Shown here: piece after piece, positions 1-64,000 of the stretch
Numbering within the stretch: the first letter of the stretch is position 1
Layout: the number at the start of each line of letters is the position of its first letter
Origin: Gemmatimonadota bacterium
Lineage (GTDB): Bacteria > Gemmatimonadota > Gemmatimonadetes > Longimicrobiales > Gaopeijiaceae
Reading direction: 5' to 3'
Assembly: GCA_034521595.1 (NCBI GenBank)
Contig: JAXHMG010000003.1
Span: forward strand, 1,216,001 to 1,280,000
DNA length: 64,000 bases
The notes under the pieces: generated by a model
Database searches by the model: none
What the model was told of the DNA's origin: nothing
Seen by the model: the letters and a program-made list of their open reading frames with translations, nothing else
Made by a program: the position numbers and the translations under genes

Positions 1-344
1 TGCGGTCGGCTCCGAGCCTTCGTGCCGAGATTCTCGGCGAGCTCGAGCAGTACACACCGCTGCGGGTGCTCGGCGGAGCCGGTGACTATTTCCGCGTCCA
101 ATTGCCGGATGGAGCACAGGGTTACGTCGCGGCTCGCCTGACGGAGACCGTAGAGCAGCCGGTCGCTGAGGACGCCTCGGCCGTATTCCGCACCGTGCGC
201 ATGAGGCCGCGCGAGGACGCTCCCGTGATGGCAACGTTGGCCCCTGGCGACCCGGTTTCGGTCCTGGGACGCTTCGGAGAGTACCTCTACGTCCGCGGCC
301 CCCGAGGGCGCGGGGGCTGGATCGGAGCCGCATCAGACGAGTAG
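1..344 (+). CDS. C-terminal part of a tandem bacterial SH3-domain protein (5' end lies outside the window)
   Basis: The frame is open from base 3: RSAPSLRAEILGELEQYTPLRVLGGAGDYFRVQLPDGAQGYV, followed by a second repeat VRMRPREDAPVMATLAPGDPVSVLGRFGEYLYVRGPRGRGGWI. Both fit the SH3b pattern. Confidence 0.75.
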   Translation, partial: RSAPSLRAEILGELEQYTPLRVLGGAGDYFRVQLPDGAQGYVAARLTETVEQPVAEDASAVFRTVRMRPREDAPVMATLAPGDPVSVLGRFGEYLYVRGPRGRGGWIGAASDE

Positions 345-378
345 GGGCCTTCCGCCACTAAAGCATGCACCGTCCCGT

Positions 379-418
379 GAAGAAGCCCCCGCAATCCCAA
401 GATTACGGGGGCTTCTTC
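379..418. terminator. Hairpin between convergent genes, probably a bidirectional terminator
   Basis: gaagaagcccccgcaatc-ccaa-gattacgggggcttcttc, an 18-bp stem with one mismatch. Confidence 0.7.
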
Positions 419-516
419 CTGCGACCCATGCGGCCCTAGCAGCCCGTGGTCGGTGCTAACTCCGGCGGGTCATCCGAACACCACTCGCCGGCTGCCTGCT
501 CGTCATACGCAAAGCT

Positions 517-2499
517 TCAGCACGTCAAGCAGTTGTGGTTGTTGATCGCGCCGAGACTCTCCAACAGCTCTACCGTGGCCGGGAACGGAGAAACTCGCTG
601 CACGGGGCCGTTGGCCATATCCACGGTGGTCTGCCCGCGGCGGCTCACTGCCATGATGTCCGCTCCGTGTTCGACGAGGTACAGGATCATCTCGTTGTCA
701 CCACGTGCGGCCGCGTGGTGCACCGCGTTGTATCCGTTGTGATCACGGGCGTTGATGTCCACACCCACTTCTTCAACCAGATACTTGACGGCGGGCATCC
801 ATCCGTTGGGCGTGTGGCGGTGCGCGTTCCCGGCGAAGCCTTCACCGTACCCGACACCGGAAGCGGCATGGATCGGATAGACTGCCGGCTCCCCTTCTTC
901 CACGGGAGGCAGCCCTGATGGGTCGAGCTGATTCTCGAGCACTTCCCCGGCCTCTTCGACGGCATCCAGGAGCTGCTGCTGAAGCACGTCGGGCGAACTC
1001 ATGGCGAAGATCTCTTCGTCGAACCGGTAGCGAATCTCGTCCGGAAAGTCGTCGCGAACCGAGCGGAGGATCGAGAACTTGGCCGAGTCGGACAACGTCT
1101 CGAAGTCCTCGCTCTGCAACTCCTTCACGTTGTCTTGCTCGAGGAATTCCTCTGCGGTACGTCGCTCCCGGGGCTCCGGAGCACGCGTGGCAATGGACGG
1201 GTCGGCGCCATATTCCCTCAACAGGCGCATCGCGTTGACATCGGTAGCGTAGGCGGCCCGGAGGAACGGGGTAGAGCCGTCCGTATCGATCAAGCCGCAG
1301 TTTCGGTTTCCACACCCCGTATAGACCATGTACCACGGGTGCATGTCGATCCGATGGTTCGGATCGGCCCCAGCCTCCAACAAGGCTTCCATGACGTCCA
1401 GATAGCTCGAGCTTTGACGCTCCCGCTGCTGCGGCTGAGGATAGCGGGTACGAGGCTGCCACTTGTTGTTGATGGTCGACCACAACGGCGCGACACCGTT
1501 CAGCGTTGAAGCCGCGTTCGGATCCGCCCCGTGCTCGAGGAAGAGCATCGCCAAATCGAACTGGCCGTTGAGCACCGACATGAGGAGCGGGCTCGTTCCG
1601 TCGGCCGGGCTCAGAAGGTTCGGGTCCGCCCCACCTTCGAGAAGCGCGAGCGCCGCCTCCTGGTGTCCCTGACGCGCCGCGTGCAGGAGCGGGGACAGCC
1701 CGCCCTTCGCCGTGATGGACGGTGGTCCTCGACGACGATAATCGTCCTCTTCTTCTTCTTCCTCCTCCGGCAGCTCTTCCTCGAAAACTTCCCGACCCGC
1801 CTTCACCGCGGCCTGAATCTCTCTCGGCGAAGGCTCACGCGCCCCGTCGCTCGTGAAGGCGGCCAACACGGCATCGCGGCGATCTTCGGCCGCTTCCATG
1901 TACTCGTTCCACTCGACGAGGTCGCGCACGTAGGTCGTCACGTTCGGATCGGCGCCACGGGAAAGCAGCAGCCGGATGACTTCCACGCGGTTTTCCGCCG
2001 CAGCGAAGACCAACGGAGTCTGCTCCCAGTGGCCCTCCACCGCGTTCGGATCCGCTCCCGCATCCAACAGTGCCTCGACCACCGCAACGTCGCCGGCCGT
2101 GGAGGCCATGTGGAGCGCATCGGCCTCCGTCTCGGTCGTTTTCCGGGCTACGTCGGCACCAGCGTCGAGGAGCCAGCGCACCATGGCCTCATTTCCCTCG
2201 CGGGCCGCCACGTGCAACGGAACATAGCCTCCGATGCGGGTGGTGGCATTCAAAGCCGCTCCGGCAGCGCGGAGCACCTCGGCCATTTCCACGTCGTCCC
2301 GCTCGGCCGCCCAGTGCATGGCCGTCATCCCGTCACCCTGAGACGCGTTGACGTCGGCCCCGCTCTGGAGCAAAGACACTACGGTTTCTACATCGCCCCT
2401 CATCGCAGCGTCGGCGACGGGCGATTCGGGCGGTCCCGCCCCCAGGAGCACCGCGAAGCACAACGCGCTCGCGATAGTGTGGCGTAGGCCGACTCTCAT
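517..2499 (-). CDS. Secreted ankyrin-repeat protein of the DUF1592/DUF1552 operon
   Basis: Many ankyrin repeats (GMTAMHWAA, GYVPLHVAA, GLSPLLHAA, GYNAVHHAA). The ATG at 2499 has a GGAGG SD and is followed by a signal-like hydrophobic stretch. An alternative TTG start lies at 2595. Confidence 0.85.
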   Translation of the reverse strand: MRVGLRHTIASALCFAVLLGAGPPESPVADAAMRGDVETVVSLLQSGADVNASQGDGMTAMHWAAERDDVEMAEVLRAAGAALNATTRIGGYVPLHVAAREGNEAMVRWLLDAGADVARKTTETEADALHMASTAGDVAVVEALLDAGADPNAVEGHWEQTPLVFAAAENRVEVIRLLLSRGADPNVTTYVRDLVEWNEYMEAAEDRRDAVLAAFTSDGAREPSPREIQAAVKAGREVFEEELPEEEEEEEDDYRRRGPPSITAKGGLSPLLHAARQGHQEAALALLEGGADPNLLSPADGTSPLLMSVLNGQFDLAMLFLEHGADPNAASTLNGVAPLWSTINNKWQPRTRYPQPQQRERQSSSYLDVMEALLEAGADPNHRIDMHPWYMVYTGCGNRNCGLIDTDGSTPFLRAAYATDVNAMRLLREYGADPSIATRAPEPRERRTAEEFLEQDNVKELQSEDFETLSDSAKFSILRSVRDDFPDEIRYRFDEEIFAMSSPDVLQQQLLDAVEEAGEVLENQLDPSGLPPVEEGEPAVYPIHAASGVGYGEGFAGNAHRHTPNGWMPAVKYLVEEVGVDINARDHNGYNAVHHAAARGDNEMILYLVEHGADIMAVSRRGQTTVDMANGPVQRVSPFPATVELLESLGAINNHNCLTC

Positions 2500-2591
2500 T
2501 CTTCCTCCATTCCCGGTCATGTTGGTGCGCGCTGGGCCCGGCCGCGCTTCGGCGGTCGGACCCAGCCCATGGCTCATTCGAAGAGCTTCGC

Positions 2592-4016
2592 TCAAATGCG
2601 CTCAGCCACTCCGCGAGGCATGCTGAGCGGCAATTCACCCGTGCTGTCACCGAAGCTCTGCATGTCGTCCATCCCCATCCGGTGCATCAGGCTGAGCATG
2701 GCATTCGCCATCGGCGTTCCATCACCGGCCCGGAGGTGCAAGTTGCCATCGAGGATGCCACCACCGTGACCCGCGAAGAACAGCGGGCAACGCCGGTGGT
2801 TATGGATGTTCGCGTCCGACATCGGGGAGCCCCACATCACGACGGATTTGTCGAGCAGGTTCCCGTCCCCGTCTTCCGTGTTCTTGAGCTTTTCGATGAA
2901 GTACGGAAGCTGTCCGACGCGGAACTGGCAGATCTTGTTGAACTCCAGGATCGCCTCTTCCCGGCCACCGTGGTGCGAAGCCGGGTGGAACGGGCGGTCG
3001 GAGCCACTCTCCGGGAACACCCGATTGTCCGCGTCACGTCCGGTCTTGAAGGAGATGACTCGCGTCATGTCGGACTGCAGCGCGAGGACCTGAAGGTCGA
3101 ACATGACCTGCATGTGCTCGGTGAAGGAGTCCGGCACGCCCGCTGGCGCTTCGGGCATGCCTCGCTCGTTCCCCGAGCTATTCTGTGCTTCGATCATCTG
3201 GATTCGCCGCTCGAGCTCACGGACGTCCGTGAGGTACTTGTCCATGCGGACGCGGTCTTCCGCGCCGAGCTGACGTTGGAACGACGAGACCTCGCCGGCG
3301 ATCCAGTCGAGGATGCTTTGGCGAGTGGCGCGGCGCTCCGCGCGATCTTCCGGAGAGGTTCCTGCACCGAAGAGCATGTCGAAGGCGACACGCGGGTCGC
3401 GGATCATGGGCAGGGGCTCGCTCGGAGAGGCCCAACTGACCGCGTCCGTGTAGGAGCACGAGTAGTTGTACGTACATCCACCGGCCGCGTCGAGCTGCTC
3501 GATGCAGAACTGCATCGACGGAAGCGGCGTGTCCTGACCGAACCGCTGGGCGTAGATCTGGTCGATCGACGTACCGACGAACAGGTCCGAGCCCTGAGTT
3601 TGCTTCGGGTGGGACTGCGTCAGGAACACCGCACTGGAACGGAAATGGTCCCCCCCGATCTCCGGAGGAGCGAACGCTTCCGCCATCCGCACGTCGGTGT
3701 TGCTGATGAGCGTCAAGTAGTCCTGATAGGGACGCAGTGAAGCAAGGGCGCTATCCGGGATGATCTCGAAGTCGCGCCCGGTGGTTTCAGGCGCCCAGAG
3801 ATACTGGGTCTCGGCCCAACTGTTACAACCCGCCAGTCCGTGCACTTCTTCGATCGCCACGAACGGGACTCGCTCGGCGGCCGCCGCGGCCGCCCCTTTT
3901 TCACCGCGGAGCCGGCCCGCTGGCACCATCGCGTCGAGGAACGGCAAGGCCACCGAGGCGCCCATTCCCTGGAGGAAGGTTCTGCGATCGAGGTGGCTTC
4001 CAGTGATGAATTCCAT
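2592..4016 (-). CDS. DUF1552 (HXXSHH) domain protein with Tat-type signal
   Basis: N-terminal LDRRTFLQG..ALPFLDAM, HPASHH motif, GGCTYNYSCSY motif; GAGGAG upstream of the ATG. Confidence 0.85.
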   Translation of the reverse strand: MEFITGSHLDRRTFLQGMGASVALPFLDAMVPAGRLRGEKGAAAAAAERVPFVAIEEVHGLAGCNSWAETQYLWAPETTGRDFEIIPDSALASLRPYQDYLTLISNTDVRMAEAFAPPEIGGDHFRSSAVFLTQSHPKQTQGSDLFVGTSIDQIYAQRFGQDTPLPSMQFCIEQLDAAGGCTYNYSCSYTDAVSWASPSEPLPMIRDPRVAFDMLFGAGTSPEDRAERRATRQSILDWIAGEVSSFQRQLGAEDRVRMDKYLTDVRELERRIQMIEAQNSSGNERGMPEAPAGVPDSFTEHMQVMFDLQVLALQSDMTRVISFKTGRDADNRVFPESGSDRPFHPASHHGGREEAILEFNKICQFRVGQLPYFIEKLKNTEDGDGNLLDKSVVMWGSPMSDANIHNHRRCPLFFAGHGGGILDGNLHLRAGDGTPMANAMLSLMHRMGMDDMQSFGDSTGELPLSMPRGVAERI

Positions 4017-4053
4017 GATGTCGATTCTCCTCAACTGAGTGCGCTAGGGACGC

Positions 4054-6492
4054 TTATTGACCGGCTTCCGCGGTCACTGTGGATGCCTGCTTGAGACGGA
4101 ACGCATCGCTCTTGATCACGCCCATGACCAGCGACGCGACCGGATACTCACCGTCTTCCTCCGCTTCCCTCACGATCTTTCGAATCGTGGGGTTGTCGTA
4201 ATACTCCATCCGGCGACCGATGGCGTAGGCCATCAAGTTTTCCGTGAACGTCCTCACCAACGGAAGCGGACGCTGGAGGAGAGCATCCGTCAGATCCGTG
4301 GGTGAGTTGATCGGAGTGCCGTCGTAGAAATCACCCCGCGTGTCCAGGGCGGTGCCGTTCTCGCGAAGCCTCCACTTGCCGGTCACATCGAAGTTGTCCA
4401 GCGCCAGCCCGATCGGATCGATGAGGCTGTGGCAGGAGTTGCAGGTCGGATTCGCCCGATGCTGCTCCATCCGCTCACGGGTCGTCAGCACTCGGCCCTC
4501 GTCGGCCTCGTCGGACGACTCGTCGAGCGTCGGCACGTTCGGTGGTGGCGGTGGCGGCGGAGTGCCCATGAGGACCTCCATGACCCACTTTCCGCGCAGA
4601 ACGGGCGACGTACGGTTGGCGAGCGAAGTCAACACCAGGATGCTGCCGTGTCCCAGCACACCGCTCCGCCCCGACTCCTCGGGGTACTGTACCATCTGGA
4701 AATCGTCGCCGGCTACACCCGGAAAGCCGTAGTGCGCCGCGAGTCGTTCATTCACGAAGGTATAGTCCGCGGTGAACAGGTCGAGCGCGTCCTCGTTCTC
4801 GTCCACCAGATGGTTGAACAACATCTCCGTCTCGCGGTGCATCGCATCCGCGAGGTTCTCGTCGAAATTCGGGTAGAAATTGGGGTCCGGCCTGACCTTG
4901 TATAGATCCTGGAGGCGGAGCCACTGAGCCGCGAATCGCTTGGCCAACGCGTCGCCCCTCGGATCGCCGAGCATCCGGCGTGCCTGCCGCTCCAACTCGT
5001 CCATATCGGACAGGTCACCGGACCGAGCGACCTCCCGCAGTTCGTCGTCCGGGGGACGGCCCCAAAGGAAGAACGAGAGCCTCGACGCGAGGTCCATATC
5101 GTTGAGCTCGTAGACCTCGCCCGAATCGACGTCTTCCGGAGCGCGCTCGAGCCGCAGCGTGAAGAACGGGCTCGAGAGGATCGCCTCCAAGGCGTCCCGG
5201 ACGCCCCGCTCGAAGCCACCCTTCTGCGAGCCTTCCTCGTAGAAGCGCATCAAGCTGGCGATCTCATCGTCTTGGACGGGACGCCGATAGGCGTCGCTCG
5301 CGAGCCGTTCGATGATGCTTCGGGCACACGGGCGCTCCTCTTCCGCCGTCACCGGACGGCAGGTGAAGATGCGCTGGCGCGTGTCCGTCTCGGATACACC
5401 GGTCACGTTCATAGGTCCGACGATGACCAGGTCACGAAGGTGCGGCAGCGTGGTGATTCCGGCACCGCCGGCACCACCACCGGCCATGGACCAGTCATGC
5501 GGCCGCATCAGGTCTTCGTACGGCCCTTCGGTGGCGCGGATGAAGGCGGCCGAGACCTTGTGCTGTCCGGCTCGCACGAACACGGGCTCGGTCCTCTGAG
5601 GTAGAGCACCACGACCGTCCGCGCCGCGTCCGATGCTGGTGTACGCCAGCTTCGCGACCCGTTCGCCATCGATCGAAATGTCGAGATCCTCGAAGGGAGA
5701 GTTGTCACCCGACGCGAACGTCACCTGAAAATAGTACTCCCCGTCCGCCGGGAAGGCGTGTTCGACGACCATTCCGCCGCGAGTCCCGTACGGGGCTCCC
5801 TCGACGCGATCCCAGGGATGCTGCGAGATGTACTCGGAATTCTTGTACGCTTGCTCCACCTCGCCCGCGTCTCGATTGCCCACCGCCATCCGGCTGATGT
5901 CGGCCGCGGCGTTCATGTAGGATTCGAGCAGCATCGGGGAGATGGCCTGCACGTCCGCGATATTGTCGAAGCCAGCGCTGATCTGGTCACTGGGCAACCA
6001 GTTGCTCGCATCGACTTCCAGGCCGAGCAACGACTCGATGGCCCGCTCGTACTCGGGCTGATTGAGGCGCTGGAAGGTGCGGCGCCCCGGAGTCGGATTC
6101 CGCGCGGCCGCTTCGTCGACCACGGACTCGATAGTCTCCACCAGCGTGGTCAACGTGTCTCCGGCGGGCGTCCGGGCCCCCGGAGGAGGCATCATGCCCG
6201 CTCGGAGCTTCCGGATCATGCGCTCGGCGATCTCGGCCTGCTCGTGAGCCCCGGCCACGTCGAAGTCTTCCAGTGACAGATTCCCGGTCATGCGCCGCTC
6301 GCTGTGGCAGCGGACACACGACGATTGGACGACCTCGTTCAGGTCCTCCGACGAAAGGTCCGCGGCGCCGGCTTCGGCGACGGAAACTTCGGGGGCATCG
6401 GAGTCGCGTTGAACGTCGCCCGACATCGTGGTAGTTCCCCATACCACGAGAGACGCGCCCAGCACGACCGAACTGACGGCGAATGTCTTCAT
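4054..6492 (-). CDS. DUF1592/1588/1585/1587/1595 (PSD/PSCyt) planctomycete-type cytochrome c protein
   Basis: Signal peptide; two CxxCH motifs (CVRCH, CNSCH); RLNQPEY, LASRLSFFLW, TSPVLRGKWV and PPPPPP motifs. Confidence 0.88.
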   Translation of the reverse strand: MKTFAVSSVVLGASLVVWGTTTMSGDVQRDSDAPEVSVAEAGAADLSSEDLNEVVQSSCVRCHSERRMTGNLSLEDFDVAGAHEQAEIAERMIRKLRAGMMPPPGARTPAGDTLTTLVETIESVVDEAAARNPTPGRRTFQRLNQPEYERAIESLLGLEVDASNWLPSDQISAGFDNIADVQAISPMLLESYMNAAADISRMAVGNRDAGEVEQAYKNSEYISQHPWDRVEGAPYGTRGGMVVEHAFPADGEYYFQVTFASGDNSPFEDLDISIDGERVAKLAYTSIGRGADGRGALPQRTEPVFVRAGQHKVSAAFIRATEGPYEDLMRPHDWSMAGGGAGGAGITTLPHLRDLVIVGPMNVTGVSETDTRQRIFTCRPVTAEEERPCARSIIERLASDAYRRPVQDDEIASLMRFYEEGSQKGGFERGVRDALEAILSSPFFTLRLERAPEDVDSGEVYELNDMDLASRLSFFLWGRPPDDELREVARSGDLSDMDELERQARRMLGDPRGDALAKRFAAQWLRLQDLYKVRPDPNFYPNFDENLADAMHRETEMLFNHLVDENEDALDLFTADYTFVNERLAAHYGFPGVAGDDFQMVQYPEESGRSGVLGHGSILVLTSLANRTSPVLRGKWVMEVLMGTPPPPPPPNVPTLDESSDEADEGRVLTTRERMEQHRANPTCNSCHSLIDPIGLALDNFDVTGKWRLRENGTALDTRGDFYDGTPINSPTDLTDALLQRPLPLVRTFTENLMAYAIGRRMEYYDNPTIRKIVREAEEDGEYPVASLVMGVIKSDAFRLKQASTVTAEAGQ

Positions 6493-6667
6493 CTAGCTCG
6501 ACTTCCTGAAGGGTTTTCGGAGCATCCGAAGTGTAGGCCGAACCGGTACCCCTTCGCAAGAACGACCGATACCGGCCGAGGTCCGATCTGCCTGCCTATC
6601 AGTGAAGACACGCTTCTTCGCCGAATCGTTTAGAGTCCGATACGAAACCGTATCGCTGGGTCGTAAA

Positions 6668-6707
6668 AAGGGCGCGGTGACACCGTCTTCGGTGTCACCG
6701 CGCCCTT
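6668..6707 (-). terminator. Rho-independent terminator after tRNA-Gly
   Basis: Perfect 18-bp stem aagggcgcggtgacaccg-tctt-cggtgtcaccgcgccctt followed by a T-tract on the minus strand. Confidence 0.85.
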
Positions 6708-6721
6708 CGTCTCGACGTCAG

Positions 6722-6794
6722 AGCGGGAGACCGGGCTCGAACCGGCGACCCTCAGCTTGGGAAGCTGATGCTCTACCAACTGAGCTACTCCCGC
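6722..6794 (-). tRNA. tRNA-Gly(CCC), CCA not encoded
   Basis: Reverse complement GCGGGAGTAGCTCAGTTGGTAGAGCATCAGCTTCCCAAGCTGAGGGTCGCCGGTTCGAGCCCGGTCTCCCGCT forms a cloverleaf with anticodon CCC. Confidence 0.97.
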
Positions 6795-6884
6795 TAGTGG
6801 CGACAATCTAGTGGCGTAGGCGGCCCGGCTCCACCGGGCCGCCCGTCCACTCACGCCGTCGTCGCCTATCGTGGCGTCCGACGC

Positions 6885-8330
6885 TCAGCCCACGGACAGC
6901 TCGTATCCGTACCCCCCGACTTGTTCCGTCGACTGGAACTCGACTTCGAAGAGCTCACTCATCTCGGGCTCGCCGACGCTGATCGTTTCCGTAACCGTAC
7001 CCATCGGGTCCCCGGCGGTGGTGTAGAAGGTAAAGGTCAGCGTCACCTGAGTGCCCGCCTCCAGCTGCTGATTGGCGACCGTTCCCGTCACTCTGGCTCC
7101 ACCCTGGTTGAACCGGAGCATTTGCAGCTCGCCCACCGTCACCTCGAGCTGATCGATCTGCTCGACGAGCTGTCCGGCTGCCGCACCGTCACCCTGCTGG
7201 TTCAACGCCTGCGCATGGATCAGCAGAGCGGCCTGGCTGTTCGGATCGAGCTCCGCCCAACGCTCCGCGACCGGGGGAATCTCGGTGTAGGCCGAATCCA
7301 ACTGCAATGAGCGCGTCCACATCTCGAGTCCGTCACGGTCCATCGGGTTGGCGCTCACGGCCTCTTCGAAGGATTCCGTGGCTCGCTCGTAGGCGCTCCC
7401 CTGGTAGAAACCGACACCGACCTGATAGTACTGCACCGGGCCGAGATCGAGAGCCGGGTCCTCGAGCATCTCGTCGTAAATCGCGAACGCCGCAGCCTCG
7501 TCACCCGTCTGGAGCCGGGTCGCTGCGAGGTTCATGGCGATGGAAACGTCGGACGGATTCTCCTCCCGGAGTCGTGCGAAGATCTCGGCGGCCTCTTCGA
7601 ACCGGCCGGCGTCGGAAAGGATCTGCGCACGCAGAAGCGGCACGTTGGACGTGAGGTCCTGCCAAGCCGCCATCGTCTCTTCACCGAGCTCCTCGGGATC
7701 CGCGTCTTCGACGATCTCGACGCCACGCTCCAGGTTCTCCAGCGCGTCTTCGTGGCGGCGCATCTGTCCGTAGAGCTGGCCAAGGGTGATGAAGGCCTCG
7801 GGCCGGTGGGGATAGACGGCGTTCGCGTCCTCGAAGACTTCGGCTGCCGCTTCGTAGTTACCCTCATTGATCAGCGGCATGCCCTGGTTGTAGAGCTCGA
7901 TCCACATCTCTTCGCGAAGCTGGACGTCCTCCATCTCGTAGAGAGGATACAGCTCGCCCGCACGGTCGAAATGCTCGCCTGCCTGCTGATAGTTCTCGAG
8001 CCCGAGATGCGCGAGCGCGGCGAGGCGGTGCCCGAGTGGGTTCTCCGGATCCGCGTCGATCTCGGCCTGGGCCGCGTTCAAGGCGTTCTGGTACAGCCGC
8101 TCGGCCTCCGATCCCTCCGCGTCCTCTGCTGACTCGAGAAGATCTTGGGCCTGGTTGGTGTTCTCCGTCTCGCTAGGCGGCACACCCTCTTCGCCGGAGA
8201 GCTCGGACATCGCTGCCGCGAGGCCCGTGGGGCCATTGCCACCACCGCCGCCGCCGCCACCACCGGACGCACAGCCGGTGAGACCGAATCCGAACGCTGC
8301 TGCCAGGACGAGTCCATAGCGGATCTTCAT
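6885..8330 (-). CDS. TPR-repeat lipoprotein with C-terminal beta-rich (FxLYD/Ig-like) domain
   Basis: Lipobox LTGC, poly-Gly linker, helical TPR-like repeats, beta-strand C-terminus (ARVTGTVAN..VTLTFTFY). Confidence 0.75.
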   Translation of the reverse strand: MKIRYGLVLAAAFGFGLTGCASGGGGGGGGGNGPTGLAAAMSELSGEEGVPPSETENTNQAQDLLESAEDAEGSEAERLYQNALNAAQAEIDADPENPLGHRLAALAHLGLENYQQAGEHFDRAGELYPLYEMEDVQLREEMWIELYNQGMPLINEGNYEAAAEVFEDANAVYPHRPEAFITLGQLYGQMRRHEDALENLERGVEIVEDADPEELGEETMAAWQDLTSNVPLLRAQILSDAGRFEEAAEIFARLREENPSDVSIAMNLAATRLQTGDEAAAFAIYDEMLEDPALDLGPVQYYQVGVGFYQGSAYERATESFEEAVSANPMDRDGLEMWTRSLQLDSAYTEIPPVAERWAELDPNSQAALLIHAQALNQQGDGAAAGQLVEQIDQLEVTVGELQMLRFNQGGARVTGTVANQQLEAGTQVTLTFTFYTTAGDPMGTVTETISVGEPEMSELFEVEFQSTEQVGGYGYELSVG

Positions 8331-8375
8331 CCTTGGAACCTCCATTGGGTCGTGTTTCAGGGGGCAAGACCGGAT

Positions 8376-8404
8376 AACTTAGAACGCCGCTCGCGCGGCG
8401 CCAA
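8376..8404 (-). promoter_or_regulatory. Putative sigma70 promoter of the TPR lipoprotein gene
   Basis: TTGGCG-17 bp-TAAGTT on the minus strand. Confidence 0.45.
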
Positions 8405-8457
8405 GGGTACGCGACCCGGCCGTCTCATCCTCGAAGGGATGCAAGGAGCTTGCCGGC

Positions 8458-10284
8458 TCACGATCCCAGGTAGGTCAGAATCCGAGAAGCCAGCGCTTCC
8501 GACACCCCGGGAACGCGAGCGACTTCTTCACGACTCGCCTCCCGCACACCCCGCACGGAGCCGAACCGTCTCAGGAGCTCCGCTTGCCGCTTCGGTCCTA
8601 CACCCGGGATCTCCGCGAGATCGCTCCTGAGCGTACGCTTGGTCCGTAGCTTCCGGTTGTACCGGACCGCGAAGCGATGGGCTTCGTCACGGAGCCGCTG
8701 CAGCACGTGCAGCGCCCGGTCCCTGCGGTGCAACCTCACGGGATCGGTACGCCCGGGCAGGTGCACTTCCTCCTCCCGCTTGGCCAGGGCCACGGCGGCG
8801 ACCTCCGACATGCCGAGTTCCCGTAGGGCCTCCGTGGCCGCGTTGAGCTGGCCCTTGCCTCCGTCGATCACCACGAGGTCCGGGATGGGCTCCTCACGGT
8901 CGAGGCACCGTGAGAAATACCGGCTGACGGCCTCGTGCATGGAGCGCACGTCATCGTTTCCCCACGCACCCCGGATGCGCATGTGTCGATACCTGGCACG
9001 CTTGGGCTCACCGTTCTCGAACACGACGGCGCTCGCCACCGTTTCCGTGCCCTGAATGTGCGAGACGTCGAAACACACCATCAACCGGGGGACGACCTTC
9101 AGATCCAGCTCGTCCTGGAGGCTGAACAACGCGTCATCCGCGCGATCCGCCGCATAGGCGAGCGCCGTCACCCGGTCTTCGAGGAGCTGACGCGCGTTGT
9201 GGGCCGCGAGCTCGACGAGTCGGAGCTTTTCCCCACGGAGAGGCACACGAACTCGAACGCCCCGCCCCGCGGCTTCGGAGAGCGCTTCTTCCAGAACCGC
9301 CCGATCCGGAAACTCCGCGGGCAAGAGGATCTCCTTGGGCAAGTCGACCAGGGCCGCCGTCCCTCGGCTCAGATAGTACCGGGACAGCAACGACCCCAAG
9401 AGATCCTCGTCGGCGTCGGCTTCCACGTCTCCGAACCGTTGGTCCTCCCTCCCCAGGAGCATCCCTCCTCGGATACGCAGAACAGCGCCGGCGCCGAGCG
9501 CACCGTCCCGAGCGAGCCCGACCACGTCGAGGTCCCCTCCACGCTCACGCTGCACGAGCTGTTCCCGAGCGATCGTATCGAGGCCGCTCAGGACGTCTCG
9601 CAGCTTGGCCGCCTGCTCGAACTCCAGGTTGTGGGACGCTTCCCGCATGCGCCCTTCGACCTCTTCCCGGAGCTCTTCGGTGTCCCCCTCGAGAATGCGC
9701 ACGATCTCGTCGATCATCGCGCGGTACTCGTCTTCGGACTGAAGGCCCACGCAGGGCGCCTTGCACCGTCCGATGTGATAGTCCAGGCAAGGACGATCGG
9801 GGGCCTCGCGCGGTAGGTCGTACCGACACGACCGCACCGTGTGGAGACGCTTGATCACCTCGAGCGCCTCTCGCATCGGGCCCACGGAGGTGAACGGGCC
9901 GAAGTAACGGCCGCCGTCGTTCACGACCTTCCGGGTCACGTACACCCTGGGAAAGGGCTCCTGAACGGTCACCTTGATGTAGGGGTACCGCTTGTCGTCC
10001 CGCAGGAGGATGTTGAACCGCGGCCGGTGCTCCTTGATCAGGTTCGCTTCCAGAATGAGCGCTTCGGGCTCCGACCCCACGACGATCGTGTCGAGTCCGT
10101 CCACGGACTTCACGAGCTCGCGGTTTTTGGCGCTGAGGTCGGTGGACCGCTGGAAGTAGCTCCGGACCCGAGCGCGGAGCGACTTGGCCTTCCCGACGTA
10201 CAGCACTCGCCCGCGTGCGTCCTTGAACAGGTACACGCCAGGCTTCTCGGAAAGACGGGCGAGCTCTTCTCGCTCGATCGACAT
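8458..10284 (-). CDS. uvrC: Excinuclease ABC subunit C
   Basis: GIY-YIG N-terminus (PGVYLFKD..LYVGKAKSLRARVRSYF), UVR motif, CFDVSH, IDGGKGQL, RDEAHRFA, HhH C-terminus. Confidence 0.97.
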   Translation of the reverse strand: MSIEREELARLSEKPGVYLFKDARGRVLYVGKAKSLRARVRSYFQRSTDLSAKNRELVKSVDGLDTIVVGSEPEALILEANLIKEHRPRFNILLRDDKRYPYIKVTVQEPFPRVYVTRKVVNDGGRYFGPFTSVGPMREALEVIKRLHTVRSCRYDLPREAPDRPCLDYHIGRCKAPCVGLQSEDEYRAMIDEIVRILEGDTEELREEVEGRMREASHNLEFEQAAKLRDVLSGLDTIAREQLVQRERGGDLDVVGLARDGALGAGAVLRIRGGMLLGREDQRFGDVEADADEDLLGSLLSRYYLSRGTAALVDLPKEILLPAEFPDRAVLEEALSEAAGRGVRVRVPLRGEKLRLVELAAHNARQLLEDRVTALAYAADRADDALFSLQDELDLKVVPRLMVCFDVSHIQGTETVASAVVFENGEPKRARYRHMRIRGAWGNDDVRSMHEAVSRYFSRCLDREEPIPDLVVIDGGKGQLNAATEALRELGMSEVAAVALAKREEEVHLPGRTDPVRLHRRDRALHVLQRLRDEAHRFAVRYNRKLRTKRTLRSDLAEIPGVGPKRQAELLRRFGSVRGVREASREEVARVPGVSEALASRILTYLGS

Positions 10285-10287
10285 CTC

Positions 10288-11868
10288 CTACCCCCGCGCT
10301 CCGTTCGATCCGGGATGCCGACCTTCGACGGCCCAGACGATGGCCATGTACGCCAGTCCGGCCGGGACCAGGGTGGCAGCGGCGGCGAGAACGGGATGCC
10401 AGCCCCCGACCCATCCCTGGAGCGCCGCGGCCACGGCCGCTGCGATCGCGGCGGCGAAAGCGAAGCCGACCACGGGACCCGTGCCCGGGCCATGCGTCCC
10501 CACGCGTGCTCCGAGCGAACGGCGCAAGAGAACGTATTCCAGCCAGGCCCCGACGCTCGCGCCCAGCGCGAGCCCGGCGGCGCCCAGCCGGAGGCTCTCG
10601 AAGCCCAGCCGATCGAGGGGAATCATCAGGACCACTCCCGTTACGGTCGAGACCAGAACGCGCACGTACGCGATGCGCGCCGGCGTCCTGGCGTCCCGGA
10701 GCGCATAGAACGCGGAGGACAAGAGCCTCGAGCCCGCCGACGCCGGCAGCCCCAGTGCATACCCCGCGAGCACGGCCCAGGTCACGAGGGTTTCGGGCGC
10801 ACCGAAGGCTCCGGTCTGATAGAGCGCGGCGACGACGACGTCCCCCATCGTCACGTAGAGGACGACGGACGGCACCAGGAAATACGAGACACGGACGAGC
10901 GCGGACGAAACACGGTCCGCCACGACCCGTTGCGCCTCTCCCCGCATTCGAGAGAGCTCGGGAAGCTCCGACGCCGCGATGCTCATGCCGAATAAAGAGA
11001 TCGGGAGCATGTAGAACGTCTGCGCGTATCCGAGGACGGCCACGGCGCCCCCCGTCAGACGACCCGCCAGGATCAGGTCGATCCACCCGCTCACATTCAC
11101 CACTCCGCGCGCGGCAACCACCGGCACGAAATTCCGAACTGCTTCCGGCACGCCCTTCACGCTCCAACGGACCGACGGCACGAATCCCTTCAGGTGCCGG
11201 AAGAGGAAGGGCACCTGCCACCCGAGTTGGAGACCTCCGCCGGCCAACGCCCCCCACGCCAACGCCACGACCAGATCCTCGCCTTCGAGCCCGAACGCGA
11301 CGGCACCTCCCACCATTGCCGTGATCATCGCGACGTTCCAGAACGCTGGAGCCACGTAGGAAACGAAGAACCTCCGATGGCTGTTGAGAATGCCCAGCGC
11401 CCACGCGGAAAGCACGAGGATCCCGGTCATCGGGAAGAGGATACGAACGAGCGTGGTCGTGAGCGTTTGCTTCGCCGGATCCCACGTCGGGAAGAACAGG
11501 GAGACGATCGCCGGGGCGAGCGTCCAGCCGACCAAGACCGCGCTCGCGGCCACGACGGTCAGAATCCCCAGCGCGGCACCGGCGAATCGGCCGGCTTCAG
11601 CCTCCCTCCCCTGCTCGACCATCTCCGAATAAACCGGAACGAGCGAAGCGGACAGCGTGCCTTCTCCGAGGAGGTTTTGCACCACGTTCGGAGTCCGTAA
11701 CGCGGCCCGCCACGCGTCGGCGAAGTCGCTCGATCCGAAGTAGTACGCGAACGCCCGGTCCCGGACGAGCCCGAGGACGCGACTGACGAAGATGCCGCCC
11801 GCGACCCTGTTCGCCCCACGCCCTTCCGTCGACGCGGTGCCCCGCCCCTCCCTACGCTCCGTCGTCAC
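10288..11868 (-). CDS. murJ: Lipid II flippase MurJ (start uncertain: GTG 11868 or ATG 11907)
   Basis: SRVLGLVRD, ADAWRAALRTPN..LLGEGTLSASLVP, multiple TM helices, AFYALRDARTP. Confidence 0.93.
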   Translation of the reverse strand: MTTERREGRGTASTEGRGANRVAGGIFVSRVLGLVRDRAFAYYFGSSDFADAWRAALRTPNVVQNLLGEGTLSASLVPVYSEMVEQGREAEAGRFAGAALGILTVVAASAVLVGWTLAPAIVSLFFPTWDPAKQTLTTTLVRILFPMTGILVLSAWALGILNSHRRFFVSYVAPAFWNVAMITAMVGGAVAFGLEGEDLVVALAWGALAGGGLQLGWQVPFLFRHLKGFVPSVRWSVKGVPEAVRNFVPVVAARGVVNVSGWIDLILAGRLTGGAVAVLGYAQTFYMLPISLFGMSIAASELPELSRMRGEAQRVVADRVSSALVRVSYFLVPSVVLYVTMGDVVVAALYQTGAFGAPETLVTWAVLAGYALGLPASAGSRLLSSAFYALRDARTPARIAYVRVLVSTVTGVVLMIPLDRLGFESLRLGAAGLALGASVGAWLEYVLLRRSLGARVGTHGPGTGPVVGFAFAAAIAAAVAAALQGWVGGWHPVLAAAATLVPAGLAYMAIVWAVEGRHPGSNGARG

Positions 11869-12136
11869 CTGGCGAGAGCTTCCGCTCGTCTCCGCGGTCC
11901 CGGTCATCGAGGAGTTGCTGGAGAAACCGGCTCTCCTCGTCCAGGCGCTCGACCTCGGCCGCGAGGCGCTCGACCTCACCTTCGAGGTACGCGAGACGGT
12001 CGGTGTCGACGTGCGAACCGCGTGGGACGTCCCGGCCCTCGAGTCGGGACGCCAGGGCACGCCCGACTTGGGAATCGAGCACGATGGCCAGGAGCGGGAT
12101 CAAGACGACGAGAACCAGGATCAGCTGGAGAAACAT
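11852..12136 (-). CDS. Small single-TM protein with C-terminal coiled coil
   Basis: MFLQLILVLVVLIPLLAIVLDS.. followed by the heptad-like RLAYLEGEVERLAAEVERLDEESRFLQQLL. Confidence 0.7.
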   Translation of the reverse strand: MFLQLILVLVVLIPLLAIVLDSQVGRALASRLEGRDVPRGSHVDTDRLAYLEGEVERLAAEVERLDEESRFLQQLLDDRDRGDERKLSPGDDGA

Positions 12137-12215
12137 GCGCCGAAGTTGACGATGCGGACGACCGAAGACAACTGACACGGACCTTCGGGTCGTCCCCACC
12201 GCGGCCCGTCTCCAC

Positions 12216-13838
12216 TCATGACAGCTCGACCCCGAACCGGTCGTGAAGCGCGTCGAGATACCCAGGACCGTATCTCGCCAGATAATAGAAAGGGTTATGG
12301 ACGCGTTCCGCGGGCTGTCCGTGCGGATACAGATGGACCCGCGCCTTCTCGAGCTGCGTGAGGGTAATCTCGGATTCGCGCTTGACCGCCTGGGTGATCT
12401 TCCGCTCGACGTCGTCGAGAGCGGCGAACGACTGGCTCCGCACGTGCTGCACGGGTCCCTTCAGAGTCGGATCGAGCGGCCGGGTGGCGTCCTGGAGATC
12501 AGACACGCCACGCGCGATCTCACCCCTCAGCTTCCCCAACGCGGCTCGCACGTCCTCGGGCATCTCCTCGCGGGCGATGTCTCCGACCAAGTCGTGGAAT
12601 GGTCGGCGGAGCTGCTCGATGTCGAGGTCGAACTTGTCGAGCACCTTCCGTACCTTCGTCTCGACGGTCGTCGCCGACCACCTGGGAAACACCACGGGCA
12701 TCCGGATGCCATGGGCCTCGAAATACGCTCCGAGCTGGCCGAGATAGGCCATCTCCCCCGGGCCACCGACGTAGGCGAGCGTCGGAAAAACGTGACTTTC
12801 GACCACGGGGCGGAGCAGGACGTTCGGGCTGAGCACCTTGGGATCTTGCTCGAACCGGGTGCGGATCTCGTCGGCGGTGATCGACGTCCCCGACGTCCGC
12901 ATCCTGTAGGCGCCGTCGTCCCGGTAGAGGCGCTCCCGGCCGGCGGGGCCCTCGATGAAGAGATTCACCCCATGCTCCAGGATCGGCACCTGCAAGGCGT
13001 ACCCGGCTTCTTGCAGCCCGTCCGCCGTGTCCGAGAGAATCGTCTCGAGTTCGCCGGCCCGTTCCAGCTCGTCAAGCAGAAGGGGTCCCGATGCGCGCTT
13101 CACGACGGGATGCGCCGCGTCGGTTAAATAGAGTCCGAAACGGCCGAGCAAGTCCCGCAGCGTATCGCCATACGCCTCGGGCATCGTCGACTCGGGGGTG
13201 AAGTGGCCCCGAAGCAGCTCGACGAGCTCGGGTGTGAACTCCGTGTCCGGAAGACGGTCGACGAATGCGTCCAACCGCTCCCGCACGGACGCTCCGAGCT
13301 GAATCCGATGAAGCGGTGGCGAGACGCTCGGGTCGGGATCCTCGAGCTCGATCCGATGCAGCTCGTTGTCCGTGCCGACGATGTCGACATGGTTCGCCTC
13401 GGCCCAATCGTGGTCGTCGGAAGCGATCCAGAACACCGGCAGGACCGGACAGCCGAGCCGCGCCTCCAACGTCTCCGCCAGTCGAACCGTGGTAAGCGCC
13501 TTGTGCACACCGTACAGTGGACCGCCGAAAAGGCCCGGTTGTTGGCCGGTCGTCACGACGAAGCCGCCTTCCTCCACGAACCGGTTCAGGCGCTCGGGAT
13601 CGGCTCCCTCCGGCGAGGTCATCGCTTCCGCGGCGCGCGCGCGCGCATCGCGGTCGAACCGCTTCGCCACTTCCTCGGCCTTCTCCTCGAACGTGGAGAG
13701 GCGCTCGAATCCCGTTCCGAGAAAAGCGGCGGCCGCCCCCTCTCCCCCGACATAATCTCGAACGAGGTCGGCCCCGTCCGGCCGACGGACGGAGATCTCG
13801 AGGTCCGGAACGTTCTCCACGATGGTGCTCTTCTGCAT
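12216..13838 (-). CDS. bshC: Bacillithiol biosynthesis cysteine-adding enzyme
   Basis: VTTGQQPGLFGGPLY..HKA, FWIASDDHDW.E, LSPNVLLRP, AYVGGPGEMAY motifs; 540 aa. Confidence 0.92.
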   Translation of the reverse strand: MQKSTIVENVPDLEISVRRPDGADLVRDYVGGEGAAAAFLGTGFERLSTFEEKAEEVAKRFDRDARARAAEAMTSPEGADPERLNRFVEEGGFVVTTGQQPGLFGGPLYGVHKALTTVRLAETLEARLGCPVLPVFWIASDDHDWAEANHVDIVGTDNELHRIELEDPDPSVSPPLHRIQLGASVRERLDAFVDRLPDTEFTPELVELLRGHFTPESTMPEAYGDTLRDLLGRFGLYLTDAAHPVVKRASGPLLLDELERAGELETILSDTADGLQEAGYALQVPILEHGVNLFIEGPAGRERLYRDDGAYRMRTSGTSITADEIRTRFEQDPKVLSPNVLLRPVVESHVFPTLAYVGGPGEMAYLGQLGAYFEAHGIRMPVVFPRWSATTVETKVRKVLDKFDLDIEQLRRPFHDLVGDIAREEMPEDVRAALGKLRGEIARGVSDLQDATRPLDPTLKGPVQHVRSQSFAALDDVERKITQAVKRESEITLTQLEKARVHLYPHGQPAERVHNPFYYLARYGPGYLDALHDRFGVELS

Positions 13839-13842
13839 GCGA

Positions 13843-14313
13843 TCAGCCTTTGTGATAGGGCTCTCCGCGCGCGATGGTGCCGGCCCGATAGAGCTGTTCG
13901 GCGAGCAACAGTCTCGCCATGTCGTGTGGCAAAGTCATGGGTGACAGCGAAAGCCGACGACTCGCGCGTGAGAGGACGGCCGGAGACAGACCGAACGCGC
14001 CACCGATCACGAACGCCACGCCGGGGCGTGCGTCGAGCGCGAGACGCCGAAGGTATCGACTCAAGCCCGACGAGGTCATGCCCTTGCCCTCACGGGTGAG
14101 CGCGACGACATCGGCCCCTTCCGGTAGCCGAGCGAGGATGCGCTCCCCTTCCGTTTCGCGAACCCGGTCGGGGTCGGCACGGCCCCCTTTCACGCCTTCG
14201 TCGACTTCCACCACGTCGAGCTTCCAATAGCGGCCGGCCCGTGCCTCGAACTCTCGCACGGGTGACGCCAGGACACCCCGCACTCTTCCGACCAGGACGA
14301 TTCGGACGTTCAC
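13843..14313 (-). CDS. rlmH: 23S rRNA (pseudouridine1915-N3)-methyltransferase
   Basis: FVIGGAFGL, LSLSPMTLPHDMARLLLAEQLYRA, GEPYHK; GTG start overlaps the lpxK stop (GTGA). Confidence 0.95.
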   Translation of the reverse strand: MNVRIVLVGRVRGVLASPVREFEARAGRYWKLDVVEVDEGVKGGRADPDRVRETEGERILARLPEGADVVALTREGKGMTSSGLSRYLRRLALDARPGVAFVIGGAFGLSPAVLSRASRRLSLSPMTLPHDMARLLLAEQLYRAGTIARGEPYHKG

Positions 14314-15338
14314 GAACCCCCTCCGTCTCCCACGACACGGTCCAGCAGGTCCTCCACGCGATCGGCGCCCCAATCCCAGCTCAGCTGCGACGTCAGCACG
14401 CGCGCCGAGGTCGGAATGCGCCCCCACCCGACGAGCTTCACCGCGTCCTTCTCGGTCATCACGATTGTTCGCCCGTCTTCGTCCGCGATCGCGGCCACGC
14501 GCTCCACATCCTCGCTCGTGTACTCGTGATGATCCGGGAATTCACAAAGACGGACATCGGTTCCCTCGGGCAGGGCGACGCCCACGTCGGCAAGGAACGT
14601 ATGCGGACGCGCGATGCCCGTCACCGCCAGGATCGGTCCTTCGGGTGCTACCGCTTCCTGACCCGCGAGGTCGAGCCACCGCCCGGGAGCGAGCGCCAGA
14701 CACCCCACCACCACCCCCGGTGCCACGGCCTCGACACGCGCGGCGAAGTGCTCCGCCTCCGAGCGATCGGCGATGCGGCGGGTCAGCACGACGGCGTCGG
14801 CCCGCCGGAGTTGGGTCGCGGGCTCGCGATAGGGACCGCGAGGCAAGATCCGACCCGGGAACCGTTGCTCGACGGCCAGAAGGACGAGGTCGAGATCCCG
14901 GGCGAGCGCTCTGTGCTGGAACCCGTCATCCAGGACCACGACGCCGGCTCCGCCGGCGCGTGCGCGACGGACCCCGGCGATCCGATCTCGCTCACCGTAC
15001 ACCGCCACGCGTGGATTCCAGCGCTGGTGCAGCAGGAGCTCGTCGTTCCCGTAGCCGCTCGTGAGAACCGCGCACTCGTGGCCCCTTGCGACGAATCGAC
15101 GCGCGATCCATGCGGTCAGCGGTGTCTTGCCGGTCCCTCCGACCGCGAGGTTGCCGATCCCCACCACGGACACTCCAGGGACCGACACGCCCGTTCGTCG
15201 ATCGTGTAGGTAGTTGCGAACAGCCATGGCTCCCGCCCAGACCCAGGAAAGCGGCACGGTGACACATTTCACCATGGCGGTGTCCCACCCCGACCTGTCC
15301 CGCCACGACCGCTCGACCACGGCACGCAACCACTTCAC
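14310..15338 (-). CDS. lpxK: Tetraacyldisaccharide 4'-kinase
   Basis: GNLAVGGTGKTP, LDDGFQH, FPDHH, TEKDAVKL; GTGA overlap with the upstream gene. Confidence 0.93.
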   Translation of the reverse strand: MKWLRAVVERSWRDRSGWDTAMVKCVTVPLSWVWAGAMAVRNYLHDRRTGVSVPGVSVVGIGNLAVGGTGKTPLTAWIARRFVARGHECAVLTSGYGNDELLLHQRWNPRVAVYGERDRIAGVRRARAGGAGVVVLDDGFQHRALARDLDLVLLAVEQRFPGRILPRGPYREPATQLRRADAVVLTRRIADRSEAEHFAARVEAVAPGVVVGCLALAPGRWLDLAGQEAVAPEGPILAVTGIARPHTFLADVGVALPEGTDVRLCEFPDHHEYTSEDVERVAAIADEDGRTIVMTEKDAVKLVGWGRIPTSARVLTSQLSWDWGADRVEDLLDRVVGDGGGS

Positions 15339-16003
15339 GAGCCACGCTCTTCGGAGGGCTCCCGGCCCGCCGGGCTCAGGCGCGCGGTGCATTCGTTCAA
15401 CGCACGACCGATCTCCTCCGCGATCCGCTCCAGGTCACCTCGTGCGGCATCTCGGGGTACGAACCGCGGCGGCAGGTATTCGATGGAGATCCTGGAACCA
15501 GGCTTCGGCACGAGAAATCCGTCCCAGCTACCGACCCGCCACGCAGACGACGCCCCCATGGCGATAGGTATCACCGGCGCCCCGGTGAGTCGGGCAACCG
15601 CGAGCGCGCCGGGCTTGAAGACCCCGGCCGGTCCACGTGGGCCGTCCGGGGTCAGCGCCAGGTCGTGTCCAGCCTTCGCCGCGCGCAACAATCCCCTGAG
15701 GCCTTTCGTGCCGCCCCGCGTGCTCGACCCCCGCACGGTCGAGAAACCGAGCCGCTCCATCACACGAGTGATGTATTCCCCGTCCCCGTGCTCGCTCACC
15801 AACACCACGATGCCTTGACGCCGATGGACGTGGACGAGCGGGAGCAGTTGTCCATGCCACGTCACGAAAACCACCGGACGGTCCGTGGAGCGGAAACGCT
15901 CGTAGTGCTCGACACCGGATCGCCGCACGGTCGTCGTCAGGAAGAGCGCTCCGAGGACTCGGGCCCCCACCAACCCCGCCGCCTCGTATTTCAGATCGCT
16001 CAC
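15335..16003 (-). CDS. DUF374 lysophospholipid acyltransferase family protein (LpxJ-like)
   Basis: WHG, SEHGDGE, VRGSSTRGG, TPDGPRGP, SWDGFLVPKP motifs; located between lpxB and lpxK. Confidence 0.85.
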   Translation of the reverse strand: MSDLKYEAAGLVGARVLGALFLTTTVRRSGVEHYERFRSTDRPVVFVTWHGQLLPLVHVHRRQGIVVLVSEHGDGEYITRVMERLGFSTVRGSSTRGGTKGLRGLLRAAKAGHDLALTPDGPRGPAGVFKPGALAVARLTGAPVIPIAMGASSAWRVGSWDGFLVPKPGSRISIEYLPPRFVPRDAARGDLERIAEEIGRALNECTARLSPAGREPSEERGS

Positions 16004-17139
16004 GCCGGCCCCACGAGCAATCTCTCCGCCAGGGCCGCAACCCGGTCCGATGCTCCGGGCTCACCCAACGCCTCGCGAACCCCGGCGAGCCCTTCGAGCT
16101 GTCTTCGTCGCGCGGGATCTCGGTGGTCGAGCAGGGGCGCGACGGCGTTCGCGAGCGCCCCGGGCGTCACGTCGTCCTGCAAGAGCTCAGGAACGACCCG
16201 TGCGCCGGCGACCAGATTCGCCAGCGCGATGTGATCGACCCGGATCACCCTCCGAGCGATCGCCCAGGTGATCTTGCTGGTCCGGTAGGCCACTACAAAC
16301 GGAGTGCCCTCGAGCGCGGCCTCCAGCGTGGACGTCCCCGATTTCACGATCCCCGCGGACGAGTGTCGGAGCAGGCCACGCGCGTCGTCCACCAACGGAT
16401 AAGGGACCCCATCGTACAACGAGGGTGATAGGCTCGAACTCCGGGCTATCGCGGGACGAACCTCCACGCCTCGGGACTTCAGCATCTCCGCAGCTCCCAC
16501 GAAGGCGTCCAGGTGGCGTTCCACTTCCTGGGCGCGGGAGCCGGGCAAAAGCGCCAGGATCGGCTCATTTTCCAGCCCCCACCGTCGCCTGAAGGAGGGC
16601 TCGTCCTCCACGTCGTCCGGGCGCTCCAGCAGCGGGTGCCCGACGAACGTCGCACGCGCGCCGGCCTGTTGGAGCATCGGGACCTCGAACGGAAGGATGA
16701 CCGCGACGTGCCGGGTGGTTTCGGCCAGCGCACGGGCGCGACCGGCACGCCAGGCCCAAACTTGGGGCGCGATATAGTACAGGACCGGGATGCCCAACTC
16801 GTGGGCGGACCGCGACGCCCGCATGTTGAACCCCGGGTAGTCGATCGGAATGACCAGATCGACTCCAGCCTCGTGGAGGTGCTCCTTCAGCTCCCGCTCG
16901 AGCCGCCGGAAAAAGCCCAGGCGGCGAACCACCTCGGCGAACCCCATCACCGCCAGGTCGTCGAGGCCGGCGAGCAGTTGCACTCCCTCGGCCCGCATGA
17001 GCGGCCCGCCGAGCCCGGACAAGCGCGCATCGGGAAAGCGATGCCGGAGGGAGCGTGCCAACGCCGCGCCGTGGTGGTCTCCGGAGGGCTCACCAGCCAG
17101 GAGCGCGATGCTCGGCCATCCCGTGGAGGGGTCGCTCAG
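16000..17139 (-). CDS. lpxB: Lipid-A-disaccharide synthase (probable CTG start at 17139)
   Basis: IDYPGFN, YYIAPQVWAWR, FVGHPL, LLPGSR, SGTSTLE. The conserved AGEPSGD motif lies upstream of the track's TTG at 17061. Confidence 0.93.
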   Translation of the reverse strand: MSDPSTGWPSIALLAGEPSGDHHGAALARSLRHRFPDARLSGLGGPLMRAEGVQLLAGLDDLAVMGFAEVVRRLGFFRRLERELKEHLHEAGVDLVIPIDYPGFNMRASRSAHELGIPVLYYIAPQVWAWRAGRARALAETTRHVAVILPFEVPMLQQAGARATFVGHPLLERPDDVEDEPSFRRRWGLENEPILALLPGSRAQEVERHLDAFVGAAEMLKSRGVEVRPAIARSSSLSPSLYDGVPYPLVDDARGLLRHSSAGIVKSGTSTLEAALEGTPFVVAYRTSKITWAIARRVIRVDHIALANLVAGARVVPELLQDDVTPGALANAVAPLLDHRDPARRRQLEGLAGVREALGEPGASDRVAALAERLLVGPA

Positions 17140-17270
17140 AAGCGCCAGCCCAGGTACCAGATGACGAGCACGGTAATGAGGAGGAGAGCGCCCAACCGAC
17201 CTGCGGACATCCCCTTACGGGCGTCGACCCACTCCTTCTTCCGCCTACGGCGTACGCGCATCAATGACAT
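17136..17270 (-). CDS. 44-aa basic, C-terminally hydrophobic microprotein (below the ORF-track cutoff)
   Basis: Translated by hand: MSLMRVRRRRKKEWVDARKGMSAGRLGALLLITVLVIWYLGWRF*. It bridges the gap between the Gfo/Idh gene and lpxB and overlaps both. Confidence 0.7.
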   Translation of the reverse strand: MSLMRVRRRRKKEWVDARKGMSAGRLGALLLITVLVIWYLGWRF

Positions 17271-18249
17271 GAGCTTCGATCCTCTCCTGAATGACCAGGG
17301 TCACCGCGAGGGCTTCGCGTCCCTCGTGGCCCGACACGGAGGGTATGCGACCGTTCGTTATGGCATCCCGGAAGCTCTCGAGCTCGCGAGCCAACGGCTC
17401 CCCGCCGTTCCCGACGAGCGAGATCCGCTCCACGATGTCCCCGAGATTTTCCGCTCGGATGCCGGACCCCGGACGTTCTCCGCTGAGCCCCGGCAGCTCG
17501 TCCCGCAGACGCAAAAACTCCCCCGAGCCCTGGGCCAGATCGAGACTCATGTACCCCGAACGCTGGAAAATCCTGAGCTTTCGCATCCGTTCCAGGGAGA
17601 CCCGACTCGCGGTGAGATTCGCCACGCCACCCCCCTCGAACGTCAGGCGGGCGTTGGCGATGTCCACATTCTCGGAAAGGACGGGGACCCCGACGGCCGC
17701 GACCTCCAGGATGGGCTTACCCACGATGCGCATGACCAGATCCACGTCATGGATCATGAGGTCGAGCACCACCGCGACGTCCGTGCTCCGGGCGGAGAAC
17801 GGAGCCATGCGGTGCGACTCGATGAAGAGTGGCCGGTCCAAGTGCTCCCACGCACGCACCAGCGCCGAGTTGAAGCGCTCGACATGGCCCACCTGCACCA
17901 CCGCGCCGCCCCGTTCCGCGGCCGCGAGGATCCGGTCGGCAGACTCCAACGTGCCCGCCAGCGGCTTTTCCACGAGCACGTGCACTCCCCGTTCGAGCCC
18001 GGCACGCGCCACGGCCTCGTGCTCGGACGTAGGAACGGCCACGACCAAGCCGTCCGATACGTCGAGAAGAGCTTCCAGAGACGGGAAGCAGGGGATGCCG
18101 AAGGCCTCGGCGACCTCCTCGCCCCGGTCCATCCGCACGTCGAACACCCCCGCGGCGTTCACCCCCTCCAGGGAGGAGATGATCCGGGCATGGTGATAGC
18201 CGAGCGAGCCGACCCCTGCGACCCCGATGCGTGGGTGGGTAGCGGACAA
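17245..18249 (-). CDS. Gfo/Idh/MocA oxidoreductase, probably a GnnA-like UDP-GlcNAc 3-dehydrogenase
   Basis: GVGSLG, VEKPL, VGHVERFN, DLMIHDVD, ANLTASRVS; located between lpxA and lpxB. Confidence 0.85.
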   Translation of the reverse strand: MSATHPRIGVAGVGSLGYHHARIISSLEGVNAAGVFDVRMDRGEEVAEAFGIPCFPSLEALLDVSDGLVVAVPTSEHEAVARAGLERGVHVLVEKPLAGTLESADRILAAAERGGAVVQVGHVERFNSALVRAWEHLDRPLFIESHRMAPFSARSTDVAVVLDLMIHDVDLVMRIVGKPILEVAAVGVPVLSENVDIANARLTFEGGGVANLTASRVSLERMRKLRIFQRSGYMSLDLAQGSGEFLRLRDELPGLSGERPGSGIRAENLGDIVERISLVGNGGEPLARELESFRDAITNGRIPSVSGHEGREALAVTLVIQERIEAHVIDARTP

Positions 18250-18266
18250 CGGTCGTCCCTGTCGCT

Positions 18267-19070
18267 TCAGATCGTGATGCCGCGCTCGCTAGCCCGGATG
18301 AACGAAAGCAAGTGGCGCACTTCGGGAATCGAATCGACTTCCTCCTCGGCCTTCCGGAGGGCGTCCCGTAGCCCGAGGCTCGACTGGAACAGGATCCTGT
18401 ACGTTCGCTTGAGCGCCTTCCGGACTTCGTCGGAGAACCCGCGCCGTTCGAGCCCCACCGAGTTGAGCCCGAACAACCGCGGCGGGTTACCCGCCGCACG
18501 GCAGTATGGCGCGACGTCCTGGGATACCCGCGAGCCCCCACCCACGAATGCGTGAGCGCCGACCCGCACGTACTGGTGGATGGGCGTCAAACCACCGACG
18601 ACCACCCAATCCTCGAGGAGGACATGGCCGGCCATGTTCACGGAGTTGGCCAGGACCACGTGATTGCCGAGCTCACAGTCATGGGCCACGTGCGAATAAG
18701 CCATCAGGAGACAGTCGCTCCCCACTACCGTGCGACCGGAGGCGGACGTGCCTCGGTTGAGCGTCGCGAATTCCCGGATGACCGTTCGGTCGCCGACCTC
18801 CAGAAGGGTCCGCTCACCCTGGAATTTCAAGTCCTGAGGGTCGGTCCCCAACACGGCTCCGTTCTGAACCTGGCAGTCCTCACCGATCACGGTATCCCTC
18901 TCGATGGTCACGCGAGGACCGAGCTCGGTCCCGTCTCCGATGCGCACCCGGGGACCGACCATGGCCCAGGGTCCGACGACGACCCCCTCGCCCAGCTCCG
19001 CTTCGGGGTCCACCAACGCGGTGGAATGAATTCGCGTGCCCGATCGTGCACCGACCGTCGTATTGCTCAT
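18267..19070 (-). CDS. lpxA: UDP-N-acetylglucosamine O-acyltransferase
   Basis: Hexapeptide repeats, PQDLKF, IREFATLNRGT, MAYSHVAHDC, GLNSVGLERRGF; ATGA overlap with the upstream gene. Confidence 0.96.
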   Translation of the reverse strand: MSNTTVGARSGTRIHSTALVDPEAELGEGVVVGPWAMVGPRVRIGDGTELGPRVTIERDTVIGEDCQVQNGAVLGTDPQDLKFQGERTLLEVGDRTVIREFATLNRGTSASGRTVVGSDCLLMAYSHVAHDCELGNHVVLANSVNMAGHVLLEDWVVVGGLTPIHQYVRVGAHAFVGGGSRVSQDVAPYCRAAGNPPRLFGLNSVGLERRGFSDEVRKALKRTYRILFQSSLGLRDALRKAEEEVDSIPEVRHLLSFIRASERGITI

Positions 19071-20356
19071 TTGTCTACGATCCTTGCCATGAACTCGGCC
19101 TCGGCGACGATTTGCTCGTCGACGAATCCCAGCCCTTTCATCTTGCAGGTATTTCTCCGGTGCTGGAGAATCTCCAGCTCGAAGACCAGAGTGTCCCCGG
19201 GAACGACAGGCTTCCGCCACTTCACGTTGTCCATGGTCATGAAGTAGACGACCTTGCTGTCCCGGTCCTCGACATCTTCCATCAGGAGGAGCCCACCGAC
19301 CTGGGCCATCGCCTCGACGATGAGGACACCCGGCATGACCGGGTGTCCCGGATAGTGCCCTTGGAAGAACGGCTCGTTGATGGTGACGTTCTTGATCCCG
19401 ACGATCCGCTTCCCCTCCTCGTAGTCCGTGATCCTGTCGACCAGGAGCATCGGATATCGGTGGGGCAAGCACTGCATGATCCTTGCCACGTCCACGATCG
19501 GGTCCCGTCCACTCCTCCGCGCGTGATCCCGAATCCGCCGGGCGAGCGCAACGTTCCCCGAATGGCTGGGTCGCTCCGCGACGATTCGGGCGTCGAGGCG
19601 GGCACCGAGCAACGCGAGATCTCCCACCATGTCGCCGACCTTGTGCCGGAGGAACTCGTCCGGGAACCGCAGCCCCCCTTCGTTCATGACACCGGCGTCG
19701 TCGAGGACCACCGAGTTCTCGAGCGATGAGCCACGAGCGAGCCCTCGGGCGCGTAGTGCTTCCGCATCGGCCATGAACCCGAAGGTGCGCGCGGGAGCCA
19801 GCTCCGCGCCGAACCCGTCCGGACCGATGTGGAAGGCCCCGTATTGGCGCCCGATCACCGCATGGTCGAAGTCGATGGTCGCCGAGATCTCCAACCCGTC
19901 ATTCGGAAGCGCCACGTACGACTGCCCTTCCGTCCCTTCGACCGTCAGCGGCCCGGAAACCTCGAGCCTTGGGACGGACGGGCCCTGCTCGGTTTCTCCG
20001 GCATCACGGAGCGCCTGCATATAGTCGCGAAACGATCCGTCACGGATCGGCGCTTCCGGCCCATCGAGGTCGATGAGGAGGTTGGTTATGCCGAGCGCTC
20101 CCACGCTCGCCATGACGTGTTCCACCGTGTGGACCTTCGCCTCGCCGGCCGCCAGGGTCGTCCCGAGATCGGTATCCAGGACATGGTCGAGGTCGGCGGG
20201 CACCACGGGTGCCCCTTCCAGGTCGGTCCGTCGAAAACGGACGCCGGTGTCGGGGTCCGCCGGGCTGAACGTGAGGCGAGCGGAAGCTCCGGAGTGCACG
20301 CCGCACCCCTCGAGAGTAACGGAGCGGGCGACAGTACGTTGACGGGCAGCGCTCAT
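19067..20356 (-). CDS. lpxC: Bifunctional LpxC deacetylase / FabZ dehydratase fusion
   Basis: LpxC motifs (GVHSG, TVEH, ARTFGF, RHKVGD) fused to FabZ motifs (LPHRYPMLLVD, NEPFFQGHYP, MPGVLIVEAMAQ). Confidence 0.95.
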   Translation of the reverse strand: MSAARQRTVARSVTLEGCGVHSGASARLTFSPADPDTGVRFRRTDLEGAPVVPADLDHVLDTDLGTTLAAGEAKVHTVEHVMASVGALGITNLLIDLDGPEAPIRDGSFRDYMQALRDAGETEQGPSVPRLEVSGPLTVEGTEGQSYVALPNDGLEISATIDFDHAVIGRQYGAFHIGPDGFGAELAPARTFGFMADAEALRARGLARGSSLENSVVLDDAGVMNEGGLRFPDEFLRHKVGDMVGDLALLGARLDARIVAERPSHSGNVALARRIRDHARRSGRDPIVDVARIMQCLPHRYPMLLVDRITDYEEGKRIVGIKNVTINEPFFQGHYPGHPVMPGVLIVEAMAQVGGLLLMEDVEDRDSKVVYFMTMDNVKWRKPVVPGDTLVFELEILQHRRNTCKMKGLGFVDEQIVAEAEFMARIVDK

Positions 20357-20483
20357 GCGAATTCGGCCGAAGGCGTGGTCCGGCGAACAACTCGCCCGGG
20401 ACCGTGGGAGTCCATCGAGAAAGTTAACGGAATCGGAGTGCCGTAGTAGGGTATCCGCAGCCGGACTATCGGGGATCCCGGCG

Positions 20484-21623
20484 TCACCCTTCGCCCGCCC
20501 CTTCGGCTACGTCTTCGGCTGCGTCTTCGCGCCCCTGGCTCCCGTCCCCGTCGGAGCGTTCGACGCGCAACTGCCGTACTTCCTCCTCCAGGGCGTCGAG
20601 GCGGTCGAGGAGCTTCGGAATACGGGTCAGGTGGGCTTGACGCCGCAGGTCCTCGCGGTGGGGTCGGGCCGGATGTCCCGAGACGGTCTCCCCCGAGGGC
20701 ACGTCCCGGAGCACCTTGGTCGCCACGGCGATGCGGGCACCATCTCCGATATCGAGATGCCCGATCGCGCCGGCTTGTCCGCCCATCCAAACGCCCGTGC
20801 CGATTCGGGTGGATCCGGCCACGCCGACGAGCGCGGCGACCAGGGTATGAGGCCCGATGCGAACGTTATGCGCGATTTGGACGAGGTTGTCCACCTTGAC
20901 GCCGTGTCCGAGCACGGTGTCCCCGATGGATCCGCGATCGATCGTCGTATTCGCGCCGATCTCGACATCGTCCTCGATCACGCAACCTCCGACCTGGGGG
21001 ATCTTACGGTGGGCTCCTTCGACCTGGGTGTAGCCGAATCCGTCCGCACCCAGACGCGCCCCCGCATGCACCCGCACACGGGCGCCGACCCTCGTACCGG
21101 GATATACGACCACGTGGGGATAAATGTGACACTGCTCGCCGATATCCACGTTGGATCCCACGACGCTGTGCGCACCAATCCAGGTTCCGTCGCCCACGAC
21201 CGCGCCGTCATCGAGCACCACGTAAGCCTCGATGGTGACATTCTGCCCCAACCTCACTCCATGTCCGATCACCGCGGTCGGATGGACTCCCGAACGACGG
21301 GCCGGCGGTGGCGGATGGAGGCGGGCGATCAATGACGGGAGCGCTTCATGCGCGCTCGTCACGACGACGCTCGCCATGGACGGAGGTACGGACGGGGCGA
21401 GCTCCTCCGACACCAAGACGGCGCCCGCGGTGCTCTCGGGGGCGTACCGTACGTACCGTTTGCTCGCCAGCAAACCGAGCTCGCCGGGGCCGGCCTGATC
21501 GATCGGCCGCAGGGCGTGAACGCGAATATCGGGATCGCCCTCAACCCGTCCACCGACCAAGCGCGCCACTTGTTCGAGCGTCAATCCGGCTGGCACGGCA
21601 TGCTCCTCATCGCGCTGCGTCAT
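20484..21623 (-). CDS. lpxD: UDP-3-O-acyl-glucosamine N-acyltransferase
   Basis: GADGFGY, KIPQVG, DVEIGANTTIDRG, KVDNLVQIAHN. Confidence 0.96.
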   Translation of the reverse strand: MTQRDEEHAVPAGLTLEQVARLVGGRVEGDPDIRVHALRPIDQAGPGELGLLASKRYVRYAPESTAGAVLVSEELAPSVPPSMASVVVTSAHEALPSLIARLHPPPPARRSGVHPTAVIGHGVRLGQNVTIEAYVVLDDGAVVGDGTWIGAHSVVGSNVDIGEQCHIYPHVVVYPGTRVGARVRVHAGARLGADGFGYTQVEGAHRKIPQVGGCVIEDDVEIGANTTIDRGSIGDTVLGHGVKVDNLVQIAHNVRIGPHTLVAALVGVAGSTRIGTGVWMGGQAGAIGHLDIGDGARIAVATKVLRDVPSGETVSGHPARPHREDLRRQAHLTRIPKLLDRLDALEEEVRQLRVERSDGDGSQGREDAAEDVAEGAGEG

Positions 21624-21775
21624 TCATGCCCCCTCCCCAGAAGCGGACGTTTCCCGTCGCCTGCCCGTTAACCGGCACGTCTCCCGGGCCGGTCCGGGAC
21701 ATACGAAGGGCCCAGGCGCATGTTGCGTCCCGGGCCCTCCGGCGTTCACTCGCTTCCCGTCGCGACCGCTAACCG

Positions 21776-22318
21776 TTATCGGTCGCTTCCGCCGGGGCTC
21801 TCCTCGTTCCGCGCAGCGAGACGCTCGATGACGTCGTCGGTCACATCGAGCGCGGGATCGGCCGCGACCACGGAGCCGGCCGCCACGTCCAGGATCAGGT
21901 CATAGCCGCGTTCCTCGCGGATCTGCTCGATGATCTGGGTAATCTGATCCATCACCGGCTGCACCAACTCCGCGCGGCGCTGCGCGGCTATCTCCTGCAA
22001 TTGGTTCCCACGCTGTTGGTACTCTTGCATCTTGGCCTGGATCTGCTGCTCGCGATTCTTCCTGGCCTCCGGAGAGAGCGTCAGCTGCTGTTGCTGATAC
22101 TGCTGCTCCATGCCCCGGATCTCCTCTTCCAGCTGTTGGATCTCCTGCTGGTACCCCTGCATCTCACGGTCGAACTGAGCCTGGGCCTCCTGAGCCCCGG
22201 GAGCCTCGTTCATGACTTCTTGCGAGTTGAGGTACGCGATCCTGAGCGTCTGCGCCTCGGCGGTCCCTGAGACGAGCAGGAAAGCCAGCGCCATGAGCGC
22301 GAACGGGATGCGTCGCAT
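21776..22318 (-). CDS. skp: OmpH/Skp outer membrane chaperone
   Basis: Signal peptide, RIAYLNSQEV, Gln-rich coiled coil, GYDLILD..DVTDDVI; located between bamA and lpxD. Confidence 0.92.
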   Translation of the reverse strand: MRRIPFALMALAFLLVSGTAEAQTLRIAYLNSQEVMNEAPGAQEAQAQFDREMQGYQQEIQQLEEEIRGMEQQYQQQQLTLSPEARKNREQQIQAKMQEYQQRGNQLQEIAAQRRAELVQPVMDQITQIIEQIREERGYDLILDVAAGSVVAADPALDVTDDVIERLAARNEESPGGSDR

Positions 22319-22480
22319 TGTGTTTACTCCCTCTTGTAGGCTGCAGCCGACCGTGGTCCGCCGATGGCGGATGCGTGTACGCGCACGGCCGACCCTGTTT
22401 CGTGGTTCGTAATCCCTAGTGACCAGCATGTTCCCGGGTTCCCACGACCCGAGCGCAGCGGGCATGCAGCCCGCCAATCT

Positions 22481-24940
22481 CTAGAATCCGGGGCCCATGC
22501 GGAAGTGGAACTGCCACCCCGGATCCGGCGCTCCCGACGGCGTGGCTCGGTCGAAGCCATACGCATAATCGAGTCCGATCGGGCCGAACGGGGTGACGAT
22601 CTGCATCCCGAAGCCCGCGCCGCGGAACATCCGTGTCGGATCGATCTCGCCCGGACTCCTCCACACGTTACCGGCATCGAAGAACGCCCCCAGACCGACC
22701 TGCCCGCTCAGTCGGACCGCGTACTCCGCCGTGAGGCTGAAGAACGCGTTACCCAGGCGCTCGATATCCTGCACCCCCCGGGCGCCCTCGGGAACGTAGC
22801 CCACCGGCGTGATGGCGGTTTCCGGATATCCGCGCAGATTCTCGCCGAACTGAACGCCTCCCATCCAGAAGCGGTCGAACGGGAAGGCGTCCGCATTGCC
22901 CAGGACGGCCCCACCCCGGAGGGTGAGCCCGAGCGCCAGGCGGATCCCGCTGTTCGGTGTCTGATCTCCGCCGATGCGACCCGCGGGGACCCACCACGTT
23001 CCGTCGGCCAGAATCCGCGTGAAGTCGCCGTCGCCCCCGAGCACGCCACCATTCAGCTCGACGTTGACGTTCTGTCTCGACCCCACCGTGGGAAACAGCG
23101 GGTGGTCGAGCGTCTGCCGGGTCACTCCCAGCGTGAGCTGGCTCTGGACGCCGGGCGGCAGCCCGAACAGGGACGTGTCGTCCACGTCGCTGAACAGCTC
23201 GTACTTCGTCCGGGAGATCCCGTAGCCGACGGACACGCGGGAGTCCCTGGAGTCGGGCCACGGGAAACCGATGCTCACGTTGGTCCCGATCCGCCGCCGC
23301 CGGCCCGTCGAAAACTGGAAGAATCGGTCACGCGAGTTGAACAGCGAAAGCGATCCGGAAACCCGACTCTGGAAGAGCGCCGGATCCGAATAGCTCATCT
23401 CGAAGCTGTTCAAGTAGCGCCCGAAATCCCAACGTAAGCTGCCCGATTTGGCCTGGCCGAAGAGATTGGGCTGCTCGTACCCGATGAACCCGGAGAGCCC
23501 CACACCTCCCCCGACCGACGTACCGAAATTGACCGACCCCGTCTGCTTTTCCTGCACGTTGAACATGATATCCACGTCGCCGTTCTCGAGCGGCTGGATA
23601 TCCGGGAACGGCAACGGCTCCTCGAAGAAGCCCAGGGACGAGATACTCTGATAGCTCCGGATCAGCCGATCCTGGCTGTAGACGTCACCGGGCAGGATCG
23701 AGAGCTGGTTCCGGATCACCCACTCGTAGGTGTACTCGTTCCCGGTGATGCCGACACGGTTCACGATGGCCGGCTCACCCTCTCTGATCTCCCAGCTCGC
23801 GTCGACGGTGGCGACGCCGTCCTCGCCGGCCGGGTTGCGCTGGAGCACCGGGTTGACCTCGACGTAGAGGTAGCCCTCGTTCCTGTACGCTTCCATGAGC
23901 TGTTGCATGGCCGCGTTGAACTCTTCGGCGTCGAAGACCTCACCGGTCAGGTTGCCGTCGCCTCCTCCGATGCCGAGGCTCTGGAACACCCCCCCCTCCT
24001 CGGAGCGGAAGAAGCTCCGGATCTCCTCGGTCGCGAAGCGGGAGTTCCCGTCCACCTCGAACGATCCCAGATGGTACTGCGGACCCTCCTCGATCATGAC
24101 TTCGAGACGGGCCTTACCTGTCTCCGGATCCACGACGAGCGTGTCCGAAAGCACCTGAAAATCCAGGAATCCCCGCGACCGGTACAGACTAGGCAGTCGT
24201 TCCTCGAGGTCCGTTTGGAGCTCGACCTCGTCATACTGACCGGACCGGAACCACCAGAACCCTTCCGGACGCGTCGACATCGCTCCGGTCAACTCGCCGT
24301 CCGAGAGACGCTCGTTGCCCTCGAAGCGTACGTCGGCCACGGTCACGCGATGACCCTCGGTCACGTCGAAGATGATGTCGACCTCTCCGGGCCCGCCCGC
24401 AACCGGCTCGACCCGATCCTCGATCTGAGCGAAGGGGATTCCGCGCTCCGAGAGCTCGCTTCGAATGAACGCCTTCGCGTCGAGGATACGTTGACGGTCG
24501 AGAGGCGCCCCGGTCCGCAAGCCCGTGGTATCCCGAACTTGGCCGGCCGAGACACTCTCCAGTCCGTTCATGACGATCGAACGGACCACGTCCTGCTCTT
24601 CGACCTCGACCACGAGCGTCACCGGCGCCGTCGCGTCCGACCCTCGCGCGCGCACGACCACATCCCGGAACTGTCCGGTCTCCACCAGGGCCTTGATCCC
24701 GCGCTGGATGTCCCGGTAGGTGATGCTTTGCCCTTCCTGGACACCGAAGAGCGCGGTGATGGCCCGGGCCTCCACCCGACGGTTCCCCTCCACCACTACG
24801 GAATCGACGGTCGTCGCTCCAGGCCCTTGCTGGGCGGCCGTACCGGAGGGGGCCCACACAGTCAAAACGACGAGGAAGGTCGTCGCAAATGCGCCGACCT
24901 TCCTCGGTCGCCCGATCCTTCGGTCTGTCTTCGAACTCAC
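22481..24940 (-). CDS. bamA: Outer membrane protein assembly factor
   Basis: POTRA repeats (VEGNRRV, FEGNERL, ITGNEYT), [22 protein letters not shown], terminal Phe. Confidence 0.95.
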
Positions 24941-27420
24941 GTTTTTGTCGCCGATTGCGCCTGCAGGATGAGTCGGTCTTCGTCGGGATCCACGCTCACC
25001 TCGACCTCGTCCCCTTCGCTGAACTCGGACTGGAGAATCTTCTCGGAGAGTGGATCCTCGAGGTAACGCTGGATGGCACGCCTCAACGGACGTGCGCCAA
25101 ACTTCTCGTTGTAGCCTTCCTCCACGAGGAAGTTGATCGCCGGCTCGGTGAGCCGAAGGGTGATGCCTTCTTCGCCGAGTCGTACCCGCACGTCCTCCAC
25201 GAGGATATGCACGATCTGTCCGAGCTGCTCTCTCGTGAGCGGATGGAAGACGATCGTGTCGTCGATCCGGTTCAGGAACTCGGGATTGAACGCACGCTCG
25301 ATCTCCTGGGTGACCTTGTCCTTCATCACGTCGTAGCTCGACGTGACCTCGCCCGACTGGAAGCCCACGCCTCCCCCCTTGGAGATATCCCGGGCACCGA
25401 GGTTCGACGTCATGATCAGGACGGTGTTCTTGAAGTCGATCACCCGCCCGTAGTTGTCGGTGAGGTGCCCTTCGTCGAGGACTTGAAGCAAGATGTTGAA
25501 CACATCCGGATGAGCCTTCTCGATCTCGTCGAGGAGCACCACGGAGTACGGCCTACGCCGGACTGCCTTGGTGAGCGCACCCGAATCCTCGTACCCGACG
25601 TATCCGGGAGGCGCGCCGATGAGCCTCGACACGGAGAACTTCTCCATGTATTCGCTCATGTCCACGCGCACGAGCGCTTCCTTGTCGGCGAAGAGGAACT
25701 CCGCGAGCGCACGAGCCAACTCGGTCTTTCCGACCCCGGTCGGGCCGGAGAAGATGAACGAGCCGATAGGCCGTTGTGGGTTCTTGAGGCCGGCACGGCT
25801 CCTCCGGATCGCCCGACTGATCGCCTGGATCGCGTCATCCTGCCCGACGACCCGCTTGTGGAGCTCTTCCTCCATGTTCACGAGTCGATCGGACTCGGTC
25901 TTACGGATGCGTGTGACCGGGATTCCAGTCCACCGACTGACGATGAAGCCGATCTCCTCGTTCGAGATCTCGGGACGGAATTTCTTCCGCTCTTCCTCCC
26001 AAACGGTCTGCTGCTCGCGGATCGACTGACCCAGCTCGCGCTCCTCGTCCCGAAGCTCCGCCGCCCGCTCGAAGTCCTGGTCCCCGATCGCGGCCTCCTT
26101 GCGCTTCGCGATCTCCGAGAGCTCTTCCTTCAGCTCTTCGACCTCGGGCGGCGGCACCTGGCTCGCGATCCGCGCACGAGCTCCCGCCTCGTCGATGACG
26201 TCGATGGCCTTGTCCGGCAGGAACCGATCCGTGATGTAGCGGTCCGAAAGCTTGGCCGCGTGCTCCAACGCCGCGTCCGGAATGATGACGCGGTGATGGT
26301 CTTCGTAATGGCCTCGCAAGCCCTTGAGGATCGCCACGGTCTCGTCCACGGCCGGCGGATCGACGATGACCGGCTGAAACCGGCGCTCGAGGGCGCCGTC
26401 TTTCTCGATGTACTTCCGGTACTCGTTCAGCGTGGACGCTCCGATGCACTGGAGCTCGCCCCGGGCGAGCGCGGGCTTGAGCATATTGGACGCATCGATC
26501 GCGCCCTCGGCCGCTCCCGCTCCGACGAGCGTGTGCAGCTCGTCGATGAAGAGGATGACCGTCTCGCTCTGCTGGATCTCGTTCATGACCGCCTTGAGGC
26601 GTTCCTCGAACTGCCCGCGGTACTTGGTGCCGGCGATCACCGCGGCCATGTCGAGTGCAAGAACACGGTAATCCTTGAGCGCGTCGGTCACCTCGCCCGA
26701 CGCGATGAGCTGAGCCAAGCCCTCCACGATCGCCGTCTTGCCGACCCCCGGCTCTCCGATCAGGACCGGGTTGTTCTTCTTCCGGCGGCAGAGAATCTCT
26801 ACGACCCGCTCGATTTCCGAGGCGCGACCGACCGTCGGATCGAGCTTCTCCTGTATAGCGAGCTCGGTGAGGTCGCGGCAGAAGTGGTCGAGCGCCGGGG
26901 TCTTGGATTTCTTCTCACCCGATTTCTGACCCTCGGGAGCCTGCCCGCCTGCTCCGATACCGGCGGGCTCGGACGGGTTCACATCGGAGCCCAACACCTT
27001 GAGCGTCTCCGCGCGCCCCTCTTCCAGCGTCACTCCGAGGGAGTTGAGCACCTGCGCGGCGATGCCTTTCTCCTCCCGCAACAGCCCGAGCAAGAGGTGC
27101 TCGGTGCCGACGTAGGAGTGATTGAAATCGCGGGCTTCCGCCATGGCGAACTCGAGCACTTTCTTCGCCCGACTCGTGTACGGAAGCTCCCCGAGGGCAA
27201 TCGTCGCCTTGCCTTTCCGGACCGACTCTTCGACCCGTTCGTGGATTTGGTCGAGATCCACGCTGAGGTTGGTGAGAACCGCGGCGGCGACCCCTTCGCC
27301 TTCGCGGATGAGGCCGAGGAGGATGTGCTCCGTGCCGACATAGTCGTGCTGCAGGCGAATGGCCTCCTCGCGCGCCATCGCCAACACTTTTCGCACTCGG
27401 TCGGTGAAGTTGTAGTTCAT
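24937..27420 (-). CDS. clpC: ATP-dependent Clp protease ATP-binding subunit
   Basis: Two Clp N repeats ([18 protein letters not shown]), Walker A GEPGVGKT and [11 protein letters not shown] middle domain. Confidence 0.97.
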
Positions 27421-27423
27421 CCG

Positions 27424-28554
27424 TCAGGACCGGTCAGGGGAGTCGTCACCGTCGGACTCGGAATCGTCCGCGGAAACGCAACCTTCGGTAGCCAGAACGC
27501 GCCGGACGTAGGCCGCCCGGTGCGCATCGCTCTCCGTCGGAGGTAACTCACGGCCGGCGGCCTGCTCCAGGTGCGCCGACTGTGTGAAGATCATCATCTT
27601 GTTGAGCGTGTATACACGGAGCCCCGGGAGTAGTTTCAGGCCCACGCCCAACCGCACACCGGACAACAAGTTCATGAGCTCTTCGAACGAGAGCGACCGC
27701 GCGTAGCGAAGGAGTCCGTACGCCCGCCAGATCTTGTCCTCCGTGACGCCGAGGGCATCTCGCATGAGAACCTGGCGCGCGTGCATCTCGTACTGGATCA
27801 CCTGTCGCACGACCTTGTCCAGGTGGTCGACGAGATCCTCCTCGGTCTTGCCGAGAGTGGTCTGGTTCGAGACCTGGAAGAAGTTGCCCACCACTTCGGA
27901 GCCCTCTCCGTAGAGGCCGCGGAACGTCAGCCCCACCTGCCCGAGCCCTTGCAGCACCTTTCCGATTTCCTTGGTGAGAACCAAGCCGGGGAGATGCATG
28001 AACACCGAGGCCCGCAAACCCGTGCCGACGTTCGTCGGGCAGCTCGTGAGGAATCCGAACTCGTTGTGGTAGGCGAACGGCAACTCTCTGCCGAGCTCTT
28101 CGTCGAGGCGGTCCACCATGCGCCAAGCCTCTTCGATCCGCAGCCCGGACATCAGGCTCTGCGTCCGCAGGTGGTCTTCCTCGTTCACCATCACGCTGAG
28201 CGGATCCCCGCCCGAGAGATGAACGGCCGCCCCTTCCATGGGTGACTCTCCTTCGTCCCCCACGAGCTCCCTGGAGACCAACCTGCGCTCGAGCAGGATC
28301 TTCCGGGTGCGCAGGTCTGCCTTCGGGATTTCCAGGAGCGTTCCACCCCGTAGCGAGTCGCAACGCGCCATGCACCCGCTGAAGCGCTTTAGCACGGCTT
28401 CACGATCGTTCACCCGAGCCCGGGGCCCGAAGGCATGACCCTGGAGATTCCGCGCCAGCCGGACGCGAGTGGAAAGGACCACGTCCGCGTGGTCCCCGCT
28501 CGCTTCCAGCCAGCTCAGGCCGTAATCCGGGATCGTCGAGAACTCTTCCATCAC
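27424..28554 (-). CDS. mcsB: Protein arginine kinase
   Basis: STRVRLARN, NEEDHLR, CPTNVGTGLRAS, RGLYGEGS, QVSNQTTLG. Confidence 0.95.
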   Translation of the reverse strand: MMEEFSTIPDYGLSWLEASGDHADVVLSTRVRLARNLQGHAFGPRARVNDREAVLKRFSGCMARCDSLRGGTLLEIPKADLRTRKILLERRLVSRELVGDEGESPMEGAAVHLSGGDPLSVMVNEEDHLRTQSLMSGLRIEEAWRMVDRLDEELGRELPFAYHNEFGFLTSCPTNVGTGLRASVFMHLPGLVLTKEIGKVLQGLGQVGLTFRGLYGEGSEVVGNFFQVSNQTTLGKTEEDLVDHLDKVVRQVIQYEMHARQVLMRDALGVTEDKIWRAYGLLRYARSLSFEELMNLLSGVRLGVGLKLLPGLRVYTLNKMMIFTQSAHLEQAAGRELPPTESDAHRAAYVRRVLATEGCVSADDSESDGDDSPDRS

Positions 28555-29066
28555 GCGGGTTCGAGCGAGCGGATCTGGTCACGGAGCTCCGCGGCGCGCT
28601 CGAAGTCCTCGGATTCGATCGCGCGATGCAGGCTCCGGCGCAGCCCTTCGAGTCGCTTCTCCATCTCGGACGCGCTGGGATCGGGCGGCAGATAGACCTT
28701 TCCGACGTGTTGGGTCCCACCGTGCACCCGCCGCAACAGCCGTCGTAGAGCCGGTGCGAACGTCTCGTAGCAGTGCGGACAGCCGAGCCGGCCGGAGTCT
28801 CGGAACTGCTGGAAGGTCAGGCCGCAAAAGGAGCATTCGTGTTCGTCCGACTCCGGCTCTTCCACCTCGTCCTGACCCATCTGGGCCAGAAAGTCGGTGA
28901 GGGGCACGCTGACGGGTTCGGGAGTGCTTTCGAGACCCTTTTCCGCAGCGCATTTCTCGCACAAATGGAACGTCGACATCTCGTTGTCGACGATCTGCGT
29001 GAGGTGGACGACGGCATCCGTCGCGCCGCAATTGCTACAGACCATGTCAGACATGGAACCCTCCAC
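28551..29066 (-). CDS. mcsA: Arginine kinase activator (four CxxC motifs + UVR)
   Basis: CSNC, CEKC, CSFC, GRLGCPHCY, C-terminal [13 protein letters not shown]. Confidence 0.93.
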   Translation of the reverse strand: MEGSMSDMVCSNCGATDAVVHLTQIVDNEMSTFHLCEKCAAEKGLESTPEPVSVPLTDFLAQMGQDEVEEPESDEHECSFCGLTFQQFRDSGRLGCPHCYETFAPALRRLLRRVHGGTQHVGKVYLPPDPSASEMEKRLEGLRRSLHRAIESEDFERAAELRDQIRSLEPA

Positions 29067-29132
29067 CGATTGCTCTCTCGCGTGCCCGGAAGCCCGTGGC
29101 CGCCACGATAGTCTTGGCGCTCATGGGCTACG

Positions 29133-29876
29133 CTACACCGAAGTGGTCGGATGGAGCCGACCTCCTTCGAGGTCCAGGATCCGGTCCGCCATCCCGGCCA
29201 AATCTCCGTTGTGGGTCACCACGACGAGCGAAAGGTTCCGTCGTTCCCTGAGCTCGAAGAGCAGTCCGTGCAACCGATCGCTCGTGCGCATGTCCAGGTT
29301 TCCCGAGGGCTCGTCCGCGAGCAGCACCAACGGTCGGTTGACGAGCGCGCGCGCCACCGCCACGCGTTGTTGCTCACCACCGGACAGCTGCCGGGGCTGG
29401 TGCTGTTCACGATGCTCCAATCCAACCTCGGCGAGCAGCTCCTTGGCGCGCGCCTTCGCCGATGCCTGGTCCGAGGATCCCACGAGCGCCGGCATCATCA
29501 CGTTCTCCAGGGCCGTGAACTCTCTCAGCAGGTGATGGAACTGGAATACGAAGCCCACGTGACGGTTCCGCACCTCCGCGAGCGCCTCGTCGCCGAGCTC
29601 GGAGACGTCACGGCCACCGAGCTTCACCCGGCCCGCCGTCGGCCGGTCCAGGGCCCCCAGGATGTGCAGCAACGTGGATTTGCCCGCACCACTCGCCCCC
29701 GTGATCGCCACGGCCTCGCCGGCCGTCACGCGCATGTCCACGCCATCGAGAATCTCGAGGGTGCTCCCGTCCCCGCCGATGAAGGTCTTGCGCAGGCCTT
29801 CGGCTTCGAGGGGAGGAGGTGGCGTGGAAGACTCCTCCTCCGGCAGGCCGGTGATCGGAGCGAAGCGCTCACTCAT
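29133..29876 (-). CDS. lolD: Lipoprotein-releasing ABC transporter ATPase
   Basis: GASGAGKST, GFVFQFHHLL, LSGGEQQRVAVARAL, ADEPSGNLD. Confidence 0.9.
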   Translation of the reverse strand: MSERFAPITGLPEEESSTPPPPLEAEGLRKTFIGGDGSTLEILDGVDMRVTAGEAVAITGASGAGKSTLLHILGALDRPTAGRVKLGGRDVSELGDEALAEVRNRHVGFVFQFHHLLREFTALENVMMPALVGSSDQASAKARAKELLAEVGLEHREQHQPRQLSGGEQQRVAVARALVNRPLVLLADEPSGNLDMRTSDRLHGLLFELRERRNLSLVVVTHNGDLAGMADRILDLEGGRLHPTTSV

Positions 29877-31125
29877 GGCGGATCGCGTCCACGGGCTCGA
29901 GGCGAGAAGCCTGCAATGCCGGATAGATGGTCGCCAGGAAAGCCACGAGGACGCTGGCGCCGACGATGAGCAGCACGTCCGTCACCCGAAGCGAAACCGG
30001 GAGGTGATCCACGAAGTACACGTCCGGAGGAATGCGAATGATCTCGTAGCGTCCGAGGAGCCACGAGATCAGGACACCCAACATGGTCCCGACGCCGGTG
30101 CCCACGATCCCGATCCACGCGCCCTGGAGCACGAACACGCGCAGGATTCCGGCGCGTGTCATCCCCATGGCCTTCAGGATTCCGATCTCCCGCGTGCGGT
30201 CCGCCACGACCATCACCAGAGTGCTGACGATGTTGAACGCGGCCACCAGCACGATGAGGAACAGAATGAGGCCCATCGCCAGCTTTTCGAGTCGGAGGGC
30301 GCTGAAGAGGGCCCGGTTCCTCGTCATCCACGACTCCACGTAGTACGGATATCCCAGGCGATCGCCAAGCTCCGCCGCCACCTCGCCGGCCTCCTCCGGA
30401 TTCCGCGTGCGCACCCCGATCCCGCCCGCGGTGCCTTCGGGGATACCCAAAAGGTCACGCGCAGCCTCGAACGTCGTGTAAATGTTGCGGGTGTCGTAAT
30501 CATACATGCCCGTCGTGAAGGTCCCCGTCACCTCGAACTCGCGCAGCGTCGGCGTGAGTCCCCCGAAAGGGTCCTGCCGGAGGTTTTCGAGCGCGACGAT
30601 CACGAGTCGGTCCCCTTCGAAAACCTGCATCCGGTCCGCGAGGCCACTTCCCATCAGGAGCGGAGGTAATTCGGAATCGGTCGGCTCCAGGTCGAGAGCG
30701 CCCTCCATGATGCGACGCTCCATCTCGGTCGGCGCTACCCGCGCCGTATCGATCGACACACCGTAGAGCAGCGCCGGCTGGGAGTAGGATCCCGACTCGG
30801 TCCGTCGCACCACCGAGACTTGCGAGAGCGCGAACGGAGCGGCCCCGATCACGTCCGGGTGGGTGAGGATGGTATCGATCTGGGTCGACCAATCGTCGAG
30901 TCGGAGGGTCGTGCCCTGCTGGAGCACGATCACGTGCGGACTCGACTCGAGGATCTTGTCCCGGAGGTCCTCCTGCATTCCGGTCATCACGGCGATCACG
31001 ACGACGAGCGCGGTGACGCCGACGGTGACCCCTCCCAACGCGATCCACGTTATGAGTGAGAGGAGGCCGCGGCCCCGGCCGGACCGGAGATAGTGACCCG
31101 CGATGTACCAGTGTAGCCGCTTCAT
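29869..31125 (-). CDS. lolE: Lipoprotein-releasing ABC transporter permease (LolC/E family)
   Basis: [52 protein letters not shown]. Confidence 0.88.
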
Positions 31126-31150
31126 CCGCCCGTGCTCCGCGTGGCTACCT

Positions 31151-32677
31151 TCACTCCTCGCTCCGAAGGGTCGGGAAGAGGATCACGTCCCGGATCGAGG
31201 CCTGGTCCGTGAGGATCATCACGAACCGGTCCACCCCCATCCCGACCCCGCCGGTCGGCGGCATGCCGTATTCGAGAGCCCGAATGTAGTCTTCGTCCAC
31301 CCGGTGGGCCTCCTCGTCTCCGGCATCGAGCAGCGCGGTTTGAGCTTCGAAGCGTGCTTGTTGGTCGATGGGATCGTTGAGCTCGGAGAATGCGTTGAAC
31401 ACCTCCGATCCCCCGACATACAGCTCGAACCGCTCCGTCAGGCGCCCGTCGTCGCGGTGTGCTTTCGCCAGCGGGCTGAGCTCCCGTGGATGGTCCATCA
31501 CGAACGTCGGCTGAATCAGATTGGGCTCGACCAACTCTCCGAACAGCTTGTCGATGAGCTTGCCACGGCCCGCCCCGTCCAGATCCGGGATTCGGAGCTC
31601 TTCGGCATGGGCGCGCAGGACCGCCGCATCGGCTTCGTGCACGTCGATCCCCAGCGCATCGGAGAGGGCGTCGATGAGCTTCAGCTTCCGGAACGGTGGC
31701 TCGAACGAGATCTCGTGTCCCTGGAACGTCAGCGTTCGTGCTTCGAACACCTCGTCGAGAACGTAGCGCACCATGCGCTCGACCAGATCCATCTGGTCGT
31801 GGTAGTCCGTGAACGCCTGATACCACTCGAGCATCGTGAACTCGGGGTTGTGCACGCGGGAGAGGCCCTCGTTGCGAAAGTCCTTGGAGATCTCGTACAC
31901 GCGGTCGAGTCCTCCGACGATCAGCCGCTTGAGGTACAACTCGTCGGCGATGCGTAGATACATCCGCTGATCGAGGGCCTCATGGTGCGTCACGAACGGC
32001 TTGGCGGAGGCGCCCCCGTACAGAGGCTGAAGGACCGGAGTCTCGACCTCGAGAAAGCCTTCGCTGTCGAGGAACCTCCGCAGCGCCGTGACGGTGCGGG
32101 CACGTATCCGGAAACGCTCCCGGACATCGGGGTGCACGGCCAGGTCGGCGTACCGCTGACGATAGCGCGCTTCCTGGTCCGCGAAGCTCGAGTGCGTGAC
32201 GCGCTCACCGGTCTCCGGATCGGTCTCGACCTTTCCGAACGGAAGGGGGCGGAGGGACTTGGTCAGGAGCGTCCACCGATCGGCCCTGACCGTGACTTCA
32301 CCAGTCCGGGTACGGAACGTCGGTCCCTCGACGCCCAACCAATCGCCCAGGTCGAGAAGGTCGAGGTGCGCGAACGCCTCCTCGCCCAACACGTCCTTCC
32401 GCAGATAGACCTGCACCCGGCCTGCACCGTCTTCCAGATGGGCGAACGCGCTCTTGCCATGCCCCCGCCAGCTCACGATGCGGCCGCCGACGCGCGCTCG
32501 AGCTCCGTCTCCGTTCTCGTCGAGAGCTCCGTCCGCTTCGGCCGTCTCGAACTCCCGGATCGCTTCGCTCGACGTGTGTGTCGGATCGAAGGCATAAGCA
32601 AACGGATCGATCCCCGCTTCCCGTAGCGTCTGCAGCTTCTCACGCCGAACGCGGAGCACCTGGTTCAGATCTTCCAT
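31151..32677 (-). CDS. lysS: Lysine--tRNA ligase (class II)
   Basis: [46 protein letters not shown]. Confidence 0.97.
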
Positions 32678-32754
32678 GCAGTTTGTCGTTCTCGGCCGAT
32701 GTTCAGGGGCATTCGGTTCGGGACGGAGCGCGGGCGTGCGGAACGCGTCCACGC

Positions 32755-33865
32755 TCAAGCGGCGGAGGCCGAACCGATCTTCTTGAGGTACGCTTCGATG
32801 AACGGGTCGAGCTCTCCGTCCATGACGGAGTCGACGTCGCTGTCCTTCAGCTCGGTCCGGTGATCGTTCACCATGGTGTACGGTTGGAACACGTACGAGC
32901 GGATCTGATTGCCCCAACCGATCTCGGTCTTCGTGGCTTCACGCTCGGCCCTCGTGCGCTCCTTCTCGTCGAGGGCCCGCTGATATAGCGCGGCACGGAG
33001 CATCTTCATCGCGGTCGCGCGGTTCTTGTGTTGCGAGCGCTCCTGCTGACACGAGACCACGATCCCCGTGGGCCCGTGCGTCAGGCGGACGGCCGAGTCG
33101 GTCTTGTTGATGTGCTGTCCGCCGGCGCCGGATGCCCGGTACGTGTCCACGCGGAGGTCACTATCGTCGATCTCGATCTCGATTTCGTCTTCCACCAACG
33201 GATAGACGAAAACACTCGCGAAGGAGGTGTGCCGGCGAGACTGGGCGTCGAACGGTGAGATACGGACCAAGCGGTGGACTCCGCCCTCGGCCTTCAGATA
33301 GCCGTAGGCGCTCTCGCCGTGGATCTCGAGCGTGGCGCTCCGTATGCCGGCCTCCTCGGCGTGTTGCAGGTCGAGCACCTCGACTTCGTAGTCGTGACGC
33401 TCGGCCCAACGCGTGTACATCCGCATCAGCATCTCCGCCCAATCCTGGGACTCCAGCCCGCCGGCGCCCGGGTGGATCGTCACGATCGCATCCCGGTGAT
33501 CCTCCTCTCCCTGGAGCATCGTCCGCACTTCCAACGTCTCGATGGCCCGCTCGACCGAGTCCAACCCTCTTTCGAGCTCACTCTGCAGCTCGTCGTCGGC
33601 GTCGTCCGACAACAGCTCCGCGATGGCGTCGAGCTCCTTCACCTTGGCGGACAAGTCATTCCAGGGATCGATCCATGCCTTGATGCGGTTCGACTCGTCG
33701 ATGGTTTCCCGGGCGGCTTCCGGATCGTCCCAGAATCCCGGCTGCGCCATCCGCTCTTCCAGAGTGGTCAGGCGTCCTTCGCGTGAGTCCAGGTCAAAGA
33801 TACCCCCTGAGGTCGTGGACCTTCTGGCGGACCACCGCCAAGCGCTGCTCTTGGTCTTTGTCCAT
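32755..33865 (-). CDS. prfB: Peptide chain release factor 2 with programmed +1 frameshift
   Basis: SPF and GGQ motifs; a short upstream frame MDKDQEQRLAVVRQKVHDLRGYL* joins the main ORF at CTT TGA C. Confidence 0.96.
33793..33808 (-). promoter_or_regulatory. prfB autoregulatory frameshift site
   Basis: AGGGGGTATCTTTGAC: internal SD plus slippery CTTTGAC. Confidence 0.96.
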
Positions 33866-33960
33866 GGTCGGGACGATCTCGAGGCTCGGAGTGCGGAAGG
33901 GACGAACGCATGAAGGGCCGCCCGGATCGGACGGCCCTCCTGCTAGGTCCCGGGCGCGGG

Positions 33961-33989
33961 AATATACCCGTGCTCGGTGGCTCTTTCAA
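33961..33989 (-). promoter_or_regulatory. Putative sigma70 promoter of prfB-lysS
   Basis: TTGAAA-17 bp-TATATT. Confidence 0.6.
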
Positions 33990-34003
33990 CGGCGATCGGC
34001 GCC

Positions 34004-34981
34004 TCAGAACAACTGTTGCCCCTTCGCGAGGATCTCGTTGAGCGCCTGCGTCCAGAAGCGGTGCCCTTCGCCCTCCGCGATCTCGGCCCCGACCTGATCC
34101 ACGAACTCCTTCCAGGATTTCTCGATCTCTTCCTCGAAGTCCTCGGCCAATGTACCCCGAGCCAAAGCCTCCTGGTGGCGCTGGGCGTTGTACATGACCA
34201 TGTCCGAAACCAGAACGCGCGCCAGACGCCGGGCTTTGTCCATCGGATCCCGCTTGCCGAACGTGAAGCCCTGGACCGGTTTGCCGTCGGGTTCGGAGGA
34301 CGGCGGAGCATGGCCTTCGGGAGCGGGCTCGGCAGCGTCGTCCGGCGGCGGGGTGGTGGCCGCCTCGTCCTCCGGGCGCACCGTGCCCGAGAGATCTCCG
34401 AACGCATCCAGTGGCGCATCCGGCTGATCGGAGTCGGCGTCGGTCTCCGGACCGGGGGTCCCAGTATCGGGGACATCCCCCTCCAGTCCCGGCAGATCCC
34501 CACCGGTGGCCCAGTCCGGCATGGCGTCTTCGGCAGGCGTGGGGTCCTCTTCCCGTGGGGCCGGCGCCTCCGCATCGAGCGTGGACTCCGGCCACGGATC
34601 CCCGTATGGACGTGCTTCGTCAGCCGAAGTCGTCTCGTGATCCGGAGCCGGCTGGTCCACCGAGGGCGCTTCACCCATCCCGGCATCGGGGACTCCCGCG
34701 AATGGATCCCGCTCGACCGCCCATTCGTCGGTGGCCGGCGCGGGCTCCGGATCGGGCTCCGGGTCGGAGACGGGCGTCCCGAAGGCTTCCGGGTCGGGCT
34801 GGTCCGGGGCGTGGAACGGCTGCTCGGGCGTGGACTCCGAGCCGGCGGCCGCGTCGGGCTTCTCCACCCGGAATACGTGCCCACACTCGCTGCATCGGGC
34901 CTTCACGCCGGCCTCCGGAATCTTGTCGGGATCGACGGGGAACGACGTGGCGCAGGCCGGACAGGATACGGTGATGACCAT
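34004..34981 (-). CDS. MJ0042-type zinc-ribbon protein with acidic Pro-rich linker and helical C-terminal domain
   Basis: CPACATSF..KARCSECGHVF, a long P/D/E/A-rich linker, C-terminal ARRLARVLVSDMVMYN domain. Confidence 0.8.
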   Translation of the reverse strand: MVITVSCPACATSFPVDPDKIPEAGVKARCSECGHVFRVEKPDAAAGSESTPEQPFHAPDQPDPEAFGTPVSDPEPDPEPAPATDEWAVERDPFAGVPDAGMGEAPSVDQPAPDHETTSADEARPYGDPWPESTLDAEAPAPREEDPTPAEDAMPDWATGGDLPGLEGDVPDTGTPGPETDADSDQPDAPLDAFGDLSGTVRPEDEAATTPPPDDAAEPAPEGHAPPSSEPDGKPVQGFTFGKRDPMDKARRLARVLVSDMVMYNAQRHQEALARGTLAEDFEEEIEKSWKEFVDQVGAEIAEGEGHRFWTQALNEILAKGQQLF

Positions 34982-35003
34982 GATGGTATGTATTGCTGGG
35001 TGG

Positions 35004-36026
35004 CTAAGGAGTCGGTCGGTTCATGCCGTCGCGTAGATCGGGCCCGCTCAAAGCGTCCGGATCCTCGGCCGAAGCCGTCCGTAAGGTCGGCGTCTGGTGG
35101 CGACGGTCGACCACGTACTTCGAACCAGGCAGGGATTTGGCGTACGTCTTCATTTCGGCCGCCAGCTCACTGATCTGTCCCGTATGCTCGAACCGCTGAA
35201 ATTGGTTGGTGACGACGCCGATCGAAAGCGCCATGAGCGGAATGCGGTGGATGTTCCCCCGGCGGTCCTTGCCGAGGAAGTAGCCGGCGCGGCGATCATC
35301 CTCCGTGTACTGGTAAGGGATGAGCTCGTCGAACACCCGGATCACCTCGTCACACGTCCCTTCCAGGTGCTCCAACCGGAGGTTGAAGATGAAGTCGTCG
35401 CCGCCGATGTGTCCGACGAAGCCTCCCGGCGCGAGCCCCCGCACCACGTCCCGGAGCATCTTGGAGAGGAGTCGAATCACCCGGTCTCCGTTCGCATACC
35501 CGTAGCGGTCGTTGAACTCCTTGAAATGGTCGAGGTCCGCGTAGCAGACCGCGAACTCCTCGCCCACTTCCAGACGGCCCTGCATATCCCGCGCGATATG
35601 GTTCGTACCGGGCAGGCGCGTCGTGGGATGAACGGACACGTCCCGGTCGGCACGACGGATGACCTGCTCCAAGCGAAGCCGTTTCTCGCGCTCCGAAAGA
35701 CCGTGGCGCACGACTTCATCCACCCCCGCCTCGAGAAGCTCCGAGGAGCGATCGTCCGAGCTCTCGTCCAGGAGGACGATCACCGGGACGATACCGGTGA
35801 ACGGATCGTCCTTGATGCTCCGCGCGATATCAATGATCTCGAAGTCGCCGGCACCGTCTTCGAACACGACACACGCCGGGTAGGTCCGGTTCAGCACGGC
35901 ACGGAGCTGCGCTTGGTCTCCCACGGGCATGATATCGAGTCCGTGATCCCGCGCGAAGCTGCGCACGAGCTCGGAGGGACCCGTGCGGCGGGGTCCGTAG
36001 TGCAGGATCGTATTGTCGGACGCCAT
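35004..36026 (-). CDS. Receiver-like + GGDEF-family (GGDDF) protein
   Basis: PTTRLPG, YADLDHFKEFNDRYGY..GD, GHIGGDDF; REC-like N-terminus (PVIVL..GVDEVV). Confidence 0.85.
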   Translation of the reverse strand: MASDNTILHYGPRRTGPSELVRSFARDHGLDIMPVGDQAQLRAVLNRTYPACVVFEDGAGDFEIIDIARSIKDDPFTGIVPVIVLLDESSDDRSSELLEAGVDEVVRHGLSEREKRLRLEQVIRRADRDVSVHPTTRLPGTNHIARDMQGRLEVGEEFAVCYADLDHFKEFNDRYGYANGDRVIRLLSKMLRDVVRGLAPGGFVGHIGGDDFIFNLRLEHLEGTCDEVIRVFDELIPYQYTEDDRRAGYFLGKDRRGNIHRIPLMALSIGVVTNQFQRFEHTGQISELAAEMKTYAKSLPGSKYVVDRRHQTPTLRTASAEDPDALSGPDLRDGMNRPTP

Positions 36027-36057
36027 GAATCCTCACGGAAGCGATCAACGGAGGACG

Positions 36058-36087
36058 AGGTTACCTTGCCGCGGAGGGCGGTGTCAA
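36058..36087 (-). promoter_or_regulatory. Putative sigma70 promoter of the GGDEF/zinc-ribbon pair
   Basis: TTGACA-18 bp-TAACCT. Confidence 0.55.
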
Positions 36088-38222
36088 TCGCTCCGAGGCA
36101 GGCTCCGGATCGGGATGAAGTCGATCTGGCGCGCTTCCTTGTCGACGCGCGAGACCTGGACTTCCAGCCTGTCGCCAAGCCGATAGCGACGCCCCTTCCG
36201 CTCACCCACCAGGGCGTAGGCTCCCTCGTCGAAGCGATAGTAATCATCGGACAGCGCGCTCACGTGCACCAGCCCGTCGACGAAGTATGCTTCGAGCGTG
36301 ACGAAGAACCCGAACGAGGTGACCCCCGAGATGCGGCCCGGGAGCCTGTCGCCCAGATGGCGCTCCATGAACTCCACCTTCTTCATCGCTACCGAGGCTC
36401 GCTCCGCCTCCTCCGCGGCACGCTCACGCTCGCTGGCCCGTTCGGCGGTCGACTCGAGAGCATCCGGATCCATGGCGGCGGATGCTCCCCCGAGGAACTG
36501 ATCGGCTACCGCTCGGTGAACCACCAGATCGGGATAGCGCCGGATCGGCGACGTGAAGTGCAGGTACGCGGTCGAGGCGAGTCCGAAGTGACCCAGGTTC
36601 TCGGGGTCGTACCTGGCCTTCATCAGCGAACGGAGCACCGCGGTCGACACGAGCATCTCCTCGGGACGCCCACGCGCCGCCTCCAGCAGCTTCTGGGCAT
36701 CCCGCGGCTCGATCGTCCTGCGCTTGGGCACGGATAGACCGAATCGACCGACGAGCTCCCCGAGATCCTCGACCTTCTCGCTGCTCGGCGGCTCGTGAAC
36801 CCGAAAGAGCGCCGGCGCCGCCTTTGCTTCCATGTCGTTGGCCACGACTTCGTTGGCGAGGATCATGAAGTCCTCGACGAGCCGGTGGCTGGCCGTGCGC
36901 TCCCGCATCTTGATATCGGTGGGAACCCCTTCGTCGTCGAGGATGACCTTCGCCTCGGGAAGGTCCAGATCCAGGGCCCCCCGCTTCGTGCGACGGGTTC
37001 GCACCGCGCCCGCGAGCTCGTCGAGCAGGCGGAGGGACGCGTCCACCTCCGGATCGACGGAGCCGTCGGCTCCGAGAACCTCCTGCGCGTCCTCGTACGA
37101 GAGCGCGTGCCGGCACCGGATGATGGTGCGCTCGTACCGGTGCCGCTGCACCTGCCCGTCGGAGGACAGGGTCATGTAGAGCGAGACGGCGAAGCGGTCC
37201 TCACCGGGGTTCAGGGAGCACACTTCGTTGGACAACACCGGAGGGAGCATGGGGATCGTCCGGTCGACGAGGTAGACGCTCGTGCCCCGCTCGAACGCCT
37301 CCGCGTCCACCGTGGAGCCCCGCTTCACGAAGTGGGAGACGTCAGCGATGTGCACGCCTACCTCGGCCAGCCCGTCCTCCGTCCGTGTGACGGATAGCGC
37401 ATCGTCATGATCCTTGGCGTCCGCCGGATCGATCGTGAAGGTGAGCAGGCCGGTGCGGTCGATCCGCTGGGGTCCAGGGTCCTTCAACCCGTCGCGAGAC
37501 GCCGCAGCCGCCGCGTCCAGTACCGGCTGCTCGAACTCCAGCGAGACGCCGAACCCGTACGCCACCGCGAGCACGTCCACCCCCGGGTCCGACAAGGGTC
37601 CCAGGACTCGGTCCACCGCACCGGTCGGTCCCACACGTCCCTCGCCGTACGTCAAAATCCGCGCCACGACGACGTCCCCCTCGGCGGCACCGCCGTCTTC
37701 CTCGGGGGCGACCAGGATGTCCCGGTTCAGCCGGACGTCGAGTGGGGTCACGTAAGTGACCTTCTTGCCCCGATGCAGCGTTCCGACGACGGAATCACGC
37801 GCCCGTTCGAGGACGCGAATGACCCGACCTTCCCGGTTCCGACCCTTCGGATGTCGCTCGACGCGTGCGGCGACGCGGTCTCCGTCCATGGCGGTGTCGA
37901 GCCATGCCGCCGGCACGAACACGTCCTCCCCTCCCTCCGCGGGCCGCACGAATCCGTCGCCTCGCCGCGTCAGGGACAGCGTGCCGGGCACCACGTCCAT
38001 GCTCGACGGCACCGCATAGCGATTCCCACGGGTGCGGATGACCTTTCCCGCTCGCTCGAGGGAAGACAGCAGCCGCTTGAAATCCCGATATTGATGGGTG
38101 GGAACCCCCAACCGCTTGGCCAATTCCTTGGGCTTCGCGGGCCGGCCGATCTGGCCCAGCGCATGGAGCACGTCGCCCCTCAGCTCCTTCACGTCCTTTT
38201 TCGTCATGGTCTCCACTCCCAA
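36084..38222 (-). CDS. rnr: Ribonuclease R
   Basis: HTH and cold-shock domains, TIDPADAKDHDDA, HIADVSHFV, HFTSPIRRYPDL, C-terminal S1. Confidence 0.95.
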   Translation of the reverse strand: MGVETMTKKDVKELRGDVLHALGQIGRPAKPKELAKRLGVPTHQYRDFKRLLSSLERAGKVIRTRGNRYAVPSSMDVVPGTLSLTRRGDGFVRPAEGGEDVFVPAAWLDTAMDGDRVAARVERHPKGRNREGRVIRVLERARDSVVGTLHRGKKVTYVTPLDVRLNRDILVAPEEDGGAAEGDVVVARILTYGEGRVGPTGAVDRVLGPLSDPGVDVLAVAYGFGVSLEFEQPVLDAAAAASRDGLKDPGPQRIDRTGLLTFTIDPADAKDHDDALSVTRTEDGLAEVGVHIADVSHFVKRGSTVDAEAFERGTSVYLVDRTIPMLPPVLSNEVCSLNPGEDRFAVSLYMTLSSDGQVQRHRYERTIIRCRHALSYEDAQEVLGADGSVDPEVDASLRLLDELAGAVRTRRTKRGALDLDLPEAKVILDDEGVPTDIKMRERTASHRLVEDFMILANEVVANDMEAKAAPALFRVHEPPSSEKVEDLGELVGRFGLSVPKRRTIEPRDAQKLLEAARGRPEEMLVSTAVLRSLMKARYDPENLGHFGLASTAYLHFTSPIRRYPDLVVHRAVADQFLGGASAAMDPDALESTAERASERERAAEEAERASVAMKKVEFMERHLGDRLPGRISGVTSFGFFVTLEAYFVDGLVHVSALSDDYYRFDEGAYALVGERKGRRYRLGDRLEVQVSRVDKEARQIDFIPIRSLPRSD

Positions 38223-39067
38223 CGCATTCGGAGCTCCCAGGAATCACGACGGGTGGCTTCCGGCGCGAGCTCGACCGAGATTCCGCGTGTCGTGATCAGC
38301 GCGTCGACGGCGGAAACGAGGTGGTTCGCCATCAGCGCACCCAAGATCACGGTCGCGTTCCGAAAGCGGTCGTCGCTTTCTTCGATGAAGGCCGCGTAGC
38401 GCTCGCGCAGCTCGCCCTGGCCGGTCCAATCCCATAGAAACGACTCGTCGTATGCCCGATCCGCATAATAGTCGAGTGCCGCCCTGTAGGATGGATCACT
38501 CGGATTCGCTCCGTTTCCGGAGACACCGAACAGTGCACGCGCACGATCCCATATGGCCCCGTTGAAGGTCGAGGGATCGGTCTCCGGCTGAATCCCTGGT
38601 GTGCCGGGATTTCGGTCGAAGCCTCCCGAGGACCTCCATTGGGTCATCCGTTCATAGTACTCGAAGTCACCGTCGACACGGGGACCCTCGGCCACGCGCG
38701 CCGCCTCCCAAGCCAGATCGCGGTATCGGTCACGGAAGCCGGCCCCGGAACGGCGTTGGTTCACGTAGAGCACCCATCCCACCACCTCGCCCGCCAGGTA
38801 CGCCCACCCGCGGCGCCGCGCCATCGCGAGCTGTCCCGTCCCGGGAACGATCAACGACAGGGTGGGTGGCACCCCCGGATGCCGCGTCGACCACGACTCC
38901 GGGCCCCCCGTCAGCATCGTCCGAGGATCAGGGAATCTCGTCCGGGACGCAGGAAACAGCGCGGCCGAGGTCACGTCGACCGCTCCGTCCTGGGCCAGGA
39001 CTCGGGCGGGGCTCCCGACCCACAGGCCAATTCCGACGAGCCCCGCGCTCAGGAGCACGTTGGACAT
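38204..39067 (-). CDS. Hypothetical exported/membrane protein (DUF5683-like)
   Basis: Signal-like N-terminus, SLIVPGTGQ..GWAYL motif, C-terminal NHLVSAVDA; sits in the run between the PorV-like gene and rnr. Confidence 0.6.
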   Translation of the reverse strand: MSNVLLSAGLVGIGLWVGSPARVLAQDGAVDVTSAALFPASRTRFPDPRTMLTGGPESWSTRHPGVPPTLSLIVPGTGQLAMARRRGWAYLAGEVVGWVLYVNQRRSGAGFRDRYRDLAWEAARVAEGPRVDGDFEYYERMTQWRSSGGFDRNPGTPGIQPETDPSTFNGAIWDRARALFGVSGNGANPSDPSYRAALDYYADRAYDESFLWDWTGQGELRERYAAFIEESDDRFRNATVILGALMANHLVSAVDALITTRGISVELAPEATRRDSWELRMRWEWRP

Positions 39068-39087
39068 GGACGCCCGGAGGAGCGAAA

Positions 39088-40098
39088 TCAAAGCGCGATG
39101 GAGAACGTCACGTGGACCGGCTCGGTTTCGCCCGTCAAATTCGATACGGCGAGCGACTTGGCGATCGAAAGGTCGAAGCGCTCGAATCTGAGGCCCAACC
39201 CCACCCGTGTGCCCTCCTCCTGCCCGAGCTCGGACACGACGTGTCCAGCCCTCAAGGAGATGGCATCCGCCTGGCCCGCCTTGACCTCGGATCCGAAGTA
39301 TACGGACAACGAGCCGGGGTCCCGCAGCCGGTCCTGGAGCTCCACTCCGATCCATCCGGACAGGGCCTCGTGATCGGTCACCGCCCCCACGATGTCGTAT
39401 GCCGCGGCGATGCGCGCCCGTGCCGGAAGAGGATCGGCCTGCTCGGCGTTCTCGACCTGGAGCCGGGGCCCGACATGCGCGACCATGGCTCCGAGCCGCA
39501 GACGCTCGGCCACGCGAGTCTGGATCCCCGCGTCCACGGCCCACGTCGTGGCCGCCGTGCCCGCGTCGGGACAAATCCCACGGCACGACAGGCGAAACTG
39601 TACGAGCTTGAAGCTCAGCCCCGCATTGAGCTTCTCGACGAGCCGCGTCGCCCCCGAAAGCACCGCCAGATGGTTTCGGATGGTGATGGTCCCGGTGAAA
39701 TTCCCGTTTTCGTCCCGCTGATCGATCTCGCCCGCATCGAGCAGAGAGTACGACGCACCGAGCGTGCCCGACTCCGGATTCGCCCACACTCCAGAGAACG
39801 CCGTGGCCGTGCCGGCCACGTGGTCGCCGCGGAAGAGCACGACTTGGCTTTCATCGACGCCCGCCAGGCCGGCAGGGTTCCAGAATCCCGCCTCAGCGCT
39901 CTCGAGTGCCGTCACGACCCGTCCCAGCGAGACGGCCCTGGCCCCCACCGGCAGCAGGAGGAAGAGCGCGCCCTCCGATCCCGTGCTTTCCGATCGATCC
40001 GCCCCTTGGGCCGCCAGAGGCCCCCCGGTCACCGAGGCGACCGCAAGCAGCATCAGCATGGCCCGCGTGCCGCCGCGGGCCCTCTGCTCGAACCTCAT
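39088..40098 (-). CDS. PorV/PorQ-family outer-membrane beta-barrel protein
   Basis: GALFLLLPVGARAVSLG..FWNPAGLA motif, amphipathic beta-strands, LRAG. Confidence 0.78.
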   Translation of the reverse strand: MRFEQRARGGTRAMLMLLAVASVTGGPLAAQGADRSESTGSEGALFLLLPVGARAVSLGRVVTALESAEAGFWNPAGLAGVDESQVVLFRGDHVAGTATAFSGVWANPESGTLGASYSLLDAGEIDQRDENGNFTGTITIRNHLAVLSGATRLVEKLNAGLSFKLVQFRLSCRGICPDAGTAATTWAVDAGIQTRVAERLRLGAMVAHVGPRLQVENAEQADPLPARARIAAAYDIVGAVTDHEALSGWIGVELQDRLRDPGSLSVYFGSEVKAGQADAISLRAGHVVSELGQEEGTRVGLGLRFERFDLSIAKSLAVSNLTGETEPVHVTFSIAL

Positions 40099-53021: not shown

Positions 53022-54409
53022 AGCGCGCGAGCGCTCTCTTGGCCACGGCCGTCCTGACCGGATGTGCCGGAGGGGCCTCCGGGCCCGCCGGTCCCGTGGT
53101 GTCCCCCACGGGTATCGTCTACGAGCCCGGCACCCCTCCTTCCGAGACACAGTACTCACAGACCGCGGCGCTTTATCTCCGCTCCGACGAGCCGGAGCGC
53201 GCGCTACGCCGAGCCCTGGAGGGCGTCGAGGCCGATCCCGGGAACCCGATCCATCACTTTCTCGCGGGCGTGGCCCATGCACGTCTCGGTGCGTACGAGG
53301 CCGCCGACTCCCTGTGGAAGACGGCGCAACGCATCTACCCCGCGTACGAGCTCGACATCGAGCCCGAGCGCCTCGCCGCATGGGCGGACGCCTTCAACGA
53401 GGGGTCGGATGCGTACGCGGAAAGACGGGATTCCGCCGCGATCCGCGCGTGGCGCGACGCCACCCTGATGTACAACCTCCGCCCCGAAGCTCACCGTAAC
53501 CTGGGCATGCTCCTCACCCAACAAGGTCGTCTGAACGAGGCAGCGGAGGTCTATCGAGACCTCCTCGAGGGCCTGCAACGGGTGCCCGCGACGAGGCACC
53601 TGAGCGACGAAGCGAGATCGCGTCGTGCCGCCACCCGCATCGAAACGGAGGAGCGCCTCTCGGAAGCACTCCTACTGAGCGACCGATACGCCGAGGCCGA
53701 GCCGCTGCTACGGCAGAAGGTGGCCCGGAACCCCGAGGACCCCCGAGCTCGCCAGGCGCTCGCCGACGCTCTGGTGGGCCAGGAGCTGCGGGAGGAAGCC
53801 CGAGCCATTTACGACGAGCTCCTCGCCGACGACCGTCTGGACGGCACGGACCTCCACAATCTGGGGGTCACCCTCTTTCGAGCGGGCTTTCCGAAACGGG
53901 CGGCGGAGGCGTTCCGGCTCCTCACCGAAGCACGTCCGGACGCTCGCGACGCTTGGTTCAACTACGCGAACGCCCTCCTCGCCTCGGAGCGGTGGGAGAC
54001 GCTCGTTGCCGTGACCGACCAACTCGTTCAGCTCGACCCCCTCGGAGAAGGAGCCGGAATGATCGCGGCCCGCGCGCGCCTCGAATCCGGTGACGAACAG
54101 GGCGCCCTCCAGCGGCTCGAAGAGGTCGATACCGCCCCCGTTCACCTGGAGGGACTCGTCCTGCAACCGGCATCCTCGGCGACCCGGCTGGAAGGCCGGG
54201 TGGTCGGCAACGCCGGCGAGCCCGGAAGTGCCCTACGCCTCCGCTTCACCTTCTTCGGAGAAGGCTCCGGAGACGCAGGCCGGGCCTACGCCGAGACGTC
54301 GGTTCAGGTGCCGCCGGCCGACGAGAGTCACCCACTCGAGCTCACGGTCGGCATACGCGCGACGGGTTACCGGTACGAAGTCGTGGAGACGGCGGAGTCG
54401 GGCGGATAA
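53015..54409 (+). CDS. TPR-repeat lipoprotein, paralog of 6885..8330
   Basis: Lipobox LTGC, TPR-like helices, beta-rich C-terminus; overlaps the TonB stop. Confidence 0.78.
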   Translation: MVKRASALLATAVLTGCAGGASGPAGPVVSPTGIVYEPGTPPSETQYSQTAALYLRSDEPERALRRALEGVEADPGNPIHHFLAGVAHARLGAYEAADSLWKTAQRIYPAYELDIEPERLAAWADAFNEGSDAYAERRDSAAIRAWRDATLMYNLRPEAHRNLGMLLTQQGRLNEAAEVYRDLLEGLQRVPATRHLSDEARSRRAATRIETEERLSEALLLSDRYAEAEPLLRQKVARNPEDPRARQALADALVGQELREEARAIYDELLADDRLDGTDLHNLGVTLFRAGFPKRAAEAFRLLTEARPDARDAWFNYANALLASERWETLVAVTDQLVQLDPLGEGAGMIAARARLESGDEQGALQRLEEVDTAPVHLEGLVLQPASSATRLEGRVVGNAGEPGSALRLRFTFFGEGSGDAGRAYAETSVQVPPADESHPLELTVGIRATGYRYEVVETAESGG

Positions 54410-55758
54410 ACCCGCAGGAGGAGATCGTCTCCATCGCGCGGGACACCACGCCCGTCCGTGTTGCTCGTACCGAGCCAAAGGCCCCCGTCGGGGGCGACGC
54501 GAACCAAACGAAGCCGCCCGAAATCCTGCTCGAAGACGACCTCCTCGCACCCGACGCGCCATTGGCCTCTTCCGTCCCGCTCGAGGTCGAGCCGGCGCAA
54601 AGTCTCTCCGCGGAGCCCCGTCACCAAAGCGCTTCCACCCCACGATGAGCCGTCATCCGGGTAAAGGGCGAGGCCCGCGGGCGCGATCGCCGGCACCCAG
54701 GTCACCAGAGCCGACACGAAGGGCCCTCCTTCGGTGGTCCCGGTCGTGATCGGCCATCCCAGGTGGTCGCCCGCCTCGAGGGCGTTCAACTCGTCGCGAT
54801 TTCCGCGATAGCCCTCCTGCACCATCCCCGACGGTCCGTGATCAATGGCGAACATCTGCCCCGTCTCCGCTTCCCACGCCATCCCTTGGACGTGGCGGAT
54901 TCCCGAGGCGAAGACGGGGGACGAGCTCTGCCCGTCCACACCGTCCGGACGGCCGTCCGGACGGTAGCGGAGGATCTTTCCTCGAAGCGATTCCGGGGCA
55001 TGGGCCGTCCACGGCTCGGTGGCATCTCCGTTACTGACGTATAGCAATCCGTCGGGACCGAAGCGGAGGCTGCCACCGCCATGCAACATGAAAGCGGGCA
55101 ACCCATCGACGATCACCTCCGGATCTCCCGCTCGGCCATCAACTTCAGTCAGGCGAAGCACGCGCAGCGTGGTCGGGTGCCCACGTTCCGAATCGAACAT
55201 ACGTTGTAGCCGACGCCAGGCGCCAAGCAGCCCTCGAGACACGGCGTTCGACGGGATGCTCCTGTGCGTCGCCGCCACGTACACCTCCAACGCCCCCGCT
55301 TCGTTCGTTCTGGCGTCGATGCCCATGAGTCCGACCTCCTCCTGGGCGTAGACGTTCAGCTCGGCCCAGGGTTCCGAGTCGATCGTACCGTCGGCCCGGA
55401 CCATCCGAATGCGTCCGGGGCGCTCCGTGAACAAAGCACGTCCGTCCGGCAAAAACACGAGATCCCAAGGCACGGACAGCCCGGTCCCCAGGGTGTCCAC
55501 ACGCAGCGCTCCGGCCGAAGAGGGATCTTCGGCATCGAGTGTCTCACACACGGGCACCGAAGGTTCGGTCTCGCGCACCCCGAGCTCTTCGAGTGTCGGC
55601 AGGTCGCCCTCTTCCGGGCCGCACGCCCCGACGATCATGAGCAACACGCTCGAGACGAGCGCGTACTCGAGGCTCCCTCCGCGACGGGAGCGGAAGGGTG
55701 GACCGTCTCGGTGCCACTCGGAACGGAAGAACGAACCTACCAGAACAGGGCGGATCAC
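54367..55758 (-). CDS. PQQ-dependent glucose/sorbosone (aldose sugar) dehydrogenase, probable lipoprotein; start uncertain
   Basis: GLSVPWDLVFLPDG, TERPGRI, HGGGSLRFGPDG, GIRHVQG, DHGP, DELN, GWP, GRLR. Confidence 0.88.
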   Translation of the reverse strand: MIRPVLVGSFFRSEWHRDGPPFRSRRGGSLEYALVSSVLLMIVGACGPEEGDLPTLEELGVRETEPSVPVCETLDAEDPSSAGALRVDTLGTGLSVPWDLVFLPDGRALFTERPGRIRMVRADGTIDSEPWAELNVYAQEEVGLMGIDARTNEAGALEVYVAATHRSIPSNAVSRGLLGAWRRLQRMFDSERGHPTTLRVLRLTEVDGRAGDPEVIVDGLPAFMLHGGGSLRFGPDGLLYVSNGDATEPWTAHAPESLRGKILRYRPDGRPDGVDGQSSSPVFASGIRHVQGMAWEAETGQMFAIDHGPSGMVQEGYRGNRDELNALEAGDHLGWPITTGTTEGGPFVSALVTWVPAIAPAGLALYPDDGSSWGGSALVTGLRGETLRRLDLERDGRGQWRVGCEEVVFEQDFGRLRLVRVAPDGGLWLGTSNTDGRGVPRDGDDLLLRVYPPDSAVSTTSYR

Positions 55759-55880
55759 TTGGACCTCGACTCCATGGTGTTGGTGTTGCAGTATGTGGGA
55801 GCCGGTTCACCGGATCTCCGGCTCGGGCGACCTTCCTACTCAGGACGTTCGTGTACGATCCCCGCAACAAGGAGGACCCC

Positions 55881-56840
55881 GTGCCCCGCTGGCCGACCTC
55901 GACCCCGCTCCCAGGCGCGGCGAAATCGTTGCAGCGCCTCGGACTCGGGGGGATGCCACTCTCGATCTCGGTTCGGCCCGATCCGGCCGAGGCCCGCGCG
56001 TTGATCCGGCACGCGGTCGAGTCCGGCGTGGAGCTCATCGACACGGCCGACAGCTACGCACGGGACGACCGTGAGACCGGACACAACGAACGGTTGATCG
56101 CCGACGCCCTTCGCGAGATGGACATGGACCCCGCGGCCGGGCTCGAGGAAGCGGTACCGATCGTCGCGACGAAAGGCGGGCGCACACGCCCCGGAGGCGA
56201 GTGGGCGATCAACGGCAGGCCCGAGCACCTCCGCCAAGCGTGCCACGCGAGCCTCGAGGCGCTCGGAGTCGACCGCATCCCGCTGTATCAACTCCACACT
56301 CCCGACCCTGACGTTCCGTTCGAGGAGAGCGTGGGCGCCCTCGTGCAGCTGCGTGACGAAGGAAAGATCGGGCTCATCGGCCTCTCGAACGTCTCACTGA
56401 AGCAGATGGACACGGCCAGCGCGCTCACCCCCATCGCATCCGTGCAGAACCGGCTCTCGGTGTGGGACGCGGGGCTTCGAAAGCCTCCCGTGGTCGCTCG
56501 CTGTGCCGCCCAAGGCATCCTGTTCATGGCATACGCCCCCCTCGGGGGTCGAGAGAGAGCGGGCTCGTTGGGCGACGTCGGGCCGCTCGCCGCTCTAGCC
56601 GAAAGCCTCCGCGTGACCCCCCAGGAGCTCGCGCTCGCGTGGCTGTTCGACCTCGATCCGGCCATCGTTCCGATTCCGGGAGCCACGCGGACCTCGAGCA
56701 TCGACAGCGGGCTTCGAGCGCTCCGGCTCGAATTGGAGCCCCACCACATTCGCGATCTTCGCCGCGCGCTCCGTCAGATGCCCGACCGAAAAGGGGTCGC
56801 TACGCGGATCGCGTCGAAGGTTCGTCGAGCTCTGGACTAA
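55881..56840 (+). CDS. Aldo/keto reductase
   Basis: GLGGM, IDTADSY, ATKGG, LYQLH, IGLSN, PIPG; GGAGG SD before the GTG at 55881. Confidence 0.92.
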   Translation: MPRWPTSTPLPGAAKSLQRLGLGGMPLSISVRPDPAEARALIRHAVESGVELIDTADSYARDDRETGHNERLIADALREMDMDPAAGLEEAVPIVATKGGRTRPGGEWAINGRPEHLRQACHASLEALGVDRIPLYQLHTPDPDVPFEESVGALVQLRDEGKIGLIGLSNVSLKQMDTASALTPIASVQNRLSVWDAGLRKPPVVARCAAQGILFMAYAPLGGRERAGSLGDVGPLAALAESLRVTPQELALAWLFDLDPAIVPIPGATRTSSIDSGLRALRLELEPHHIRDLRRALRQMPDRKGVATRIASKVRRALD

Positions 56841-56882
56841 CCCGAGACCCCGGCGACGACGGACCGCGAGCACCGCCGCGGA

Positions 56883-58034
56883 TCATCGGGACGGCAACAC
56901 CCAGAGCCGGCCGAGCGTGTCGGCGTCCAGCTCCACCGTCCGAATGTGCTCGAGTGAATCGGCATCAAAGACGTCGATCGTGTTCCCCGCATTATAAAGA
57001 TAGAGGAGCTCTCCATTGGAGCTGACCTCGAGCTCCATGCGCGGCCGCCCGTCGAACTCAACGTGCCGGGCGGTTCCCGCCTCCATGTCGATCGCCCACA
57101 TCTGATAGTTCTCGAGCTCCTGGTGGAGCCCGTACGCGTGATCACGGTCCGGAGCGAGGGCGAAGCTGACGCGGGACGTCGGTCCGGTTTCCGACGGCCC
57201 CAGCAGGAAGAAGTCGATATCCCTCGAGCCGGGATTGGCGCGCGCGACTCCCAGGAGCTCGCGGTCCTGCACTTCCTCGTCGATGCGGAACATCCCGGTA
57301 TGCCAGCCCTCTACCTCACGAGGAGTGGTGGGGAATCCGAATTCGAAGTCACCGAGACCCTGATCGAGGGCGTCCCCGTATTCCCAGCGGTCCGTGGGCT
57401 CGTACGTGTCGGTGTCGTAGATCCGAACGTCGTCCATGAAGAAGTAGAGCGCCTCGCCGTCGGGCGAATAAGCGAAGCTGGCGCCCTCCTGGGGCTCGCC
57501 GTCGGGCCACGGGACGTCCTGCACGACCCGGTGCTCGTCCATGTCGTAGAGCACCAACTCCATCTCCCCGATCTCCCACCGATCCCGCAGCTTCTCGTAG
57601 CGCCGGGTCATGAGCACGGCATGCCTGCCGTTCGGGTGGACCGCCATGCCGCGGATCCGGATCCTCGAATTCCGCTCACTGAGCGTGAATGCATCGACGC
57701 TCTCCCGCGTCTCGAGATCGATCACCTCCACGTGCTCGTAGTCGATCATCTGGGCGATGATCCGCCGCCCGTCGGCAGTCGGCGTGAGGGTGCCGGGGAT
57801 GCCCGAGGTCGTGGCGATCTTGTCCACCAGGGTCAGGTCCGATTCACGCAGCACGTGGATGGACCGCTCGTACGTCGCCACATAGATCAGGCCGTCGCCA
57901 CCGCTCCGGACCTGGGCTTCCGAGACGGTGGGGATCGCCGCGGCAGCGAGCGCGACGAGCACCAGCACCGTCTCTCGGACGGTCGGGTACCGACCCGGCG
58001 CGAGGAGGCGTTTCCAGCGCGTCACGGCGGTCAC
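56883..58034 (-). CDS. qhpB: Quinohemoprotein amine dehydrogenase beta subunit (beta-propeller)
   Basis: Signal peptide, propeller-like repeats (YSPDGEALY, SSNGELLYL..IDVFDADSLE); GTGA overlap with qhpC; expected position in the operon. Confidence 0.75.
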   Translation of the reverse strand: MTAVTRWKRLLAPGRYPTVRETVLVLVALAAAAIPTVSEAQVRSGGDGLIYVATYERSIHVLRESDLTLVDKIATTSGIPGTLTPTADGRRIIAQMIDYEHVEVIDLETRESVDAFTLSERNSRIRIRGMAVHPNGRHAVLMTRRYEKLRDRWEIGEMELVLYDMDEHRVVQDVPWPDGEPQEGASFAYSPDGEALYFFMDDVRIYDTDTYEPTDRWEYGDALDQGLGDFEFGFPTTPREVEGWHTGMFRIDEEVQDRELLGVARANPGSRDIDFFLLGPSETGPTSRVSFALAPDRDHAYGLHQELENYQMWAIDMEAGTARHVEFDGRPRMELEVSSNGELLYLYNAGNTIDVFDADSLEHIRTVELDADTLGRLWVLPSR

Positions 58035-58435
58035 GGGAACACCAGATCCAGCTTCCGCCAGTCTTTCTGGGCCGCCGCGCACTTGCTGGTCCAGTCGCCC
58101 GCGTTGTTGAGCTGATCGGGAACCTGCGCGGGCCAGAAACAGCCCAGGTGGCAGTCGAAGAGGTCTCGCTCGACGGGCTGACAGAGACCGGCGGTCCCAC
58201 CCCCGGAGTCGGTCTCCCACCCCGGAGAGAAGATCAGGGTGCACCCGAAGGGAATCTGAGGACCGTCGGGCCCCGAGCTTTCCAATCCCACCACGTCGAG
58301 CTCGTCTTCGGCCGAGGCCGCCCCCGTTCCGTCCGGGTGCTCACCCTCGGAAGCCGCGGCGGCGCTCCGCCGCTCACCCTCGACGTAGCGCTCGACGCGC
58401 GCCGCCTTTTGGTTGACCGCCTTGATACGCCTCAT
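58031..58435 (-). CDS. qhpC: Quinohemoprotein amine dehydrogenase gamma subunit (CTQ precursor)
   Basis: GCTLIFSPGWE, LCQPVERDLFDC, CFWPAQVPD, DWRKL; leader MRRIKAVNQKA. Confidence 0.93.
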   Translation of the reverse strand: MRRIKAVNQKAARVERYVEGERRSAAAASEGEHPDGTGAASAEDELDVVGLESSGPDGPQIPFGCTLIFSPGWETDSGGGTAGLCQPVERDLFDCHLGCFWPAQVPDQLNNAGDWTSKCAAAQKDWRKLDLVFP

Positions 58436-58446
58436 GTCCCGTCGCC

Positions 58447-59874
58447 TCAGTGCTCGAAGTGGTTCAGGAATCCCGGGTTGCGCACCGCTAGCGCCCCGTA
58501 GACGCGCAGACAGATGTCCGTCCACGAACGAATCCACTCACAGTAGTGAAGATTGGGCGCCTTCGTCGTTCCGTACCGAGTGTGCGCCTCGTGATAACAC
58601 CCGCCCGCACAGAGAGGCCGTGCCCAGCAGGTGTGGCAATCGGGCTTGTACGCGACGTGGTGCTCCTCAAGGAACTGCACCTGCTTCTCCCGATCCACGC
58701 CATCGGTGACACTCCCGAAACGATGCTCTTCCGATCCCGCGAACCGGTGGCATAGGCCGAGATTCCCGTCGGTCGAGACCCCGAGCATGCCGACCCCCGC
58801 ACCACACGGGTGGGACTTGCTGAATCCCTTGTGGATCTCCTCGATGGACTCGCTCACGTTCGAGAACCCGTGGTGACGCCCTTGAACGGCATATTCGAGC
58901 CACTCCCAGGCCAGCTCCTCGAACTGTTCGAGCATCCGGTCGAGCGCCTCGCCCTCGATCGCGTAGTCACGACCTTCGGCGGTCGTCACGGGGGCGAAGC
59001 CAACCTCCCAGAACCCGATGTCTTCGGTCAGGTGCCGGAACGCCCCGATCACGTCGAGGTTCTGCTTGGTGAGCGTCACGCGGGCTCCGACCGGTCGCGA
59101 CGTGTGCCGCTGGAGGAGCTCACGGACGCGCGGGACGACCTCGTCGTAACTTCCCTTTCCGTTGTTGAAGACGCGCAGCTCGTCCTGCACCTCGCGTGGC
59201 CCGTCGATCGAGACCGTGACGCCGACCTCGTTCTCGGCGAGCCATTCGATGACGTCCGGTTTGAGGAGCGTTCCGTTCGTCGTGAGGCTGAAGTCGACCC
59301 TCTTACCCTCTGCCTCCGCCCGCTCACGGGCATAAGCGAGCGTGGACTGCAGGAGCTTGAAGTTCAGCAGCGTCTCCCCTCCGAAGAAGGTCAGATGACA
59401 CCGCTCGCCCACTCCGGCCTCCGCGAGCATGAAGTCCACGCTCTGGCGGGCCGTTTCCTCGTCCATGAACCGCGGCATGGTGCCCGCTTCCACCAGCTTG
59501 TCGTCACCGTACTCGTAGCAGTACGTGCACCCGAGGTTGCACTTGCTCGTGACGTTCAGGACCATCGTCTTGAGCGGGATTCCGTCCGGCGGCGCCTCGA
59601 CCGGCATGGGCTCGGGTCCCGCGTCCTCGGGCCCGATGGCACGGACCTCGTAGAGGTCGACGACGGCGGCGCGGACTTCGGCGGGCGGAAGCGTGTCGGA
59701 AAGGCCGGACTCCAGCCCTTCGACGGTGTCCGGTCCCACGTCTTCGAGCCGATCGAGCACGGCCGAGGCGGCGTCATCGGCACAGAACACCGCCGCGCTC
59801 GGCACCAGGTAGAGGAAGCGCAGCCCCTCGGCCTCGAAGGCGTGGTATTCTCTGGGGGCCAGTCGAGCGCTCAT
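58447..59874 (-). CDS. qhpD: Radical SAM/SPASM thioether-forming maturase
   Basis: CNLGCTYC, FFGGE, SIDG, SPASM CGAG..CHRF..CHTCWARPLCAGGCYHE; ATGA overlap with qhpA. Confidence 0.93.
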   Translation of the reverse strand: MSARLAPREYHAFEAEGLRFLYLVPSAAVFCADDAASAVLDRLEDVGPDTVEGLESGLSDTLPPAEVRAAVVDLYEVRAIGPEDAGPEPMPVEAPPDGIPLKTMVLNVTSKCNLGCTYCYEYGDDKLVEAGTMPRFMDEETARQSVDFMLAEAGVGERCHLTFFGGETLLNFKLLQSTLAYARERAEAEGKRVDFSLTTNGTLLKPDVIEWLAENEVGVTVSIDGPREVQDELRVFNNGKGSYDEVVPRVRELLQRHTSRPVGARVTLTKQNLDVIGAFRHLTEDIGFWEVGFAPVTTAEGRDYAIEGEALDRMLEQFEELAWEWLEYAVQGRHHGFSNVSESIEEIHKGFSKSHPCGAGVGMLGVSTDGNLGLCHRFAGSEEHRFGSVTDGVDREKQVQFLEEHHVAYKPDCHTCWARPLCAGGCYHEAHTRYGTTKAPNLHYCEWIRSWTDICLRVYGALAVRNPGFLNHFEH

Positions 59875-61589
59875 CGGTTCCCTCCCTCCTGGATGGTGTT
59901 CACGACTTCGGCGCGCGGCTCCCATTCGATGTAGCTGGGCGGTGAGACGACCAGGAAGCCGCGCGCACGCAGGGGCGCTTCCGACATGGGAGCGCCCTCC
60001 CTTCGGTGCTCGGCCCGGACCCACACCTCCCCGATGTTGTTTCTGAGGCCGCTGCGTTCCGGATTGGGACCGTCCACCGCCGGGGTGAAACGGCCGTCCT
60101 GGTCGATCTCGCCGACGAAGTCCACGTCATCGTCGTCCCAGGTGCGCGGGTATTCGACCAGGCTCCAGCTCGCGTCCACGACGCCAATCCGGATGTCGTC
60201 GTCCGTGTCGCGCTCGCCGTCCGGACCGACGGCGAAGCCAACGGCCTCGAACCGCGCATATCCGGGAGCGAAGTTGCCCCCTCCCGTCCGGGCGATGGCC
60301 GGATGGGGCTCGACGCGGATGTAGTCGACCGCTTCGTAGACCACGAGGGCGCGATCCGCCCGGGCTCCGGCGATCACGACATCACGCGCGCCCGCAGGCG
60401 CACCCTCCTCGACCCGGATGCGAAGAGTGGCTCGATCCGACGCGACCTCGTCCACTCCGAGGATCTCCACGCCGGCCCCGAGATCGACATCTTGCGCGCC
60501 CAGAGACTCTGGCAGGTTGGCTCCGAAAATGCGGATCCGTTCCTCCGCACCGGTCACGGCCTTCTCCGGATACGCTCCGAGCACGACCGGAGCCGAGCCG
60601 ATTCGCACCATCTCGACATCGACGCCGATCTCCTCGTAGGCACCGGTGAACCACCGTCCATACATCTCGTTCCAGTCCCGCTCGACGAACATCACCTCGC
60701 GGAGCTCGGTATGCTCACCACCCGTTCCGTTCGAGCTTCCGCGCCACTGGTAACCGGTGTAGACGGTCGCCTCGCCGGAACGCTCGACGGTCCGGTCTTC
60801 CGCGGGGTAGAGATAGCGGGCCGAGGTGGTGAAGTCCTCACGCGCGGGCCCGTCGGCGGAGACGGTCACCGTGCCGTAGAGGGGGCCTCGGCCGACCTCA
60901 CGCCCCCGTACGGCCCAACGCCCCTCGATCCGAGCGGGCCGCATGTTTCGGGACCAGTCGCTCCAAGCCCTCGTTTCGAGCGGGTACTGCTCCGCGAGAC
61001 GCGCCACCGCGGCGTCCACCGGAAACTCGAAATCTCCTTCTTCTTCGGGAACGGAACCCCGGCGAAAGCGCTGGCGGTCGATGAGGGGATAGAGCCCCCG
61101 ATGCGTCTCGGTGACGAGCTCCCACTCCTCCGGGGTGCGACGCTGCGTCGCGATCCGCCCGAGAGTATGACAGGCGGTACAGGTCCGGCGGACCACTTCG
61201 GACATCTCCGGACGCTCCGTCAAATGCCGCCGCTCCACTTCCCAGAAGGCCGGACGCAGCTCCTCGGGCGCGAGGCCGTGCCGGTTGGCGAGGTAGCGTA
61301 CGATCTCTCGAGCGTCCTCGGGATCGACGCTCACGTCGTTGAGGGACACCATCCGCCGGATCGACTGGCTCCAGCCTTCGGGCGTCTTCCGAAGGTAGGA
61401 GATCCGGCTCATCCGTCCGTCGTCGTCCTGCTGATGACATCGGCTACAGTTGCGCACCACCAGCTCGCTCGTGACCGGGATGCCCTCCACGGCCCCCTGC
61501 CCTTCCTGCGCGTTCCCGGATTCGGGCACGGAGAGAACGGCCCCCACCAAGCCCACGCTGATGACCACGAGCGGACCTCGTCTCAGCAT
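59871..61589 (-). CDS. qhpA: Quinohemoprotein amine dehydrogenase alpha subunit (di-haem c)
   Basis: Signal peptide, CSRCH and CTACH, SRIS..RKTPEGW, YTGYQWRG, IARTGG, DDDVDFVG, GPNPER. Confidence 0.93.
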   Translation of the reverse strand: MLRRGPLVVISVGLVGAVLSVPESGNAQEGQGAVEGIPVTSELVVRNCSRCHQQDDDGRMSRISYLRKTPEGWSQSIRRMVSLNDVSVDPEDAREIVRYLANRHGLAPEELRPAFWEVERRHLTERPEMSEVVRRTCTACHTLGRIATQRRTPEEWELVTETHRGLYPLIDRQRFRRGSVPEEEGDFEFPVDAAVARLAEQYPLETRAWSDWSRNMRPARIEGRWAVRGREVGRGPLYGTVTVSADGPAREDFTTSARYLYPAEDRTVERSGEATVYTGYQWRGSSNGTGGEHTELREVMFVERDWNEMYGRWFTGAYEEIGVDVEMVRIGSAPVVLGAYPEKAVTGAEERIRIFGANLPESLGAQDVDLGAGVEILGVDEVASDRATLRIRVEEGAPAGARDVVIAGARADRALVVYEAVDYIRVEPHPAIARTGGGNFAPGYARFEAVGFAVGPDGERDTDDDIRIGVVDASWSLVEYPRTWDDDDVDFVGEIDQDGRFTPAVDGPNPERSGLRNNIGEVWVRAEHRREGAPMSEAPLRARGFLVVSPPSYIEWEPRAEVVNTIQEGGNR

Positions 61590-61782
61590 GCGGACGTCTC
61601 CTTGGTTGGCCCGTCCAACTTCGGACGCTCGAATCGATCGAACCGTTCGAGGACGGGGCGTTCAGGACAGCGCAAAGCGCTCTTGATCAGCGGATCACAG
61701 CTTGCAGCCGAACGCGCGCGCCTCACTCGCGTTCGATGTACGGGGGCGCCCCGCCTACGTCAAGGGCGTGACGCCTTGCCCG

Positions 61783-62940
61783 TCAGTTCCTGGTGTCGGC
61801 CGGCTCCAGTCGGAGGATGGGGGTTCGCGCCCCGTCCTCCCCCTCGACCGCGACGTATAGGTATCCATCGGGGCCCTCCCGTACAGCGCGGACCCGCCCG
61901 ATATCCGGTAGAAGCACTTCCTCCCGCACGATCTCGGTCCCATCCAAATCGAGGCGCGCGAGATACCCACCACTCAGGCCGCCGGCGAACGCATCTCCCT
62001 GCCAACGCGGGAAGCGGTCTCCGGTATAGAAGGTGAGGCCGGAAACCCCGATCGACGGGACCCACACGTGCACCGGCTGCTCCATCCCTTCCCGGTGCGT
62101 GCCCTCGTGGATCGCCGAGCCCGAGCCGTAATTCACCCCGTACCCGATCACGGGCCAACCGTAGTTCGCCCCCGCACGCACGATGTTGACCTCGTCCCCG
62201 CCCTGGGGCCCGTGCTCGTTGAGCCAGATGTCGCCCGTCTCCGGATGGATCGCGAGGCCCTGTGCGTTGCGATGTCCGTAGCTGTAGATGTCGGGGAGAG
62301 CCCCTGCCTGGTCGACGAACGGATTGTCATCCGGAACGCTCCCGTCGTCGTGCAGCCGCAGCGTCACGCCGTGATGGTTGGAGAGGTCCTGTGCGGGATG
62401 CGCCTCGAGGTCGCCGCTCGGCGAGACCTGCCGGTCTCCGACGGTGATGTACAGATAGCCATCGTCGTCGAACACGAGGCGAGATCCGTAGTGCCCGCGA
62501 CCCGACGACTCCGCTTCGAAGATCTCCTCCACCTCACTGAGCTGATCGTCCTCGAAGCGTCCTCGGATGACCGCGGTCGTGGAGCCGGACGCGAGCGGCT
62601 TCGAGTAGGACAGATAGACGAGGCGGTTGGACTCGAAGTCGGGATGGAGCGTGACGTCGAGCAAGCCCCCCTGCCCCTGGGCATGAACCTCCGGGACTCC
62701 TGGAACGGGGTCCGGAAGCAAGCGCCCATCCCGCACGATCCGCAGGCGCCCCGGACGCTCCGTGACGAGCATGTCGCCGCCCGGGAGGAACGCCATCGAC
62801 CAGGGCACCTCCAGGCCGTCCACCACGGTGACCGCACGGAAGTCGTGCGCCGCCGAGCGGTGGACGTCTTGAGCGTTCGTATCGCACGCGCTCAGCGCGA
62901 GTGCAGCCATCAACCATGCCGAACGTGTCCAGCGCCTCAT
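61783..62940 (-). CDS. PQQ-dependent aldose sugar dehydrogenase (YliI/Asd-like) lipoprotein
   Basis: Lipobox LSAC, PWSMAFLP, GQGGLLDV, HYGSRL, YGHRNAQG, EHGPQGGDEVN, NYGWP. Confidence 0.92.
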   Translation of the reverse strand: MRRWTRSAWLMAALALSACDTNAQDVHRSAAHDFRAVTVVDGLEVPWSMAFLPGGDMLVTERPGRLRIVRDGRLLPDPVPGVPEVHAQGQGGLLDVTLHPDFESNRLVYLSYSKPLASGSTTAVIRGRFEDDQLSEVEEIFEAESSGRGHYGSRLVFDDDGYLYITVGDRQVSPSGDLEAHPAQDLSNHHGVTLRLHDDGSVPDDNPFVDQAGALPDIYSYGHRNAQGLAIHPETGDIWLNEHGPQGGDEVNIVRAGANYGWPVIGYGVNYGSGSAIHEGTHREGMEQPVHVWVPSIGVSGLTFYTGDRFPRWQGDAFAGGLSGGYLARLDLDGTEIVREEVLLPDIGRVRAVREGPDGYLYVAVEGEDGARTPILRLEPADTRN

Positions 62941-63108
62941 ACTCGCTCCTCTTTCCTATGACGGAGTCGGGCCGCGAGGCCGCCGACACCTGCTTCGAAA
63001 TTCAGATGCGCCAGGACCCTCCCGGTCCCGTCGGGTTCCGATTCCATCACTCCTTCCACCGCTCCGAGCCTTCCTTCTTACAGCCATGGGCTGGAGGGGG
63101 GAGAATCC

Positions 63109-64000
63109 TTACGAGAGGTTCGGGTTGTTGAAGCGTTCCGTATCCGGAAGCGGGAAGCACGTGGAGGAGCCGTACAGCCCACCGAACGGAAACGGCTCGC
63201 CCGGCGCCGGATGAAGCGGAAGGTCGTAGCGCTTCATATCCATCAGGTGATGGCTCTCCAGAAAGAGCTCCGCCCGCCGCTCATAGACGATCTGGTCCAT
63301 GATCTCTTCTTCGTCCGAGCTCTCGAAATCGGGGAGATCCGCGCGATCGTGCAGCTCGTTGATGAGCGACACGGCGTCTTCCGGCCGGTTATCCGCAAGG
63401 GCCGCTTCCGCCATGATAAGCGCAGCTTCCGGCCAGCCGGCAAGCCTTACGGGAGCGTCGAGGCTGCTATACTTGCTCGTCGTCCAGAGTGGAACGCCAT
63501 AGCCCGCCACGGTCCGCCCCTCGTCGGTCACGGGCACCCGCGGGTCCGGAACTCCGTCGAAGGTCATATCCAGGTAACGCTCCCCGATCCCGACGTTCTC
63601 ATCACGCTGATTGCTGCGGTACTGCCGGTTGTGCGTAGCGTCGTTCAAGGCGGAGTACTCGAGCTCGAAGGTGAAGTCCTCCGGAACGTCGGCAACGGCA
63701 TTCCCCGCATCCGCCACCTGACCCAGGTTCAGCAGGGCGCGACCCGTCCCGATCCGTGCGAGGTTGAGGAAATCGCTCTGGCCGCTCGACTCCGCGGCGG
63801 CCATCGCCCGTTGGAAGCGGTCGATCGCCAACCCCAAGGCGTCTTCCACGCTCTGCTCGGGTCCGTTGTCGAACGCCACGCTGCACATCGATTCGCCCAT
63901 GAGCAGGTAGCTATATCCCGCCCAGGCCGCGGCCCGTGCCTCGAGCTCGGTCTTGTTCGGCACTTGAGCTTCGCCCCACTCGTCCAATCGGCCCAACATC
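63109..64000 (-). CDS. RagB/SusD family nutrient-uptake outer membrane protein (5' end lies outside the window)
   Basis: EAALIMAEA, INELHDRADLP, YERRAELFLESH.L.D.KRY, FPLPDTERFNNPN. Confidence 0.85.
   Translation of the reverse strand, partial: MLGRLDEWGEAQVPNKTELEARAAAWAGYSYLLMGESMCSVAFDNGPEQSVEDALGLAIDRFQRAMAAAESSGQSDFLNLARIGTGRALLNLGQVADAGNAVADVPEDFTFELEYSALNDATHNRQYRSNQRDENVGIGERYLDMTFDGVPDPRVPVTDEGRTVAGYGVPLWTTSKYSSLDAPVRLAGWPEAALIMAEAALADNRPEDAVSLINELHDRADLPDFESSDEEEIMDQIVYERRAELFLESHHLMDMKRYDLPLHPAPGEPFPFGGLYGSSTCFPLPDTERFNNPNLS

What the first reader, a model, noticed from the sequence alone, without database searches (positions are those of the whole stretch)
58031..58250. QhpC variant with a fifth Cys positioned for a fourth thioether crosslink and altered active-site residues
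Known (Paracoccus numbering, from memory): crosslinks C7-E16, C27-D33 and C41-D49, plus CTQ C37-W43. Seen: all eight residues keep exact spacing here. An extra C61 (codon 58079-58081) sits six residues before D67 (CAAAQKD), the same Cx5D spacing as C27-D33. Positions 12 and 42 are Ser and Phe where the characterised enzymes have Asp and Trp, which I recall line the substrate pocket. Inference: a new QHNDH subfamily with four radical-SAM crosslinks and a different substrate range.
Basis: partly seen in the sequence, partly recalled or inferred. Interest (0 to 1): 0.75.

Follow-up and report, generated by a model that had tools for sequence, protein, structure and literature searches.

The report
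Fifth conserved cysteine in QhpC
This gene encodes the small cofactor-bearing subunit of a bacterial amine dehydrogenase, and it has a fifth cysteine that the two studied enzymes lack but most other lineages keep, so it may form an undescribed fourth internal crosslink that only mass spectrometry or a structure can confirm.

Summary
Window 58031-58435 (-) is qhpC, inside a translationally coupled qhpA-D-C-B operon of a Gemmatimonadota genome. All eight canonical crosslink and CTQ residues align without gaps to both solved gamma subunits. Cys61, Ser12 and Phe42 replace Ala61, Asp12 and Trp42.

- **Conservation of Cys61:** it is present in 121 of 121 close homologs and 80 of 80 genome loci from Gemmatimonadota and Acidobacteriota. 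Both Cys codons are used.
- **Not specific to this subfamily:** Cys61 also occurs in every other deep QhpC lineage sampled, including ones with Asp/Glu12 and Trp42. It is missing only from the characterised proteobacterial clade (0 of 120) and one small subclade.
- **No disulfide partner:** QhpA has only its four haem cysteines and QhpB has none.
- **Asp67:** this proposed acceptor is nearly invariant with or without Cys61, so covariation cannot decide the question.
- **Structure:** both predictions were too poor to test the geometry.

A fourth QhpD thioether stays plausible at about 0.4 but is unproven. A different substrate range is untested. The scan reached the same reading on two other genomes.

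The parts
59871..61589 (-). qhpA, the dihaem alpha subunit (572 aa). It has an N-terminal signal-like segment and only four Cys, in two CxxCH motifs.
   Evidence: NCBIfam TIGR03908 459.8 bits against a cut-off of 274. Pfam haem-binding domain plus domains II, III and IV. Sequence.
58447..59874 (-). qhpD, the radical SAM/SPASM thioether-forming maturase (about 475 aa). Its start ATG overlaps the qhpA stop as ATGA.
   Evidence: TIGR03906 562.6 bits against a cut-off of 453, matching residues 59-523 of the 525-aa ORF. PF04055. The start is inferred from the ORF sequence.
58031..58435 (-). qhpC, the gamma-subunit precursor (134 aa from the ATG at 58435, which lies 12 nt after the qhpD stop).
   Evidence: PF08992 and NF037958 above their cut-offs. 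The N-terminus MRRIKAVNQKA fits the homolog consensus MKHLKAxNxKA.
58262..58435 (-). Leader peptide, about 58 residues and without Cys, compared with 28 in the model enzymes. The cleavage site is inferred by alignment only.
   Evidence: Translation. Alignment to the PDB chains. The 28-residue leader is stated in PMC7876137 passages.
58034..58261 (-). Mature gamma-subunit domain, residues 1-76 in Paracoccus/Pseudomonas numbering.
   Evidence: Ungapped alignment to 1jmx_G and 1jju_C, residues 5-76.
58079..58081 (-). Cys61 codon (tgc), the fifth cysteine.
   Evidence: sequence. Conserved in 121 of 121 proteins and 80 of 80 loci.
58061..58063 (-). Asp67 codon (gac), the candidate thioether acceptor at +6.
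   Evidence: sequence. Asp in 103 of 103 unique Cys61 domains and 115 of 120 unique non-Cys61 domains.
58226..58228 (-). Ser12 codon. The canonical clade has Asp12.
   Evidence: Canonical clade Asp12 in 120 of 120. This clade has S71, A42, F5, Q2, D1 of 121.
58133..58153 (-). CTQ loop Cys37-His-Leu-Gly-Cys41-Phe42-Trp43. The canonical loop is Cys-Ser/Ala-Asp-Pro-Cys-Trp-Trp.
   Evidence: Positions 38-42 are tabulated.
56883..58034 (-). qhpB, the beta-propeller subunit (383 aa). Its GTG start overlaps the qhpC stop as GTGA. It has a signal-like N-terminus, contains no Cys and is very divergent.
   Evidence: TIGR03907 only 57.5 bits against a cut-off of 223. The same gene follows qhpC in 80 of 80 related loci. 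Sequence.

Best explanation
**Shown.** This is qhpC, the gamma subunit of a periplasmic quinohemoprotein amine dehydrogenase. It sits in a coupled qhpA-qhpD-qhpC-qhpB operon. A qhpG-qhpF-qhpE maturation and export cluster lies about 1.03 Mb away on the same contig.

**Inferred from the known pathway.**
1. QhpD binds the leader and makes the Cys7-Glu16, Cys27-Asp33 and Cys41-Asp49 thioethers in the cytoplasm.
2. QhpG hydroxylates Trp43 so that the Cys37-Trp43 quinone (CTQ) can form.
3. QhpE removes the leader and QhpF exports the peptide.
4. The peptide then assembles with QhpA and QhpB and oxidises primary amines, passing electrons through the two haems.

**The new element.** Cys61 is the majority, probably ancestral, state of the family. 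The studied proteobacterial enzymes have lost it.

**Committed mechanism (inference).** QhpD also joins the Cys61 sulfur to the beta-carbon of Asp67. That gives a fourth seven-residue ring like Cys27-Asp33. It would remove an otherwise unpaired periplasmic thiol and stiffen the C-terminal segment.

The changed residues around the cofactor probably alter the pocket and the fit to QhpG. These are Ser/Ala12, Arg32, Asp36, Leu39-Gly40 and Phe/Tyr42. The substrate is unknown.
For: **Identity and context**
- Family scores and operon.
- PDB register.
- Own-genome QhpG-like gene (213.7 bits), QhpE-like gene (142 bits) and an ABC exporter between them.
- Relatives carry G-A-D-C-B-(E)-F clusters. QhpB is in 80, the ABC exporter in 68, QhpG-like in 53 and QhpE-like in 42 of 80 loci, many of them truncated.

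**Functional importance of Cys61**
- Present in 121 of 121 proteins and 80 of 80 loci, with TGC 69 and TGT 11.
- Present in 34 of the 43 intact cluster representatives.
- Present in 15 of the 17 further hits (P0264-P0280) of the P0146 search. Three of these hits are named Sericytochromatia or Vulcanimicrobiota.
- On the tree it is absent only from the canonical clade and from P0279/P0280.
- In the canonical clade the same position is free to vary: A80, K25, S7, V3, E2, I, N, Q of 120. The fold therefore does not demand a particular residue there.

**No disulfide partner**
- The window's QhpA has four Cys, all in CxxCH. QhpB has none and the leader has none.
- Across relatives, QhpB has 0 Cys in 32 of 80 and QhpA has exactly 4 in 28 of 75.

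**Acceptor**
- Besides Asp18, Asp67 is the only unused acidic position conserved in both Cys61 groups, and the only one downstream.
- It is Asp in 103 of 103 unique Cys61 domains. Gly replaces it in 5 of 120 domains without Cys61.
- The spacing equals that of Cys27-Asp33.
- QhpD already makes three rings of different size and acceptor (PMC8172795 and PMC13692751 passages).
Against: - No chemical or structural datum exists for any Cys61-type protein. Only two distinct gamma-subunit sequences are in the PDB, and both are four-Cys.
- Asp67 is 96% conserved without Cys61 (115 of 120). Its presence therefore needs no crosslink, and real covariation is absent. The five Gly67 proteins fall into only two sequence groups and are related to each other.
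- The segment Cys-Ala-Ala-Ala-Gln-Lys-Asp has no Gly or Pro, unlike the three known rings.
- AlphaFold2 with 121 rows predicts one helix over mature residues 57-70 (block pLDDT 62-66, overall 54.1). In an ideal alpha-helix, residues i and i+6 are about 10 A apart, which is too far for a thioether. That model is weak: it matches no PDB fold.
- The most common residue in the clade without Cys61 is Ala (80 of 120). Ala is also the usual replacement for a buried free cysteine.
- QhpD is selective. It leaves Cys37 untouched in the model enzymes.
- In the Binatia-type lineage with a one-residue insertion, the +6 residue is Glu in three loci but Gln in one (L089). There the acceptor would have to sit at +7.
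Confidence: 0.4

Rival explanations
1. Cys61 stays an unmodified thiol. It would be packed on the hydrophobic face of the C-terminal helix (Trp57, Cys61, Ala64, Trp68, Leu71, Phe75) against the core or against the divergent beta or alpha subunit. The enzyme would then have the usual three QhpD thioethers plus CTQ.
For: - AlphaFold2 predicts a continuous helix over residues 57-70.
- The i, i+3/4, i+7 spacing of conserved hydrophobic residues is kept in both clades with no indel.
- Ala is the commonest residue at position 61 where Cys is missing (80 of 120).
- Asp67 is conserved regardless of Cys61.
- QhpB is very divergent here (57.5 bits against a cut-off of 223), so position 61 could be covered in this clade even if it is exposed in the model enzymes.
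Against: - A merely structural small residue should drift to Ala, Ser, Thr or Val over phylum-level divergence. Cys61 is invariant in 121 of 121 proteins and 80 of 80 loci, and in nearly all other deep lineages.
- In the canonical clade the position accepts Lys, Glu, Gln and Asn, which suggests an exposed site.
- Unpaired exposed thiols are disfavoured in periplasmic proteins (general knowledge).
- The helix model has low confidence and the model matches no solved fold.
- The Binatia-type lineage keeps the Cys despite a one-residue insertion that would shift the helical register.
Confidence: 0.3
2. Cys61 has another covalent or ligand role. Candidates are an intermolecular disulfide (gamma-gamma or to an electron-transfer partner), a link to a non-Cys residue of QhpA or QhpB, a thioether to a different acceptor (Asp72 or Asp18), or a metal ligand.
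For: - It is an invariant, unpaired Cys at a position that is variable in the canonical clade.
- Asp72 is present in 80 of 80 loci of this clade, and Asp18 is nearly invariant family-wide.
- Two divergent lineages (P0193, P0257) carry a Cys at position 72 as well, hinting that positions 61 and 72 may lie near each other.
Against: - Asp72 is not kept in the other Cys61 lineages. Position 72 is acidic in 0.05 of the 20 Trp42-plus-Cys61 domains.
- An acceptor upstream of the donor Cys, such as Asp18, is atypical for this enzyme class. In all three known QhpC links the Cys comes first, and a 2026 paper says the same of CrpA.
- No metal site or dimer is known for QHNDH (recalled; not tested here).
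Confidence: 0.2
3. Cys61 has no particular function and its conservation reflects only shared ancestry.
For: Many of the sequences are close relatives. The mature domains of the best 120 hits are 60-90% identical overall.
Against: - It is kept across Gemmatimonadota, Acidobacteriota, Binatia, Sericytochromatia and Vulcanimicrobiota lineages at 37-50% identity, while neighbouring positions 62-66 vary.
- Both codons are used.
Confidence: 0.05

Closest known systems
[quoted passage not shown]
   Same: - Ungapped alignment over residues 5-76.
- All three Cys-Asp/Glu pairs and the CTQ Cys37/Trp43 at identical positions.
- Asp67-Trp68-Arg69 and the C-terminal Phe-Pro.
- Same operon partners: qhpA, qhpD and qhpB.
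- QhpG, QhpE and an ABC exporter encoded in the genome.
   Different: - A fifth Cys at position 61, where the solved chains have Ala.
- Ser12 for Asp12, and Phe42 for Trp42.
- Arg32, Asp36 and His38-Leu39-Gly40 instead of Ala32, Gly36 and Ser/Ala38-Asp39-Pro40.
- A leader of about 58 residues against 28.
- A beta subunit far below the family cut-off (57.5 against 223 bits).
- Maturation genes in a separate locus.
- About 49% identity in the mature domain.
QhpD / ranthipeptide maturases (PapB, CteB): radical SAM/SPASM enzymes that join the Cys sulfur to the C-beta or C-gamma of Asp or Glu
   Same: The window's QhpD scores as an equivalog of TIGR03906 (562.6 bits). Its next best matches are PapB and SCIFF maturases. 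A Cys61-Asp67 link would be the same chemistry with the donor ahead of the acceptor.
   Different: Only three QhpD links per QhpC are described in the literature seen (passages of PMC7876137, PMC8172795, PMC11951088 and PMC13692751). A fourth site in the C-terminal segment is not described there.
Cys61-bearing QhpC of other uncultured lineages (Acidobacteriota, Binatia, Sericytochromatia, Vulcanimicrobiota)
   Same: Cys61 followed by Asp67-Trp68. Annotated only as the QHNDH gamma subunit.
   Different: The Sericytochromatia and Binatia types keep Asp/Glu/Asn12 and Trp42. The Binatia type has one extra residue between the Cys and Asp-Trp.

Membership tests
QhpC / QH_gamma (PF08992, NF037958) | Profile score above the curated cut-off | tested here: met
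   PF08992 113.8 bits against 25. NF037958 119.7 bits against 50.
QhpC / QH_gamma (PF08992, NF037958) | Cys7/Glu16, Cys27/Asp33, Cys41/Asp49 and Cys37/Trp43 at canonical spacing | tested here: met
   Ungapped alignment to 1jmx_G and 1jju_C. The spacing motif was found in 121 of 121 proteins.
QhpC / QH_gamma (PF08992, NF037958) | Encoded next to qhpA, qhpD and qhpB | tested here: met
   TIGR03908 459.8 bits and TIGR03906 562.6 bits are above their cut-offs. QhpB hits TIGR03907 at only 57.5 bits (cut-off 223), but the same gene follows qhpC in 80 of 80 related loci.
QhpC / QH_gamma (PF08992, NF037958) | Maturation genes qhpG, qhpE and qhpF present in the genome | tested here: met
   G000:C3 about 181.9-185.9 kb. 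QhpG-like 213.7 bits (cut-off 240) and QhpE-like 142 bits (cut-off 165) are both just under their cut-offs. An ABC exporter 59-61% identical to the relatives' operon exporter lies between them.
QhpC / QH_gamma (PF08992, NF037958) | Thioethers and CTQ actually formed; amine dehydrogenase activity | not testable with these tools
   Needs protein chemistry.
Characterised proteobacterial QHNDH type (P. putida / P. denitrificans) | Four Cys only; Asp12; Asp39-Pro40; Trp42 | tested here: not met
   The canonical set has 4 Cys in 119 of 120, Asp12 in 120 of 120, Asp39 in 120 of 120, Pro40 in 117 of 120 and Trp42 in 119 of 120. The window has 5 Cys, Ser12, Leu39-Gly40 and Phe42.
Proposed four-thioether QhpC (hypothetical) | Fifth Cys conserved in the clade | tested here: met
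   121 of 121 proteins. 80 of 80 loci with both codons in use.
Proposed four-thioether QhpC (hypothetical) | Acidic acceptor downstream that covaries with the Cys | tested here: inconclusive
   Asp67 is present in 103 of 103 unique domains with Cys61 and in 115 of 120 without it. It is always there, but it is barely specific to Cys61.
Proposed four-thioether QhpC (hypothetical) | Residues 61 and 67 close enough in space to bond | tested here: inconclusive
   The AlphaFold2 models are poor (pLDDT 45.7 and 54.1) and match no PDB fold. The coordinates of 1JJU and 1JMX could not be read with these tools.
Proposed four-thioether QhpC (hypothetical) | No alternative partner for the fifth Cys | tested here: met
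   QhpA has only CxxCH cysteines. QhpB and the leader have none. There is no conserved extra Cys in relatives. Partners outside the heterotrimer were not tested.
Proposed four-thioether QhpC (hypothetical) | Chemical proof of the bond | not testable with these tools
   Needs MS or a structure.

The most novel reading that the evidence does not exclude
Most quinohemoprotein amine dehydrogenases in nature carry a fourth radical-SAM thioether (Cys61 to Asp67) in the gamma subunit. QhpD would then be natively a four-site crosslinker, and the textbook three-crosslink subunit of Pseudomonas and Paracoccus would be a derived form that lost one ring.
Probability: 0.35. Interest if true: 0.65.

Novelty: new variant of a known kind. 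Interest (0 to 1): 0.5.

Why it matters
QHNDH is the textbook case of a protein matured like a RiPP: three radical-SAM thioethers surround a protein-derived quinone. All of that knowledge comes from two proteobacterial enzymes.

Here the studied four-cysteine gamma subunit turns out to be the odd one out among the lineages sampled. If the fifth cysteine is crosslinked, the known modification map is incomplete for most of the family, and QhpD's site selection would need revisiting.

If the cysteine stays free, it is an unusually conserved unpaired periplasmic thiol that needs its own explanation.

Either way there is a simple published assay that can decide it: intact mass plus iodoacetamide labelling after co-expression with QhpD (PMC7876137). 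The Gemmatimonadota/Acidobacteriota clade also has a rebuilt cofactor loop and a very divergent beta subunit, so its substrates are worth screening.

Tried and rejected
- **AlphaFold2 of the mature domain.** With 46 rows the mean pLDDT was 45.7. With 121 rows it was 54.1. Only local helix propensity was usable.
- **Foldseek search.** The second model gave 0 matches against the PDB, not even the solved gamma subunits. No geometry was taken from it.
- **Complex prediction of QhpA + QhpB + QhpC.** It returned no answer (ipSAE 0.00 and 0.02, below the mark) and gave no contacts. It is not used as evidence either way.
- **Structure and QhpD papers.** Datta 2001 (PMC64671) and Nakai 2015 (PMC4409272) are not held. 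The secondary structure around residues 57-72, and the roles of Asp12 and Trp42 in the substrate pocket, could not be checked. What I say about a C-terminal helix in the crystal structures is recalled.
- **Literature searches.** The terms QhpC/thioether/QhpD, QHNDH, QHNDH gamma subunit/substrate specificity and QHNDH with Gemmatimonad/Acidobacteri found no description of a five-Cys QhpC or of this clade. Supplements of PMC7876137 were not opened. Nakai 2014 (Biochemistry) was not looked up and may survey qhp operons.
- **Asp72 as the covarying partner.** Rejected. It is invariant in this clade (80 of 80 loci) but rare in the other Cys61 lineages.
- **An acidic residue fixed at +6 in the insertion-bearing Binatia lineage.** It holds in three of four loci but not in L089.
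- **An intersubunit disulfide.** Rejected for lack of any Cys in QhpB and any spare Cys in QhpA.
Full report
**1. What is in the sequence**

The minus-strand ORF 58031..58537 is a QhpC. It scores 113.8 bits on Pfam PF08992 (cut-off 25) and 119.7 bits on NCBIfam NF037958 (cut-off 50). The likely start is the ATG at 58435, giving 134 aa. That ATG lies 12 nt after the qhpD stop, and MRRIKAVNQKA fits the N-terminal consensus of homologs.

The gene sits in a tightly coupled operon:
- qhpA, 59871-61589 (TIGR03908, 459.8 bits).
- qhpD, 58447-59874 (TIGR03906, 562.6 bits), with an ATGA overlap onto qhpA.
- qhpC.
- qhpB, 56883-58034, with a GTGA overlap onto qhpC. It scores only 57.5 bits on TIGR03907 against a cut-off of 223.

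**2. Checking the observation**

Only two distinct gamma-subunit sequences exist in the PDB copy, 1jmx_G and 1jju_C.
- Cys7, Glu16, Cys27, Asp33, Cys37, Cys41, Trp43 and Asp49 are all in place.
- Residue 61 is Cys (tgc, 58079-58081), where both solved chains have Ala.
- Residue 12 is Ser where they have Asp, and residue 42 is Phe where they have Trp.
- Asp67 lies six residues after Cys61, but both solved enzymes have Asp67 too.

The recalled crosslink list is confirmed by passages of the review PMC8172795.

**3. How conserved the fifth cysteine is**

A word-indexed search found 2386 proteins at E <= 0.001 and listed the best 120. With the window's own ORF added, all 121 contain the spacing motif and all 121 have Cys61 and Asp67. 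Position 12 is S71, A42, F5, Q2, D1, and position 42 is F116, Y5.

That pattern also fits Trp42-type QhpC, so 601 is not a count of this clade. Most of the 80 closest loci are named Gemmatimonadota (Longimicrobiales, Palauibacter, Gemmatimonadaceae) or Acidobacteriota (Vicinamibacterales, Bryobacteraceae, Solibacteraceae, Blastocatellia). All 80 have Cys61, Asp67 and Asp72. The Cys codon is TGC in 69 and TGT in 11.

In the window's own phylum the family is patchy: 54 of 301 sampled genomes and 18 of 127 genera have a match.

**4. The fifth cysteine is not special to this clade**

Of the 143 cluster representatives found by exhaustive HMMER search, 100 were fragments, frameshifted or chimeric over residues 41-70 and were dropped. 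Of the 43 intact ones, 34 have Cys61 (18 with Phe42, 9 with Tyr42, 6 with Trp42, 1 with Gly42). All 43 have Asp67.

The search with P0146 listed 20 proteins, three of them named Sericytochromatia or Vulcanimicrobiota. In this lineage Glu12 or Asp12 and Trp42 go with Cys61 in 15 of the 17 further hits, P0264-P0280. Two of the 17, P0279 and P0280, have Thr61.

A Binatia-type lineage keeps the Cys with one extra residue before Asp-Trp.

The proteobacterial type gives the opposite picture. The query P0163 found 758 proteins and listed the best 120; named hits include Azoarcus, Gammaproteobacteria, Sphingomonadales and Competibacteraceae. Among those 120:
- Cys61 occurs in 0 of 120.
- Position 61 varies freely: A80, K25, S7, V3, E2, I, N, Q.
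- Pro62 occurs in 82, Asp12 in 120, Trp42 in 119, and exactly four Cys in 119.

I built a maximum-likelihood tree of 69 rows, chosen for diversity from the 399 proteins held, over 72 columns. The sequences without Cys61 form one well-supported clade (98/89) plus P0279/P0280. Every other deep branch carries Cys61. Rebuilding with column 61 removed (quick method) needs 3 changes, of which starred branches force 2.

The alignment is short, many forks are open and the root is only a midpoint. 'Ancestral' is therefore a likely reading, not a shown one. What is shown is that the studied four-Cys enzymes are the minority type among the lineages sampled, and that Cys61 is not coupled to Ser12/Phe42.

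**5. What could Cys61 bond to?**

An intersubunit disulfide is excluded for this organism. QhpA has four cysteines, all in two CxxCH haem motifs. QhpB has none and the leader has none. In relatives QhpB has no Cys in 32 of 80 loci, and QhpA has exactly four in 28 of 75. Those ORF calls are partly over-extended or truncated.

I compared 223 unique mature domains, obtained after filtering the 399 proteins for an intact register and removing duplicates. Besides the residues already used in known links, only two acidic positions are conserved in both Cys61 groups: Asp18 (upstream) and Asp67 (downstream).
- Asp67 is present in 103 of 103 unique Cys61 domains.
- It is present in 115 of 120 domains without Cys61.
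- The five exceptions have Gly67 and fall in two sequence groups: P0300/P0303 and P0377/P0379/P0386.

This goes in the direction the crosslink idea predicts. It is weak because the sequences are related and Asp67 is plainly maintained for another reason as well. Asp72, invariant in this clade, is not kept in the other Cys61 lineages.

**6. Geometry**

This is the test I could not complete. AlphaFold2 on the mature domain gave pLDDT 45.7 with 46 rows and 54.1 with 121 rows. The second model matches nothing in the PDB, not even the solved gamma subunits.

Its only element is a helix over mature residues 57-70 (block pLDDT 62-66). If that helix is real and continuous, Cys61 and Asp67 are i and i+6 on a helix. 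From ideal helix geometry they would be about 10 A apart, and a thioether would be impossible.

Against relying on this:
- The canonical clade has Pro62 in 82 of 120.
- Many lineages have Ser, Asn or Thr at 63 or Gly-Asn at 62-63.
- This reads more like a helix that starts near residue 63. Residue 61 would then lie just before the helix cap, where it could fold back onto the first turn.

That last point is my inference. The structure papers are not held.

**7. Surroundings and pathway**

Relatives usually carry qhpG upstream of qhpA and an ABC exporter, often with qhpE, downstream of qhpB. Of 80 loci, many truncated, the exporter is in 68, QhpG-like in 53 and QhpE-like in 42.

The window lacks these genes nearby. 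The same contig has a qhpG-like gene (213.7 bits, cut-off 240), an ABC exporter 59-61% identical to the relatives' one, and a qhpE-like gene (142 bits, cut-off 165), all at about 181.9-185.9 kb. That is roughly 1.03 Mb from the operon. The full maturation route described for the model enzymes is therefore available (PMC7876137 passages).

The leader is about 58 residues here against 28 in the model enzymes.

**8. Active-site claim**

The substitutions are real and clade-wide. Besides residues 12 and 42, the cofactor loop differs: Arg32, Asp36 and His38-Leu39-Gly40 replace Ala32, Gly36 and Ser/Ala38-Asp39-Pro40. Position 12 is itself variable within the clade (S, A, F, Q, L, D).

The text I could read says only two things about these residues. 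Asp12 is part of the acidic surface of the gamma subunit. Trp42 fits a hydrophobic pocket of QhpG in a docking model (PMC7876137). Together with the very divergent beta subunit, this makes a different pocket and substrate range reasonable, but it remains untested.

**9. Verdict**

The clade is real, and the fifth cysteine is functionally constrained and unpaired.
- The cysteine is a family-wide feature missing from the model enzymes, not a marker of this subfamily.
- The fourth thioether remains a hypothesis. I put it at about 0.4, against 0.3 for a free buried thiol, 0.2 for another covalent or ligand role, and 0.05 for no particular function.

Literature searches found no description of a five-Cys QhpC. 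Recent papers still describe three QhpD links. Two earlier notes of this scan on other genomes reached the same reading. My counts are independent of them and agree.

Noticed in passing
window 56883-58034 (-): The QhpB beta-propeller scores only 57.5 bits on TIGR03907 (cut-off 223) and has no Pfam family hit. Yet the same gene follows qhpC in 80 of 80 related loci. The beta subunit of this clade is far more diverged than the alpha, gamma or QhpD proteins.
   Followed up: partly
own genome G000:C3 about 181.9-185.9 kb (L082, L086), outside the window: qhpG-like, ABC-exporter (qhpF-like) and qhpE-like genes form their own cluster about 1.03 Mb from the qhpADCB operon. Most relatives keep them beside the structural genes.
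   Followed up: partly
window 58262-58435 (-): The QhpC leader is about 58 residues, twice the 28 of the model enzymes. The extra length is an acidic, Ala/Gly-rich insert between the conserved N-terminal KAxNxKA motif and the DVVxL motif. Lengths vary widely among relatives.
   Followed up: no
window 54367-55758 (-) and 61783-62940 (-): Two GSDH-family (PF07995, soluble PQQ-type glucose/sorbosone dehydrogenase) genes flank the qhp operon, with an aldo/keto reductase (55698-56840, +) between one of them and qhpB.
   Followed up: no
proteins P0193 and P0257: Two very divergent QhpC relatives carry further cysteines, including one at position 72, in addition to Cys61. They may have more crosslinks or a disulfide.
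   Followed up: no
loci L087-L090 (Binatia-type): A QhpC lineage with Asn12 and Trp42 has one extra residue between the fifth Cys and Asp-Trp (C-x5-E/Q-D-W).
   Followed up: partly
genome-contig record titles: Several loci of this clade sit in MAGs labelled Bifidobacteriaceae, Bifidobacterium or Thermodesulfobacteriota (L017, L019, L026, L070). One protein is labelled Thioalkalivibrio (P0010). These labels look like binning or naming errors rather than real hosts.
   Followed up: no
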